Source: Eledone cirrhosa (taxonomy: Eukaryota). From it: a stretch of DNA of 64,000 nucleotides. The notes under the pieces were generated by a model. That model did no database searches. It worked only from the letters and a program-made list of their open reading frames with translations, and was not told the DNA's origin. How positions within the stretch are numbered: position 1 is the stretch's first letter; each line of letters begins with the position of its first letter. This document shows positions 1 through 64,000 of this stretch, piece after piece. A program made the translations under genes and the position numbers. The DNA is taken from the NCBI GenBank assembly GCA_964016885.1, contig OZ024745.1:125798001-125862000 (forward strand), in the 5' to 3' direction.

Positions 1-429
1 CTATACATATATATGTTAACATATTTTAAGAATGTGAATCTAATTATATTTGTTACATAAAAAATGTATTGTATTTTAGTATATTATAAGCTACTAATGT
101 ATATGGTTAATTATAAGAATTTAATAATTATGTGAATAAATATATAACGTATTTGTCAATGTTATCTATGTAAACAACTATGGGGAAATAACTCTAAATT
201 ATATAAGGTTTCAAGCATTGTATTCAAGGTAAGTTTTCGGTAAACATTTAATATGATATGCTTCGATCCATTAGGTCCTATAATTATTATTATTTATATT
301 GTAAATGAACAAACAACTTAGATAAGATTTCAGAGCACCATATAAATGGTTAAATGGTTAAAGAACATTTATAACGATTATGAACAGTTTTGGGAAATCT
401 ATACAAACATGAATTAAATATCTCTTTTT

Positions 430-660
430 TTTTAATAATATTAGCAGGATTGGGAATTATATGAAAGATTTCTTCTGTTCAAAGATGACAAATTTTGGAA
501 ATTGAAGAATTTTGGTATGCGGGAGTCTTTCTGATTTTATTCCAAGAGATTGAATAATCAGTGTTATTGTCTTTTAAAGACCAAATTAGTTGTGGCAGTG
601 AAGTTGAGAATTTCTTATCAGAGCGTTTAAAAGTATGTTTGTGATTATATAAGAGAAATA
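430..660 (-). mobile_element. Decayed Penelope-like element fragment (GIY-YIG endonuclease C-terminal region)
   Basis: Translation YNHKHTFKRSDKKFSTSLPQLIWSLKDNNTDYSISWNKIRKTPAY..SKICHL*TEE resembles the PLE pattern 'YxNH..SF....ST.LS..IW.LK.....Y.I.W......Y....K.C.LC..EK'. It has an in-frame stop and abuts (GAA)n. Confidence 0.7.
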
Positions 661-759
661 GAAGAAGAAGAAGAAGAAGAAGAAGAAGAAGAAGAAGAAG
701 AAGAAGAAGAAGAAGAAGAAGAAGAAGAAGAAGAAGAAGAAGAAGAAGAAGAAGAAGAA
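661..759. repeat. (GAA)n microsatellite, ~33 units
   Basis: Direct reading; source of the poly-L and poly-S ORFs. Confidence 0.98.
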
Positions 760-1605
760 AAAATTCGCAATGCTGGAATTTCAATGTATAGTTGATACTT
801 GACTGTTTTCATGTAACCTGCCTTTAATGTCACCCCACTCCAGTCTAATATAGCCTACTGTGTTCCAATATCTGATCCCGAAGGAATATATGCCATTGCA
901 TAAGTGAGGTCAGACAGGAGAATTATATACAATATGTTTCATGGTTCTTTTCCTGCCCACGTATACACAATAACGCCATTGTCCACTCAGCACATATATA
1001 CTTACACACATTCATAGATACCCAAGAAATAATTGTAAGTTATAATAATATGGTTATGGTTTTAATTAGAATGGCGATATAGTAGAAGAATCGATAGAAA
1101 GCCGGACAAAATATGTTGTGGTATTTGGTTACGTCCGTTATGTTCTGAGTTTAAAACACACCCTGCTTAACTTTGCATTTCGTCTATTCGAGACTGACAA
1201 ATTTGATACTAGTTAAATATATGTATAAACCCATAACTCCGGGTGGATTCATATGAATTTTAAACCAAGTTGAATCCGTCACTCTCAAGGTCAGAACATA
1301 GCTGATTTAGTCAAGAGAAAGTGGGGGTGAGAGAGAGGAAATGCAAAAGTTGCATAAAGGAAGAAATGACCTACTACTTGTCTGGCACTTTCTTTTTATC
1401 GACATCGAATGATAAAAGGCATTGTTGATTAGTCGGAATTTGAAATCTGAGCTCAGAAAGCGGGTATGAATACCTCAATATATTCTATCTGACGTTCTAA
1501 CGATTCTAACGATTCACCTATTATTAGAGTTAAATGTATTGACACCAACACTATTTAAAAGTTAAAAATCTTTAAATCAATATAATCATTATTGTAGTTG
1601 TTCGA

Positions 1606-1793
1606 TTGGCTGTGGATTGGCAGTGTCGGTAGAGCGTCAGACACCATGCTTTGCAGCACAGAGTTATGGCCCTTTATGTTCTGAGTTCAAATCTCGCTGA
1701 CGTTACCTTTGTCTTTCATCCTTACGGGGTCGATAAAATAAAGCACCAATAACGCACTGGAGTAATTGCTGGCCTTGTGCCAAAAGTAGAAAC
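1606..1793 (+). mobile_element. tRNA-derived SINE (octopus OK-like, by recollection), short form
   Basis: A box TGGCAGTGTCGG, B box GAGTTCAAATC, core CTTTCATCCTTACGGGGTCGATAAAATAAAG, tail GGCCTTGTGCCAAAAGTAGAAAC. Imperfect TSD 1588-1605 / 1794-1812. Confidence 0.9.
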
Positions 1794-2231
1794 ATTCATT
1801 GTAGATGTTCGAAAGGATAAAATGTATTTTAAAAACTTAATCAGGAAAGACAAAGAAGTTCTCATGACTTTTCGAGGGAAACCTTGAACCCACTGAACAA
1901 CTACAATTCATTGCCTCCAGGAAAAATATAGATTGGAAGAATAAGTATATGCGGTATGGTCCAAATACCTGGAAATTAACATACCCCTCTAAAGTCAACA
2001 ACGTGCATGGTAGTAGAGGAAAACGTGAGGTCGATTTAAGTTTTTACTCTTCTGTGGCCAAATAAGTGTCTTGATTGAGTCGTAAGAACATTTAGGAAGG
2101 TGTTTTGTGTTAATTGGTTCTCTTCTTGGCGCTCTATGTTCAAATCTGAGGTTGACAGAGTACTATTCCAGTCGTAACGTATATACTTTATTTATCTCCC
2201 TCACTTTCTCCCACATTATGAGAAAGAGAGT

Positions 2232-2360
2232 TACCTCCCTGTATGGTCTGAGTTCAAATCCCGCCGAGGTTAACTTTGCCTTTCATCCTTCCGGGGTCGA
2301 TAGAATAAAGTACCAGTAATGCATTGGGTAATTGCTGGCCTTGTGCCAAAAGTAGAAACA
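2232..2360 (+). mobile_element. SINE, 5'-truncated
   Basis: Same family; perfect 17-bp TSD ATTATGAGAAAGAGAGT at 2215-2231 and 2361-2377. Confidence 0.92.
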
Positions 2361-2499
2361 ATTATGAGAAAGAGAGTGGGAAAAGTGATATATATATAAT
2401 CAACACTCTTTCTTATATATATATAACATTAGAATTATATTTCTCGGGCCATTTGCTTGCAAGCAAATCGAATATTATTATTAATGTTTGATATAACCC

Positions 2500-2518
2500 A
2501 CACATACATGTGTATACA

Positions 2519-2567
<49 letters not shown>

Positions 2568-2674
2568 GTATATATATATATGTATATATATACATATATA
2601 TATATACATATATATATATATATTATATATATATATATAGTAATAAATTTACACTCTCTCTTATATATATATAT

Positions 2675-2738
<64 letters not shown>
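2500..2738. repeat. Compound (TA)n/(TG)n microsatellite, representative of many (e.g. ~5080-5290, 6000-6360, 7221-7320, 37260-37680, 52420-52685, 57920-58180)
   Basis: Direct reading. Confidence 0.97.
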
Positions 2739-2740
<2 letters not shown>

Positions 2741-4152
2741 AATTTACGGGTGAAAGCAGCGATTCTTTGCTTAACATTTAATCTGTTATTTTAATATATA
2801 TATGTGTATATATAGAGGTGTGTGTGTGTGTAGTAGGTGAAAAGACACTCCTTATTTATAATTGTTAATAACTATTAATTATTGGTCAATTTGCATAAAA
2901 CGTCACTTTTTCAGTATCTACGGTCCCCTTACGGTTTACATTTGTATTGATTAATTCAGGTTTTAGAGAAAAGCATGAATGTCACACAATACCATTATCT
3001 GTATCTCTTATATTCATAGGCTCATTGTTACTGATGCTGTGGCGGTTGTTATCACTGTTTGCTGTTCTGAAGCTATTTATAAAAATATACATGGATAATG
3101 CACCAAGGTGAATGGTGTCACATTCTCTCATAACAGCTTAACAATGTTCACAGTGTTTACAGTAATGTGATCGCAGTCCTTTAATTCTCATTAAAGAATA
3201 CCTCCTTCATATAGACAACAATAGCTTGTAAGCAATACACGATTTACGTATTGAAAACTTGCCACCTTTACTATTTCACTTTACACTGAGATAAAGGCTA
3301 AGTCATGAAAATCACTTACGCATTTTCTTGTGTTGTTGGTATTGGTGCGTAAAGAATATAAAGACATTTTACTCTATTTACAGAACAGAAAAATATTTTT
3401 GAAGGGTGATATCTCATTTTTGAAGTTACGACATTATGTTCCAAAAAGAATAATAAAAAATGTTAACCCACCACATGGCATTACTGCAGTCAAACGAAAA
3501 CATGTTATAGCTGCGAAGATGTTAAATCAAACCTAGACGATGACGATTGGTACCATAGTCGCCATAGGTGATCAACTTACCTGACCCCTCATTGACATGA
3601 GGTCAGTCCCTCGCAGGGTCAGATACCAGCTACTGTAATTCTTTTGTAAATTAGCACAAGCCCACAATATGCCACCCAATCTGGGAATCGAACTCCCAAT
3701 CTTATGATCCTGTGCCCAATAGCCTAAGCACTAGACTTGTGCACCTACACATAATCACGCCTGAGCTCAACTCTTATAACTGACGACTTTCATCAAACCA
3801 GAGTCAAGAAGCATTGACAACCAAATTTAGAATTATATTACAATTTTCTAATAACAGATTATACTCTTTGATGATTGCATCTCACCACAATAAACACTAG
3901 TGCAAGGGGGATTCCCTGTCATTCAGGACAATGAGCGTTCATTTCGTCATGAAATTAATGTGTAAAGAGCTTCGGGTATGTTCAAGCAATATGAGTATTT
4001 CCTTTTTCGTACATCACAAGTCTAAACACCTAAAGATGCATGTGTGAGTATGTATGTTCCTTCTTGAACATGGCGGACCTTGTTGTCTCTTGAGGTCACT
4101 GGTTGTGACTTGGTGATAACTCGTATGAACATAAAGCAAGATAAATGCAGCT

Positions 4153-4197
<45 letters not shown>

Positions 4198-4202
<5 letters not shown>

Positions 4203-4563
4203 GATCGTGCGTGATTGTGGATGTGGCCTGCCCATTCGACACGAGAGTGCAAGAGAAGGAGAGGGAGAAAATTAACCGATACCAGGACTTAAAGTGGGAG
4301 GTAAAAAGGATTTGGAACTGCCATGAAGTCAAAGTCGTCCCGATTGTCATAGGCGCACTAGGTACTATCTCAAAAAGTTTCCAGGGATGGTTAAAGAAAA
4401 TTGGCCCCGCCATGCTTTTTGGAACGCTTCAAAAGGCATGCTTGCTGGGAACAGCAAGAACCCTCCTATACGTCCTGAATATCTGAGGCTGCAGGTAGTG
4501 GCTTGATATTCATTTCAACAAACTTTCCAGTTAACTAACATCAATGACTGAGACTCAAAGAAC
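4198..4563 (+). mobile_element. 5'-truncated R4/Dong-clade LINE (restriction-like endonuclease C-terminus plus 3' UTR) in a (TAA)n tract
   Basis: ORF 4211-4486 IVDVACPFD..EKEREKINRYQDLKWEVKRIW..VVPIVIGALG..LQKACLLGTAR is the REL signature of R4/Dong. (TAA)n lies on both sides (4154-4197, 4564-4608). Confidence 0.85.
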
Positions 4564-4610
<47 letters not shown>

Positions 4611-4679
4611 ACTATTAATGATTATTAATTAATTCAATCGTGCAATGCCTGTGCCTGACGAATATTTTTAAAGTGAGGA

Positions 4680-4917
4680 AAACCTGTGCACTGAGCCAAT
4701 CCCACTCTCTGAGCGACAGTAGCTATAAGCCGAAAAGAAGAAAAGATCAACATCATCGCTAACTACTGAGCCGCAGGTTTTATGTCGGAGTTAACCCAGT
4801 TTCCTGAGATGCCTTCTCCTAGAAGAATGCCCTGACAAGGGCTAGGGGTTCTTCACTCCCAATGGTTTAACTGCGCGATCGGGTATCCAGCCCGACTATT
4901 TCTATGTCCCCGCGCAT
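4680..4917 (-). mobile_element. RTE-related 5'-region fragment
   Basis: 4775-4917 is the reverse complement of 49140-49272. The CCTAGCCCTTGTCAGGGCAT..TAGGAGAAGG motif resembles RTE 5' UTRs. Confidence 0.5.
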
Positions 4918-5076
4918 AAAAAAAGAAAAAAAAATCACTTATTAACACTTTAGACGTACGACATACACACACTAACATACATACATTCATACATACATGC
5001 ATACATACATACTTACATATATAGATTCATACATAGATACATACATACGTACATATATACATATTTACTAACATAC

Positions 5077-5203
<127 letters not shown>

Positions 5204-6125
5204 GAGAGAGAGAGAGAGAGAGATAGGTAGATAGATAGATAGTTAGTTAGATATATAGATAGATAGATAGATACATAGATAGATAGATAGAAACACTTAA
5301 ACATCTGTTTGTTAATTTTGCAATATAAAAAAGATAGCAGAATAGAATTTCGTAGATTGACTGGTTTGACTGCTAAATTATTTTTATATCCTATATTTTC
5401 GTGACATTTCTATAATTACTTTTTCAGTCAACTACCGTCCACTTTGTTCATATATTTTCTACAACTATATATTTTAAATATTCATTTCTGACATCACAAT
5501 GCTATTGCATTTTTTCCCTTCCGTTTTAAATAAATATTGCACGAGAAAATAACCTGTGATTTTGCTTAAGGGATGTTTACTTTGAAAACAAAATTTCTGA
5601 ATTCAAAGTAAAAACGGAAACATTCAAGCGTTGTACCTTCCTTGAAGCCGTAGATTTTCGTCACAAGCAAAAAGTGTATATGAAATATTTTATAACATCT
5701 TGCTATAAACAGCCAAATAAATATCATGTCGTCTGCTGGTGGTATCAAATAGCTGATAGCTATCAAAATATTTGTTATACTATTTATTGATTTCTAACAT
5801 AAACATAAATCTCAGCTCACCGGAAACTTATTTCCTAGTCTTCAATGCTCACCTGCTGCTATATTTTATAATACTGTTATGTTTACTAATTTATTAAACA
5901 GGCACAAGGCCTAAATTTTAGAGACAAGACGAAATGAGATGTTAGGAAATCGCTTTTCATTTTTTCGCGATTAATAGACCTAAAGACACACATCAAATGC
6001 ATATATATATATATATACATATATACGTGTATGTGTGGGTGTGTGTATGCGCGCGTGTGTGTGTATTTGTATGTATATATGTATATGTGTATATATGTAT
6101 ATGTGTTTATATATACATATGCATA

Positions 6126-6163
<38 letters not shown>

Positions 6164-6171
6164 CTGTATAT

Positions 6172-6218
<47 letters not shown>

Positions 6219-6238
6219 CATATGCATATATATACATA

Positions 6239-6334
<96 letters not shown>

Positions 6335-6357
6335 GAAATACACACATTATATATATA

Positions 6358-6536
6358 TAGGAAAATAGTCAGCACCCCGACGGTTGAGCTCCGGCCGTTT
6401 CGGATCTAGCTGTCGAAACGGCCGGAGCTCAGCCGTCTGGGTCCTGACTCTTTTCCTATTACCCATTCTACCACCCTAACTATCAACTACTCTGGTGCGT
6501 AATGGTCCACCTGGTTCCTTACCACACTTCCTTTGT
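6358..6536 (+). mobile_element. Short fold-back element between TA tracts (probably Penelope-derived)
   Basis: 45-bp imperfect inverted arms 6358-6402 / 6414-6458, then a unique ~80-bp extension. Related fragment at ~10262-10310. Confidence 0.55.
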
Positions 6537-7216
6537 ATATTATATATATATGCTTAAGTTTATTTTTAAACAACCTGGTCGAGAGCTTAATTCGATTTGT
6601 GCAGTTTTTTGCAATTATTGCAATAATTTTACACATTCTGAATCTATCCGCCAAAACCGGGGTTACCTCCCTTGCAGGGTAAACACGTGGGGTAATCACT
6701 CGAACACTACTAATGCATTGGAACCCGCTCGCCGGCTGAGAACAAAAACCTGTTGACGAAATGGCAGTCTTGGTCGATCGTTATAACAAAAGCTTACAAT
6801 GAAAGCAGGCAGTATAATTGATTTAGTTGTCACAGAAACCTCCCACTGGATTATACCATCAATTTCCAGGAGATCCAGGTAAATTCTTTTGTTTAACCTG
6901 TTTAGCCTGCTTCGTTTTATAGACTCCGGTGGCTGATAGCTTCATAACCGCCGTTTTCAGTTTGTATGGCCTCTATAACGTATGTTAATTGCTCTGGTCT
7001 TTTTTTAGTCCATCGAGCGCTTGCCGCATTTCTCGAAAATTGCGTTTCGCTTTGTTTTTGACCACAGCCGAAATACGATCTCGCTGAAATTATATATATA
7101 AACGTATGTTATTACTCTAAGCACCTACCTTATCGAGTGCTTTGCTAACTCATTATTTCATATAGTAGGCCGAATTTGCTTGCAAACTGCCAGAGATTCG
7201 ATTTTACTAAGTATCC

Positions 7217-7323
<107 letters not shown>

Positions 7324-7366
7324 AATGATGCTGTGTTTACATAAATCCTTTATTCATTATAATTAT

Positions 7367-7549
7367 GGTGGATTGGCAGTATCGGTAGAGGGTCGGACAC
7401 CATGCTTTGACGATTAGAGTTACGGCCCTTGCCATTCTGAGTTCAAATCCCGCCGAGGTTAACTTTGCCTTTCATCCTTACGGAGTCGATAAAATAAAGT
7501 ACCAGTAATGCATTGGTTAATTGCTGGCCTTGTGCCAAAAGTAGAAACA
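7367..7549 (+). mobile_element. SINE, short form, near full length
   Basis: Family consensus; TSD ATTATAATTAT at 7356-7366 / 7550-7560. Confidence 0.92.
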
Positions 7550-8560
7550 ATTATAATTATATCTATGGCGACACGTATGCCTGCAGCATATCATATAAGC
7601 GTAAATTCATTTGATGAAATCACACCCATACCCGCAACAAATGCAACTACTGCACACCGAATGTATACGGGTTACCATAGAAATAATTATAATGAATAAA
7701 TAATTTATGTAACATCACCATCTTTCTTAATGTTATTTTTATACTGAATCTCCATCGTAATTACAAATTACGAGTGTAGAGAGCTTTCTCCTGCTTGCTC
7801 TGCTGCTTTATTGGTCTGTAATGGGAGTAAGAAAGTGACATCTGGGGCAGTAGCGTCACCAATTACTTAAATACTCAACAATTACGACAGCTTCTTCCTC
7901 AATAGAAGAATACATTAATTTCATTTTAGAAAGAGTACGTGAGAAATAAGACATTAAGACGCCTACTTTGTGATAATGTTTATTTGAACAGATTCTGACG
8001 CCAGTGTTGTTAATTTGCTAAAATGCGCCATTATTTTTACTATATTGGGCAAAAATTGTTTGGGTCACAAACATTGATGATAATACATTCAAAATAGATT
8101 TTACAAAGCATAAAATCGATTGGTTGGTGTACCTTAAATTTAGTCGAAGTTGAAAAATTCTAAATAGAATCTCTCTTCCAAAATATGGAACCTGTTGCGA
8201 ACTTTCTTTTCAGCAGCCTGGTTAAAGATGTCTATTTTTCCTATTTGTGTAACTGAAACAGCATTGTTCAATATTTTTTAAACTATATTTTACGGATAAA
8301 ATATCTCTCAAAGCCTTTAAATGCAGAAAACTGCAATTTTGATGTTAGAAACGAAGCAAAATCGGGAGTTTTAATACCAATTCAGAAAGCCTTTTAGGTA
8401 AATTTACTTTAGGAGAATCTCTATAAAAAGAACATTCAATCCCAAACGAAATCGTATTTGTAACATCAATCAAGGCACTTAGTGGAGCATCTTCCGTTGA
8501 ACATCTCTTTTTGCTAAAATCTCGTTATTTTCATGGAACTGTTTTTCAATATCTAATAAT

Positions 8561-8750
8561 GGTTTCTTATATAGGCACAAGGCCTGCAATTTTGCGGGAG
8601 GAGAAGATCGATTAAATCGACCCCAGTGCGAGACTGGTACTTTATTTTATCGACCCACTAAGGATGAAAGGCAAAGTTAACCTCGGCGCGATTTGAACTC
8701 AGATCATAAAGGGACGTAACTCTATGCTGCAAAGCATAGCGTCCGACCAC
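8561..8750 (-). mobile_element. SINE, long form
   Basis: Retains the CACTGGGGTCGATTTAATCGA..CTCCC segment; ATAAT at the 3' junction. Confidence 0.88.
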
Positions 8751-10365
8751 TTAGACGTACCAGGATATTTTTTTTGGATTCTATACCTTTATAATTATCT
8801 GCGCTTCGCGCTAAATTTTCATCATTGACGCGTTAACTTCAAGTGTATAGCCTTTTCCTTGTCGGTTAAAATACTTTCGAAAGCAGTAACTCTTTCTTGG
8901 GGAATAGTGAAATTCGTACATGTTATTAATAGTCTTCACAAGAAATATACTCCAAATTTTCTATGATAAAATAACAACCCAATAATTCTTTGAATAAGAA
9001 TATAACGAAATTGGCAGCAGGAAACAATCTATCAGAATCAGTTGTTATTCTGTGGTCATGAATGCAATAACGAAGAAATATTATACATGTTCTACAGAAA
9101 ATTAGGCATTCTATACATAGTAGAAATGTGTTCTCAATAGAGTTAGAGTTAGATATGTTTTCCTATTTTACATATTTTCTGCTTTTACTACTTTTTAAAA
9201 TAAACATTCATATCCATAATTTTTAAAATATATAACAAAGTCTACCTTAGATCATCGCCCATAACTATTTAGACTTTGATTAACCATTTTCTTTTGTGTC
9301 AATCACCATCGAGGTTACAGTTGACCGGTCATCAGTCTAGTATCGCTGCCTGTTCTCCGTGACAAAGCTTTCGCTATCTAGTCCACAGAGCGCAGTAGAG
9401 ATTTGCTTTTTTTATTATTAATTTTCCTTCTCCCCCTTAAAAATATGAGACAATGAAAATTTGACTATTTTAATTTTTTGTTTTGCGCTATAGAATTAAT
9501 ATGGCGGCGAATTGGTTGAGTCGTTCGAACGTCAGATAAGATGGTTTGCGGTATTCTTTCCGGCTCTCTGCTCTCTGAGTTCAAGTCTCGCTGATGACAA
9601 TAAATCGGATCAATTTTCCCTCTTTCTCACTCTCTTTCCTTCTCAGAAAGTAATGTGATGTAGTCAGGCTTGTAAAGTGAATGGGCTCCACCAGGTTTTA
9701 AAATGCCCTAAGAAAGGCCGTATTACCTTACGAATCCCTCAGGAGTTACGGATCTATACCAAACCAGAATTAATACTTGATAAAATAGGTTTATCAAGTA
9801 AATATCCTTAGTTGATACCTGCAGCAAGTTAGCAAGCCAATCGATTCAGAATTATCAGAAATTTCAGAAATTCCAGAAGAAATTCCATATAAAATATGTG
9901 ATGTGCGATATTCCGGCAGTTTTACACTTGTTAGATTATCAAGAACCATGCTGTCAAGACGAACTGCGGTTGTTTTTTCAGGCGTTTTGCAACATATAGA
10001 ACATAATGTTTATAATAACAAATATGAATTTGTAATAACAAAGATTGTTGATATGAAACTACATTCAATATACATATCCTTCTAAGTTTGGAATACACGT
10101 GAGCGCTTTCATGCATACTCAGACAGCTCTATCAATATATCAGCAACTGCTAACATACATTATACATGTAGCAGGCACATGTTTGAATGTTGTAGACAAT
10201 TTATGGGTGTACGTATGATTTTATATATATATTTTATATATATATTTCTGGACTCCAGAAATAGCCGTCGAAACGGCTTGAGCTCTGCCGTCGGGGTTAA
10301 ACTTTTTCTCGCTCTCTCTCTCTCTATATATATATATGCACCACCATTTGCAACGCGCAGCCATC

Positions 10366-10440
<75 letters not shown>

Positions 10441-10493
10441 TAATAAAAACAATGAAATAAAAACAAAGAACAATTTCCTTATATTAAAAAATT

Positions 10494-10626
10494 CATCATT
10501 TTACGATCGTTTCTAGGATGTATATGTGTGTTGGTATGTATATCATATAGATCTATGTAAAAATATTACAACTATCAGAGGAGATATACATACCTTCACA
10601 TATACATGCTGTCTTCAGAAATGATG
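10494..10626 (-). ncRNA. Type I hammerhead ribozyme motif with long stem II (family B, copy 1)
   Basis: Minus strand: CATCATTT-CTGAAGA-[98-nt hairpin]-GAAA-CGATCG-TA-AAATGATG, with an 8-bp stem I. Homologous to 36435-36562. Confidence 0.7.
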
Positions 10627-12574
10627 AGATTTGTTTATTGAAAAAAAGCAACAAAGATTATACATGATTATACGTAAAGATTATACGTAAAGATTATACT
10701 TAAAGATTGTGTGATCACGGCTGATATATGTTTAATCATACTTCTGTTTGGAAAGAGGGAACCTGTAGATGTCACTTCTTTTACACTGTACAGATGATGA
10801 TATTTTTTCACACAGACATCAACCCTAAATTCTTATGTAACTGCAGTCTAAATTAGGTTTATTGTTTACGTGACTGATCCCACGTAAGAAGGACATATTA
10901 TATCTTCAATAATCAATAATCGTGGTAGCCACTTGCAACCGCACACTAATGAACAGCAATAAAGCCATACTGCTTTACGAGGAATTTCCTGGATTTTTAA
11001 GTAAATATATTGATAAATGCTCTTTTTACCTATAAATTTGTTTTTGTAGCTCTCTACTAAAACATCATAGATGTTATAGCCTTACGAATACATTTGTTAT
11101 ATCCCAGTCTTAAGGAATACATCTCTCATTGAGTTGTCAACGTATCTGAGAATCCATAGGTAGTGGGAGCGAAATGTTAAGAGGTTCGCGTCACAAATGC
11201 AGCATCTTACTTCTTTTTCCCACTATAGCTCCCGTATTGGCCAAAGCTTTGTGAGATGAATTAGATAAATTAAAATTGTTTAAAAACCCGTTTATTGTAT
11301 TCCAAAGACAAAACATTGACACACAATGTTTCACTCCAAATCTCCTTATTATAAAAGCAGCATGGGTTTTGGAATACTCAACCAATTATAGGTTAATTTG
11401 GCGCGTCAGCCGTTCTGTTGATAGAACAACTGGAACACTAATTGTCTAAGCGGACGGAGATTCATTTATAATTATATATGTGAACCAAAAATGTTCCAGA
11501 AACCATTGTTATATTTGCAAAATTTTCTCTATCCAATACTCTTTCGTAACTTATGAAATGACCCATAATAATAGCAATCCCATTTTTTACAAAGATACCT
11601 ACTAAATATAGACATCTGCGCTTGTATTATCTAGAAAAGTTAGGGTTATATTTATCTTTAAGGAGAGCTAAAAAATGTAACAAATATTCAACACAATAAC
11701 ATTTTCCTTCTAAATGAAATTAAACTTGCTAACAAGTATAGATTAAACAGATGATTAAGTTATTTTCGTCTTGTAATTGTGTAATCATAAAATAATCACT
11801 GTGTTGCCTGATCGCCATTGAATAAAACTAAAAAATTGTTTGCAAGGATGAGTGAAGAATTATTACTGATATATATTTTTTTTCTAAATCGTAGAATACA
11901 TAATGTAAAGTCTACTGAACGAAGAATAATTGTGATACTGTAAAATAATTAAATAGAGTTAAAGGTAATAAATAAAATGTTTCTCAATTGTATTGCGGGA
12001 CATATATCGCATTAATGTATCTTTATTAGCTAGAAATTAGTTTTAGATTTATTCTCATGGCATTTCCATAATTAGAATACTGTCTAATAACAACAAAATA
12101 GTCATATTTCATTGTAAGAAAGAAACTTGATAGTACGAATTTAAAAAAATCTGTCTATATCATTATATGTTAACTGCGCTGTGTTCGTGTTTTCTATTTG
12201 GCTATGTCGTTTATGCCTCGTTGTTACCAGATATTTCGTCTGTTGCATTTGATGTACAAAATGCAATGAAACTCGTTAGATGTGTTCACAATTGTGCAAT
12301 TTAATACATAACAGTTATTTTAATAGCACTCAAGATATCTTTGAAATTGAAGTAAGATATATAAACACTTAGAAGGCTTCTAAGGAAGAGAGAGTAGATG
12401 TAAGTTTTAAAAAGCTTATAAATAAACGAACGAATGCAAAAGTTTATCCAGCTTCGAATTAAGATGATTTTCATGATTGTTTAGAAAACTTCCAAAAATT
12501 TCAAGTGGGGAAAAATGTATCTCTTTATGTACACATGCACCCCACCTACACACTCACACACATATATATTTTAC

Positions 12575-12613
<39 letters not shown>

Positions 12614-12885
12614 AGCAAAAGGGGCATTTAATTTGTTGGTAATTCAACAAATATAAATGTTTATAACGGATTCAAAGCACTCAAGTTTTCTGGAGTATAA
12701 TATCCGATGAGCATAATATCCAGGAAAAAGTTGAACCGTTAAGATCTTCTTCTTGGTTATGTCAATATTTATAAAACAAACTTTGTATTTTATCTGATGA
12801 GAGCGTACCAAAGTTTTGGTACCCTTGAAATATATATAATAGAATAAATATGGTTTTATAAATATAGTTTCCATTTATTTAATAT

Positions 12886-12993
<108 letters not shown>

Positions 12994-13980
12994 TGTGTGT
13001 GTGAGAGAGAGAAATATTTATATATGTGATCATATATTAAATGGACATACGCTATAAGACGAATTGAGTGTCTCCTTGCTTCTTCATTCGTATTTATTGT
13101 AGAGCCGTGCATTGTTAGTAAGATGTGGGTGGTACATATGCAATTTGGTACTTCGCTTTTTACACTTAGTTGTACTACGTTCAGTTCTCCAGAGGATGAA
13201 GACATCAACAGTTGCTTCTATGGCGGTAATATATATTCCAAATACGACTGGAGCAAATAAATACCTGTGCTTGTCACAACATCAGCTAACAAACTTCCTG
13301 GGGGTGAAATTATCTATCTGCATAATGGCCTTCATATCCCTATTTAAGCACTTTAAAAAGATTTCACGTGCTAAATAGAAATCATGCAAATGAATTGAAT
13401 TATAGAGACCATGTTCAACGACATCTGCATGATGATAATATCAGTCGGCACCATACACGTAATTATAGGTTTGGTTATTGTCATGCATGGGAATGCGTTT
13501 TTGGTGTATAGTTCTGAAGCATGAGATATTACTGGATATAGCGTTATCTAATGTTCCTGTGAAAATAGAGTGAAATGATTTTATGAAACCTTTTGAAATA
13601 TCGGAAGTATCATTATCTCGGAATTGAAGGAACATTATCTCGAAAGCGTACTGTACGATTAGAGAGAATACTTCAAGTCTAGCAATAGCATTCTTAAGTT
13701 TGGCAAGGTACACCTGTTCTCAACTGAATCTCACCTTTGGCTCCGGGATATTTTTCAGCCACACAATGAAAATTGCTTATGGTGGTTAGCTAAACTTTAT
13801 GAGGGGTTGGGCAATTGGAGAGGAGATGAGCAGCATCAAGCATTTCTCCGTTCCTTTGAAATGCCATGATGTACACTTAATAAAACATTTAGATAACAAC
13901 TTAATGGTCGTTTGCACGAGTTACAGGAACCTGATTGATTGATGGAAGATATAATTGTGCGTGTTACTGTCCTGTTTTAT

Positions 13981-14170
13981 GTCAGGTCACTCTCGAATGG
14001 TACTGGTAGCGTGTAACCCAGTACAACCTGTCACATGGTCGGGTCGTCAGTGACTAAACCGCCAACCCCACCAAATTTACTTGGAAGGGAGGGCGATTTT
14101 GGACACCCTGCAGGACAAAAAATAAAATCTGACAAAGGGCGGAATAACTCATAAGAGTCAATGGCCATCT
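13981..14170 (+). mobile_element. Interspersed repeat, probably RTE 5' region or RTE-related SINE
   Basis: Clearly homologous to 48886-49075. Confidence 0.6.
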
Positions 14171-15751
14171 AAAAAAAAAAAAAACCCGCCAAATCAATGG
14201 GTGGCAGTAGTTCCAGCTGCACACATCAAAAGACTGGTGTAGTGGTTCTGAGAACAATGCGGCTTTGCAAATGATCAATACAAATTGACAATGGAAACGT
14301 GCTCCCGCTCGAGTTAGAAGAGAACTATTGGCCTTCAGGAGAAGCAGCGACCCCTAATTGTATTCAGCAACCGAAACAAATATGAAGTACACCAAATCCA
14401 AAGCTCCTAGGGGCGGCCCCGGTTCTTATTTGCGTGTGTAAACTCAGCCAGATTAGATTAGATTAGATTGTTTTAGAGTCAGGGCCAAAACTATTATTAG
14501 GTCAAGTAGGTAGCCGACTAGTAAGTAGACCCCATAGAGGAGTACTATAGAGCGTTAAAGGATCACAGTTTCATACTAGGTTTAATCATTTCCTGCGATC
14601 AATAAATCAAGTACTAATATATATTTGCTATTCATAGTAGCGAAGAGGGCCGTATGAGCGTGGGTGAGTGTGGACCGTGTAATGCAAAATGTAGGCAGAG
14701 TAAATTCCTGTACGTTGAAATTGTAAGTTGAAATAATTTTGTTTGGAAGAATGGAACGTATAACTAGAAGGATACACGTACTGTAGTGCTAGCCAAGGGC
14801 ACTAAATATTTCGGCGCCAATTCTGGTTAGAGTAGATCTATGTGGGTATCTATATATGTGACTGTAAAGCTACCAACTCTGTGTTTATCGACCAAAAAAA
14901 ACAAAGACAAAATAAGGTATATTAATATCCTGAATATATTCAAAGAGCGTGGTCTAATTAAAAACTACAATAAACTTGTTGACATACTAAGACTTCATTT
15001 AGACCTTAGTCGTAGGGCATCGTCGTGTCACACATCGTATCTTAGATATTCAAATATGGAGTAGCCAATCACACGCCAGGTCACAACATTGCCGATTTTT
15101 TACAGAGATATATTCGATTCATGGGAGACATATGAACCCTGTATTGGACTGGTACTTTGTTTATCGAACGCCAAAGGATTGAAAATAGATTCGACCTCGG
15201 TGGAATGTCAACTCAGCGCATTGGTAGACAGACAGAATACTGCAAAACATTCTATCCGTCGTTCTAACGAATCTGCCAAATCGTCGTCTTTAACAAAGAT
15301 TAAAAAATAGCTTTATAGTAACTTTCAGCTGTCAGCAACAGCTATTACTGTTTAAGATTTTGTAATATATCCACGCGTTTATCTTGATTTCTATATATAA
15401 CAATGTAAGGTCAAATGAACTTAAATATTAATTTTTGTTTTTTATTTTCTGTCGTTTTGTTTTTATTCATTGTAACCATATATTTTTTTAAATGCAAGTT
15501 CTTCAATATTTATATTTTTTTACTTTTATTCCACACACTCACGCACAGATATATATGTATCTATACATATATACACACAGACACACACACGCACACAGAC
15601 ACAGACTCACACACATATATAAAATATATGCATCTACATATATAAATATATAGATACATATAAATATATATACCTCTATATATACATATATATATATATG
15701 CATTTATACACATATATATATATATATATATGCATTTATACACACACACAT

Positions 15752-15797
<46 letters not shown>

Positions 15798-16308
15798 AGC
15801 AATATAGGGAATGATAATGGAGAGGATGTATAGTTCTGACGTTCGAAGCACATAACTAAAGGGTGTTATTTATATTTTCTTATCTAAGTAACATTGACGG
15901 GGGGCAATAACTTGTAGTACATTACAGTCCCTCACTAAACTTGGGGTACAAGAATAGCTAGTTACATAGAGATGTTCGTAGTTACATTTTATTTTTCTCC
16001 TGGTGCATGTTTGTTGATCCAAATATAACGGGTTGAAGACGAAGAAGTATTGCTTTAAAGTGTTAAAGTGCAAAGCTGAAATAGAGTACTCGTGTTACTT
16101 AACCCAAAGACTTCCCTGATTATGCTGATCTATAACCAAACGCATTCTAATCATAACCATCTCATTATTTTCAAGGATAGCGTAACATGAATTATGTTAT
16201 CCAATGTGTCCTTATGGACTGATAACTCCTGGTGGTGTTGCAAGGGCGTCGTTTTGATATGCAACATGCCTCACATCTGAACACAGCCGATTTCCTAAAG
16301 AAAAACGC

Positions 16309-16373
<65 letters not shown>

Positions 16374-16392
16374 GGATATATTTATGTAACTA

Positions 16393-16431
<39 letters not shown>

Positions 16432-16493
16432 CGTACATATACATATAAATACATGCTTTTATGTACATATATGTAGGTACAAGTATATATATA

Positions 16494-16760
16494 TATTGTT
16501 TCCCTCATGGACTCAACTCACCTCCCCAATTACTTTAGTACCCCGTCCATTATTGTACATTCACGCCTAGATTCCAATGGTTCTCTTACAACTAATACAG
16601 ACCGACAAAATATGCACATTCCACCTTTCCCTTCCCACCCTTATATTAACATAGTCTTGCTGATAGCTTCGTACTTACAAGCACGCACGCACACACACAC
16701 ACACACACACTTTTACTTACAAATACACACACATTTCTTCTTAGCTTCGTACGGACATAT

Positions 16761-16817
<57 letters not shown>

Positions 16818-17140
16818 TGCATACGCACGCGCACAAGTATAGCACTTTATACAAAACAGTTTTTTTTCCATTACAGGTAGACGCGTTCCATTATCCGCGT
16901 TTCTAAACAAATAGATCTTACACAAAACGCCAACATCAACAGTTTTCCAAGAGATGTCAGCATGAATGGACCTGTTATTTTTATCTAAAGACATTTTTTT
17001 CGACTGCACCCTACCCGTCCCTTCAATCTATCTTATTTCTGATTCTTTCTTCTTATGAAGGACTAGCGTCCGAAACGTTAAGACCCTCTTCCTGCTATTT
17101 CAAACATTAACCTAATATATTCCTTCCATATAATGTACCG
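16494..17140 (+). mobile_element. Penelope-like 3' remnant (ORF end plus pseudo-LTR with decayed hammerhead)
   Basis: TAT TGT TTC CCT CAT GGA CTC AAC = YCFPHGLN (PLE terminal PxGLN motif), followed shortly by a stop. Hammerhead-like motif at 17048-17083. Confidence 0.55.
17048..17083 (+). ncRNA. Degenerate minimal hammerhead (G5 mutated)
   Basis: TCTT-CTTATGA-A-GGAC tagc GTCC-GAAA-CG-TT-AAGA. Stems I and II are intact; the core reads CTTATGA instead of CTGATGA. Confidence 0.6.
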
Positions 17141-17509
17141 ATTTTGTACATTACATACATACATGATGACTTGCCCCTCGTTATCGAGTATGGCCATTGC
17201 ACGAGAAAAAATAACAAAAACAAAAAATAACATACATAATAATAATAATAATAATGATTTCATTTATTGGCCACAAGGGCCGACATATAGGGGACAACAC
17301 AATAGACAGGGACAGTGGGGGTTTACATAGAGATCAAGTAAGTATAAATAACAAGAAAAACAAAATAACAATAAAAATACAACAATGAAAGTTCCCCAAT
17401 AAGAGGGATCACCACCCAGGGTTGACTCAAGCACCCCACCAGTCCTGAGCCACCCGACGCTCCTAGGGCACCCGGGAAGGGCACCCCTCTCCTTCTCGAA
17501 TTCACCAGC

Positions 17510-20500
17510 CTACAGGCGCATGATCAGAGTAGGCCCACTCACGCGGGCCATTCTCGCCACATTCACCCACCTTTCAGTAAATGTACTGGGGGGCAGCACT
17601 TCTCTCTCCACCCTCACCTTCCTTTCCAAGTGAAACTTGAAGAAGTTGATGAGGGATTGGCCGAAGAGAAAAGTGTCTGTCTTCAGTCCTTTCAACCTGG
17701 TCCACCATGCAACCTCTTTCGCTACTGCCACCAGGCAGAGGAAAATTGCCTGCCCTTCCTGACCAAAAGAAGGCGGCGGGTCAATCTTCACTATGGACTC
17801 GGACGATAGCCGGATCCGTTCTACACGCGACAATAGCTGTTCGACATAACCCCACAAGTCAGCAATGCACGGACACTGGACGAGTGCGTGCAGAACGGTT
17901 TCGTCGCTCTGCGCGCATCTCGGGCAGGTTCGTCTGACAGCACTTCCGTGCCTGTAGAGTTTATCCCGAACCGGCAGCGCCCCCCGGTAGCACTGCCAAG
18001 CGAGGGATTTCTGGAAGTTATCCATCGTCCCCGGCTCGAAAGTCCTCCGGAACATACTGGTCAGTTCTACTTCGTTGACGCCCAGAGCCTCTCCTAGTAC
18101 GTCATCGCACTTGCCCTCCACTAATCCTCTATAGAAATCTTGAGTGGAAGTTCCACTGACCGCATTGCCCACCTTGCAGAGTGCAGTGAGCGCCTGGCAA
18201 CATTCCAGATGCCAGTCGCCCAGTCTCGGTCTCTTCTTGACCCAGGACTGCAGCTCAGTCAAAGAGATGAGCTGCGGAAAGGCCCGTCTAACAAACGGCG
18301 ACCACACCTGTTCACCGTTTAGGCAAAATATCTGGAGATGTCGCAGCCTCAGCGCATGTCTGCGCATCATTAGCCACGGCATGCCCAGCCCTCCACGAAG
18401 AGGGTGCTGGCAGCAGATGGACCGCCTCACCAACGGGACCCGTCCCCTCCACAAAAATTTGAAAAGGAGCCGTTCCAAATTGGCGAGGCGTGGACGGGGG
18501 CAAGGCACGACGGTCAGGCGGTAGTAGATGACGGACGCGATGTACGCGTTCGCCACCTCCGCCCGCCCTTTCAGTGATAGCTTTCTCTCAGCCCATTTCT
18601 GGGTGAGGTTGGCTATCCTGCTCGTCACCTCGTCCCAATTCTTATCCACCTGGAGGTCTGGTCCGAACCAAACCCCGAGCAACTTTACCGGTCCGTCTGT
18701 CCAGCGCCCAACGACGCTGTTGGACGGCATGGACTTGCCTCTCCAGGTGCCGAGCTGCAAGCCCACCGACTTTTCCGGGTTAAGTTTTGCTCCCGTCAAC
18801 CTTTCATATTCCTCCAAATGGGTGCGGATCACCTCGATTTCCGAGGTGTCCGACACCATCACGGTGATGTCGTCTGCATAAGCGGACGCAGCCTTTCTAC
18901 GTCCCGGTTCGAGCGGGATGCCCTGCAACAACTCCAGCTTCCGCAGTAGAGGCTCAAGAGTCAATACGTACAGAAGTGAGGAGAGAGGGCACCCTTGACG
19001 GACCGATCGAGAGATCTGAAACGGTTCCGAGAGGTGGCCATTAACTTTGACCACCGAGCGGATGCCGCTGTACATTGCAGCGATCCAGCTTCTGAAGACG
19101 GGGCCGAAGCCAGCCGCCTCGAGGACAGCCTCCAAGTACCGATGGTCGACCCTATCGAATGCTTTCGATTGATCTAAATTGATCAGAGCCCCACCGAAGC
19201 CAGGTTTGCACCCAACCCTCTCTATGATGTATCGCATGAGGTGGAGGTTGTCGTGTATGGACCTGGTCGGGATTGCGCAAGTTTGCGCCTCCCCAACCAA
19301 ATCTTTGACGACAAGCGCCAACCTTTTCGCTAACACCTTGGCCAAAATCTTAAACTCTGTGTTGAGCAGGGTTATGGGCCTGAAATTATCTAGTGTGTCC
19401 CTCTTGTTCTCGTCTTTCCTTATCAGCGTCACTACGCCACGGCTCACAGAACTGGGAATGCTCCCGTTCTGCTGCCAGTTGCAGTAGAGCGCTTCGAGGA
19501 GATCGGAGAACAAGTCTGGCATATTTACGTAAAGCTCGTAGGGCAGACCATCCAAACCGGGTGACTTGCGACTCGAGCAGCCGACAAGGGCGTCCTGAAT
19601 TTCGGCTGATGTTATCGGCTCTTCGCAGCGCTCAGCGTCGGCCGTCGAGAGGCGTGGCAAGCCGTCGAGGTAGGGACTGAAGTCCGCCGCCATCTCCGAC
19701 TCACCCATCCTCCCGAACAATCGAGCAAAGTGCTGGCGAAAGGCCTCACACATCTGCTTGGAATCGCTCAGTTCGTGTCCATCTCGATCCGTCAAAGACC
19801 GAATTGTGGTTTTATTTCCACGCTGCGTCTCTGCAAAGCGAGCCCATCGGGCAGCTTTGGTTCCCTCGTTCCTCAGAGCACGCGCCTTAGCTCTGACAAT
19901 GCAACCTTCGTGTTTCGCATTGAAGAAATGGTCTAGTGCCATTCTCGCCGCTAGCACGTCTGTTGCAATGCCACTACAAATAGCCTCGTCTAACTTAGCT
20001 ATCAGCCCCTCCTCTTTTCTATTTTTCTCTATTGCTACTTCTTTGCTAAATCCTATCGAGGTTGCTCTAATCTCTCTTTTGAGTGCCCCCCACCACCTGT
20101 TGTTGACAACCCCCCCTGTCAACTTTTGCTTAACTAAGTTGTTGACCCGGTCCCTGTAAGCTTTACGTGCCGGAAACGACATGTTTAGCTTCCAGTAGCT
20201 AGGTCCTAACCTACGTGTCTTATCTAGGTCGACCATACAGATCACAAGCTTGTGATCTGAATAGGCAACCGTTTTAAAATGTGGACATCCTACACTATTT
20301 CTATCTCTTTTCCTAATGAAAATCCTATCTATGTACGATCTAGATGACCCTATGCGATTGGTCCAGGTCCATACTGGCGCATTAGGGAAATCTAGTCGGT
20401 ACCTGTCAGACAGTTGAAACTGGCTGATCAGGTACTTGAGGCTTTTGCACCCCCCGCTCCTATCAGATACTCCCACACAATCCCAGCGTGCTTCTAAGAT

Positions 20501-20929
20501 GCCATTCCAATCCCCTATTAACAGTAAAGGGCGAGACGTAAGCAGAAAGTTTTCCAGGCGCCTAAAGAAGTCCGGCCGACCGGCCCCAGTAGGGGCGTAG
20601 ACGGCCACCAGTCTAAAGGCACCACCTTCGCTATTGCTCACGTCCAGGACCACCAACTTTCCGTCAGGATCCCGGAAGATTGACCTTACCTCGAGATCCA
20701 GACATTTCCTAAACAGCACAGCCACTCCACCTCCCATTCCCGGCCGACTAACAGATGCAAAGATCTGATAATCGTCGAAAATCGGCGCCAGTGCGCGTGT
20801 GTCGGAAATTCTGGTCTCGCTGATGGCAATTACATCCATTCCTAGTGACCTGAGGTCGTTGAGCAAGTGACCTTGCTTCCAGGGCGACCCCAGGCCACGA
20901 ACATTTAAACTTCCTACTCTTATGGCCAT
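17510..20929 (-). CDS. LINE ORF2: AP endonuclease + reverse transcriptase + C-terminal zinc finger (1139 aa)
   Basis: APE motifs SLNVRGL, ISET, VYAP, GDWN, IDRIF, SDH. RT motifs SPGLDG, FRPITLLN, LDQSKAFDRVDH, VRQGCPLS, YADD. Zinc finger CPRC-x8-H-x4-C. WKLN and RPITLLN context typical of L1/Tx1. Confidence 0.97.
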   Translation of the reverse strand: MAIRVGSLNVRGLGSPWKQGHLLNDLRSLGMDVIAISETRISDTRALAPIFDDYQIFASVSRPGMGGGVAVLFRKCLDLEVRSIFRDPDGKLVVLDVSNSEGGAFRLVAVYAPTGAGRPDFFRRLENFLLTSRPLLLIGDWNGILEARWDCVGVSDRSGGCKSLKYLISQFQLSDRYRLDFPNAPVWTWTNRIGSSRSYIDRIFIRKRDRNSVGCPHFKTVAYSDHKLVICMVDLDKTRRLGPSYWKLNMSFPARKAYRDRVNNLVKQKLTGGVVNNRWWGALKREIRATSIGFSKEVAIEKNRKEEGLIAKLDEAICSGIATDVLAARMALDHFFNAKHEGCIVRAKARALRNEGTKAARWARFAETQRGNKTTIRSLTDRDGHELSDSKQMCEAFRQHFARLFGRMGESEMAADFSPYLDGLPRLSTADAERCEEPITSAEIQDALVGCSSRKSPGLDGLPYELYVNMPDLFSDLLEALYCNWQQNGSIPSSVSRGVVTLIRKDENKRDTLDNFRPITLLNTEFKILAKVLAKRLALVVKDLVGEAQTCAIPTRSIHDNLHLMRYIIERVGCKPGFGGALINLDQSKAFDRVDHRYLEAVLEAAGFGPVFRSWIAAMYSGIRSVVKVNGHLSEPFQISRSVRQGCPLSSLLYVLTLEPLLRKLELLQGIPLEPGRRKAASAYADDITVMVSDTSEIEVIRTHLEEYERLTGAKLNPEKSVGLQLGTWRGKSMPSNSVVGRWTDGPVKLLGVWFGPDLQVDKNWDEVTSRIANLTQKWAERKLSLKGRAEVANAYIASVIYYRLTVVPCPRPRLANLERLLFKFLWRGRVPLVRRSICCQHPLRGGLGMPWLMMRRHALRLRHLQIFCLNGEQVWSPFVRRAFPQLISLTELQSWVKKRPRLGDWHLECCQALTALCKVGNAVSGTSTQDFYRGLVEGKCDDVLGEALGVNEVELTSMFRRTFEPGTMDNFQKSLAWQCYRGALPVRDKLYRHGSAVRRTCPRCAQSDETVLHALVQCPCIADLWGYVEQLLSRVERIRLSSESIVKIDPPPSFGQEGQAIFLCLVAVAKEVAWWTRLKGLKTDTFLFGQSLINFFKFHLERKVRVEREVLPPSTFTERWVNVARMARVSGPTLIMRL

Positions 20930-20958
20930 GCTGGCAGGATGAATGGGAGAGGAAAGGT

Positions 20959-22869
20959 TTACTTACCTTCCGGGGTCTTGTGAAGGTCGGGTGGTTCGAC
21001 CTCCATGGTTTGTGGGGTTTCTTTTGGGAACCCCTTTAATAGTCTTGACGTGGGTTTTACGTTCGGGGTTCCCACATCCCGAGGAAAGCTCTTTCGAATT
21101 TCTTTGTATGAAGCGAGCGACATTCGCATCAGAAGCAAATTATCTGGTACGCGAAATGTGCTCGCTTCAAATGTTTCCCCGTCTTTTTCGATGTTTGTGC
21201 TTCGTGCTACATGGGCCATCAATTCCTTGTTGGCCCTTCTGGCAAGCACGAAGTTTTTAATGTTTTGTTGCTCGGGTTTTATTTGTTCGTGTGATTGTGG
21301 TGGTGATAGCTTTGTTAGTGTTGTTTCTATTGTGTCTGCGTTTGTTGTGGGTGGGGTGTCTGTAGTTTCTGATGTTTGTGTGTCTATTTGTTCTTGTGTC
21401 TGTTTAGCTTGTTTGCGTTTGGGGGATTTTGGTGGTTGTGTTGGTGATGCTGTGGGGAAAATGTTTGTGTGGGTGGTGTGTGTATTTTTTTTTGTGGGGG
21501 TGTTTGTGCTTTGTGGATTTCTTTTTTTTTTGTGTTTTGTTTTTTGTATTTTGGGGGACTTTGGTTTTCCCTCATCTTCACTGCTGGAGGATGAGGGGTC
21601 TGTGGCTGTGAGCGTGTTTGTGTCTGAGTGAGTGTTTATGTTCTTGTTCGTGTGTGTATTTTGGGGGGGAGGGGGAATGGGAGAGCTTTCCTCGTTTCCC
21701 CCCTGGGTGTGCAATTTTGGTGGTTCCATTGTTGACGGTGTTGCTGGTGGTCCTTGTCCCGGCGTCGCCAGCAGTGGAATCTTTCGACCCCTTGCGCTTT
21801 TCGGCAGTTGAGGGCAGAAGGCTCGCAAGTGTGTCGTTTCCCCACAAAGGAAACAATGCGGCCTTTTGCCCTCAGTCATTATATGCAACACCCTCCCGTT
21901 TTGGAGGCGGATGTGGTCCGGGATTGTTTTTACGTTTTCGGGTCTGATTTGGAGCAGTATCTCCAGATCAACCCCGGACCAGTCGTCCCTGGCAGTTCTC
22001 GTTGCCTCTACCGGGACTGTATCCGTTCCTTCCACGATTACGCAACCCAGGAGCCACCACATATCAAGTCCTGGTGGAATCCTGGGAATGCGCACACGTG
22101 CTATTCGTTTTCCCATGTGGGAGGGGTACATTATGACCTTGCTGGTTTTGCAAGGGGTCATTGAATGCTTCACAGCGAGGGCTTCAGACTTGAACAGCAC
22201 CGAAACGGTGCCGTATTGCCTGCCCCTCTCTATGAAGTCTGTGTCCTCTCTGATGTATTTCAGTGCGGCTTCTATGTCAGCTTGGGCGATTATCGCTGCC
22301 CTCTTTGTCTCTACTGAGATGCATCTGAAATGCACCGTTCTTTTTTCCACTGCCTCAATGGCTTCTGCCGGGACAGTTAAGTTTGCCCAGGTCTGCTCTT
22401 GATTTATGATTTTCCAGGCCTGGGCCAACTTTTCCTCTCTGTTGGTTAAGTCGATGCTGTAGCATGGTCTCCTTTTAGCCGCTGCCACAGCAGCGAAAGT
22501 GTTCTTGTTGGTGTTGTCACTGTTGTTGTTCTTGTTGGTGTTGCTGCTGCTATTGCTGTTGTTGTTCTCCCCTGTGTCGTGGTTTCCCTCTGTGCTGTTG
22601 GCCTTGTTGGTGCTGTTGCTGTCGCTACTATTACTCTCTGTGCTGTTTGTTTTGTTGGTGCTCTCGCTATTACCACCTTCTGCGCTGTTCGGCTTGTTGG
22701 TGTTGGTGTTGTCGCTGTTACCTACTTCCGCGCCGCTCGGCCCGTTGGTGCTGGCACTGTCGCTGCTCACACTCGTGCTGGTGGCGCTCCTCGCCTCACC
22801 TCTCCTCTCAACGCTCAAGTCGCCGTTGCACGACAGCAGACCCGCCTCTAGGGGGCGTGGCTCCGCCAT
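20959..22869 (-). CDS. LINE ORF1 (gag-like nucleic-acid-binding protein, 636 aa)
   Basis: Ends 29 bp upstream of ORF2. CCHC knuckle CFLCGETTHLRAFC, TFAAVAA motif, N/S/T-rich N-terminus and T/P/K-rich C-terminus. Confidence 0.92.
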   Translation of the reverse strand: MAEPRPLEAGLLSCNGDLSVERRGEARSATSTSVSSDSASTNGPSGAEVGNSDNTNTNKPNSAEGGNSESTNKTNSTESNSSDSNSTNKANSTEGNHDTGENNNSNSSSNTNKNNNSDNTNKNTFAAVAAAKRRPCYSIDLTNREEKLAQAWKIINQEQTWANLTVPAEAIEAVEKRTVHFRCISVETKRAAIIAQADIEAALKYIREDTDFIERGRQYGTVSVLFKSEALAVKHSMTPCKTSKVIMYPSHMGKRIARVRIPRIPPGLDMWWLLGCVIVEGTDTVPVEATRTARDDWSGVDLEILLQIRPENVKTIPDHIRLQNGRVLHIMTEGKRPHCFLCGETTHLRAFCPQLPKSARGRKIPLLATPGQGPPATPSTMEPPKLHTQGGNEESSPIPPPPQNTHTNKNINTHSDTNTLTATDPSSSSSEDEGKPKSPKIQKTKHKKKRNPQSTNTPTKKNTHTTHTNIFPTASPTQPPKSPKRKQAKQTQEQIDTQTSETTDTPPTTNADTIETTLTKLSPPQSHEQIKPEQQNIKNFVLARRANKELMAHVARSTNIEKDGETFEASTFRVPDNLLLMRMSLASYKEIRKSFPRDVGTPNVKPTSRLLKGFPKETPQTMEVEPPDLHKTPEGK

Positions 22870-23163
22870 GTTTTTTTGAGAAAAAAATTATTATTTTTTT
22901 TCAAAATAAAGTTCAAATATTTGGGCCAAAAGGCCCAAATATTATGAGTTATTCCTTCACAGGATACAAATGAAAGTCTTATAATGCTTCAACGGTACAA
23001 AAAATAAACAATTCTCTACAATTAATCCTCAAAAAATCGCTTACTCACGGAGCTTCAAAAAACGTACATCCACTTTCGTCAATAATAATAATAATAATAA
23101 CAACAATAATAATAACGATTTCTTTATAACAATAATAATAACGACAACAACAACAATAATAAT

Positions 23164-23346
23164 TGTTTCTACTTTAGGCACAAGGCCAGCAATTACCAGT
23201 GCATTACTGGTACTTTATTTTATCGACCCCGTAAGGATGAAAGGCAAAGTCAACCTCGGCAGGATTTGAACTCAGATGGTAAAGGGACGTAACTATGCTG
23301 GAAAGCATGGCGTCCGACCCTCTACCGATACTGCCAATCCACCGCC
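23164..23346 (-). mobile_element. SINE, short form, next to the AAT/AAC tract that holds the LINE
   Basis: Family consensus in reverse complement. Confidence 0.9.
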
Positions 23347-23429
23347 AACAACAACAATAATAATATACATATATATATACACACACACAAACATATCTAT
23401 ACACACACGATAGTAATTAACAGCGCTGC

Positions 23430-23820
23430 GAACAAAGTGGATTTTTAGCCCAGCCAATGATCTACAATGTCTTGCACAGAGTCGGCAACCAAAACATTCA
23501 CTGGGAATAGCCGGCTGTGGTTGGAGTTCATGTACTTTTGCATGTCGTTTGAACCCTCCTGCAGATTTACATTCTCTACCACATGCTTGGCAAGCATGAT
23601 GAGTAGCATCTCCAACAGCAGCCTGGTAGTCAACCACTGGTCTTACTTTATGACTGCGAAGATGACTTTCGAGTCCAGCTTTGCTTAGACAGAGTCTCGC
23701 ACAGACGCTGCATGTCAGCACCATAGGAGGACCCTCTCCGTCTGGAAGTGCAACAGCATTACCCTTCCTCACATCCCGCTTTATTTTCTCGTATGCGATT
23801 CGAGATGCCTCAAAGGCAAC
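23430..23820 (-). mobile_element. RTE-like LINE 3' coding fragment with three C2H2-type fingers
   Basis: CSVCARLCLSKAGLESHLRSH, CQACGRECKSAGGFKRHAKVH and CRLCARHCRSLAGLKIH match the RTE terminal 'C..C.R.C.S..GL.SH' motif. Confidence 0.65.
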
Positions 23821-24111
23821 TTTTCCCTCATATACAGTTTGTCAAATCATCGAGTCAGTCAATTCGTACTTACGAATAAACGCACTTATATACGAAGGAT
23901 TCATATATCCATTGTTTCAACGTTGATATAATGTAGGTTTTTAGGTTAATGAGCGAGCAGACATTATATGGATTTGCTGACATGAAAGTTAATTTTGCTT
24001 ATGCAATTGTTTTCTTTTACTTCCTTTCATTATCTCATAACTACTCATATACACACATACATACATACATACATACATACATACATGCATACATGCACAT
24101 ATACATACATG

Positions 24112-24144
<33 letters not shown>

Positions 24145-24145
24145 G

Positions 24146-24232
<87 letters not shown>

Positions 24233-24424
24233 AGCGTGGTTGGGCACACACAAGAAAGACAACGGAAAAACGAACAGCCCTTTCTCTCCTCAGTCAAGAT
24301 TTAATTAATTTATATATATATATGTATGTATGTATATATATATATATATATATATATACACCGACTGACAGACAAACAGACAAACACATATATGGAGAGA
24401 GGGGGATTTAATTGCTAATTTGTA

Positions 24425-24469
<45 letters not shown>

Positions 24470-24719
24470 TATATACACATACATATATATATATTATGCA
24501 ATTAAATCCCTCTAAATTTCTGGCATCTTTTACTACAGTTTCATTTCAACCCAATCTTTCTCCGTATATTTGGATAGATTTGCTAATTCTGTAACCCAGT
24601 CCGATGCACTATATTTATGTCATTAACTCAAACGAGCTATCTTGTCACAGGGTTACATAATAATAATATTATAAGTAGAAACAAATAACGATTGATGAAA
24701 GTAAAATGTACTACATACA

Positions 24720-25045
24720 TATATAAAAATTGACTGAAGCTGTTAAAATGACAAGTCAGTCAATCATATTGATCGCCTCCCCACAGACCTGGCGGACAGA
24801 ATGGAGAAGGCGTTTCCTCGGAGAATGGTAAGGGAGATGCACTGGAAAAGCCCTTCTAGTTCGCGAGGCTCACACCTGCGGCTGGCCAGCTCAGCGCCTA
24901 TGGTGGTGAGTAGGGAGGTAGCCCTAGGGCCGAGGACACCAGAAGTCTCCACTGCCAGGGTCAGGACCGCAAACCTGTCGGAGAGCGACCGGTATTTGGA
25001 GAGTTTGGCCTCTTGAGCCCTACATGCAACAAAACCTGGGTTACA
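24720..25045 (-). mobile_element. CRE-like LINE 3' fragment (REL C-terminus)
   Basis: AVETSGVLGPRA..LL..IG..L..RRCEPRE...LFQCIS..ILRGNAFSIL; homologous to ~59320-59395. Confidence 0.7.
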
Positions 25046-25376
25046 TTATGGTTGCGATCTACCCAACACTTATGTCGATTAAATTCATCTCAATGTGTAA
25101 CTGGTACTAAAATTTATCAAACCCGTAGGGATGAAAGGCAAAGCTAACATCTGCGGCATTTGAAATCAGAACGTAAAGGGACGTAACTCTATACGGCGAA
25201 GCATGGTGTCCGACACTTTATCGATACTTCCAATACACCACCCTTCAATAGCTTAATAATCGTTTCTGATTTAGGCACAAAGACAACAATTTGAGAGAGG
25301 GGGAAGTCAATTAAATCGACCCCCCTGCATTACGGATACTTTATTTTATTGACCTTGTATGGAAGAAAGGCAAAAG

Positions 25377-25446
25377 TTCTTAGCCAAAAGATCTTAGCCA
25401 AAAGATCTTAGACAAAAGATCTTAGCCAAAAGATCTTAGCCAAAAG
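25377..25446 (-). repeat. Five tandem 14-mers CTTTTGGCTAAGAT, equal to U2 snRNA nt 14-27
   Basis: Plus strand (ATCTTAGCCAAAAG)x5 with two single substitutions. Confidence 0.93.
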
Positions 25447-25482
25447 ATAGCTTCTCGGCCTTTTGGCTAATATCAAAGTGTA
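25447..25482 (+). pseudogene. U2: U2 snRNA 5' fragment (nt 1-36), retrocopy
   Basis: ATAGCTTCTCGGCCTTTTGGCTAATATCAAAGTGTA versus recalled U2 ATCGCTTCTCGGCCTTTTGGCTAAGATCAAAGTGTA (2 mismatches). The rest of U2 is absent. Confidence 0.92.
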
Positions 25483-26543
25483 CACGAGCTTAATAATTAT
25501 TTTTACTATAGGCACAAGGCCAGCAATTTGGGGAGAAAGGAAAGTAGATTAAATCGACCCCAGTGAATTACATGTGCTTTATTTTATCAACCCCGTAAGG
25601 AGGAAAGGCAAAGCTAACCTCGGGGGATTTAACTCAGAATATAAAGGAGCGTAACTCTATGCTGCAACGCATGGTATCCGACGCTCTACCGATACTGCCA
25701 ATCCACAGCTTTATAATTGTTTCTTCGTTTGCCACAAGGCCAACAATTTCCGAGTGCATTACTGGTACTTCATTTTATCGACCCCATAAGGATGAAAGGC
25801 AAAGTCAACCTCGGCGTGATTTGAACTCAGGTGAGAGTTAATTATATTACTAAATCCTTAGTATCGATAGAGGGTTGGACGCCATACTTTGACGCATAGA
25901 GTTACGGCCCTTGCCATTCTGAGTTCAAATCTCGCCGAGGTTAACTTTGCCTTTCATCCTTACGGGGTCGATAAAATAAAGTACCAGTAATGCACTGGGT
26001 AATTACTGGCCTTGTACCAAAAGTAAAAACAATTATTTGAAAATCCTATCCAATGCTCTTCATTAGAATGATGGTAAAGAAAGGCTTAATATTGTACAAC
26101 AAGTTCAAAGATTTCAATTTGATGGACCAAATTCTGCTGAAATTATTCCACTTTACCATTGCTTCTTAAACAATAAACATGTCTCAAGGACAAACATTAG
26201 AAAATGTTACATTATTTTTTTCTTAAACCATTTCTATCTTCTCATAAAGAGTGTTCTAATCTTAATGTAAAGAGGAAAATATAGATACCAAGCCTGATGT
26301 ATATAAGAAGCAATTTAGTTTTTTTCTAAGACTATACGGGAATTGACACCATCGTCAGATTGAAACGTATCTGAAACATTTAAATAAACCTATATTTAAT
26401 AAAAGAATCCTGAAGATATATATTTCATATATCTTAAAGTTTCGGAATTAAACGTGGAATTTCCACGGATAATATACGTATATGTTTGTATATGTAAATG
26501 TTTGAGTGAATTCACACTCACACGCACATACACACACACACAT

Positions 26544-26581
<38 letters not shown>

Positions 26582-26657
26582 ACATATATATAAATATGTA
26601 TATATATGTGTATATATATATATGTGGATATATATATATGTGTGTGTATTCACATAC

Positions 26658-26714
<57 letters not shown>

Positions 26715-29454
26715 CTTACAATTACTAAAATAGAGTAAGAAGTGCCAATATTTTTTTCTATCAGCAGAAATAATTCGGTCATATTAGATTACAGAGCTGT
26801 GCGATAAAAATCAACATTTTGTAAGAAACTATTCGTCTTCTCATACTTAAAGAAAGATTTTGTTATGATTTCAATAATTTTTGGTTTTCGTGTTCTTCAA
26901 CTTCATTCTACTCTCTGTGAAGATGTGTGTTTAGAAGTGGTTAGGGTGTTCGGTCGACAGGCGATCTTGTAAATTTGTGTGTTCGATTCTCGGTGAGGCA
27001 TTACTCACGAATTAATTTTGATGATTAAAAATTTAATTCCCTCTGTAATTGTCACAAACTGTCACACAGAATCTCCATGCGAACTCCGTTGCAGTTACAC
27101 CCATCGTTGACCCCACGAGCCAATCATTCTCGTAATCGGACAATTGAAATACTCGTCGACGAACCGACTGAGATCTAACACAACTCTCCTTTTCAAAAAA
27201 AAAAAATAAATAAATAAACAGGAAAGAAAAAGAAAAACGAACCCACAACATCAAAGTGGTAATCTCAGCTTCTGGAAATAAGAAACAACTCTGCTATTAA
27301 ACTTTGTATAATAGAACTGATCTTTAATCATCACTATTAACTCTCTTGTGTAATTTAATATTTATTAATGAAACCTGTTATCATAACGCTGTGTAAGTGT
27401 GGAGTTGCAGTAAAGTATAAAAGTCAATCAGTAATATATGAATTATTACAGCCAGACTTAATTTATATATGGACGCCAGCATGGCCGAGATGTTAAGAAG
27501 GTATTATTTCAATCATCAGATCTTTGGTTCAATCCAGTTGGGGGATAGCTTGGGAAAGGTGTTCCATCATTGAGAAATATTTAAATGAGTTATGTCTGTC
27601 TGTTAAAGAAGCTGATTGTGAATATGATCCTTTCACAATCATGAAGTTCCGGAATCGGTCTCATTACGTAGTAACTCGAGTAATGGTTTTGTTCAATAGC
27701 CAAGGTTTCAGCTAATCCCGACAGAAACTCGGACAGAAACTTGTGACAGAAACTCGTTCACCTGTTCCTGAAAATACTAAACGTGTTACACACTGTGTCA
27801 TGCTGAATCTCCCTAAGTATTATATTATGGTTTTGTGAAATGCAGTCACACATACACTCTTCATCGCAAACAACAGAGGTGTATTGTTAGATGCATGGTT
27901 GATAGATCCTGCGTCTGTTTCAACTAAGAATAGCCAGTCTTTCTATTATAACTGAACGTTCGACTCGTGAATTACCGTTTAAGTGACTGAGTATTCGACA
28001 GACACATGTAGCCTTAACTTAATTCTAAGGCTGAACAAGCGAGTCAGAAAGTGTGTCAATACTGGACGTTTGAACTACAGGTACAATCCATCAGACTATT
28101 GTAACTGAACGAATATGTTGTTGTTGCTATTGTTTCGCTCTAGGTCAGTAGTAATGCAGTAAACGCATATTTTCTCTTTGAAAACAATAAGATTTAATTT
28201 GAGGGAGATTGAACCTTCTATTTCTTGCAAGTGTAGTCATATTTTAACTATGACTAGACTGATGGATTAATGCATTCTCCCAAATAGTTCGAAATTTGAA
28301 TTCAGAACGCCAAGAAGTGGAATCAGATTTTGTTCTAACAACTTCTTAAATCCCCCTTGACTTTATAGTCACCCCCACCTCTTCGAAAGAATCAAAGGCA
28401 AAGCTGACCTCCACGTGATTTGAGCTCAGAGTACACATTAATTGCTTTTGTTTTTCAGTGGTTTGTTTATTGCTAAACTCAGACTATCATGTTGTGAGCA
28501 TTAGCAGTGTTGTAGTAATTTATATTTTAATCTAATGAGTCGTATCTTAACTAATAATATACCTTCAGAATAACTTGTGTAATTTATTATATGTATTATT
28601 GCTAACCGACATTTAAAAATAAATTTATGGGATTAATTTTAGCTTGACAATAATTATTCATTTACCAAGGGACAAAGTCTCATTTTTTATAGAAAGGAGT
28701 TATAATTAGATTTCGTTAGATGGAAAATAAACTGAAAATGTTTAGATTTATACCAAGATTACATCGACTATTTCAGTCGCTATTTCGCCTCTTAGAATAT
28801 TAGACTTTAACATAGAAGCAACATCTTGTTTATAAAAACATTGAAAAGCTACGCCTGTCCATTGAACTGAGTCGAATAAAATTAAATTTACCATGCAGTG
28901 TTGGTTACCATTGAGTCTATGGTACTTAGCTGTATGAATCTCAAATGAGAGGTATTTGTCTCCCAGGAGAGCAATTTTAGCAAAAGGGAATTGGGAAAGA
29001 ATCTTAGTCAGGGGGAGGAATCCAAACCGGAAAAACATAGTCTAAGCTGTTCAAATATCAAATTATATATCAAATGAAATAGCAACATATCTAACTATGC
29101 GTGCGATCACTAATCGTGTACCAAAAGAAAAAAAAAAAAAAAAAAGAAAAGCTGCTTCAGACTTAATTTCGTTTGGGTTTATACAAGGATTGAGGTCTGA
29201 AAAGCTTACTCAGGAAAATTTCAGGCTCGGGTGAAAAATTGCTAGCTGATAAATCAAAATAAGGGAGAAATTGCGGAAACCTGGAAATGCAAGCAGAGGA
29301 ATGTGATCTGAGTTTCTGAGAATCACTGCCATAGATGAAGAAATAATATTTATAGATATTTCAGTTTAGATTTCCTTTTAATGGTGATTCACTTCACCTT
29401 CGTTGAAAATCTCTTGGGGAAATTAATTAAAACCCCAACACCAATTATAAATAT

Positions 29455-29622
29455 ACATGGACACACTAGAAGAGGAAGACCAAGGTTAACATTTGTTGAT
29501 GCCCTAAGGACAGACACTGGTCTGTTGGAGATGCAGGATATGGCAGCGATAATGAGGGACAGAGACCGCTGGAGAGAACTCGTCCATGGATCTCGGGAAT
29601 TTTACCCGCCTTAGATAGATAT
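29455..29622 (+). mobile_element. RTE-clade LINE 3' end
   Basis: HGHTRRGRPRLTFVDAL..DTGL...MRDRDRWRELV, then a stop and a short (TAGA) tail. Confidence 0.75.
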
Positions 29623-31119
29623 ATATGTATATGCCTAATGAGAAGAAAATTAATATTAACGACAATTATAGAATAATTAAGTTGTGAAATATAATATGTC
29701 CAATATTGGTTTCTAATTTAAGTGCAATATTAGGAATTGGCGGGAGGTCAGGGTTAAATCGAGATGATGAAAGACAAAGTCAACAGGGATGGTATTTGAA
29801 CTTAGAATGTAAAAAGTCATAACTAAATGTCACAAAGCATTTTGTCTGTTGCTCTTACTAGTTTGTTGATCCAATAACATCTAATATATATAAAATTATA
29901 AATCATGTTTTCTATTTGGAAAAAAAAAAAATCAATGCAAATACTGGTAAAAATGGATTAGTTTTAAAACTGCATGTATTAAAGATTTCCAATAAACAAA
30001 GTTAAAATCTATAGTTGTTTGATTTTTTTAACACCCATTTCATGGACTTTGTAATTTGATATACACATGATTGAGGTATGTGACATTTTCTTCGTATCGT
30101 AATTGCTTAGCCAGGCTGTGATTTATGAAGTTATTCTAAAATAGATTTTAGAATAAATGTGCTAACGTGGTTTTTGAAAATAGACTGTAGGTGGGTAACG
30201 TGACATAGATGTATTTGAATTATATGTCCTTGAAGAAGTAACCACCAGGAAATAATACTTCGTTTCAAAATATGTAATCGGATTCTACTATATTAATATT
30301 GCTTCAGGGAAAATGTCAATATACTTGACAGGATCAGGGTTGTTATTTTATCAAAATAGCAAGAGAATTATGTTCCAAAAGCTAGTATAATTTTATCGAA
30401 CTAAGACATGTTCTCGTTGTTTCTTACACCTTGTAAACTGTTTACCATTGGGGGGAGTATTTTTCATATCTATTTGTAATTATTTACATTTTTTGTTATT
30501 TCTGTATACTGTATCATATAGAATTTCCGACTGTATCATTTCCAAACTTTTTAATTTTTGAAAGGTTTTCAATTCTTCCTGATATCAACGTATACTGGCG
30601 TTTACCAAAGGGATGTCTGTTCATCTCAATTCGGTAATGTTATTTTACCAACAATCAAAAAATATATTCAGCTTGCCTTCTTGTTTCTCAAATCCCACAA
30701 TGCTCCTGTACAAACATTTTGCCTTCTACTGCTATGTGTAAATTTATTCTTTTACAAATATATCATTTCTGGAACACTTTGCTATTCATAGGTTTCAGAA
30801 ACTTAGAAATGTTTGTACATTCACTAATATAGCATGTGGACGCAGGTTGTTTAAACCCAAGGGAGTCGTAAGTGTGACTTCTTTGGTTATCGTAAAGCTA
30901 AAAGAGCCCATCGTTCTCCACATCTCATGCCAATCGACATCTTCCAGAGATGAGAGAGTCAGAGCGATAAGATACAGTTATAGAGGAAGAATTGACGCGA
31001 GTACTGGAATAGTACATTTTTATTTACCTTAAAATAATGAAAGGCGTAATTGACATCATCGGGATTTGAACTCAGAACCCAGGGGCTGGAATGAATACCA
31101 CAAACATGCTACTCTAACG

Positions 31120-31470
31120 CAGCATGGGAGAATGGTTAAGTAGTTAGCTTCAAAATGATAGGATACCGAGTTCAATCCCACAGCATGGACTCTTCGGTGA
31201 GTGGCACTGACTATAGATCGTGTCAACCAAAGACCTCTGTGTGTTATTTGGGAGACGGAAACTGTTTGGAAATCCAATAGATGCATTGTACCTGTAATTG
31301 AAAGAAACAACTATGTCACATATAGTGTTACGCCGAATCTCATGGAGGATCACGTTAAGAATATGTTTCTGTTGAATGTAAAGTTACATGCACGTTAATC
31401 TAATGAGCAGTATGTTCCATAGTTTGGATAATTGGAACAGTCACTGTCGAAACCGACGGAGGTCCATTCC
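31120..31470 (+). mobile_element. Old tRNA/CORE-type SINE; related copies ~27470-27850 and ~53430-53650
   Basis: A box ATGGTTAAG and B box GAGTTCAATCCC. Copies share a tail (..CATGCTGAATCT..GAGAA/CTAC..CACGTTAAT). Confidence 0.55.
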
Positions 31471-31584
31471 ATGTCAAAACACTCCCAAAGTGACTGCAAA
31501 AGCTATAGACAATATCTTTCAAGGTTAAGAGGATTTCTAAAATATATTAATTGTAAAATGATAAGTTCGTCAATACAATCTTCC

Positions 31585-32304
31585 GAACAATATATATAGA
31601 AGGAACAATATATATAGAAGGAACACTATATATAGAAGGAACACTATATATAGAAGGAACTATATATATAGAAGGAACACTATATATAGAAGGAACACTA
31701 TATATAGAAGGAACACTATATATAGAAGGAACAATATATATAGAAGGAACACTATATATAGAAGGAACACTATATATAGAAGGAACTATATATATAGAAG
31801 GAACACTATATATAGAAGGAACACTATATATAGAAGGAACACTATATATAGAAGGAACAATATATATAGAAGGAACACTATATATAGAAGGAACACTATA
31901 TATAGAAGGAACACTATATATAGAAGGAACAATATATATAGAAGGAACTATATATATAGAAGGAACACTATATATAGAAGGAACACTATATATAGAAGGA
32001 ACACTATATATAGAAGGAACACTATATATAGAAGGAACACTATATATAGAAGGAACACTATATATAGAAGGAACTATATATATAGAAGGAACACTATATA
32101 TAGAAGGAACTATATATATAGAAGGAACACTATATATAGAAGGAACACTATATATAGAAGGAACAATATATATAGAAGGAACTATATATATAGAAGGAAC
32201 ACTATATATAGAAGGAACACTATATATAGAAGGAACACTATATATAGAAGGAACACTATATATAGAAGGAACACTATATATATAGAAGGAACTATATATA
32301 TAGA
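31585..32304. repeat. 18-bp minisatellite GAAGGAAC(AC/AA/TA)TATATATA, ~40 units
   Basis: Direct reading; gives the spurious (SIYSVP)n ORF. Confidence 0.97.
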
Positions 32305-32954
32305 GAATTTCACAGACCCAAGTCAAGAATCAACTTCTTGGATACATGAAGAAGAAATATAAGTAATTTCTGTCAATCCAACGTACAATAGATGATTTTT
32401 TCATCGATCACGGTAGGATGAAGCACAATCATATTGCCGAATTTAGATTATTTAAATACAAAATAAAAATTAAACAGCATAATTAGAAAAGAAGAAGTAT
32501 TGGTATACTTTCTGCCCCCTCTCCGCCGGCCAACCATCACCTTTATATTTTACTATATATTTGATATTATAACCACTATTAACCACTACAGTAAGGCAGT
32601 TGATTTAGCAGAATCGTTAGTACGTTGGATATTTGTTCCGGATCTCTGCGCTTGAGTTCAAATCCCGATGAATTACACTTAGCATTTCATATTTTCGGGG
32701 TCGATAAAGAAAGTACCGGTCCTCTGCTGATGACGCCTTCTCTCTTCCCAGCTATCACAACCTGACTGATTTTTAGATCAAGGAAGAGTGTCTGCTCGCT
32801 ACTGCATGGACACGTCAAACCATTATCGATAGCATGGTAAATACTACCGAATCATAGTCGATTGAGAACGACGGCTTTAATTCTTTGTTTCACCACCACA
32901 GTAGATGACTTCTGAAATAATTATAAGTGTCATCAGTCTATTATTAAAAGCTCA

Positions 32955-33119
32955 GGGGCGGTGGATTGGCAGTATCGGTAGAGGGTCGGACGCCATGCTT
33001 TTGTCAGCATAGTTACGTCCCGCCGAGGTTAACTTTGCCTTTCATCCTTATGGGGTCGATAAAATAAAGTACCAGTAATACACTGAGTAATTGCTGGCCT
33101 CGTGCCAAAAGTAGAAACA
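32955..33119 (+). mobile_element. SINE, short form, with internal deletion of the B box
   Basis: TSD ATTATTAAAAGCTCA at 32940-32954 / 33120-33134. Confidence 0.92.
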
Positions 33120-33673
33120 ATTATTAAAAGCTCATGTAAACTATCAGAAATCTGAAATATGGTTTCTATTTGCAGTTTCTTTCTTTTTCACTTGCTGTTT
33201 AATCAGAAAAGAAGAGGCGTTGTACATATAGTCGGAGGGAGATAGGAAATATTCTTAAATCAGAAACCTGATCTGTTTGCACCAGAGTGGACGCTACTAA
33301 GTGCACCAAATGGCCAGGTGGTGGTATTAAACCGAGTAACAGAATCCAAAGAAGCCGGTAAAATATCATAAATCATCTATCTAGTTCGACGGTTTAACCA
33401 TCCTGCAAATACACCAGCTTAGACTGGCATTTTATTTTATTAGAGGAAAAGCAAAGTTGAGCTCTGTATGATTTGTACAGAGACCGCAGCCTGCCGGAAT
33501 AAATATGTCCTAACATCTCTGTCACTACACCGCGTTAGTGTGGTTTGTTGTGGTCATAATTATTAACAGTAGTTAGGTTAGTATTAAACATATTTAATGC
33601 GAGAAAACATTGAAATATTAAATATAAATAATCGAATTACTCCTCCCAAAAATTGTTGACGTTGTGCCTAAAT

Positions 33674-34040
33674 GGTTTCTTATATAGGCACAAGGCCAAC
33701 AATTTTGGGGGAGGGAAAGTCGATTATATCGACCCCAGTGCGTAAGGATGAAAGGCAAAGTTAACGTCGGTGGGATTTGAACTCAGATCATAAAGGGCCA
33801 TAACTTTAGGCTGCAAAGCATAGCGTCCGACTCTCTACCGATACTGCCAATCTACAGCGCTTTTAGTGTTTCTACTTTTGTCACAAGGCCAGCAATTACA
33901 CCAGTGCATTACTGATACTTTATTTTATCGACCCCGTAAGGATGAAAGGCAAAGATAACCTCCTTGGGATTTGAACTCAGAACGTAAAGGGCCATAACTC
34001 TATGCTGCAAAGCATGGCGTCCGATACAGCCAATTCACCT
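33674..34040 (-). mobile_element. Two adjacent SINE copies inserted in the tail of an older SINE
   Basis: Consensus blocks; TTGTGCCTAAAT repeated on both sides. Confidence 0.82.
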
Positions 34041-34793
34041 CCCTGACTTTGTGCCTAAATGAGAAACTGCTACATAGTCAGTGAACTGATAGAGTCGTTA
34101 GCACGTCGGACAGAATTCTTTGAAGTATCTATTCCGACTCTACGCTCCCTGAGTTCAATTTCTACCAAGATCAACTTTGACTCTCATTCTTTGGGGGTTG
34201 AGAAAACGAGTGCCAGTCCAGTAATGGGGTCGATTCTTCCACTATTTCTCTTTCTCACCTCCTCTCTCGCCCACTTTTACCTTCTATGGAAGAAATCTGT
34301 TGTGTTCAGATATGAAAGAGGATGGCCTCTGCCAGGTTAAAAGGATCAAGTTGGTGACCCTACGACTCCATTAGGACTTACGTATCCTTAGATATACATC
34401 GTTATATGAACGTAAGCTATCACATATGCTTGTAACAATGGATATTAGCATATTTTATAGTCAGTTTTACATTAAACACTTAAAACACATATGACTATCT
34501 ACGGCCGTCACTGGCAATCAAGTATGATTTTGTAATATGCAGTAGTATGTACCATGTTTTAGGTGTTTATGCAGTCGTGAGGAGATAGAGATAACCACTT
34601 TCCTCACCCTCCTTTTTTTTCCTTTTATACAACGGAACATCCAAGATGTGTCAACTTGCAGGAGACATGGCTGGTACATTCGTTATCGACCCCGGAAGAA
34701 TGAAAAGTAAAAGGGATCTTAACGAAATTTGAACTCAGAACAGAGACAACCAGAACGAATGACCGATGCACAAGCAATTCTGCCAAATCAATA

Positions 34794-35105
34794 TACGAGG
34801 GTGGCTGAAAGGTTCATAGGCTGACCAAGATACTCTCATGGAATGAACAAATAAGGTTTCATTTTCAACATAGTCCCTGGAAAGAAACAATGCAGTTATT
34901 AATAAGAAGATTTGAAGTTAATGCATTCAAGATTTCACAGCTCTAGCATTACTTCTTCATAGGCTGACCAAGATACGCTCATGGAATGAGCAAATAAGGT
35001 TTAATGTTCAACATAGTCCCTGGAAAGAAACAATGCAGTTATTAATAAGAAGATTTGAAGTCAATGCATGCAAGATTTCACAGCTCTAGCATCACTCCTT
35101 CATAG
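34794..35105 (+). mobile_element. Mariner-like terminal fragment with a 143-bp tandem duplication
   Basis: Starts TA|CGAGGGTGGCTGAAA; repeat units begin at 34813 and 34956. Confidence 0.55.
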
Positions 35106-35609
35106 TAACTATATAAATATTTTAGCTCACACTCATGCGTATGCTTGTGCGTGCTGTCTACACGAGGTTGTGTGTGTGTGTGCGTGTGTGTATGTGTGTA
35201 AGTAACTGTGTACATGTGTGCTCACGTGTAAGTATGTCTGTAGAAAGTGTAATGGTATCAATGGGCATATATTTGTTAATACTAATTTCAAGGCAAATAT
35301 ATATATAATAATAATTGTTTCTACTTTAAGCACAAGGCCAGCAATTACCCAGTGCATTACTGGTACTTTATTTTATCGACCCCGTAAGGATGAAAGGCAA
35401 AGTCAACCTCGGCGGGATTTGATATATATAATAATAATAATAATAATATTTATACATATATATATATAATTATAAACAGGAAAGGTCAGCAATTCAAACG
35501 AAAGTTTGGAAGAAACGATTGTCAGCAATAAAATGTTTTGAACATAGTTTTGATTATTCTGTAATTTATATATATATATATAGCGGCGATGAATGACCCT
35601 CCCAAGTAT

Positions 35610-35668
<59 letters not shown>

Positions 35669-35675
<7 letters not shown>

Positions 35676-36026
35676 GTGAGGGTTTTTTTACAAAATGAAA
35701 AATAACCGAGGTGTCCTACACGAGTGGAAGTATAAAGAAAAAGGGATGAAATCGAAAATGCAACCGAAGTCTTATTTTTTTTTAAAATATATATATTTAT
35801 TTGGTTCCTTTACCGGTTTCGCAGTTCTTCTGCTTTTCAAAAGGTGAGTTGAGATGGAGGGTCTGTGGTTTTTCTCACATCTGTGAGAAAAACCACAGAC
35901 CCTCCATCTCAACTCACCTTTTGAAAAGCAGAAGAACTGCGAAACCGGTAAAGGAACCAAATAAATATATATATTTTTAAAAAAAATAAGACTTCGGTTG
36001 CATTTTCGATTTCATCCCTTTTTCTT

Positions 36027-36030
<4 letters not shown>
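35669..36030. mobile_element. Fold-back Penelope-like element, family A
   Basis: 149-bp arms 35731-35879 / 35882-36030 with a 2-bp spacer, a hammerhead in each arm, flanked by (TA)n. Confidence 0.8.
35917..35954 (+). ncRNA. Minimal type I hammerhead, U3-A8 variant (mirror copy 35807-35844, minus)
   Basis: CCTT-TTGAAAA-GCAG aagaa CTGC-GAAA-CCGG-TA-AAGG; palindromic helix III ACCGGT. Confidence 0.72.
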
Positions 36031-36059
<29 letters not shown>

Positions 36060-36170
36060 ATATGTATGTATATATGTGTGTGTGTGTATATGTATGTATA
36101 TATGTGTGTGTGTGTATATGTATGTATATATGTGTGTGTGTGTATATGTATGTATGTATGTATGTATGTG

Positions 36171-36212
<42 letters not shown>

Positions 36213-36434
36213 TACTGCATCAGATCAACGGGGATTCTAACTAACTCCGTATTTTCCTGCACTTCTGGATAATTGGTCAATCGTGCTAACCATTGAGTTA
36301 CAGAATAATGCCTGCTCAGCAGGAGGGAAATATTTCGATTGTCAGCGTGGATTAGATTGGAAGTTTTAATTTTCGAAGTATCATTTACAAATGTATACGA
36401 ATTAATATTGTTTGTATGAGAAAGGCATATATAT

Positions 36435-36562
36435 TCATTTCTGAAGACAGCATGTATATGTGAAGGTATATTTCCTCTGATAGTTTGTAATATTTTTACA
36501 TAGATCTATATGATATACATACCAACACACACATATATATCCTAGAAACGATCGTAAAATGA
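36435..36562 (+). ncRNA. Type I hammerhead with long stem II (family B, copy 2; element ~36389-36790)
   Basis: TCATTT-CTGAAGA-[97 nt]-GAAA-CGATCG-TA-AAATGA. The upstream ~45 bp (36389-36434) is repeated at ~36744-36789, like a partial tandem pseudo-LTR. Confidence 0.7.
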
Positions 36563-36677
36563 TGAATATTTTAATATAAGGAACTTGTTCTGTTTTTATT
36601 CATTGTTTTTATTAATTTATATATATATATATATTTCATTTCTGAATTTGTTTAGCAACATGACCCTCCCAAAGTAT

Positions 36678-36747
<70 letters not shown>

Positions 36748-36987
36748 GTATACAAATTAATATTGTTTGTATGAGAAAGCCATATATGTATGTGTATATA
36801 TATATATATACATCTGGCTTACCGGTCGTTGTCTTCAATTTGCAAAGCTGTCTAACCGTAATATTATAACTCTAAGGTAAAATACCTTATTGAGTGCTTA
36901 GCTGTACATTCCGATTGCATTCGTTAGCTTAGCTGCAGCCGTAGCTTCGATTATGCTGTACTTCCATTTGTATATATATATATAAAT

Positions 36988-37055
<68 letters not shown>

Positions 37056-37062
<7 letters not shown>

Positions 37063-37257
37063 GTGAGGTTTTTTTTACAAAATGAAAAATAACCGAGGTG
37101 TCCTACACGAGTGAAAGTATAAAGAAAAAGAGATGAAATCGAAAATGCAACTGGAGTCTTATTTTTTTTTTTTTAAATATATATATTTATTTGGTTCCTT
37201 TACCGGTTTCGCAGTTCTTCTGCTTTTCAAAAGGTGAGTTGAGATGGAGGGTCTGTG
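37056..37257 (-). mobile_element. Family A element, single arm (hammerhead 37197-37234)
   Basis: Near-identical to 35669-35867. Confidence 0.8.
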
Positions 37258-37360
37258 ATGTATGTATGTAAATGTGTGCGTCTATGTGCGTATGTGTGTA
37301 TGTGTATATATGTGTGTGTATTTGTATATATATATATGTGTGTGTATGTGTATATATGTA

Positions 37361-37399
<39 letters not shown>

Positions 37400-37571
37400 G
37401 TGTATATGTATGTATATATATATGTATGTACATATGTATATATATATGTATGTATATATGTATATATATATATATATGTAATATGTATGTATATATATAT
37501 ATATGTATATATATATGCATGTATATATATATATATATATATGTGTGTGTATGTGTGTATGTATGTATATA

Positions 37572-37652
<81 letters not shown>

Positions 37653-38749
37653 ATATATATATATACGTATATATATATATTCTCAATGTGCGTATATATT
37701 CGAATGCTAGCGAGAATACTCTTATAACATAGCCAATGGTATGCTGAGTCAGAATAATCGTTTTACTTACGATGCATTTCATTTAATAAGATGTTTATAT
37801 ATGCACATATACATACATACATATATACATATGCATAATATATATACATATGCATAAATACATACAAGCATGCATATACAAACACACACACACACATGTA
37901 GATACATACATTCAAATATATATTTATATTCAATGCACTAACACTCACGATTGGATTCCTCTGAGAATTTTCGCATTATTTGTGTACATTTCACGCCAAC
38001 TATGAAATATATATTATTAGAATTCAAGTGGTAGTTCCAACAAAGAATTCTCCAGCGCCGTTAACAATCTCATTAATTTACACCGATACTTAATATAGTC
38101 CTCTCCTTATTCTCATTCTTAACAGTTTTTCGTCTTTATTAAAATAAACAAAAACTTGATCGCCGCTTTTTACTCTTGAAAATATATATGCCAATGCTTT
38201 GGCAACCCTATATGAGAACAGAGACATGAAAATATTATGAAGTGAGGCAAACTAGGGATAAATGCAATTGATTTTTAGATACTTTTATCACAAATAAAAT
38301 TCTAATACATATTTTTACCGAATAGTAATGTGGAGTACAATACTCTGATGGGATGGAGAATATGCACGACCGTTCGATGTGGTAGAAATAGCAAATATCC
38401 AGATCATATTTGATAGTGTACGGCAGTATCGCCCTTCATTTTACGTCTTCTTATATACCGTCGTAGAAAGTTTGAACACTTTAGTACCAATTCACCTGCA
38501 GCTAACACTGGTCCTGTGAAAAATGCTCATTTGTTGATATTTTAAAAAATGCTCAAGTATTGATATTTAATATGAAACATTACAGCAAAAATATATGTAA
38601 GAATTGTTTTTTTCATATTCTAAACACAAACATTTCGAAAAGGCTATCTAACCAAAAGGCTCCAATTTTTTTATAATTTTCAAAATTAGTTGAAATACAT
38701 TACATGTATTTAATGACAAATAAGGTCATGTAGGATTTAAATAAAAACT

Positions 38750-39007
38750 CTTTCTACTTTTTCCACAAGGCCAGCAATTATCCCAGTGCATTACTGGTAC
38801 TTTATTTTACCGACCCTGTAAGGAGGAAAGGCAAAGTTTACCTCAGCAGAAGAACTGTGAAACCGGTAAAGGAACCAAATAAATATATTTTTTTTTTTAA
38901 ATAAGACTCCAGTTGCATTTTCGATTTCATCTTTTTTTCTTTATACTTTCACTCGTGTAGGACACCTCGGTTATTTTTCATTTTGTAAAAAAACCCTCAC
39001 TTTCTAA
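38750..39007. mobile_element. SINE 3' half (minus, ~38750-38849) fused to a truncated family A element (plus, 38845-39007)
   Basis: Both consensuses are recognisable and overlap at AGCAG. Confidence 0.75.
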
Positions 39008-39041
<34 letters not shown>

Positions 39042-39108
39042 CATATTATATATATATGTATGTGTGTGTATAAATATATATTCAAGCACACGTGGCCTAT
39101 TAATCGGG

Positions 39109-39158
<50 letters not shown>

Positions 39159-39165
<7 letters not shown>

Positions 39166-39615
39166 AAGTTAAATAAAAGTCAAATGATTAAAATTTAGCT
39201 TCGTTTATTACTGCTATATATATTTCAGTGACAGCCATCTTTGGCTGTGACCTCTTCAGGCAGTTTGAATTAGTATGGTATAGACAAGTACATATGTTGT
39301 TTAGGTGTATGATATTGTCAATACTCTGATATGCCCAGTTCCTTGTTGGGTTGTTAATTCACTGGGGAATATTATACACCTAAACAACATATGTACTTGT
39401 CTATACCATACTAATTCAAACTGCCTGAAGAGGTCACAGCCAAAGATGGCTGTCACTGAAATATATATAGCAGTAATAAACGAAGCTAAATTTTAATCAT
39501 TTGACTTTTATTTAACTTTATTTTACACTACTCCGGAGTAACCAAACCAACCTGCGCACTTCGTCGAGTGCTCCAGCCTGCATACTGAGGTGTTGGTATA
39601 CAACCAACATAAACT

Positions 39616-39620
<5 letters not shown>
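39159..39620 (+). mobile_element. Fold-back Penelope-like element, family C
   Basis: 158-bp arms 39159-39316 / 39368-39525, 51-bp spacer, ~95-bp unique extension, (TA)n on both sides. Confidence 0.8.
39420..39474 (+). ncRNA. Canonical type I hammerhead ribozyme (mirror copy 39210-39264, minus)
   Basis: ACTGC-CTGAAGA-GGTCACAGCC aaagat GGCTGTCACT-GAAA-TATATA-TA-GCAGT, followed by AATAAA. Confidence 0.85.
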
Positions 39621-39665
<45 letters not shown>

Positions 39666-39764
39666 TTGTGTGTGGGGGGTGGGGGTGTTCATGTGTATAT
39701 GTGTGTATGTTTGCGTGTATGTGTTTTGAATGTAAGATAAGTAGTATTAAACACACATGCGTAC

Positions 39765-39829
<65 letters not shown>

Positions 39830-41352
39830 TAAGTGTATTTACCTTGTGTTTATTTTAAATAGTTTAATATATTTGACCTATATAACATACAAGATTAAGA
39901 AGTGAAAGGCTAATGTTCTCAGAACGTAGTTAGTTTGAATTTATATATAAGATCATGTTGTTCTTGAAATTAGTGACTGAGGAATTTTTATTTGCGGAGA
40001 ATACATGATGTGTTAGAGTTTAGAACTGATTTGAATGCAATAATTTCTGTATCTCAAGGGAGAATGTCATTCTGGTTAATTGATGTCATTAAATAAAATA
40101 TTCTAGACTGGATGTCAGTTAGATGGAGTTATGTGTATGCTTTTCTTTACGTAATGTGTATAATGTATTCTTTTCTTATTTTCACTGTAGATCAGAGTAG
40201 TAGTTAGTCTGTTGATTAGTGCAAATAGTTGGTTTACTTTGCCTTTCATACTTTCGACATCGATAAAAAATTACTTATCCAGTACTAAGGTTTATTCTTC
40301 CTCTATATTTCTTTCTCAATTCCTCTCTTTCAATTTCTACCCCCCCCCCCCTTCTGTTGAACACATTGGCTGTGTTTAAAATTGGAGAAAGGGTGGGATC
40401 CGCTTAGTTTAAATGACTAAGACATGCATTTGATACTGGCCCATACAATTTTTGCTAAAGGCGGTGAATTGGCAGGGACCTTAGAATATCGGATAGAATG
40501 TTTTGCGGTATTCGTTCAGGCTCTCTGAGTTCAAATCCCACCGAGGCCATCTTTGACTTCCACCCTTTCGTGGCCGATAAAAAGAAAGTGATGGATTCCG
40601 CCAGGTTTAAGAAATCTTCACTAAACGCGATATGTCACTATGGCGCGAGATGAGGAAATTTTAAATAATTTATTTGTTGTGAAAAAGAAAAAGAAAAAGA
40701 AAAAAACGTAATGGGGAAATACTTGCTCAAGCTTCTCTGTATATTAGAATATGTCCACTGAATCGGAAGGAGATAAGAGGTGAAGCGGTTCAATTGAAAC
40801 TTATGTATGAAACACGTAATGTACTTTCAATGTACTTTTGACAATAAAAATAATTAATAGCCACGGAAAGCAACAGCACATATGCTTGAAATTAAAAATG
40901 CAAGTATTGCGCATTGATATGTCTAATTTGAAACTGGTTTTCAGCAATATATGCTTATTCATAATAAATATACATATTTTTAAACAAAACACGTTTATAA
41001 AAATTACATGCACTTGTATATGTAATGTAATATAATATCTTATGAAATAATATAATGATTCCTGACGGACACACATAGTTTCAGATGTACAGAAGAGAAA
41101 ATTAGGATTGGGTAAGGCTCATGCCTTTTCCAAGAGCATAAATTGTAAGCGAAACTTGTTTGACGGGGAATTTAAATCGGGTTGAGAAATACATATGATG
41201 CGAAACTAAATACCGACAATCGCATATAACCAGTCATTATGGATTGCATCTATGTATATTGATCTGGTATCCAGTTCCGATATCAGGTTTTAGGGTATTG
41301 GTGTAACACTACATACTACATTGTAAAGTTAAATCATAATATTTTTTGAATA

Positions 41353-41721
41353 TACTCTCAGGTCTCAAATAATTTGCCCCACTCCTCACCCAACCACACC
41401 GTTAATTATTTTACAGATTTTTTTCCACCACCGCCCTTATTTAATCTTGCTAATATATTTCCGGTGAAATTTTATTGTAAGTGATTCATATTGATACAAC
41501 AGCTGGAGGATCTAATAATTATTTAATTTTACATTAAAAACATGATATATTACAAAAAAAAGAACATTGCAAGAAATCACATATTTACGAACGTACTCTA
41601 TATAATTACCGATTTCCCAACCCAACCGTTTATTCCACCCATGTTTATAAGAATTTAAGCAAATGTCCACGCCCACCACCGCTTATTCCAAGCTCCTCTA
41701 TAAATTTGGGACCCAAGGATA
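41353..41721. mobile_element. Possible decayed Tc1/pogo-type MITE
   Basis: Imperfect TIRs TACTCTCAGGTCTCAAAT / ATTTGGGACCCAAGGATA. Confidence 0.4.
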
Positions 41722-42281
41722 CTTTTATCACATCAGGTAATGTTACATAGATAAAATAATTATAATTTTACTTCTTTCAAAATGGTGTTTAGATAAAATA
41801 ATTGTTTCTACATTTGGCACAAGGCCAGCAATTACCCAGTACATTACTGGTATTTTATTCTATCGACCCTGTATGGATAAAAGGCAAAGTTAACCTCGAC
41901 GGGATTTGAACTCAGATGAATATGGAAATAAATATAGCTACTCAACTCAAAATAAAATGGAATAAAATAAATGAATAACGTTGTGATTCACTCCAGTTAC
42001 ATTTGGCTAAACGATTCAAAACATCGTTCATATTCACACGTTACATACAAATGAAATTAAAGTAAGTAGACATTTGGGAAAATAAGAAAGGAAATATATA
42101 TACATATATTTCACACTGTGAAGAAACACTGCTGCTACTACCACCTCTCTCTTTATATACAAGAGTTTGTTTTACAGTCTCCTTCTCAACAAGGAAGAGG
42201 AAAAAACTTACCTCAACACTTAATTTTACATCTATAATTTTTAGTTTCTTATTCTTATTAATTCTTTTTAATTGTAATACT

Positions 42282-42331
42282 CAACATTTGATAAGATGAA
42301 TTTTAATAATACATCGAAACCGGTAATACTT
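42282..42331 (+). ncRNA. Decayed minimal hammerhead, U3-A8 type
   Basis: TTGATAA-GATG..CATC-GAAA-CCGG-TA; stem I largely lost. Confidence 0.45.
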
Positions 42332-42501
42332 TATATACTTAATATACATTATAAAACTCTTTTTTTAAAGAATTGACCGTCTCATTTTTTCAATAATGTC
42401 ACTTTGATGAATCAAAGAAAGGAAAAAAAAAAAAAAATAGACCCTTAGATATATTTTCAGTGCTATTTCCAATTTCACCTTCACTCTACATATATATATA
42501 T

Positions 42502-42548
<47 letters not shown>

Positions 42549-43128
42549 TGCGTTTGTGTGTGTGTATTATTTTCATCAAAAAGAAAGGAGAAAGGATAAA
42601 AAAGAAACATTACTTCGTGTAAAAGTTATAAGCATTCGATCTTCATTCATAGTCTCCTATATTGAAATATTTAAAAATAGGCCGAATGTCTCTCCCCCCT
42701 CCACTACCACCAGTTCTCTCTCTCTCTTTCATATAGATAGGGAGAGATGTCTCCCCACCACCACCATCTCTCTCTCTCTCTCTCTTATATATAGAGAGAG
42801 ATGTCTCCCCCCCCCTCCCCTCCACCCACCACCACCATCACCAGCTCTCTCTCCTATATAGATATATAGATAGATAGATAGATAGATAGAGAGAGAGTAT
42901 TTTATTTATCAACTTTGAAATGATGGAAGGTAAAGTTGATCTCAATGAGATTTGACGTCAGAGCGAAGTTAATCGGTAAAACTACAGCTAATTCACCGCA
43001 TTTTGTATGCAAGAAGGACATAAAATAATTCTTAATGGAAATACAAAAGTCAAAGGAGTGCATAGGGTAGTAAAATGTAGAAAAAGAATACATCGCCAAC
43101 AAATGTATATTTTGCTATATGAAATAAT

Positions 43129-43363
43129 TGTTTCTACTTTTGGCACAAGGCCAGCAATTACCATAAATAAAGTATCAGTAATGTATTGACATAAAATAAA
43201 GTACCAGTAATGTATTGACATTACTGGTACTTTATTTTATCGACCCCGTTAGGATGAAAGGCAAAGTTAACCTCGGTGGGATTTGAAATCAGACCATAAG
43301 GGGCCGTAACTCTTTGCTGCAAAGCATGGCGTCCGACCCTCTACCGATACTACCAATCCACCA
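43129..43363 (-). mobile_element. SINE with internal inverted double duplication (43163-43219)
   Basis: Consensus interrupted by two sense-orientation copies of its own core. Confidence 0.88.
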
Positions 43364-43537
43364 TAATGTTTTACAGTTTATAAACGTATAAAATATATTT
43401 TGCTACAGAGTTGGCTGTATGGATGTACGTTGGTAACAGGTCAAAATTGAAGGACGTGGGTCGTTAGGCTATTTCTCCTCATATGTCCATGATTTCAGCG
43501 AGCCTACACACCTCACGCGTTTATTATTTGTAAGCAT

Positions 43538-43729
43538 GTAACGGGCGGTGGATTGGCAGTATCGGTAGAGGGTCGGACGCCATGCTTTGACGCATAGAGT
43601 TACGGCCCTTGCCATTCTGAGTTCAAATCCCGCCGAGGTTAACTCTGCCTTTCATCCTTACGGGGTCGATAAAATAAAGTACCAGTAATAAACTGGTTAA
43701 TTGCTAGCCTTGTGCCAAAAGTAGAAACA
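43538..43729 (+). mobile_element. SINE, short form, full length
   Basis: TSD ATTATTTGTAAGCAT at 43523-43537 / 43730-43744. Confidence 0.93.
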
Positions 43730-44533
43730 ATTATTTGTAAGCATATTATGTACACCACATAACATAGAGGGCAGTACAGATGTATGTAAATGTGTATATG
43801 CGTAACACATACATAAATCATATACATTTAACACTGACCTCTATAATACTAAAAGATCAGTTTGAAATATGGCCTGTATTTTACATCTGGTTTGGGCTCA
43901 CCTCCAGTATTATACGAGTTAGGGAGTAAAGTAATATATTTCCATATAGCATTGAGCAAAGGCAATTATATTTCTTGGAATAGAATTAGGCTAGTGGATT
44001 AAAATAAGTTATTGGGAGGAGTAAGGTCAGTCAGTGCCTAATATATTTGTAGATCTGCCCAAGCTGGTGATAGCTAAGGCAGGAGATAGAGAAGCGATAA
44101 TAGGTTTGATTATCATTAGCTACTCTTGATGTCTAGCTTAAACATATGTAGGTTAACGCCTGCAAAAAACATTGGGGGCGAGAGTAACGAAATGTTTTTT
44201 TTCGAATGCTTGCAACAGAGTGTACTGTGTTAAAGTCACCAGAGAATCAGGTGATGAAGATAAACCGAGTAATGTGTTAAATCTCTGTTCAGGTCATGAG
44301 TCAAGAATTCAAATTCACTACTGATGTATCGTTATGTTTGTTGAAGAGAACAACTGTACTTTATACAATAGATTTAGTTCTTGTATAAGTGGTAAAATGC
44401 GGCAAATTTCATGTAATGCCTTGGTATTTGATCCTGCAATCAGAGTTCAAATCCCCCCGCATTCAGTTTTATTTTTCATCCTTTCGAGATCGATAAAATA
44501 AGTACCTCCAGTCAAGTACTGGGGTCGATCATT

Positions 44534-44589
<56 letters not shown>

Positions 44590-44781
44590 TCTCTCTTTCT
44601 TTTTCACACACACACACACTCGAATTCTTCCGACCTGGAGAGTGTTGAGCTTGATTGTACCCTGTGGTGATCGATATTGTAATATACAAATACATTTTAT
44701 ACATATACTGCAACACTGATTTCGACTCTTTTAAATCTGTCTCTCTCTCCCTCTCCCCCTCTCTCTCTCTATGTCTCTCTC

Positions 44782-44827
<46 letters not shown>

Positions 44828-44875
44828 ACTCTGTCTCTCTCTCCCTCTCTATGACTCTCTCTGTATATATATATA

Positions 44876-44921
<46 letters not shown>

Positions 44922-45056
44922 TGTGCTGTTTATTATATAATTAAATAGCTCTGTACTATACATAGAGCACTCTTTTTTCCTTTACTTTTCCACGCAAATA
45001 CATAACACATATATTTATAGGCACACACACATACACACACACACAAACACACACAG

Positions 45057-45101
<45 letters not shown>

Positions 45102-45500
45102 TACTTATATAAGCAAAAAATATACATTATTATATGCACACATAACGGTATGATTGTGTGCGCGTACACAAACGTGTATGTATGTGTGTGCGTACACAAA
45201 CGTGTATGTATGTGTGCCTTCATGAATACCAACTTTAATACCTTCAAATGAAACTTTATCTTCAGGTGCTACTATCTATTATAAAATTGCTATATTTCAT
45301 TTTTATCCCCAGTTAAGGCGCATTACATCTTATCTGTGGCAGATTTTGTCTTGGAATACTAATTAGGCCCCATGGCTTTAGTTGTCCGATTCCTTAGGTT
45401 CGCGTTTACGTCAACTCCACCACCTCTCTTTTTCCCTCTTCCTCCCTCGCACTTTCTCTCTGCCATCCCAACAACAACTATAATAACTTACAGTAGCAAC

Positions 45501-46345
45501 ACCACCATCATTGCCACCACCACCATTGCCACCACCACCATCATTGTCACCACCACCACCATTGTCACCACCACCACCATTGTCACCACCACCATTGTCA
45601 CCACCACCACCATCATTTCCACCATCACCACCATTGCCACCACCACCATTGCCACCACCACTATTTCAGCCATCACCATCATTGCCACCACCACCATTGC
45701 CACCACCACCACCATTGTCACCACCACCACCATTGTCACCACCACCATTGTCACCACCACCACCACCACTATTTCAGCCATCACCATCATTGCCACCACC
45801 ACCATTGCCACCACCACCACCATTGTCACCACCACCACCATTGTCACCACCACCATTGCCACCACCACCACCATTGCCACCACCACCATTGCCACCACCA
45901 CTATTTCAGCCATCACCATCATTGCCACCACCACCATTGCCACCACCACCACCATTGTCACCACCACCACCATTGTCACCACCACCACCATTGCCACCAC
46001 CACCACCATTGTCACCACCACCATTGTCACCACCACCACCACCATTTCCACCATCACCACCACCATTGCCATCACCACCATTGTCACCACCACCACCAAC
46101 ATTGCCACTACCACCATTGCCACCACCACCATTGCCACCACCACCACCACCAACATTGCCACCACCACCATTGCCACCACCACCATTGCCACCACCACCA
46201 CCATTTCCACCACCACCACCAACATTGCCACCACCACCATTGCCACCACCACCATTGCCACCATCACCAACATTGCCACCACCACCATTGCCACCACCAC
46301 CATCACCACCACCATTGCCACCATCACCACCACCATTGCCACCAC
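45501..46345. repeat. Cryptic (CAC)n-based satellite, ATTG(C/T)(CAC)n units
   Basis: Direct reading; higher-order marker CTATTTCAGCCATCACC at ~45661, 45769 and 45901. Confidence 0.95.
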
Positions 46346-46405
46346 CGCAACTACCAATACAACCTCCACCATCATATCCAGCAATAGTAGTGAGGTTAAT
46401 ATTAT

Positions 46406-46608
46406 TCAGTATCGGTAGAGCGCCGGACACCATGGTTCACAGCAAATCGTTACAGCCCTTTACGTTTTGAGTTTAAATCCTGCCGAGGTTACCTTTCTCT
46501 TTCATCCTACGGGTTCAATAAAATAAAGTACCAGTCATTCACTGGGGTTGATTTAATCAACTTCCCCCACTCCCCAAAATTGTTGGCCTTGTGCGTAAAT
46601 CAGAAATC
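46406..46608 (+). mobile_element. SINE, long form
   Basis: Ends TCCCCAAAATTGTTGGCCTTGTGCGTAAATCAGAAATC|ATTATT, the closest match to the LINE 3' end. Confidence 0.88.
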
Positions 46609-47218
46609 ATTATTAGAAGTATTCCATCGATTTAGCAGAGTTATTAGAGGGTTGGATATGTCTTACAATTATCAACATTCTGAGTTCTAAGCCAAAGAGG
46701 TCCACTTTGTTTTTTTTTTTTGTTTTTTTTTTTGTGTCGATGAAGAATGTACCAGCTCAATGCTGGGGCTACCCACCTAGCTATCACTGCTGCTCTTCTA
46801 GCTATCCCTTCATGGTATTCCACTAGATAAAAGAAAGGTTGCGCTTGGAGGGGATGTCTGTGTTTACTCTGACTGGATTGATACCTAAAACTTTTAGCGA
46901 AAGTATGGCACATATTACAGTCTTATTCGTTTGCGAGAGACGGCTATAGTTTTTTTTTTTTTTTTTGTAGTAATAAGGATAAAGGCGATAACAAAGGATT
47001 ACAAGCGATAATGAGGTACTGTAGATGAGAAATATAACTTGTGTCAGTCTGTCGATGTAGTGTGGAATTCATGTTGGTGAGCTCTAACTAGATATTATTG
47101 GCTTAGATAACGTCCTATGGCTACGAAATCTATATATATATATATTATTATAGCTTTCAATTGAGCCTGATTAAGAATCAAGGATAATTCATTCTAGAGC
47201 GTTTAATATTACATACAG

Positions 47219-47273
<55 letters not shown>

Positions 47274-47393
47274 TATACATATATATATACTTTATATCAT
47301 GTAGTCACTTTTACCGTCATTCGTATTCGGCCTAAAATACACTTACTGAATAAAATAATGCATATATACACATATATATATATATATATACCA

Positions 47394-47433
<40 letters not shown>

Positions 47434-47490
47434 TACACGCACAAAACATGCATACACACACACACACATATGTATATATATATATAATAA

Positions 47491-48281
47491 TTGTTTCTAC
47501 TTTTGGCACAAGGCCAACAATTACCCAGTACATTACTGGTACTTTATTATATCGACTCCGTAAGGATGAGAGGTTAACCTCGGCGGGATTTGAACTCAGT
47601 CTGTAAAGGGACGAAACTGTGCTGCAAAGCATGGCGTCCGACCCTCTACCGATACTGCCAATACACCGCCCTATATAATTGTTTCTACTTTTAGGCACAA
47701 GGCCAGCAATTACCCAGTGCGTTACTGGTACTTTATTTCATCGACCCCGTAAGGATGAAAGGCAAAGTCAACCTCGGCGGGATTTGAACTCAGATCGTAA
47801 AGGGACGTAACTATGCTGGAAAGCATGGCGTCCGACCCTCTACCGATACTGCCAATCCACCGCCCTATATAATAATGATATAATCCATATATAATAATTG
47901 TTTCTACTTTGGCACAAGGCCAGCAATTATCGCAGTGCATTACTGGTACTTTATTTTATCGACCCCGTAAAGATGAAAGGCAAAGTGAACCTAGGCGGGA
48001 TTTGAACTCAGAATGGCAAGGGCCGTAACTCTATGCGTTAAAGCATGGCGTCCCTCCCTCTACCGATACTGCCAATCTACCGCCCTTTGTTCTACAATTA
48101 ATTGTTTCTACCTTTGGCACAAGGCCAGCAATTACCCAGTATATTACTGGTACTTTATTTTATCCACCCTGGTAAGGATGAAAGGCAAAGTTAACCTCGG
48201 CGGGATTTGATCTCAGAATAGCAAGGGCCATAACTCTATGCGTCAAAGCATGGCGTCCGACCCTCTACCGATACTGCCAAT
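47491..48281 (-). mobile_element. Four head-to-tail SINE copies (~47491-47671, 47680-47864, 47898-48085, 48103-48281)
   Basis: Four consecutive consensus copies with distinct internal variants. Confidence 0.92.
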
Positions 48282-48516
48282 TAATACAAGAAAAAAACCC
48301 TCTAAACATCTTAGTAAATAAATAACAGAAAACTTAAACACAACACTTCTATTTATATTTTTCTTCACAAATTTATTTTAAGTATAAATTAATAAAAAGA
48401 CAATAGTTTTAAAATAGAATTATTCCTTTTATCACCCCCTTCCCCCACATATGTATATATATATGCATATATTCACACACATATATGTTTGTGGACACAT
48501 TTATAATATATATATA

Positions 48517-48566
<50 letters not shown>

Positions 48567-48615
48567 TGTATATATGCATATACTCACACACATGTTTGTG
48601 GACAGACACATTTAC

Positions 48616-48660
<45 letters not shown>

Positions 48661-48885
48661 ATTTCTCTGTACTGCCAAAAATAGGCTCCTGTCAAGCTGC
48701 TTTTTACTGCCAGTATTTTGAAATGTTGCTTCATTCGCTAAATATTAAGTAGTCTATCTGTTCCAGAAACCTCTCAAGTTTGCTATTTAAACAAATCAGC
48801 GTGCTGTTATTTATATCTATATTGAAGTCAAATTTAATTATGTATGTATGTATGTATGTATGTATGTATGTATGTATGTATGTAT

Positions 48886-49727
48886 GTCAGGTCACTCTTA
48901 AGTGCTACTGGTAACATGTAACCCAGAATATCTGTCGCATAGCCGGGTCGCCGGCAACTAAACCGGCAACTCCACCAAGTTTACTTGGTGAGGAAGGTGA
49001 TTTTGGACACCCTGCAGGACAAAAAACAAAACCTGACACACGGAGGAAGAACTCATAAGAGTCAACGGCCATCCAAAAATGTGTAAATATGTAAATACAT
49101 AGTAACATATGTATATGCATGTGTGCATGTGTATGTATATGCGCGGCGACATAGAAATAGCCAGGCTGGATACCCGATTGCGCGGTTAAACCACTGGGAG
49201 TGAAGAACACCTAGCGTTTGAAAGGGCATTCATCTAGTATTCATCAGAAAACTGGGATAACTCCGACATAAATGGATGCCGGTCCTCACATGTGTGTGTA
49301 TGTCTTACATGCTTTAACATGTACATATATTTGGATCTATTTACATCTTCTATGGGGGGCTGGCATCTGGAAAAATAGCCACGGGTCGGCGTCAGCTGCG
49401 ATAAAAGACATTGTGAAGAGAGAAATGAAGGCCATTGACTTCAACACAGACTTCTGGGAAGGCCTCGCAGCTGACAGGCCAAGATGGAGGAACACCCTTA
49501 GTCACACCTCAAATCAGGGGAGGAGAATTTGATGACAGCAGTAGCGGACAGGGGAGCCCAGTGAAAGGAGTACAATAAATGAAACAGACCAGAGACGTTA
49601 TACAGATGTGTTCTATGAGTCAGAGACTGTCACTCACGTATAGGTCTAATTAGCCACCGCAGACGCTGCTCCAGCTGAATTGACCACAGGATACTACCAT
49701 TGGTCGGCCCTGACCGACGGAGGCCTT
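48886..49727 (+). mobile_element. RTE(BovB-like) remnants: 5' region (48886-49272) and 3' end (~49395-49727)
   Basis: KDIVKREMKAIDFNTDFWEGLAADRPRWR and ..RDCHSRIGLISHRRRC with stops; ends ..GACCGACGGAGGCC. Confidence 0.75.
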
Positions 49728-50107
49728 AGTTGTTAGGGTCCTTAATATAGAAAAGAAAATCATCTGGGATGCTGTACATTTTTACTGTACAATTAATGGT
49801 TGGTAACTATAATTGTTTTAATTAGTTGTGTCTTAACTGCTTTCGTGAAGCCCTACTTGACATGTTTTCTGCTGACACAATTAGTCGCATCGGAGTTGCA
49901 GTGTCTGTAGAATTCTCATAACTTCGTTATAATTGTCTAATTACATCAACAGCTGCTTCTCAACTGATTCCTAATACTGTGCATAATTTCTTTTTTCTGT
50001 CTCAGTTCATTATATCTGGTATGTTGATCTTACGTTTTACAAATTTCTTGATAGTAGTATTCCACAAACATTTCATATTATGGTAGAGTCTAGTCCTAAG
50101 TCAGTCA

Positions 50108-50378
50108 CATCCCGGGGGCTCATCAGGCCAGTGCTTATCCCGATTTCTATGGCGTTAAGCGACTGACAGTACAATACTCCCACCCACTGGACAGGACGCC
50201 AGTCCATTGCAGGGTTAAACTCCCAGCTATTGCTGGTAGTCATTTACAGTTGAGTATACTGGGGCAACATAAAATGAAGTATTTTTATCAAGAACACAAC
50301 ACAACTCAGTCCTGGAATTGAACCCACAACATTATGGTCATAAGTACAACACCCTTACCACTATGTCATCCGCTTCCA
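50108..50378 (-). mobile_element. tRNA-headed SINE with CORE-like and V-domain-like segments
   Basis: Minus strand: TAGTGGTAAG..GGTTCAATTCC head, GTGTTCTTGA..ACTTCA, and AACCCTGCAATGGACTGGCGTCCTGTCCAG. Confidence 0.65.
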
Positions 50379-52452
50379 CATTATGGTGTAGGCCAACTAA
50401 ATTGTTTACACAATGTATATTTCTATCTTCAAGGCAATTCTGACTACGAATGCTTTGTTCGGTAGATGACACAGTTATGACATTTTCTGACACATATTTG
50501 TAATATGGATCTTCGATATAAATTCCACAGAGTCAGCCTCGGTTGTTACATTAGATTATTTATATGGATCCTTTACCCTTTTGTGTATAAGATATTTTCC
50601 TATTACTACATCTCCCTGAAGATAATATAATGGTTGTTGTTCCAATATAGACTGCTATGACTCCACACTGCTAGGATTATCTAAGTTAATATCTCTCTGA
50701 ATTGTTCTGACATCATAGCTATATATAGTCTACTACATATGATATGGAAGGCTTTTTTCTGATGTTTTGTTGCAGTAGAGCTTTACCGTTTCCTTGGTCA
50801 TCGATTAAGGATGAATTCTCAAGTAGCTCACTTTCAACCAGCATGATGTTGCTTGCCCTATACATGCAAACTTATCCCATGAATGCACTTTGACGCTCGG
50901 CAGAAGCAGTCAGAGGGGTAGTTTCAGATATTTAAAGGCATTTTTGATCGATGTTATGGCCTTAAAATAGTTTTCCTCCTTGTTTTCATTTTATGTAAAA
51001 GCAATCAATATGACCGTTGAAGAGAACATTTTCCTCATAGTTATTTGTTCCTGATCTTAAATATTTATAGTTTAGTTCTGATTTAACATCCAATCGAGTC
51101 CAAAAGTTGATATAAGTCCTGGTAAAATAATCAAATTGTAGGTCACTGATTTGTTTGTATGCAGAAGAATTCGACGATGTAATATCCCATGGGTTCTGGG
51201 ACTATTCTCGACTAACGAAGCAAAATCTAGTGACAGAGAAAGAAGTTGCTAGAACGGATCATGGCTATAGCCTTTTTCTCATTTTGGAGTCAGGTAGGCA
51301 GGGATGGAATTGAGCCAATTGGACCAATTGCTCCGAATTGGACCCCATGGCTAAGGAGCCCCTGCAATTAAGGGAGCCTCCCGCTTAATTAATCAACTCT
51401 TGGCTTCACACGTCTACGTTGCAATATATATGTAAAACCCAATTGGAGCCGAAACTTATGTGGCTAGTATTGTAGATACTGACAAGATCCGTGACCGGGA
51501 TACACGTATATGTCTTCTATGTGTATCGTAACCAGCCCAGGCGTCTTTTCTAACACATACTGTCAGATCATCTTAAGTAATGGTATATGTCACGTGGGTG
51601 TTTTGACCGTACTACAAGCCAGTAACCCTTCATAAGATTTTTGAAATATAGCGCTAGGTTACTTTATTATATTGGTGACAATGTAAAATGCAATGACTAC
51701 TTTTATTAAACTTCAAATCGATGGCCACCAATGAAATTAAGGTGACCTACGGATTTCAGTGTGGTCTCTGGCATGCATGTGTGTATGTATGCATGTATGC
51801 ATGTGTGTATGTATGTATGTATGTATGTATGTATGTATGTATGTATGTATGTATGTATGTATGTATGTATGTATGTTATCCCTTTCTCTTAATTTCGAGT
51901 ATATTATTTTGACCGGCCACCTTCCTGGTGGCAAGGTTGTAAAAGAAAAGAAATTGTCATCCCTTGAATCGCAAGAATGTTTTGCAAACTTTGAGAGTGC
52001 CAGCTATCGCAGCCATTTGTAGACTATGAATTAGGGAGCTGCGCTCTTTGTCCGCAAATCCAAGTTCAGTCATACTTTGGTACAAGCGGGTTGGTATATA
52101 ACCCGTAGCTCCAATAATGATGGGTATGAAGTATGTATGTATATATGTATGTATGTAAGTATGTATGTATGTATGTATGTATGTATGTATGTATGTATGT
52201 ATGTATGTATGAATGTGTGTATGGGTGTATGCATGTGAGTATGTATGTATGCATGGAAATGTAAGTATTTTTGATTGTAATAAAATTGGTTGCAGAAGTA
52301 TAGTTCTCTAGAATTTATGACGTACAGCAAATATTCTTTCTAAATAAATGTCAACTTGAATTACCAACTTCACATTTTAAAAATTGTTTTGCATTGCGTT
52401 ACGGGTGCAGCATTTGTGTGTGTATAAGTGTATATATATATATGTGTGTGTG

Positions 52453-52503
<51 letters not shown>

Positions 52504-52535
52504 GTATACGTATGTGTGTGTATATATATATATAC

Positions 52536-52649
<114 letters not shown>

Positions 52650-52920
52650 TTGTATCTGTATATATACATATATATATATATATGTAGAAGTTCTATTTAA
52701 ATTGTTGGGATACAACAAGCAAATATGTTTATAACTGATATAAAGCACTCAACAAATTATTGGAGTAAAAATACGATATATTAACAAATGGAAAGCACAC
52801 CATAATTTAACTTGGTCTCCTTGAAATATGTATAATGAAATAAATATGGCTTTATAAATATAGTTTCCATTTGTTAATATATCGTATATATATATATATA
52901 TATACATACGTGTGTGTGTG

Positions 52921-52958
<38 letters not shown>

Positions 52959-53247
52959 CATTTGTGTGTGTGTGTTTGTGTGCATGTATATAATTGTTGA
53001 AATTCTGTGTAACGTTGGTTTCCCAAAGAAACAATTATGTATGCATAACAAACAAATACATATCTATTATATGGAAACAACAATGGTAGATAGAGTTTCT
53101 AATGCTTCAAGTATAAGAATTGCAAGATACATAATGTAGATTCAAACATGTAGAAGATAGAATGTTATTTTGCCGGTAACGTAATGCTGGTCTTTTTTCA
53201 GTTTACATTCGTTCTATATAAAATATTCATATAACATTCTTCTAATA

Positions 53248-53430
53248 ATTTGTTCTACTTTTGGCACAAGGCCAGCAATTACCCCTGTGCATTACTGGTA
53301 CTTTATTTTATCGACCCCGTAAGGATGAAAGGCAAAGTTAACCTCGGCAGTATTTGAACTGAGAAAATAAAGGGACGTAACTATGCTGAGAAGCATGGCG
53401 TCCGACCCTCTACCGATACTGCCAATCCAT
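53248..53430 (-). mobile_element. SINE, short form
   Basis: Family consensus. Confidence 0.88.
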
Positions 53431-53841
53431 GAAGTCATGATTTCGATTCTCAAGTGGTGAGTGGTTTCCTTGAGCAAGACACTTTAATTCATTTTGTTCT
53501 AGTTCACTTAGCTGTAATACATTAAATCTTCCTGAGAACTACATTATGGCTGCAAGTGTCATTTGAATGTTCAACCACTTGTACGTTAATTTCACTGCTA
53601 GTTTGTTCTCTTAATCAAACAACTAGAACACGCCTCGTCCAGTCCCACAGTAATGATGCTCTAAATTATTTTACTTCATTTTAAGTTTTAATATTTGAAT
53701 ATACTTTTGTTTGCAAACTACGGCTTCTGTATTCCCTCGTATATAGAATATTTTATTTCTGATTTTTCTTTTATAGGCACATGTCCTTGTTGCGTGCATG
53801 TATGTATTCATACACACACAAAGACACATATATGCGTGTCA

Positions 53842-53883
<42 letters not shown>

Positions 53884-53901
53884 GTGTGTTTATTATACAT
53901 A

Positions 53902-55584
53902 TAGGCTGTTTTTCCTTGAGAGAAATGTACCAGTCATGAGGTTCAAGTTTATTGAATGAGTATTTTTTAGATGCAGTATCGGTGGAAGTACTGGGATGAG
54001 AGGAACTGAAGGTAGTGTTGAGGGGCTGAAGGTAGTAGAGGAGATAAAAGGTATACATTCGATAAGTATGGAGGCTGGATGTGGGGGAAAATAAGTGAGG
54101 TGAATGTTTATTTAGATTTTATCGGTAGTATTTAAACTAAAATCTATGGCATGTATATATTTACATAGAGTTTAAAATGTTTATTATCATTCTATTGTAC
54201 GTATATTACATTTCTTTAAAATGATGGAATGCAACGGGGTGGAATCAGGAACCAAGTGATTTCATTTCCTTTTATTGATTACAGTATTATTCTAAATATA
54301 GGTGTTTTAAGTCTGATCATGCCACAGTTATCTCAGTTTCGTGGTCGAACTCCATTCACTACGCAAACTATTACCCATCTTCTGAGACGTTTACTTACAC
54401 GGTGGAGAGTTAAACTAAGCTACAGTTTATATAACGTTTGCAGCTGATATATTTAAGATGTTCATTTGTGCGAGCTTTTACAAAAAGAAAAAGTAGAAAC
54501 AATTATACATTAACTTATTGTAGATGCGTTCAAATACGCCTTTATTAAGAATCACACTGTGTTAGTGATATTGCAAATTAATACCAGTCCCTGAAGCTCG
54601 CAAAAATGAACATCTCCTTAAATATATCAGTTCTATGAGCTGTAGCTTATTTTACCTCACTATCGAGTAAACATCTCACAAGGTGGTTAATAATTTAGTT
54701 GTTAGTGTTTGGTGTTCTAACATGGTACTGATATAGCTGCAGACCAGCCAACCTGTAAAACCTCGAACGGAGATTACCATTTAAAAAAGTGCCACAAAAC
54801 GGGGAGAAATGAGGCAAAGTGGGGAGGATTTACATAATGAAACGTATACCCAGTTTCACAAGAGAAGACATCTGTCACTCACCCCAAAGTGGGTGGGAGA
54901 TCTCCCCGTCGGACGGGGAGAGTTAACAGGTTTGTAGCTGTGACATGATCAGACTTAAAATACCTATATTTAAAATGAAATGAAATCACTTGGTACCTGA
55001 TTCGATCCAACTGCATGTCATCATGTTAAAGAAATGTAATGTACGTATAATGATTTCTAGTATAGTCACAAGGCCAGTAATTTGGGGGAGGGGAAAGTCA
55101 ATTAAATCGACCCAGTACGTTACTGGTGCTTTATTTTATTGACCCCGTAAGGATGAAAGGCAAAGTTAACCTCGGCGGGATTTGAACTCAGACCATAAAG
55201 GACCGTAATTCTATGCTGCTAATCCATCGCCCTGTAATGATAATAAACATTTTTAAACTCTATGTAAATATATACGTGCCATAGATTTCAGTTTAAATAC
55301 TACCGATACAATCTAAATAAGCATTCACCTCCTACAACAACCCCCTTCTTTCCCCCACTTCAATCTCCCATTTGTATTCCTCACACTTATCGAATGTATC
55401 TTCTTTATCTCATTTGCTACCTTCTGCTCCTTGCACTCAACAATCTTTTCTAGGCCCTTCAGCCCCTCGTCACCACCTTCAGCTCCTCTCATCCGAGTAC
55501 TTCCACGATACTGCATCTAACAATACACATTCAATAAACACGAACCTCATGACTGGTACATTTGTCTCAAGTAAAAACAGCCTA
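53902..55584. mobile_element. Large fold-back element (~580-bp diverged arms) carrying a nested MITE and SINE
   Basis: 53902-~54480 is the reverse complement of ~54594-55584 once 54740-54940 and ~55040-55232 are removed. Ends TAGGCTGTTTT / AAAACAGCCTA. Confidence 0.8.
54740..54934 (+). mobile_element. 195-bp MITE with 6-bp TSD (copy 1)
   Basis: TIR CAGACCAGCCAAC / GTTAACAGGTTTG; TSD TAGCTG on both sides. Confidence 0.8.
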
Positions 55585-56486
55585 TCAACTCAGCTATTTC
55601 AGTTTTTTCTATATTTTCCTTCATATCTTCATATTATATATTTATCTAATATCTATATTATTCCTCTTTCATACGGATACTGTGATTTCAAAATGTGTTT
55701 AAATTTTTTTGGTGTGCAGATTCTATACAGGTGGATATTTATATGCTTTTTTGTTTTTTAGAAATCATCCTCATTAGTCAATTTTTGTGAGCTATTTAAG
55801 GAGGTTAACGCATCTCATTTACTTTGTTTTCTCTTTATTCTAGCACAAAAGTGAAACATTATCCTCGTTTCTGTGTTTGAGTTTTTTTTTTTTTTAGTAA
55901 TCCTTACAAGAATGAACTTCGATTAACGTAAGCCAATTGGGTTTAACTGGTGTTTACTACCTTAAATATAATAACTCAAAGAAATCTAAACTACAGATCT
56001 ATATATCTGACTATCTCATTTATATGTCGTGGCCTCTTAAAACTTGTTGCAGTAAGAATGACGGCGATATGACACATGTTTTGGGCATTTTACATTTGTC
56101 GGAGCCGATGCTTCTCCAGAGCCGAACGCAGCTGATTTCCTCCGGAGAGAGAGAGAGAAAGAGGGGGGGGGCAGGCGAAGAGATGAAAACAAATTTTGCC
56201 TTGTGGGGATTTGAAATCAGAGCACAGTCAGCCGGAACATATAGTAAGGTATTATTAATCCGATGCCCTAAAGAATCTACTAGTTTGCAGCCTTACGTTA
56301 ATTATAAAGCTAATAATAATGATAATATTCTTACATAGGCACAAGGACGGACATTTTGAAAGATTTGTTGGCCTCTAACATAGGCACAACGTCGACTGTG
56401 GTGGTATTTGATCTTAGAACATAAATGTATATAACTTAATATCGAGCATATCAACATATAGACATTAAAAGTATAGTACTAATAAT

Positions 56487-56930
56487 TCTTTCTAGTATTG
56501 GCACACCGCCACCAATCATTAGGTAAATGAAAAACGATAATATCAACAACATTACTCAAGTGCTAATTGATGTCAACGACCTGGGAAAGATGAAAGGAAA
56601 TGCTGACCTTGACAGGTGATGAATGTAGAACGTAGGATGTCGTAAATAAAGACCGCTAATAATTGTCTCTGGTGCTCTACCGATTCTGCCAAACCTGTGC
56701 AGTAATTATAGTACTAATAATCATTTCTAATTTAGTCACAAGGCCAGTAGTTTCTGGAAGAAGGAAGTTGATTATATCCACCCAAGCACTTAACTATTAA
56801 TTTGTTTTGACGCCGGCCGAAAGGATGAAGTGCAAAGATGATTTCAGATATGAACCCAGAACGTAAAAAGCCGTAACGAATACCACAACGCATTTGTCTA
56901 ACCATCTAACGATTCTGACAAGCTTTCGGT
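56487..56930 (-). mobile_element. Two old SINE copies separated and flanked by the same motif
   Basis: TATAGTACTAAT at 56472, 56707 and 56937. Confidence 0.7.
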
Positions 56931-57139
56931 CCTAATTATAGTACTAATGATATTTACGAATATCGCTAGACATATTACTATCATCACCATTATTACCCAT
57001 ACATATACTAGACTTGATCACTATCATCACTTCCCTCATTAAGGGAAAAGTTAATACTGAGTGACTGACACATTCAATTGAGTACAGTCAAACGTGTGCG
57101 TACGTACGTGCATATGCATCCCTCCGGCCCCTCTCACTT

Positions 57140-57223
<84 letters not shown>

Positions 57224-57382
57224 GGTGCGTCACTAAGTGATTAGAGAATTGAGCAAGACACTTTATTTCACGTTGCTCCTTCTACCTGGAGTTGCAACCG
57301 ATAGATAGTGTTAGCAATTGGAAAGACCAACGGAAACATTGTTTCCTCGGTCCGATTTGACGAAAGTCGATCGACAATATTT

Positions 57383-57890
57383 ATATATATTAGTAAAATA
57401 AGAAAAACAGTAGAACATGCTAATGGGATCTTTCTCATAGAATAACAACAAAACATTTATTTACAAAAAAGGAATTTATCGTACCAGTTGCAGCCAAAAA
57501 TTGTTAGGCATCTTCATGCAGATATTACTTTTTAACAATGACAAGAAGCTGGCAGTAAGACTGTTTATGTGCATGAAGGAGCCTAAAAAATGTTGGCTGA
57601 AACCGGTACGATAATTTCCTTTTTTGTAAATAAATGTTTTACTGTTAAGAACATCCCTTTAGCAGTTTCTACTGTTTTACTTATTTTATTAATATATATC
57701 AACTTCTATGAGCAAATCCCATTAGCATTTTCTACTGTTTTTCTTATTTTACTAATATATATCAACTGATATATATTAGTAAAATAAGAAAAACAGTATA
57801 AAATGTTAATGGGATTTTCTCATAGAATAAAAGCAAAAGATTTATTGACAAAAAAGGAATTTATCGTACCGGTTTCATCCCAAAATTGTT
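57383..57890. mobile_element. Older multi-arm fold-back Penelope-like element, family D
   Basis: Alternating inverted copies of TTAGTAAAATAAGAAAAACAGTA..ATCGTACCGGTTTCA. Degenerate hammerhead at ~57566-57612 (ATGAAGG-AGCC..GGCT-GAAA-CCGG-TA). Confidence 0.6.
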
Positions 57891-57913
57891 TCAGTTTGTC
57901 TAATTAGATACAC

Positions 57914-57945
<32 letters not shown>

Positions 57946-57989
57946 ATATATATATATGAAAAAATGGGGATATATATATATATACATAT

Positions 57990-58099
<110 letters not shown>

Positions 58100-58122
58100 G
58101 TATGTATATGTATATATGTGTA

Positions 58123-58180
<58 letters not shown>

Positions 58181-58187
<7 letters not shown>

Positions 58188-58545
58188 GTGAGGTTTTTTT
58201 GTTTTTTTTTATTTTGTAAAAATGAAAAATAACCGAGGTGTCCTACACGAGTGAAAGTATAAAGAAAAAAAGATGAAATCGAAAATGGAACTGGAGTCTT
58301 ATTTAAAAATATATATATATATTTATTTGGTTCCTTTACTGGTTTCGCAGTTCTTCTGCTTTTCAAAAGTAGAGTTGAGATGGAGGGTCTGTGGTTTTTC
58401 TCATATCTCAGATGTGAGAAAAACCACAGACCCTCCATCTCAACTCTACTTTTGAAAAGCAGAAGAACTGCGAAACCGATAAAGGAACCAAATAAATATA
58501 TATATATTTTTTTAAATAAGACTCCAGTTGCATTTTCGATTTCAT

Positions 58546-58549
<4 letters not shown>
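58181..58549. mobile_element. Family A fold-back element (centre 58409; hammerheads ~58333-58369 minus and ~58449-58484 plus)
   Basis: Homologous to 35669-36030, flanked by (TA)n. Confidence 0.8.
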
Positions 58550-58589
<40 letters not shown>

Positions 58590-59129
58590 TTTGTAAACGG
58601 TGTTTACCAACTAGAGTTGTGTAATTCACACTCTAATCAATGAAAGGTCATGCAATTGTATTTAAGAATTCCAAATTCGTTTTTTGTCTAAGTTGATGTA
58701 AACGCGAAGTAAATACTTGCGAAAACTATACGAAGTTCTTCATAGATTCATTTCAATGCGCTGTTATACATATTTCTCCGGGCTCAATGATTATTATGTG
58801 ATCTAATCACCACTCAACCATTGGCTCGAGTTAATCCAAGAGCATTTTTAAAGAAAAAGACAAGCAACGTTTATAGATTATCGATAGGAGGACTGGCATA
58901 CAGCATGTTCATATCTAGCTGGACTTCCGTAGTAAAATTCAATTCCTCCTTAACACTAGTTACCATGAATGGAAGTGGGAGCGAGACGCACACTTAGCCC
59001 CACACCCGGTAAGGTTCATTAAGTGACAAGCCATAAGTATGAAGACAAAGGGGTTTGAAAAGCTTTTATTCTCCTCTTTCCTCTCTATCATCAAGTGGTA
59101 GTGTACACAATTTTATTTTACATTAAAAA

Positions 59130-59395
59130 AAAACATTATATATGACAAAACAAACATTACAAGAAATCTCAGTGTGAGTGTTTCTCAGTGAAATATACAT
59201 ATACACCAGGCCCGAACACAAAGGAACCAAACTCCCACTGCCACTGCCTCTGTCTCTCCCGTCCTCCCTATCTCTCCCTATTATGAGCAAATGGGGGCCC
59301 ACGCACTGGCTGCTTTGTGACCTAGTGGACAGAATAGAGAAGGCGTTTCCCAGGAGGATGGTGATGGAGACGCGCTGGAAAAGCCTCTCCAACTA
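59130..59395 (-). mobile_element. CRE-like LINE extreme 3' fragment
   Basis: ERLFQRVSITILLGNAFSILS followed by a 3' UTR-like stretch. Confidence 0.65.
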
Positions 59396-61075
59396 GTAGT
59401 AGTAACAAGTTTATCATTCCCTACCCACCGAATTCCTCACCCTGCAATCGCTTATTTATTCTATGTTACTTTATTTTAGTTTACTCTATTTTACTCTATT
59501 TATTTGGATTTTACTTACAATTTTAACATAATATCAATTTAATTTAATTTAATTGTGTCTATCTTATACCTTTCGTATCCTATATTAGATATTATATCTT
59601 ACTTTTAAGTATATTATCGGTTGGACATAGTGGTCCCTGGGATGTGTGACAATATCAACAGTATGAAGGTAGACGCTTATATATGTATCTACAGGCAGGG
59701 TTGTGTGTGCACGCTTACACAAGTGTGCACTCTATCTAGTCAGGGCCTGCATCTTGGGAGTTGTGACAAAATACACATGTTTTCGTTGTTGTTTCTTACA
59801 AGTTGTGGGGGACACTTGGACAATCCAAACTTTTCCCAGGACATTCCCCATTATATTGCAAGATTCCACTTTGTAAGCAATTTGCTTATTGAGTACTTGG
59901 AACGCCTCTGTTGTTTTTGGCTATAGTAACCTACCCTATAAAACTGCATAGCAATATTGACTTTATACCCCCATTCACTACCACACATCTCGCAGCGGAG
60001 GATAACGAGGGATGCGTGTTGAAATGGCTATTCCACCTCAAGTGGGCCTCACTCCATTTATCTTTCCATTGGCGCAAACAAACATAAGCCGAGCAATTAC
60101 GTCGCTTAAATTGATTGTCTCTTGTCACCAGCAAAAACAAAATCTGTCTGTGTTCTAATTTCAGAAACTTGTATATTCATGGTAGTCATTTCATTTAATG
60201 GTTTTCAACTGTAAGAAGAAAGGGATTGTATATCATATATTATTAGTGTCTTGATAAAAGATTATTCAGCTTCAAGTGTGTGATACAAGACCTACTGTCA
60301 ACGATCTCTGTTCAGAAAACCTAAAATTTAGGATAGAGTGCAAACTGGTGACTATTCAACAAAAAGGCCACACCTTCTTATGTCGTTTGCTTCTATCACT
60401 ATTTCTCCCATCTCATTTAAACAAACCATCTTTCTCAGTAGTCATCATCTTGTTAAACAGGACGTATTTTGCAATGTTTATCCCGATTTCTTTTCCTTCT
60501 TTATTTAACTATTTGAATAACGTCTGGCTGTATAATTTAGGGAACAGTTCATAAAAAATATTCAATTACTTAAAGTAATATTTTTTCTCGGGAGTTCCCT
60601 TCTACTCAAATTTCTTTAAACACATTCCCATTAGTCTTCTATGTCAAAACAGACTCCTTAGTTGTTGGCAATTTAATAAGAACTTTCTAAATATACAACT
60701 CTGCTAAGATGCATGCATCATGTAATTATTTAGCACAGAAGAGGTACGGTATGAATTCTAAGATATTGAGAATGGGTGTTTTCCAAAGAGATTAAAATGT
60801 TTAAACCCCGCCCAAACGAGACGAGCAAGAAAACGGTTATTTTAAAGTTTGCTTTAAGAAATACCACCTGAACTGTAAATAACGACCAAAAAGGAATCTT
60901 TGTGCGGTCTCTAGGCCGGGTAAAAATAGCAGCAAAATCATCTACAAATCTTTAAATTGAATAATGTACAAAATCATCTACTATCTTTAAATTGAATAAT
61001 GTAGCCCTAGATACAGTGCTTGGTATATAAGGTGAAATAGCGTAGGCTAGAGTACATTTGATTATATGACTTCTC

Positions 61076-61293
61076 AGGTCGATGGATTGGTAGTATCGGT
61101 AGAGGGTCGGACGTCATGCTTTGCAGCATAGAGTTACAGCCCTTTATGATCTGAGTTCAAATCCCGCCAAGGTTAACTTTGCCTTTCATCCTTACGGGGT
61201 CGATAAAATAAAGTAGCAGTCACGCACTGGGGTCGGTTTAATCGACTTTCCCTTCCCTCCAAAATTGCTGGCCTTGTGTCTATATAAGAAACC
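61076..61293 (+). mobile_element. SINE, long form, full length
   Basis: TSD ATTATATGACTTCTC at 61061-61075 / 61294-61308. Confidence 0.93.
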
Positions 61294-62057
61294 ATTATAT
61301 GACTTCTCGGACAGGATGTGTCTGACGGCTAAAAACAACAGCTACGTGACAAATAAGATAGAAATGTTATGGCTGGAATAACTTTAATGAAGACTGACCT
61401 GAGGTAAAACAATATCAACTGCAATGCATAGTATTAGCTCTTCAAAATTCTTTGCACTCTTCTCTCTGTAACAGATTTTTCCATTGCTAAATAAATCTTA
61501 AACAAGGTATATACCGATATATAACATTACTATAAAAAGCAAAACGAAATTTCAAAGTGGACTAATCAAATAATATGATTTATTTCTTAAGAGATATGTA
61601 GTACATTTTCCTGGACATGAATATCGAATTTGTATGTATTAGTTTATATATTACTGTAGGCAATGTAGTAGGGTGTGATGAACAGTGTATGAAATGAATC
61701 TCACAGTAGGTGAGATAAATATCATATCAGCAAGTTGAATCAACTACTTGTGAAGTTTGCTTCCAACAGGGGAGATATATAGAAAGATCGAGAAAATAAG
61801 CAACAATAATTTCTTACCATCTCACTTTTTATTGTTACTAGGTCGATTGATTCTATCACTTATTACACCTAGAACAATAGGTTTAAAACAATGCAGCTAT
61901 AAAATCACCGCGGATATTCTAGATATTTCAAATAACAAGACAGTTAAACTGTTTGAAAGAGCAGCTAAATCTCGATCTAAAGCATATTCTACTATTTAGA
62001 AAACAAAGAAAGGTCACATTAAACATTGAAGTCCTGGATATGCAAAAAGGACAATAG

Positions 62058-62252
62058 CAGACATGCCAGCCTCTAAAAACCCAAACAGGGAGTACCATGA
62101 AAAAAGTAGTCCAAAACGGGAAGAAATAAGGCAAAATGGGGGAGATTTTACATAATAAAGGCTATACCTATTTTCACAAGAGAAGACATCTCTCACCCAC
62201 TCCAAAGTGGGTGGGATATCTTCCCGTCCGACTGGGAGAGTTGACAGATCTG
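62058..62252 (+). mobile_element. 195-bp MITE with 6-bp TSD (copy 2)
   Basis: TIR CAGACATGCCAGC / GTTGACAGATCTG; TSD CAATAG / CAATAT; homologous to 54740-54934. Confidence 0.8.
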
Positions 62253-62754
62253 CAATATGGCAATAGCTAGAAACATCTTGGATCATAGATCTGCTCAAGC
62301 AAGGCTGATATGATGATAATAGATTTTAATGTCAACTATTATACACATTATTTCTTTACTTTATTTTTACTGGTTTCCCTGGGCTTCGCCTTAAAAATTA
62401 GTTGTGCCGGTTACTCGTTAATACGTTAGGTTACAATATGTTTGGTAAATGTATGATGTTAAGTTAAATAAAAAGTCTATCACAAGCTCATATCTAGGTT
62501 TCAGTGACCTCTCCAATGCTTCTTTTTAGTTAATTCTACTGTGGAGCAACGTGAAATGACATATCTAGCTCAAGAATTCAACGTGCCACCCGATAAGAAG
62601 AGAATTGTTAGATGTGTAATTACAGATCTTCAATAAAGAACCAATAGTAATAAAAATTGTCCAACTATGCATCCGGAAGAAGAAATGTCCGGGGTACAAA
62701 TGAATCCTGGTAACCATTGAAAGAAGGAGACCTTGGGCGATAGATGGACACATA

Positions 62755-62914
62755 TGTAGCGGCGCCGAACACGCTTCGTCCCCGAGGACGCACCTTAATT
62801 TTGACAACCAAAAATCTTTTTAAAAATGACACCTTTCGGCCTTCGGGCGCATGGTAGATTTTTACGACTTACTTTAGGGAAAAAGTAGCGTCTTCGACGC
62901 CGGGAAATACGGTA
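62755..62914 (-). mobile_element. Probable Tc1/Tigger-type MITE fragment
   Basis: Terminus TA|CCGTATTTCCCGGCGTCGAAGACG; the other end is decayed. Confidence 0.45.
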
Positions 62915-63116
62915 TGCTTATATTTGAAATAAGGGGAGGGATGATGGATTGGCAAAGTTCCTAGATCTTCGAATAGAATTTTTTATATTATTCCTTCCGG
63001 CTATTTGCCTATCATCTTTTAGATGTCGATAAATATAGTGTCTCTCGTGTACTGGTGTTGATTCTTCCTCTGCGTATATTTCTAGCCTCCACCAACCATT
63101 CTATCTCTATTCCTAC

Positions 63117-63194
<78 letters not shown>

Positions 63195-64000
63195 CTATCT
63201 CTCTCTCTCTCTTTCTCTCTGAAAAAAATCGGCTGTGTTCAAAGAAGGATGGGAGTCGACAGGTGTTAATACCCAAGATATTGGTTGGATTAAGGATAGT
63301 TGTTGCTAAGAAAGAAATAGGAAAATGTTGGCGGTGAAATTGTAGAAAAGATCATTTTGTGTGGAGATTTCTTAGATGTTAAGTGGCAAAATCGTTAGAA
63401 CGTTGTTCTGAGTCTCTATGTTATGAGTTCTAATCCTGCCGAGATCCACTTTATCTTCCATCCTTTCATGACCAATAAAGAAAGTACTAACCAGTGTCCG
63501 AGCACCCTATTCTCCTTCCTGCTGTCACATTCTGTGCCATTGGATTAGGTGAGGGTATCTTTGTCTGCTCATGAATGCATAAGCACCTAAAGCCCTTAGT
63601 AAAAGCATGATACATACTAGCATGTCATAGACGATGGTGAGTGACGGCTGTAATTTCAGCTTCAGTAAAATATATATCAAACACACATTGTCGAAACTAA
63701 CGAAGGACCAACAGATACCTATAATTAAAACTTTTATGCTAGAAATAGCATCCTTACAATAAAATCTATAGCTGAGAGCTACAGCAGACTCTTTCGCATC
63801 AATAATCAAAAGTATCAATTGTATTTTACGCAACCGAAAAATTATATAAACTGAACACCTCAAGCGATCTATTAGCCAAGCTGATATAAATTCTTAAAAT
63901 ACACTTCTCTAAAACAACTACAAAACATTAACTTAGATACATATTAAGAAATGGCCACCTCTATCAATGAAATATTTAAATTTATACGAGGGAAATGCTT

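Follow-up and report, generated by a model that had tools for sequence, protein, structure and literature searches.

A young, mostly full-length L1/Tx1-group LINE in (ATT)n repeats of an octopus genome

The window, a 64-kb stretch of Eledone cirrhosa DNA, carries a full-length LINE of 5,825 bp on the minus strand with an exact (AAT)6 run at both sides (Table 1). This element belongs to a young, mostly full-length family of L1/Tx1-group LINEs that resides in (ATT)n and has no poly(A), and we consider it somewhat probable that the family inserts through a short endonuclease (EN) site together with pairing between ATT repeats of its RNA and the target. The LINE ends with AATAAATGAAATC followed directly by ATTATT, without poly(A). 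The original prediction, made from this copy, had described an intact, tail-less LINE between exact (AAT)6 runs with both ORFs open, and this was confirmed. It had also proposed a new microsatellite-specific family; the specificity stood, and the single family proved to be a lineage of several.

Table 1. Features of the LINE and its surroundings (window coordinates)
Feature	Position	Strand	Remark
(ATT)6	17238..17255	-	directly past LINE 3' end; downstream copy of the target-site duplication (TSD), 18 bp at most here
Full-length LINE	17256..23080	-	young family: 317 exact 5' ends, 338 exact young 3' markers
3' UTR, 254 nt	17256..17509	-	no poly(A)
AATAAA	17263..17268	-	7 nt ahead of LINE end
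Predicted hairpin, 3-4 bp, CUUGU loop	17269..17281	-	common to sister LINEs and SINE
ORF2, 1,139 aa	17510..20929	-	APE endonuclease, RT, C-terminal CCHC
ORF2 domains	APE about 20252-20911; RT about 18671-19405; CCHC 17873-17926	-	
ORF1, 636 aa	20959..22869	-	one CCHC knuckle at 21814-21855, low-complexity ends
5' UTR, 211 nt	22870..23080	-	first base G right after ATT in 86/86 young copies
(ATT)6	23081..23098	-	ahead of LINE 5' end; upstream TSD copy
11-nt stub matching sister-family 3' end (23117-23127)	23102..23142	-	between two exact 15-bp repeats starting GTT
tRNA-like SINE	23164..23346	-	same tail motif; 18-19 bp duplication starting ATTAT

The layout is that of the L1 group, with two ORFs and an ORF2 composed of an N-terminal APE, an RT and a C-terminal cysteine-rich motif. 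ORF2 matched Pfam models of EN (PF03372, E=1.6e-14), RT (PF00078, E=1.3e-29) and zf-RVT (E=1.1e-8), and it contains the motifs ISET, VYAP, GDWN, SYIDR, SDH, QSKAFD, RQGCPLS, YADD and CPRC..HALVQC, the first four of which can be aligned to the EN chain of human L1. It scored 197 bits against L1 ORF2p (residues 4-853) and 81 bits against R2, in a structure comparison whose matches included no RTE, CR1 or I structures. For ORF1, no match was found in Pfam, Transposase_22 included; its predicted core resembles RRM+CCHC (type I) proteins, and zf-CCHC/ZCCHC3-like look-alikes (0.89-0.92) may be taken as a lead only. ORF1s of the RRM+CCHC type have been tied to Tx1 (PMC5203782). A mammalian-type L1 proper was rejected on the lack of Transposase_22 in ORF1 and of poly(A), and the Kibi/Koshi target type, (TC)n or (TTC)n, on the (ATT)n found here. 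Dong and R4 elements have a single ORF and a C-terminal restriction-like endonuclease; membership there was dismissed given two ORFs and an N-terminal APE. A 5' ribozyme was likewise dismissed: the 5' UTR has a hammerhead-like start by the usual consensus, and the rest of the core is absent, with nothing at threshold in Rfam and a predicted fold not above shuffles. In the RT tree, Tx1 was represented by stand-ins, namely metagenome relatives by U2 (L264, L266, L270) and 5S (L274) genes. The LINE family was nested among these in a midpoint-rooted FastTree (0.92-0.93), yet backbone support in IQ-TREE with outgroups was just 16-52. Of the predicted L1/Tx1 type, the L1-group part is supported and the Tx1 placement likely.

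A single copy is no proof of specificity because real ATT arrays are common, with five in the window, although (ATT)6 arose in 0 of 100 dinucleotide shuffles of it; the proof is supplied by genome-wide counts. Among 317 full-length 5' ends located with 5' 25-mers, 311 have (ATT)3 directly 5', whereas (ATT)3 precedes 48 of 128,000 window positions (0.04%). This proportion exceeds the >20% of flanks of one sequence type used to call Tx1-type targets (PMC4494074). The 5' junction ends in ATT in all 86 young and all 14 older full-length copies examined, and the 3' flanks of the 86 young copies start with ATT in 84 cases and with GTT in two. The predicted (ATT)n preference therefore holds genome-wide, and neither random 5' flanks nor poly(A) tails, which the original prediction had named as evidence against itself, turned up across the copies.

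Passive accumulation or retention in ATT arrays, segmental duplication or assembly collapse might mimic such a pattern without any targeting. On C1 and C2, 16 of the 92 5' ends listed have another copy immediately upstream, with one 10-unit array, and recombination could produce arrays of this kind. However, the flanks past the ATT runs vary between loci, the junction is base-exact in 86/86, the copies are just 0.5% diverged, and X6, a contig of another organism, likewise begins with five ATT units and then the LINE 5' end. This explanation is largely refuted, and we give it hardly any weight. ATT arrays at element ends were seen in none of 20 metagenome loci inspected, which says little because most contigs stop at those ends. 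Contig depths lay about 100-fold apart between runs and are not copy numbers.

About 300 near-identical LINE copies are present in the genome, and the mean divergence of young copies is 0.5%, in agreement with the youth that had been predicted. The copies nearest to the window LINE differ by 2 nt over 3.4 kb of ORF2, and identical ORF2 regions were found at distant loci. Both ORFs are open in 33 of 81 copies and the 5' end is kept in 95 of 100. Of five young copies without a 5' end, three (L107, L244, L248) are followed by ATT but preceded by neither an ATT run nor a duplication, as are five older copies; L091 has only 4 nt upstream. A search of about 10 kb beyond the upstream side of nine copies without a 5' end did not recover their missing parts. 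In a sister family, only 7 of 15 short copies carry a duplication or ATT where the 5' end is joined. Later deletions may account for such copies. No empty allele was seen at the window LINE or at L237, whose flanks are repeats; two candidate joints, X5 (379 to 6307, side 24) and X4 (17286 to 23209, side 21), were not counted because the flank is also cut and they are located in repeated DNA.

The 3' end was assessed in 60 copies chosen solely by their last 36 nt. Poly(A) was found in none, as predicted, and 56 of these unbiased flanks start with ATTAT. Cleavage usually occurs 10-30 nt from AATAAA, and would here land within the downstream ATT run. An 18-bp TSD had been considered plausible, with the reservation that TSD and tail are inseparable in one copy. 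The reservation was justified, since TSD length is ambiguous inside a pure ATT run, and other copies separated the two: exact duplications span interrupted targets in L149 (18 bp), L241 (18 bp) and L210 (15 bp), and in the truncated copies L143 (17-18 bp) and L126 (17 bp). A TSD of 15-18 bp was inferred from these interrupted targets, where the duplications start at the last base of the element, so that a tail is not obligatory. Duplications outside ATT runs were seen in only 4 of 86 copies versus 1.4 in shuffled controls.

Possibly, an RNA leader served as template for part of the (ATT)6 upstream of the window LINE. In a rival reading, both flanks are of the element's own making: insertion would occur at a short ATTAT, as for the SINE, and ATT runs copied from the RNA ends would then be extended by slippage. 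Consistent with this, one or two extra ATT units stand ahead of the duplication in L133 and L138, four copies (L216, L214, L229, L191) have 7-10 nt of ATT downstream yet 12-19 nt upstream, and 27 of 86 upstream neighbours look unique, with no sign of an older repeat. However, the remaining 59 copies adjoin ATT-ending LINE/SINE tails (32) or older, degenerate triplet runs (27). Moreover, upstream runs reach 53 nt, two copies start with GTT, and L149, L241, L210, L143 and L126 have no added units. We therefore regard self-built flanks as improbable.

The window LINE is accompanied by several sister families with 64-85% identical ORF2, which behave alike and nest within one another's ATT runs. 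Where the run lies ahead of another LINE's 5' end, the spacer measures at least 15 nt in all 15 cases and exactly 18 nt in nine of them. Judging from its sequence, the stub beside the window LINE likely stems from an insertion of this lineage with extreme truncation. An EN loop, TNRIGSSRSY, is identical across three families that are otherwise 68-75% identical, and it is altered in all nine outside homologues where the loop was found. The corresponding loop influences nicking by L1 EN (PMC1950540). One homologue, P0052, is that of Argonauta hians.

The tRNA-like SINE, in which the promoter boxes are presumably recognizable, shares its tail motif and spacing with the LINEs and has 154,003 tail matches genome-wide. 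Among 30 unbiased SINEs, ATTAT follows 26 and an ATT run of >11 nt follows none, and 18 have a duplication of 11-20 nt (control mean 0.9, max 4). SINE duplications start with ATTAT, and the insertion sites are isolated ATTAT, unlike the arrays of the LINE. In a comparison of 12 hand-picked, related tails sharing about 27 nt, the tail motif showed 8 two-sided changes in 48 cells, matched by 0 of 500 shuffles and located at three of four hairpin pairs; only three pairs are reliable, the outer one being unpaired in 8 of the 12. The fold of the LINE tail is not above shuffles (z=+1.0), and the best fold of the SINE tail does not contain the hairpin. The shared features suggest that the SINE is likely a passenger of the LINE lineage, mobilised by its ORF2p.

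Alternatively, the EN itself might read a long (ATT)n array and place both nicks in register, the SINE being moved by a different or looser enzyme. In favour of this, 67 of the 86 full-length copies carry a downstream ATT run of at least 15 nt, and no junction among the 86 is out of phase; short copies of a sister family also mostly have long downstream runs, the loop is conserved across families, and Tx1L EN shows sequence specificity in vitro (PMC1950540). However, duplications of L143, L126, L133 and the sister copy L396 end in non-ATT sequence, L126 and L133 are located at isolated ATTAT sites, and start base, duplication length and tail motif are all common to LINE and SINE. An EN that reads long arrays appears rather unlikely, and the earlier proposal of an APE with its own specificity for such arrays was not supported as stated, since the SINE and several truncated LINE copies lie at isolated ATTAT with duplications running into non-repeat DNA. 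A contrast that counts in favour of a short site plus pairing concerns ATT runs of which the end is reached within 15 nt: the duplication continues into non-repeat DNA in none of 6 full-length LINEs and in 21 of 44 SINEs (Fisher p=0.033). The wider contrast was 3/19 versus 25/51 (p=0.014; 0.055 with L136 included; 0.11 with the 5/19 of the raw script), numbers that are small and for which the 51 SINEs came mostly from LINE neighbourhoods. Recovery of pre-insertion targets from the duplications of host SINEs (7 cases) failed because the host SINEs themselves lie in ATT nests.

Collectively, the reading that we favour, a short EN site plus RNA-target pairing, can be set out in five steps. First, as observed in the copies, an ATT unit abuts the 3' end and the duplicated target begins at that base. 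Second, ORF2p would bind its own RNA at the CUUGU hairpin just upstream of AATAAA (stringent recognition), and a SINE sharing the tail would then be carried along. Third, the APE would nick the AAT-reading strand at the start of ATTAT; with the RNA cleaved in the donor's downstream ATT run, a few AUU units could pair with the primer, so that reverse transcription would begin at the junction and poly(A) be skipped. Since the SINE and several truncated LINE copies use isolated ATTAT, the sequence required for the nick may span no more than about 5 bp, and the array preference would likely come from RNA-DNA pairing. Fourth, as observed for interrupted targets, the second break typically falls 15-18 nt downstream, and in SINEs and truncated copies it is sequence-independent. 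Fifth, full-length cDNA would end with a copy of a short ATT leader that anneals to ATT of the overhang; this would make all 5' junctions ATT followed by G, favour arrays of at least 5 units and help account for the 95% of full-length copies. A uniform 5' junction given by upstream target sequence on the RNA has been described for R2 (PMC3774820). Because each insertion duplicates the ATT run, families stack in each other's flanks, as is observed. In a bolder and more tentative form, which may possibly be right, repeat pairing has taken the place of the poly(A) mechanism in an L1/Tx1 lineage of animals: its enzyme would cut a short ATTAT, AUU at both RNA ends would pair with the target to give base-exact, about 95% full-length insertion, and through the shared hairpin it would have produced >150,000 SINE copies and become one of the main drivers by which ATT repeats expand in octopus genomes.

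The mechanism of microsatellite targeting has been termed not well understood (PMC3812793). The LINE in long arrays and its likely passenger at a lone ATTAT constitute a natural experiment on the shares of endonuclease and RNA-DNA pairing in 'microsatellite specificity', and with dozens of intact, near-identical copies at hand the enzyme is open to direct tests. The 95% full-length rate is relevant to the joining of LINE 5' ends and to 5' truncation in retrotransposon-based gene insertion. In addition, a likely carrier can be named for a SINE that ranks among the most abundant in octopus, and the L1/Tx1 target list gains an AT-only repeat and a mollusc host.

In the literature searched, to which Repbase and Dfam did not belong, no ATT-targeting L1/Tx1 element was found. 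Known microsatellite Tx1 families are Kibi in (TC)n, Koshi in (TTC)n and crocodilian elements in (TTCC)n/(TTTC)n (PMC4494074, PMC3812793). Like these, the octopus LINE is an L1/Tx1-type APE+RT element confined to a microsatellite, and tandem insertions with a TSD between them have been reported for SINEU-3 (PMC4494074); it differs in its AT-only (ATT)n, cephalopod host, lack of poly(A) and tail-sharing SINE, Kibi and Koshi being compared by description only. In Octopus vulgaris, 13 recently active L1-Tx1 families with 421 insertions are described (PMC13282606), which share the superfamily label, young copies and an octopus host; the main text of that report never uses the word 'target'. Dong, of the R4 lineage, occupies TAA repeats in silkworm, mosquito and a snail (PMC3812793, PMC3774820), and Dong-R4 families are annotated in octopus too (PMC13282606, PMC9115989). 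The microsatellite class is the same, yet the lineages are unrelated, Dong has an HDV-like ribozyme, and on the sense strand the flanks read (TAA)n for Dong and (ATT)n for the octopus LINE, so that the repeat is used from the opposite strand; the resemblance is convergence, not kinship. The proposed fifth step resembles R2, in which cDNA-target annealing yields uniform 5' junctions (PMC3774820), although R2 is of another clade with another endonuclease, and in the octopus LINE no ribozyme was found and the leader is only inferred. Stringent L1-clade pairs with a common 3' stem-loop or target include LINE1-1_ZM with ZmSINE2/3 and L1-1_CR with SINEX-3_CR (PMC3472496, PMC3747384), from plant and algal hosts, the algal pair ending in poly(A), and SINEU has been linked to Tx1-Mar by a common target (PMC4494074). 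In contrast to the latter, the octopus LINE and SINE share both the tail hairpin and the nick signature.

The LINE in the window is real and its target preference is strong. From its sequence alone it had been read as a candidate (ATT)n-specific element lacking poly(A); the ATT preference and the absence of poly(A) are both borne out in the 3.0 Gb genome searched. (ATT)3 precedes 311 of the 317 young 5' ends, compared with 48 of 128,000 window positions, and poly(A) was found in none of 60 copies that were sampled in genome order with the last 36 nt as the sole criterion; ATTAT continues after the 3' end in 56 of the 60. ATT stands directly before the first G in all junctions examined from full-length copies (86/86 young and 14/14 older), and three of the six exceptions to (ATT)3, the fetched loci L149, L204 and L210, proved to be ATT runs with one GTT unit. 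We regard the (ATT)n association itself as practically certain.

Features of the window, with positions in window coordinates
Feature	Position	Strand	Description
LINE	17256-23080	-	5,825 bp; 211-nt 5' UTR, ORF1, 30-nt spacer, ORF2, 254-nt 3' UTR
Exact (AAT)6 runs	17238-17255 and 23081-23098		bordering the LINE on both sides
ORF1			636 aa; one CCHC knuckle
ORF2			1,139 aa; APE endonuclease, RT and zf-RVT (Pfam), expected motifs present
Splice-donor-like motif	about 23035-23050	-	in the LINE 5' UTR
tRNA-like SINE	23164-23346		182 nt; tail with 154,003 exact 23-nt genome matches
Tandem SINEs	47487-48281		four copies of the same SINE
Open frame	23296-23841	-	182 aa
Hammerhead-like repeat	about 17050-17110	+	minimal core
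Tandem array	31585-32304		18-bp unit, 40 copies
Degenerate array	45500-46346		long, CAC-rich

Of the 86 young copies, 8 have a tail of their own family as upstream neighbour, 18 the tail of a sister LINE and 6 that of a SINE; another 27 adjoin a degenerate triplet run, and the remaining 27 adjoin other sequence. Tandem arrangement was seen for 16 of 92 listed 5' ends on contigs C1 and C2. One array (G000:C1:423361913-423420172; L202, L203, L029, L030) holds ten copies head-to-tail, with 15-nt spacers where seen, and its last copy is followed by GTT and then by part of the element's 3' end in inverted orientation. About ten insertions (L099, L121/122, L190, L192/193, L194, L205, L208, L215, L236, L241) are flanked on either side by a common degenerate GTT/ATT sequence, a sign that they may lie in a repeated host element that contains an ATT array. 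Passive accumulation of copies in ATT arrays would be a very improbable account of the (ATT)n association.

The last 36 nt of the LINE have 902 exact genome matches, including an older sister subfamily that shares them but has a different 5' UTR and 84-90% identity to the young LINE. A 3' marker specific to the young family has 338 matches and the 5' 25-mer 317. Twelve of the first 100 young 3' ends had no listed 5' end; seven of these carry a variant base or internal deletion and only five truly lack the 5' end, which is thus kept in 95 of 100 young copies, an unusual rate for an L1-type element. Both ends were located in 81 of the 83 copies taken up, with ORF2 open in 49 and both ORFs open in 33. 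Mean divergence among 80 ORF2 regions was 0.49%, and three of the four identical pairs lie far apart in the genome. Eight copies (L099, L113, L185, L194, L203, L210, L213, L223), all with both ORFs open, are about 50 bp shorter, possibly as an inherited sub-lineage; the gap of L099 lies in the 3' UTR. Contigs from two other organisms covered all 30 bins of the LINE at 98% identity. Contig depth, which is not copy number, was about 2,000 for X1, up to about 100-fold more for X5 and 6-10 for X6 over the family-specific parts of the element, which may point to strongly differing amplification among these organisms.

That target-site duplication and (ATT)n tail could not be separated from one copy was correctly foreseen; interrupted targets in other copies settled the matter. 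Exact duplications that include a GTT unit and begin at the first base past the element were found in L149 and L241 (18 bp) and L210 (15 bp), and in two truncated copies, L143 and L126, the duplication measures 17-18 bp and reaches into non-ATT sequence. In L136 and L202, GTT rather than ATT adjoins the 3' end; therefore, an ATT tail is not obligatory. Extra ATT units ahead of the duplication (one in L133, two in L138) indicate that short tails do occur. Duplications outside the ATT runs were seen in 4 of 86 copies, compared with 1.4 after shuffling, which disfavours random landing of an element that brings repeat ends along. That the LINE builds its own ATT flanks appears improbable. A matching upstream duplication was absent, with ATT present downstream, in young L107, L244 and L248 and older L109, L145, L139, L110 and L091, and the missing parts were sought nearby and not found. 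Deletions do strike young copies (internal in L195 and L247; short copy L240), and later deletion may explain these cases.

The SINE tail has the same CTTGTG core as the LINE tails, at equal spacing to the end. Among 12 hand-picked, related tails, a 4-pair stem around CUUGU had 83% of cells paired and two-sided changes in three pairs, with slid controls lower; its outer pair was unpaired in 8 of the 12, and folding energy gave no support for the CUUGU hairpin on its own. Thirty SINEs were sampled in genome order: ATTAT came next in 26, the ATT run never exceeded 11 nt, and 11-20 nt duplications from the first base were present in 18 (control mean, 0.9). Among 70 SINEs from the fetched loci, ATTAT was present in 63 and non-repeat duplications in 32 (control mean, 3). 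Given the same start base, the similar duplication length and the shared tail, this LINE lineage is likely the carrier of the SINE. The tandem SINEs of the window are separated by short duplications starting with ATTAT.

If the SINE uses the enzyme of the LINE, the first nick would need little beyond ATTAT and the second break would be sequence-blind. Full-length LINEs depart from this pattern. At least 15 nt of ATT lies downstream in 67 of 86 cases, and the spacer ahead of another LINE's 5' end, 18 nt long in 9 of 15 cases, has a minimum of 15 nt. When the ATT run was interrupted within 15 nt, the interruption was duplicated in 3 of 19 LINE copies, compared with 25 of 51 SINEs (p=0.014), a count leaving out L136 and L202, which were flagged automatically and judged pure-ATT matches (p=0.055 with L136, 0.11 with both). 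Where the ATT run ends outright, the duplication crosses in 0 of 6 LINEs versus 21 of 44 SINEs (p=0.033). The simplest reading of this contrast, and one we lean towards, is a short ATTAT nick site with AUU repeats on both RNA ends pairing with the target DNA. AATAAA sits 7 nt ahead of the LINE 3' end; with polyadenylation cleavage at its usual distance beyond this signal, the transcript would include AUU units able to pair with the primer, and poly(A) would be bypassed. With a short AUU leader, the full-length cDNA end could anneal to ATT in the overhang, as retained upstream 28S sequence is described to do for R2 (PMC3774820). Alternatively, the endonuclease itself may read the ATT array, which seems rather unlikely. 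The EN loop, described as influencing L1 nicking (PMC1950540), is identical across three families and differs in the outside homologues where the pattern search found it. That pairing at both RNA ends and the SINE partnership both hold is proposed tentatively.

ORF2 scored 197 bits against L1 ORF2p versus 81 against R2, and its only organism-named homologue is from Argonauta hians (69% identity across 41% of the query), which points to an octopod as host. ORF1 gave zero matches in a Pfam search; its look-alikes in the protein atlas are CCHC/RRM proteins. Of 11 neighbouring stretches fetched and compared with ORF2 by tblastn, nine matched at 55-85% identity (best segments), one over a short segment at 39% and one not at all. 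The candidate new family of the original prediction stands as an ATT-inserted LINE, but as one of several related families forming a lineage. In full-length neighbours the first base is a G preceded by ATT, and the 3' end is a related tail followed by ATT. For one sister tail, 7,811 exact matches were counted in the genome, with ATT next in 29 of 30 sampled; ATT or a duplication was at the junction in 7 of the 15 whose junction lay within 1.5 kb. GTAAG or GTGAG, resembling a splice donor, lies about 30-40 nt past the first G in three different 5' UTRs (that of the LINE in the window and those of sisters in L100 and L250), possibly as a promoter element.

In a FastTree analysis of 187 RT fragments, the octopod families fall into a single clade whose sister group consists of database proteins (support 1.0 and 0.97), and the joint group had support of 100 in IQ-TREE (42 sequences). 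Metagenome relatives at 25-29% identity directly adjoin U2 (L264, L266, L270), 5S (L274) and U1 (L283) sequences, and U2-like sequence lies just ahead of ORF1 in L261, L265 and L266; Keno and Mutsu are likewise described beside U2 and 5S genes (PMC3706591). Midpoint rooting nested the LINE family among the U2- and 5S-adjoining relatives, but in the tree that included outgroups backbone support was 16-52. Membership of the Tx1 group is likely.

The 182-aa frame gave several C2H2-type zinc-finger matches that were close to the threshold or under it, and is probably what remains of the C-terminal part of a different retroelement. The hammerhead-like repeat, also present upstream of L107, is one core base off what we take to be the consensus; it had zero matches in Rfam and is possibly a Penelope-type end.

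A term search of PMC9115989, PMC4758252, PMC4824008 and PMC5203782 returned no ATT-targeting Tx1 element or octopus SINE partner. Among the literature listings and opening lines of abstracts searched, no ATT-targeting L1/Tx1 element or such partner appeared either, which falls short of establishing absence from print. Thirteen L1-Tx1 families, which may include this LINE, are given as recently active in a repeat annotation of octopus, with no word on targets in the text searched (PMC13282606). Targets described for Tx1 elements include (TC)n, (TTC)n, (TTCC)n and (TTTC)n (PMC4494074). TAA repeats are described as the target of Dong (PMC3812793), which belongs to the R4 lineage, and tail-sharing L1-clade LINE/SINE pairs are reported from maize and Chlamydomonas (PMC3472496, PMC3747384). 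To the microsatellite-seeking L1/Tx1 elements, the present family adds a new repeat target, (ATT)n, and a new host, probably an octopod; a SINE is its likely passenger, and the proposed pairing mechanism can be tested.

Follow-up and report, generated by a model that had tools for sequence, protein, structure and literature searches.

In the L2-clade pairs, represented by UnaL2/UnaSINE and by zebrafish ZfL2-1 and ZfL2-2, recognition is loop-specific and tolerant of the stem, according to the accessible text of PMC4176376. The L1 group contributes little to the known set of such partnerships. As far as the accessible text of a review goes, 58 LINE-SINE pairs were counted, three of them with L1 tails, and these are all from plants or algae and none is a Tx1 element (PMC3747384). 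The plant and algal L1 pairs are maize ZmSINE2 and ZmSINE3 with LINE1-1_ZM, and Chlamydomonas SINEX-3_CR with L1-1_CR (PMC3747384, PMC3472496; accessible parts). The question whether strict 3' recognition is ancestral to the L1 clade and was lost in mammals and most plants rests, in the same text, on three plant and algal SINEs (PMC3747384). In O. vulgaris about 12% of the DNA consists of SINEs (PMC13282606, accessible text). In the accessible literature on SINEs or Tx1 elements of octopus or cephalopods, including PMC13282606, PMC4758252, PMC4824008, PMC5786205, PMC3531059, PMC8967140, PMC5203782 and PMC3472496, we found no description of the pair reported below; Repbase, subscription papers and figures may hold one.

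Here we analyse a window of 64,000 nucleotides from Eledone cirrhosa (contig OZ024745.1), by which the whole stretch is meant. It contains a full-length LINE and copies of a SINE in a long and a short form, and a partnership of this SINE with the lineage of the LINE appears highly probable to us.

The LINE of the window

The LINE of the window, in the following family A (Table 1), is classed as a young L1-clade element of Tx1 type. The element is intact, with both ORFs open, and it shows the organization of the L1 clade, with two ORFs and an ORF2 consisting of APE endonuclease, reverse transcriptase (RT) and a C-terminal cysteine-rich domain. Against solved structures, among which few clades are represented, ORF2 matches human L1 ORF2p with E 5e-57 and R2 with E 5e-22. 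Its nearest named relative is a protein of Argonauta hians (69% across the RT region), and the protein searches for relatives returned no named Tx1 reference. ORF1 has no match in Pfam, Transposase_22 included. In the protein atlas it resembles RNA-binding clusters of CCHC and ZCCHC3 type (scores 0.90-0.92); these look-alikes are a lead only, as is the RRM part of ORF1. In animals type I ORF1 is tied to Tx1 (PMC5203782, accessible text). Because of the type I ORF1 and the microsatellite targeting we call the LINE Tx1-type, a label which rests on ORF1 type and insertion specificity, the RT tree having unnamed outgroups.

When the 3' end of the LINE was compared with the genome (3.0 Gb), all 40 scored matches were 99-100% identical. 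Twenty of these copies were retrieved whole: 19 are full-length members of family A with ATT tracts on both flanks, the ATT on the 3' flank (19/19) being biased by the choice of the query, and one has a different 5' part. ATT follows the LINE end in 30 out of 30 loci, and poly(A) was found at none of these 30 ends.

Table 1. Features of the LINE and of the SINE copies in the window.
Feature	Position	Strand	Details and basis
Full-length L1-clade (Tx1-type) LINE, family A	17256..23080	-	5,825 bp; ends set by 19 other full-length copies (5,775-5,834 bp)
ORF2, 1,137 aa: APE endonuclease, reverse transcriptase, zf-RVT	17510..20923	-	Pfam PF03372, PF00078, PF13966
ORF1, 636 aa: CCHC knuckle and RRM-like region (type I ORF1)	20959..22869	-	CX2CX4HX4C in translation
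3' hairpin motif: GGCC arm 17281-17278, CUUGU loop 17277-17273, GGCC arm 17272-17269	17269..17281	-	sequence; present in predicted fold, z -0.55; family-level covariation
Terminal 13 nt: AATAAA hexamer (17268-17263) and GAAATC end	17256..17268	-	sequence
3' (ATT)n tract, target and probable duplication	17236..17255	-	sequence
5' (ATT)n tract of LINE	23081..23100	-	sequence; flanks of full-length copies
5' UTR inverted repeat, 12-bp arms, 4-nt U loop	22916..22943	-	~45 nt ahead of ORF1 ATG
Short-form SINE	23164..23346	-	directly upstream of LINE, same strand; sequence
A-box-like element of short-form SINE	23336-23325	-	
B-box-like element of short-form SINE	23271-23263	-	
Hairpin motif of short-form SINE	23187-23177	-	
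18-bp duplication flanking short-form SINE	23146-23163 and 23347-23364		
Tail of long-form SINE copy	46571..46608	+	third stem pair broken in that copy
Tail of long-form SINE copy	61270..61293	+	17-bp duplication beginning ATTAT

The SINE

The short form of the SINE is 183 bp long, and one exact 30-mer of its tail has 113,641 matches in the genome. The element has the traits of tRNA-derived SINEs: it is short, non-coding and of high copy number, carries A and B boxes, is flanked by duplications and occurs in 5'-truncated copies, down to copies which consist of the tail only and still have duplications. The A-box-like and B-box-like elements were assigned by what we take to be the consensus. 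ARAGORN finds no tRNA gene in the short form, and Rfam no match at gathering score. For the central domain, no clear match to MetaSINEs was seen by eye and by short words, in a comparison with the bivalve Meta sequences of the supplement of PMC4824008 only. In 1.64 Mb of genome DNA no further SINE, unrelated to this one, was found to end in the same tail; the 18 other tail matches therein are LINE tails, SINE copies that are cut short or decayed, or matches of unclear nature.

Some further arrangements were seen in the window. Four short SINEs form a head-to-tail row at 47488-48281 (minus strand), and a SINE copy at 43125-43362 (minus strand) has an internal piece, duplicated and inverted, between central domain and tail. 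Directly upstream of the short-form SINE an open frame with several C2H2-like motifs (23293-23841, minus strand) resembles the C-terminus of another LINE type. Long tandem arrays at 31547-32362 and 45363-46470 (18-bp unit; CAC/CAT-rich) are a source of spurious open frames.

A common 3' end

At their 3' termini the SINE and the LINE group have a sequence in common, which keeps its register relative to the end of the element. A first-pass annotation of the window had quoted this sequence from the LINE end (17256-17294, minus strand), from long SINE ends (46571-46608 and one ending at 61293) and from short SINE ends, and all of the quoted strings are found at these places. The stem-loop which it saw there is shared as far as the loop and three pairs are concerned, but the stem has only 3 bp and folds no better than shuffled sequences: the folding energy of no tail is better than that of its shuffles (z -0.96 to +0.34), and the hairpin is part of five out of eight predicted folds and absent from three. 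The long-SINE stems chosen as examples are imperfect, one with a G/G mismatch at the third pair (46585) and the other with a G-U pair (61270), and their predicted folds are without the hairpin. Similarly, a common spacing of 13 nt to the end is obtained only if the stem is counted as 4 bp in the window LINE and as 3 bp in the SINE. Measured from the loop, the distance to the end is 17 nt in the window family and 16 nt in the SINE and the sister families B and E.

In total 87 SINE tails (61 short, 26 long) were gathered via the central domain from 654 kb of evenly spaced stretches and from the window. In these tails the loop and three pairs are near-constant, while the fourth pair is variable; it is mismatched in 21 of the 26 long SINEs and, among the LINEs, in families B, C and D. 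The middle pair is G-C in the SINE (5' G in 83/87, 3' C in 78/87) as opposed to C-G in the LINE 3' ends. An alternative alignment, dropping one pair from family A, fits equally well, and pairing is kept under both. AAUAAA is present in all LINE families, where it is the most constant neighbour of the hairpin, and AATAAA is absent from the SINE; therefore the hexamer likely belongs to the processing of the LINE RNA and not to recognition. Despite its absence the loop, the pairing and the spacing are kept in both the long and the short SINE form.

The 9-mer core of the tail occurs 36 times in the window versus 6.3 times expected, and none of 100 shuffles reaches 36. From the 87 tails we built a profile, with 3,064 genomic 40-mers located 5' of ATTAT as background. 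On this profile the LINE ends of families A, B, C and D score 18.6, 16.0, 15.4 and 11.1 bits, and family E scores 6.3 bits, which is within reach of the background. Fifty-nine background 40-mers have at least 10 bits, and these are 57 SINE tails and two tails of this LINE group, the best other one having 9.9. The seven ends sampled from other LINEs (two RTE-like, two CR1-like and one each R4/Dong-like, L2-like and I-like) come from our sample and one Pfam search, which is less than a full library, and score between -10.9 and -29.1 bits. These scores rule them out as tail donors, so that the better match from another clade, which the annotation had named as a test, does not exist among them. 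The clade labels of these rivals are our assumption, based on tail types and protein motifs, except that a search with PF14529 picked out the CR1-, L2- and I-like ones. Families B and E had also been considered as better donors by their exact register; this was not upheld, as family A scores as high with one gap. The RTE-like families, seen at three loci, are abundant; they end in (GAT)n, and a cysteine-rich insertion follows their RT core.

Covariation, proposed in the annotation as a check, is suggested by two-sided changes at the family level, one for each core pair: pair 3 in family E, pair 2 between SINE and LINE, and pair 1, as U-A, in one 5' UTR hairpin. They were judged by hand comparison, and each of them is a single evolutionary event.

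Sister families of the LINE

The last ~25 nt, comprising the 3-bp stem, the CUUGU loop, AAUAAA and GAAAU, are common to five sister families, A to E, with ORF2 fragments about 60-99% identical, and the motif is kept across copies and families. An 18-mer over the hairpin and AATAAA has 10,562 exact matches in the genome (control 0), and in 25 of the first 30 loci ORF2-like sequence lies upstream of it, with single segments ~48-99% identical. The 3' UTRs of families B and E are unlike that of A, with the exception of the end. Families A, B and E are followed by ATT repeats, families C and D by ATCT repeats. A tree (a quick version with 43 rows and at most four per stem class) unites C and D (100) and supports the ATT group more weakly (87); family E is nested and sister to B (SH-aLRT 98). 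In C and D, seen at four named loci and others, the target was switched to (ATCT)n with the RNA end unchanged, and the sister enzymes would offer one RNA handle with two DNA targets.

Variants with a base other than G at the third stem position have 4,511 genome matches, of which at least 85 belong to family E (85 of the first 100 listed). In this family (~4,000 copies) pair 3 is changed on both sides, from G-C to A-U, and pair 4 is A-U. The 12 rows among the same first 100 which are not from family E keep the opposite C, as expected of single-copy mutations. A base other than C at the second position is found in 410 scattered genome matches which form no family, and none of the first 100 listed has pair 2 flipped to the state of the SINE. 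A LINE family with the SINE-type stem before AATAAA was sought genome-wide and not found, judged by count alone (13 matches).

Contigs of two other organisms (23 and 14 records) match the last ~35 nt of the LINE and not the UTR upstream of it, and in one of them a different UTR lies between ORF2-like sequence and the tail. Being contigs, they are uninformative on transcript ends, and the tail matches are known from the alignment, which does not display the letters. Among 80 distant relatives from metagenomes (23-43% identity) none has the hairpin before an AATAAA-like hexamer, a result which is weak because many of them lack the 3' end.

Insertion sites

We examined 104 full-length SINEs for target-site duplications. 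In 55 of them a duplication of 9-23 bp starts exactly at the element end (control 23/400), in 10 it starts later, mostly at a decayed ATTAT (control 6/300), and 39 are without duplication. For the 44 of these 55 that lie outside ATT tracts the 5' copy of the duplication begins with ATTAT, the single letters A-T-T-A-T being present in 43, 43, 44, 44 and 42 of them, and a pyrimidine precedes it in 36. Since ATTAT is present in the 5' copy, it is the target and not a part of the tail. The ATTAT start is common to SINE and LINE, as had been claimed, but the sites differ: young LINE copies lie in (ATT)n tracts and the SINE at single ATTAT sites. Accordingly the median number of ATT units after the end is 2 for the SINE (n=30) and 3, 6 and 10 for families A (n=9), B (n=7) and E (n=25). 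A size range of the LINE duplications can not be defined because the copies lie inside microsatellites, where a duplication is without defined ends. Families C and D share the hairpin but insert in (ATCT)n, and the SINE goes with the ATT group.

ATT tails are not restricted to these elements. A young CR1-like family, unrelated to the Tx1-type LINEs, also ends in ATT (5,039 exact 3' ends, ATT after 27 of 30, median 4 units), and its full-length copies are 99% alike. In the two readable copies the duplication follows the added repeats and no ATTAT is found on the 5' side, so that this family seems to add its ATT units. Because it also ends in ATT, an ATT tail alone does not single out Tx1. At five loci the CR1-like family shows an intact ORF of 957 aa, a terminal inverted repeat of its own and an (ATT)3-5 tail. 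An R4/Dong-like family is inserted in the same microsatellites, with the strand reversed. At ten loci stacking was seen in ATT tracts, with LINEs and SINEs head to tail and the R4/Dong-like family tail to tail on the other strand. In the window an 11-nt piece like the tail end of families B and E lies between SINE and LINE (23117-23127, minus strand) and is perhaps a very short truncated insertion.

Ages of SINE and LINE copies

Divergence from the majority sequence has a median of 4.5% in the short SINE (10-90%: 1.8-8.9) and of 13.2% in the long SINE. The medians of the LINE families are 0.9-2.7%, with the upper tenth reaching up to 13%, and full-length family A copies are at ~1%; these LINE samples were picked by exact motif and hence lean young. 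The age comparison suggested in the annotation thus comes out with overlapping ages and activity periods of SINE and LINE families, while most SINE copies are older than the young copies of family A. Therefore the carrier is best named as a lineage. The window's own family need not be the driver, its copies being ~1% diverged and sitting in long ATT tracts versus a median of 4.5% and single ATTAT sites for the short SINE.

Hairpins in the 5' UTR

Three of four LINE 5' modules carry a hairpin ~45 nt before the start of ORF1, and the fourth has none. In the sister families these hairpins have a CUUGU or UUUGU loop, at the same place as the inverted repeat of the window LINE. The stem and loop of the SINE type are found together in one 5' module, the first pair is U-A in another one, and in that of the window LINE a loop of 4 nt sits on a stem of 12 bp. 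In loop-anchored comparisons with long/short SINE tails, 5' UTR hairpins score 34.5/35.0 and 36.3/35.1, the LINE 3' ends 31.7/22.5 (A) and 25.5/29.3 (B), at a background mean of 11.5-13.1 (sd 5-6). In its match to the SINE tail one sister-family 5' UTR hairpin therefore equals or surpasses all of the 3' ends, which strengthens the tie between the SINE and the LINE lineage. The 5' UTR/ORF1 modules are swapped among families: family E ends occur with two modules (L337, L344 and L352 versus L333, L335 and L338), and one A end with a third (L353).

How the SINE may be copied

The same terminal motif and the same ATTAT sites suggest that the SINE borrows the copying enzyme of the LINE lineage. We regard it as likely that the SINE is copied by the ORF2 protein of an ATT-targeting lineage of L1/Tx1 type, which would grip the predicted hairpin with the CUUGU loop. 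The A and B boxes of the SINE probably serve Pol III for its transcription. From the covariation we infer that ORF2p would recognise the predicted hairpin, binding the loop on the 3-bp stem, for which the pairing and not the letters would matter. The endonuclease would nick the bottom strand at ATTAT, and reverse transcription would start at a fixed distance of 16-17 nt behind the loop, ignoring RNA further 3'; precise ends without poly(A) are observed, and the priming step is presumed. A second-strand nick 9-23 nt downstream would then give rise to the duplication that is observed for the SINE. The carrier would be the lineage, that is families A, B and E with their ancestors, and not necessarily the young family of the window. 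Mobilisation of the SINE by the window's LINE family or a near relative, as proposed in the first-pass annotation, has survived the computational attempts at refutation at this level of the lineage.

Where the tail came from is a different matter, and here the 5' UTR hairpins have to be considered. The SINE tail may stem from such a hairpin, or the UTR hairpin may itself be a captured old tail, so that LINE RNA would have the hairpin at both ends. This concerns the origin of the tail only, the copying partner being the same. The SINE-type stem and loop in one 5' module, with the loop-anchored scores given above, and the constant position before the ATG in three of four modules speak for it. 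On the other side, the terminal GAAAY and the exact end point of the SINE match the 3' ends and not the UTR, the hairpin is missing from the fourth module and has a U loop of 4 nt in that of the window LINE, the UTR sequence ahead of the hairpin does not resemble a SINE body by eye, and the score differences for the long SINE are within one standard deviation of the background. We hold this origin to be possible, with the odds against it. Bolder still would be an L1-clade LINE that reads a minimal hairpin of three pairs and a five-base loop at both transcript ends, with the SINE having captured the 5' copy as its tail. This we consider doubtful; if true, no Tx1 system with stringent reading of a hairpin would precede it, and the 5' UTR of a LINE would have given rise to a SINE tail.

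Copying by the Tx1-type ORF2p through the hairpin has to be weighed against a relaxed enzyme, for which it would suffice that an RNA anneals with its 3' part to the nicked ATTAT. The hairpin would then be unread and the motif a relic of common origin or a part of the polyadenylation signal. A stem of three pairs without folding signal and the constancy of AAUAAA next to it in the LINEs would fit, and crocodilian SINEU, with its poly(A) end, was linked to Tx1-Mar by target alone (PMC4494074, accessible text). However, the SINE keeps loop, pairing and spacing in both forms without AAUAAA, two-sided changes are found at all three core pairs, and the 30 LINE ends are free of poly(A), which makes such relaxed copying rather unlikely. 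Copying by the CR1-like (ATT)n family, or by another clade outside the sample, draws on the abundance and youth of that family and its ATT ends, on the seven rival ends being just a sample, and on the predominance of CR1, L2 and RTE among published tail-sharing pairs (PMC3747384, Table 1, accessible text). But the tail of this family scores -23.1 on the SINE profile, and it seemingly adds its ATT with the duplication after it (two copies), whereas the ATTAT of the SINE pre-exists in the target; we therefore rate this carrier as very improbable. A chance likeness of two short AT-flanked motifs is harder still to believe: ~24-45 nt are involved and several families offer several chances, yet families A to D all score above every unrelated 40-mer of the 3,064, and the match is anchored at element ends with the same target pentamer.

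Comparison with known systems

If the SINE and the Tx1-type lineage are partners, the carrier behind a main SINE expansion of octopus-like genomes would be identified. In the L1 clade of animals there would then be a lineage whose tail hairpin covaries, whose young copies are intact and whose SINE exceeds 100,000 copies, by which the question of ancestral recognition in L1 becomes directly testable in cells.

The following comparisons refer to the accessible text of the cited papers. With the L2-clade pairs UnaL2/UnaSINE, ZfL2-1 and ZfL2-2 the elements of Eledone have in common a terminal stem-loop near a repeat tail, of constant loop and replaceable stem, which is shared with a SINE; they differ in being L1-clade and target-specific, with a stem of 3 bp, and in being known from sequence alone (PMC4176376). 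Crocodilian SINEU was likewise assigned to a Tx1 carrier, Tx1-Mar, with shared target preference and age, but SINEU carries snRNA heads and ends in poly(A), and its 3' terminus was found in no LINE, whereas the tail motif is shared here (PMC4494074). Insertion into simple repeats, with sister lineages using different repeats, is also known from the Tx1 families Kibi (TC)n and Koshi (TTC)n and from the crocodilian (TTCC)n/(TTTC)n families (PMC4494074); the targets here are (ATT)n and (ATCT)n, and these families were compared by description, with no reference sequence in the tree. SINE bodies from LINE 5' UTRs have the same type of source as a tail derived from the 5' UTR hairpin, but those are middle bodies from RTE and Vingi elements, while here it would be the tail (PMC5786205). 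A tail-sharing partnership of the L1 group was otherwise found reported only in plants and algae. As is predicted here, the plant and algal L1 pairs have a conserved 3' hairpin with compensatory changes, shared with SINEs, and in both cases the relation is deduced from nucleotide sequence. Theirs have poly(A)/poly(T) ends and longer hairpins (-10.8 to -17.7 kcal/mol), whereas the pair described here is from an animal, has an ATT target and is without poly(A).

What the first reader, a model, noticed from the sequence alone, without database searches (positions are those of the whole stretch)
25250..25497. Single insertion of SINE + five tandem copies of U2 nt 14-27 + inverted U2 nt 1-36: reiterative template copying
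Seen: TSD AGCTTAATAAT (25250-25260 / 25487-25497) brackets a truncated SINE (25261-25376), (ATCTTAGCCAAAAG)x5 (25377-25446), U2 nt 1-36 in the opposite orientation (25447-25482) and CACG. Junctions show microhomology: SINE GGCAAAAG versus unit GCCAAAAG, and AT(C) at the U2 start. Established: 3'-truncated U2 retrocopies and snRNA/retroposon chimeras arise from LINE RT template switching, and Keno and Utopia target U2 near this position. Inference: in one TPRT event the RT copied a 14-nt template five times, either from U2 RNA or from its own folded-back cDNA. This would be telomerase-like repeat addition creating a new minisatellite. Later slippage could account for some units.
Basis: partly seen in the sequence, partly recalled or inferred. 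Interest (0 to 1): 0.75.

Follow-up and report, generated by a model that had tools for sequence, protein, structure and literature searches.

The report
Twin-primed SINE-U2 insert with fold-back repeats
A jumping-gene fragment and a copy of the front end of the splicing RNA U2 sit head to head in one chromosome site, and the seam between them holds five back-copied repeats of 14 bases; it is a known kind of genomic fossil with an unusual stuttered seam, most likely copied from folded DNA rather than from RNA.

Summary
The structure is real, and a contig from a public run spans it without gaps (possibly the source sample). The SINE lies on the minus strand, so SINE and U2 1-36 point in opposite directions: the twin-priming snRNA/retroposon chimera of Doucet 2015.

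New here: the first 9 bases of the target duplication equal U2 nt 52-60 (18 of 127,978 window positions by chance), which explains why U2 was primed at this end.

The five units are a fold-back copy of the U2 cDNA. Their ends overlap by 3-4 nt on a folded DNA template but 1 nt on U2 RNA. A U2-free SINE 18 kb away has the same hairpin-plus-tandem architecture. DNA-templated snap-back, as in polymerase-theta repair, therefore fits better than telomerase-like copying of RNA.

Open: how many units arose at insertion. Against one event: the SINE is more diverged than the U2 part, and no empty allele was seen.

The scan noted plain truncated U2 retrocopies in other genomes, not this array.

The parts
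25250..25260 (.). Left copy of the 11-nt target duplication; overlaps the SINE's ATT tail
   Evidence: exact, 2 exact copies in the window
25261..25378 (-). 5'-truncated SINE with a tRNA-like head in full copies (3' ~118 nt); inferred first cDNA, made on the + strand
   Evidence: 74-79% to 6 other long-form window copies
25371..25378 (.). SINE/array join: imperfect microhomology, a sixth partial unit overlapping SINE sequence; 4-T run where 22 of the other 23 scorable copies have 3
25377..25446 (-). Five tandem 14-nt units, U2 nt 14-27 sense on the minus strand; 3 exact, 2 with one change
25432..25474 (-). Fold-back hairpin: last unit pairs with the U2 copy, 14 of 15 pairs, 13-nt loop (U2 1-13)
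   Evidence: -10.1 kcal/mol as DNA, z -4.5
25447..25482 (+). U2 snRNA nt 1-36, antisense to the SINE, RNA 5' end at the inner junction; inferred second cDNA, made on the minus strand
   Evidence: 34 of 36 to the majority of 120 U2 loci
25483..25486 (.). 4-nt filler in place of U2 nt 37-51; inverted copy of the U2 end (3 of 4 bases in the window, 4 of 4 in the X4 contig)
25487..25497 (.). Right copy of the target duplication; its first 9 nt equal U2 nt 52-60 (stem IIa loop region), the inferred priming site
25498..25712 (-). Adjacent full-length SINE, with a third near-copy of the target motif at 25707-25717: serial insertions at one site

Best explanation
A dead, single-copy twin-primed retro-insertion whose inner seam was made by DNA-templated snap-back with repeated re-priming. 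All steps are inferred from sequence. (1) A LINE endonuclease cut an ATT-rich site with an 11-nt stagger; the + strand end primed on the SINE RNA tail and gave ~118 nt of cDNA. (2) The minus-strand end paired 9 bp with U2 nt 52-60 and primed U2 cDNA, which ran to the RNA 5' end. U2 nt 37-51 were skipped or lost and replaced by a 4-nt inverted filler. (3) The free cDNA end folded back with about 1 nt of pairing and copied its own nt 14-28. (4) This left the same 3-4 bases at both ends of the unit, so the polymerase (host polymerase theta-type, or the LINE RT acting on DNA) could slip back and copy again. (5) The end joined the SINE cDNA by imperfect microhomology. My odds: U2 primed at this target end 0.85; unit from folded DNA 0.8; SINE and U2 in one event 0.7; at least two rounds before the join 0.6; all five units at insertion 0.35, the rest by early slippage.
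For: Exact 11-nt duplication around the block. Opposite orientation with the RNA 5' end at the junction matches published twin-primed chimeras, including a U2/L1 case. First 9 nt of the duplication = U2 52-60; 87 of 103 intact public U2 loci carry that 9-mer; chance 18 of 127,978 window positions, and of 177 11-mers with the same tail only 2 reach 9 nt, the number of copies of the duplication (noticed after the fact). The segment lies mostly in a predicted loop, where internal priming is reported. Terminal redundancy 4 nt (3 with the window's nt 3) on fold-back DNA against 1 nt on RNA. All 4 inner junctions carry U2's T27 and the SINE join has the unit's 4-T run. No change is shared between units, and unit and U2 divergence are alike (2/70 vs 2/36, p=0.6). 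The same architecture, a 22-23 bp perfect stem plus 2 tandem inverted copies, sits in a U2-free SINE at 43165-43240. Snap-back after full-length cDNA is reported for R2; repeated priming rounds for polymerase theta. An open two-ORF EN/RT LINE with a weakly similar 3' end lies at 17240-22887.
Against: The SINE part is 27/118 from the leave-one-out majority (14/118 private) against 4/106 for U2 plus units (Fisher p=2.6e-05 and 0.028). This fits an older SINE with a later U2 insertion unless the RNA came from a diverged or unsampled source; the majority rests on 6 mixed copies only. No empty allele or orthologous site was seen (1677 joints not shown). The target motif occurs three times in series, so it could belong to SINE insertions alone. 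The first snap-back has almost no pairing. This genome expands minisatellites unaided (18 nt x 39.9 at 31585). In the X4 contig the last unit shares the U2 copy's nt-25 change while units 1-4 do not; an all-DNA model needs a later hairpin-templated correction to explain this. The second hairpin array was seen before the scan, so that scan (2 of 16 arrays; random flanks 31 of 1600) is not a blind test.
Confidence: 0.55

Rival explanations
1. One snap-back at insertion, array grown later. The twin-primed insertion carried a single inverted unit; the 3-4 nt redundancy and the similar SINE bases next to it let ordinary replication slippage expand it to five. This overlaps the best explanation and differs only in timing.
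For: Slippage between short direct repeats yields exactly this unit and explains the fixed end point. Other minisatellites are expanded in the window. The A at 25377 matches the SINE majority base.
Against: Slippage on the longer SINE-side repeat would put A, not T, in inner junctions; all 4 have T. It also needs an extra T in the SINE run. Units share no changes, and the X4 contig has the same unit number (possibly the same individual).
Confidence: 0.3
2. Two events. An older SINE with its own duplication was later hit by a U2 retro-capture that primed on the complementary 9-mer and deleted about 100 nt of the SINE head; repair added the fold-back units.
For: SINE divergence exceeds U2 divergence. 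Three serial copies of the target motif. The 4-nt filler resembles SINE head bases (weak).
Against: Of 18 window positions with a 9-nt or longer match to U2 37-70, 2 are this duplication, so a chance landing exactly there is unlikely. The two copies are 11 of 11 identical, as expected for a young event. The geometry equals the published twin-priming class.
Confidence: 0.22
3. Telomerase-like copying of U2 RNA. The SINE cDNA end jumped to U2 RNA and copied nt 27-14 four or more times on the + strand, while the last unit came from fold-back of a cDNA that carried an RT error at nt 25.
For: In the X4 contig the last unit, and only it, matches the U2 copy's nt-25 change. If that state is ancestral, units 1-4 had a different template. 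RT slippage on RNA likened to telomerase is reported for the UnaL2 tail.
Against: 1-nt redundancy on RNA; no reason to stop at nt 14; RT errors are far rarer than the 3-5% later divergence (general knowledge); template-switch correction of imperfect inverted repeats is a known route to the shared base (listing only); the U2-free SINE example needs no U2 RNA.
Confidence: 0.1
4. Assembly or library artefact.
For: Both differences in the X4 contig perfect a palindrome, which can be a library effect; X5 shows no cover at 25435.
Against: A 257-nt contig at single-copy depth (8.6 against 9.5-11.2 nearby) spans all inner junctions and the right-hand copy of the duplication without gaps; units carry private changes.
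Confidence: 0.02

Closest known systems
Twin-primed snRNA/LINE chimeras (Doucet et al. 2015, PMC4476161, Group IV; passages and section 8 read)
   Same: 3'-truncated snRNA, opposite to a 5'-truncated retroposon, inside one duplication, with snRNA/target complementarity in a single-stranded region; U1, U2, U5 and U6 cases.
   Different: Partner is a tRNA-type SINE in a non-mammalian genome; a tandem fold-back array fills the inner junction; 15 nt between priming site and copied part are missing. No such array in the passages seen; figure 1B and supplements not seen.
Antisense 5S, tRNA-half and U5 chimeras with LINE-1 (Law and Burns 2026, PMC13174262; passages and section 10 read)
   Same: RNA start at the junction, truncation at about 37-46 nt, antisense, twin priming proposed.
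   Different: No junction repeats described in what I read; Table S2 not opened.
Tailless retropseudogenes (Noll et al. 2015, PMC5322556; passages and section 16 read)
   Same: Internal priming in loops; target complementary to 2-18 nt of the RNA.
   Different: Solo copies, tied to mammalian L1; here joined to a SINE and an array.
cDNA snap-back junctions of R2 insertions (Zhang et al. 2024, PMC11371274; passages read)
   Same: The cDNA 3' end primes synthesis on its own cDNA, often after full-length copying, before joining.
   Different: Engineered system; repeated short rounds were not in the passages seen.
Polymerase-theta templated insertions / SD-MMEJ (Yu and McVey 2010, PMC2943611; van Schendel et al. 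2016, PMC5068794; passages read)
   Same: Snap-back, single-nucleotide priming, multiple overlapping copies from repeated rounds, snap-back between adjacent nucleotides.
   Different: Templates are flanking DNA and copies mostly overlap irregularly; five in-register copies were not in the passages seen.
UnaL2 tail slippage (PMC1636434; passages read) and telomerase
   Same: Repeated copying of a short template with terminal redundancy.
   Different: RNA template, at initiation on the element's own tail; telomerase has a dedicated bound RNA and adds repeats as a function (general knowledge).

Membership tests
Twin-primed snRNA/retroposon chimera | snRNA piece opposite to the retroposon | tested here: met
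Twin-primed snRNA/retroposon chimera | snRNA 3'-truncated, 5' end at the inner junction | tested here: met
   nt 1-36
Twin-primed snRNA/retroposon chimera | Retroposon 5'-truncated with intact 3' tail | tested here: met
Twin-primed snRNA/retroposon chimera | One target duplication around both parts | tested here: met
   11 nt exact; 6 nt overlap the tail; a third near-copy nearby
Twin-primed snRNA/retroposon chimera | Complementarity of target end and snRNA in a single-stranded region | tested here: met
   9 nt at U2 52-60, but 15 nt beyond the copied part; this species' own U2 was not read
Twin-primed snRNA/retroposon chimera | Both parts absent together at the orthologous site | tested here: inconclusive
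   no bridging contig listed for X1 or X3; joint table cut; divergence argues against equal age
Template-switch chimera (U6/L1 type) | snRNA in the same orientation, usually full-length | tested here: not met
U2-derived SINE family | Many copies of the chimera | tested here: not met
   summed depth at 25435 is 8.6 in X4 and 0 in X5, X1, X3 (contigs are filtered, so absence is weak); 0 hits
Keno/Utopia (U2-gene-targeting LINEs) | Element inserted in a U2 gene, flanked by U2 5' and 3' parts in one orientation | tested here: not met
   one U2 hit in the window, facing a SINE; the window's LINE has ATT repeats, not U2, at both ends
Telomerase-like RNA-templated repeat addition | Terminal redundancy of the template in the RNA | tested here: not met
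   1 nt on RNA
Telomerase-like RNA-templated repeat addition | Several rounds by one RT in one event | not testable with these tools
   needs an in vitro assay or de novo insertions
Polymerase-theta templated insertion (SD-MMEJ) | Inverted or direct copies of nearby sequence with short priming overlaps and a microhomology join | tested here: met
Polymerase-theta templated insertion (SD-MMEJ) | Genetic dependence on polymerase theta | not testable with these tools
   needs mutants

The most novel reading that the evidence does not exclude
All five and a half units were written in the insertion event itself: a fully copied, capped snRNA cDNA folds back and becomes a self-resetting hairpin template with 4-nt terminal redundancy, from which a polymerase adds repeats in register. 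Retrotransposition would then give birth to complex minisatellites in one step, and hairpin-plus-tandem scars such as the one at 43165 would be a recurrent, searchable signature. In the boldest form (about 0.1) the LINE RT did this on U2 RNA, as the split state of nt 25 in the X4 contig would imply if ancestral.
Probability: 0.33. Interest if true: 0.65.

Novelty: new variant of a known kind. Interest (0 to 1): 0.42.

Why it matters
The insert itself is almost surely without function. It matters as a record of mechanism. It extends twin priming on snRNA to a SINE outside mammals and shows a 9-bp target/RNA match that explains the choice of U2. It also gives a testable route for the birth of minisatellites with complex units: fold-back creates the terminal redundancy that allows repeat addition. 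If such scars are common, they link retrotransposition, end-joining repair and tandem-repeat origin. One locus cannot show that.

Tried and rejected
No whole genome is held, so no genome-wide search for U2 fragments, arrays or the SINE's source copy was possible.

Two-unit pattern in viral contigs: 0. Fold-back junction pattern in metagenome contigs: 0; these collections hold little animal DNA, so this is no evidence of rarity.

Reads: 4 of 9 listed runs were laid, at 90% likeness. SINE copies swamped the tables and no empty allele was listed. X1 and X3 were small-share runs and gave no bridging contig. The hole in X5 at 25435 proves nothing.

ARAGORN found no tRNA gene; the tRNA-like head is my reading of the motif. 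The array scan was faulty (it missed both known arrays) and was replaced.

Rejected: a U2-derived SINE family, Keno/Utopia targeting, same-strand template switching for U2 1-36, and priming of the first snap-back through the 4-nt palindrome (it would copy nt 29 onward). LINE/SINE 3' similarity is weak for this copy (357 of 3000 random 45-mers score as well; 4-25 of 3000 for four other long copies, 138 for a short one).

Literature searches listed no paper whose title or abstract start describes a tandem fold-back array at an snRNA chimera junction. The library lacks most subscription papers and I opened no supplements. No protein complex or structure job was relevant.

Full report
Observation. 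The window shows, left to right on the + strand: an 11-nt repeat (25250-25260), 116-118 nt of SINE, five 14-nt units (25377-25446), U2 nt 1-36 (25447-25482), a 4-nt filler and the same 11-nt repeat. The repeat has 2 exact copies in the window and one near-copy at 25707. Three units are exact; units 1 and 3 each differ by one base. TRF scores the array at 5.6 copies. Rfam supports U2 at E=2.4e-05 in a local search. Against the majority of 120 U2 loci fetched from metagenome contigs the copy differs at nt 3 and nt 25; 119 of 120 loci have C at nt 3, while the Rfam consensus has A. That the genome and SINE look like an octopus is my recall and was not tested.

Orientation. Aligning window copies (34 stretches picked by BLAST, 8) shows a SINE with a tRNA-like head and an ATT tail that reads on the minus strand here. 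The copy in question keeps its tail and has lost its 5' part. SINE and U2 1-36 therefore face each other, with the U2 start at the inner junction. A U2-sense sequence on the + strand cannot be copied from U2 RNA by the + strand, so the U2 cDNA was made from the other target end. This is the twin-priming class described for U1, U2, U5 and U6 with L1 (PMC4476161, passages) and for 5S, tRNA halves and U5 (PMC13174262, passages and section 10). PMC11702581 (passages) draws the same inference for two-RNA insertions in opposite orientation.

Priming site. The first 9 nt of the duplication equal U2 nt 52-60. Of 120 loci, 103 reach nt 61 with nt 37-46 intact, and 87 of these carry the 9-mer. A match of 9 nt or more to nt 37-70 occurs at 18 of 127,978 window positions. 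Among 177 11-mers ending in the same tail, 2 reach 9 nt, the number of copies of the duplication. I noticed the match after the fact, so the true chance is some-fold higher. Most of the segment is unpaired in a fold of locus L006, and priming in single-stranded parts with target complementarity is the reported rule. U2 nt 37-51 are absent; the filler is an inverted copy of the U2 end around a 2-nt centre. Snap-back between adjacent nucleotides is noted in PMC2943611 (passages). Whether this loss happened at insertion is unresolved. This species' U2 was not read.

The array. The last unit pairs with the U2 copy over 14 of 15 positions with U2 1-13 as loop. Reiteration needs the end of a unit to resemble its start. 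On U2 RNA the overlap is 1 nt; on the fold-back DNA it is 4 nt if U2 began as in the loci, 3 nt as in the window. The overlap exists only after the fold-back junction has formed, which points to DNA-level slippage. The G just before U2 nt 1 could be the cap-derived base (an extra G is reported at full-length L1 junctions; the U2 cap is recalled). R2 cDNA snap-back after full-length copying is reported (PMC11371274, passages), and so are repeated rounds of priming by polymerase theta (PMC5068794, passages). At the SINE side the array runs into a sixth partial unit. Of 34 SINE stretches, 10 had no scorable motif; of 24, 22 have a 3-T run, 1 has one T and only this copy has four. All inner junctions have U2's T27. 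Both facts lean to at least two rounds before the join, but a single unit plus one extra T and later slippage also fits.

A second case. A full-length SINE at 43125-43362 contains a perfect 22-23 bp stem followed by two tandem 29-nt inverted copies, again with 3 shared bases at the unit ends. No U2 is involved. Of 16 non-microsatellite arrays of period 10-60, 2 have an adjacent inverted copy of 10 nt or more: this one and the finding; random flanks give 31 of 1600. I had seen this case before the scan, so it is a precedent, not a blind test.

Reads. Nine runs were listed and 4 laid, all contigs. Record 19 of X4 covers 25265-25521 without gaps at depth 8.6, near the single-copy pieces beside it (9.5-11.2). 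It differs at 25435 (C>A) and 25486 (G>T). The first makes the last unit match the U2 copy's nt-25 change across the hairpin; the second completes a 10-nt palindrome at the filler. By hand, either hit has a chance of about 0.3%. The two sites are 51 nt apart and need not be in phase, and the window's letters could be alleles or polishing errors. The simplest reading is a later change at nt 25 and a template-switch correction on one allele (a known mutation type, listing only). Summed depth at 25435 shows no multi-copy family. No empty allele was listed; 1677 joints were not shown.

Against a single event. The SINE part differs from the leave-one-out majority of 6 other long copies at 27 of 118 sites, 14 private, against 4 of 106 for U2 plus units (p=2.6e-05 and 0.028). 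The reference is small and mixed, and an old transcribed copy could have been the template, but a later U2 capture into an older SINE stays open. The three serial target motifs show that this site took several insertions.

Enzyme. A LINE at about 17240-22887 has two open frames; ORF2 carries endonuclease, RT and zf-RVT domains and is closest to human L1 ORF2p among solved structures. It ends in ATT repeats, has ATT repeats upstream, and its last 45 nt weakly resemble SINE ends. It is a candidate partner, not shown to be the enzyme; its clade was not tested.

Novelty and verdict. The backbone is a known class. The tandem fold-back seam was not found in searches, nor in scan notes (one search returned other U2 fragments). 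Supplements of PMC4476161 and PMC13174262 were not opened and may list such junctions. Telomerase-like slippage by a LINE RT is already described for the UnaL2 tail (PMC1636434, passages), so the idea is not new, and here the DNA template fits better. Verdict: real, single-copy, new variant of a known kind; interest 0.42.

Noticed in passing
window 43125-43362 (array 43165-43221): Full-length SINE with an internal 22-23 bp perfect fold-back followed by two tandem 29-nt inverted copies; same hairpin-plus-tandem architecture as the finding, without U2.
   Followed up: partly
window 17240-22887, minus strand: Two-ORF LINE with open frames (642 and 1150 aa stop to stop; endonuclease, RT, zf-RVT), ATT repeats at both ends and a 3' end weakly like the SINE's; possibly young and ATT-targeting.
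   Followed up: partly
window 25050-26036, 47487-48281, 33675-34024: SINEs stacked in series at one site; at 25713-26036 two copies lie head to head as 118-nt inverted arms.
   Followed up: no
window 35832-35930 and 58363-58455: Two near-perfect hairpins of about 90 nt that pick up weak miRNA-family matches below gathering scores; could be small inverted-repeat elements or fold-back scars.
   Followed up: no
window 31585-32304 and 45500-46346: Large minisatellites (18 nt x 39.9 at 95%; a 15/18-nt C-rich unit x about 50).
   Followed up: no
window 24770-25040: A different high-copy repeat left of the SINE cluster (very high summed depth in X4 and X5); not identified.
   Followed up: no
L077 and L098: Metagenome U2 loci in which part of the U2 5' end is repeated shortly downstream in the same orientation; may be assembly artefacts or templated junctions.
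   Followed up: no
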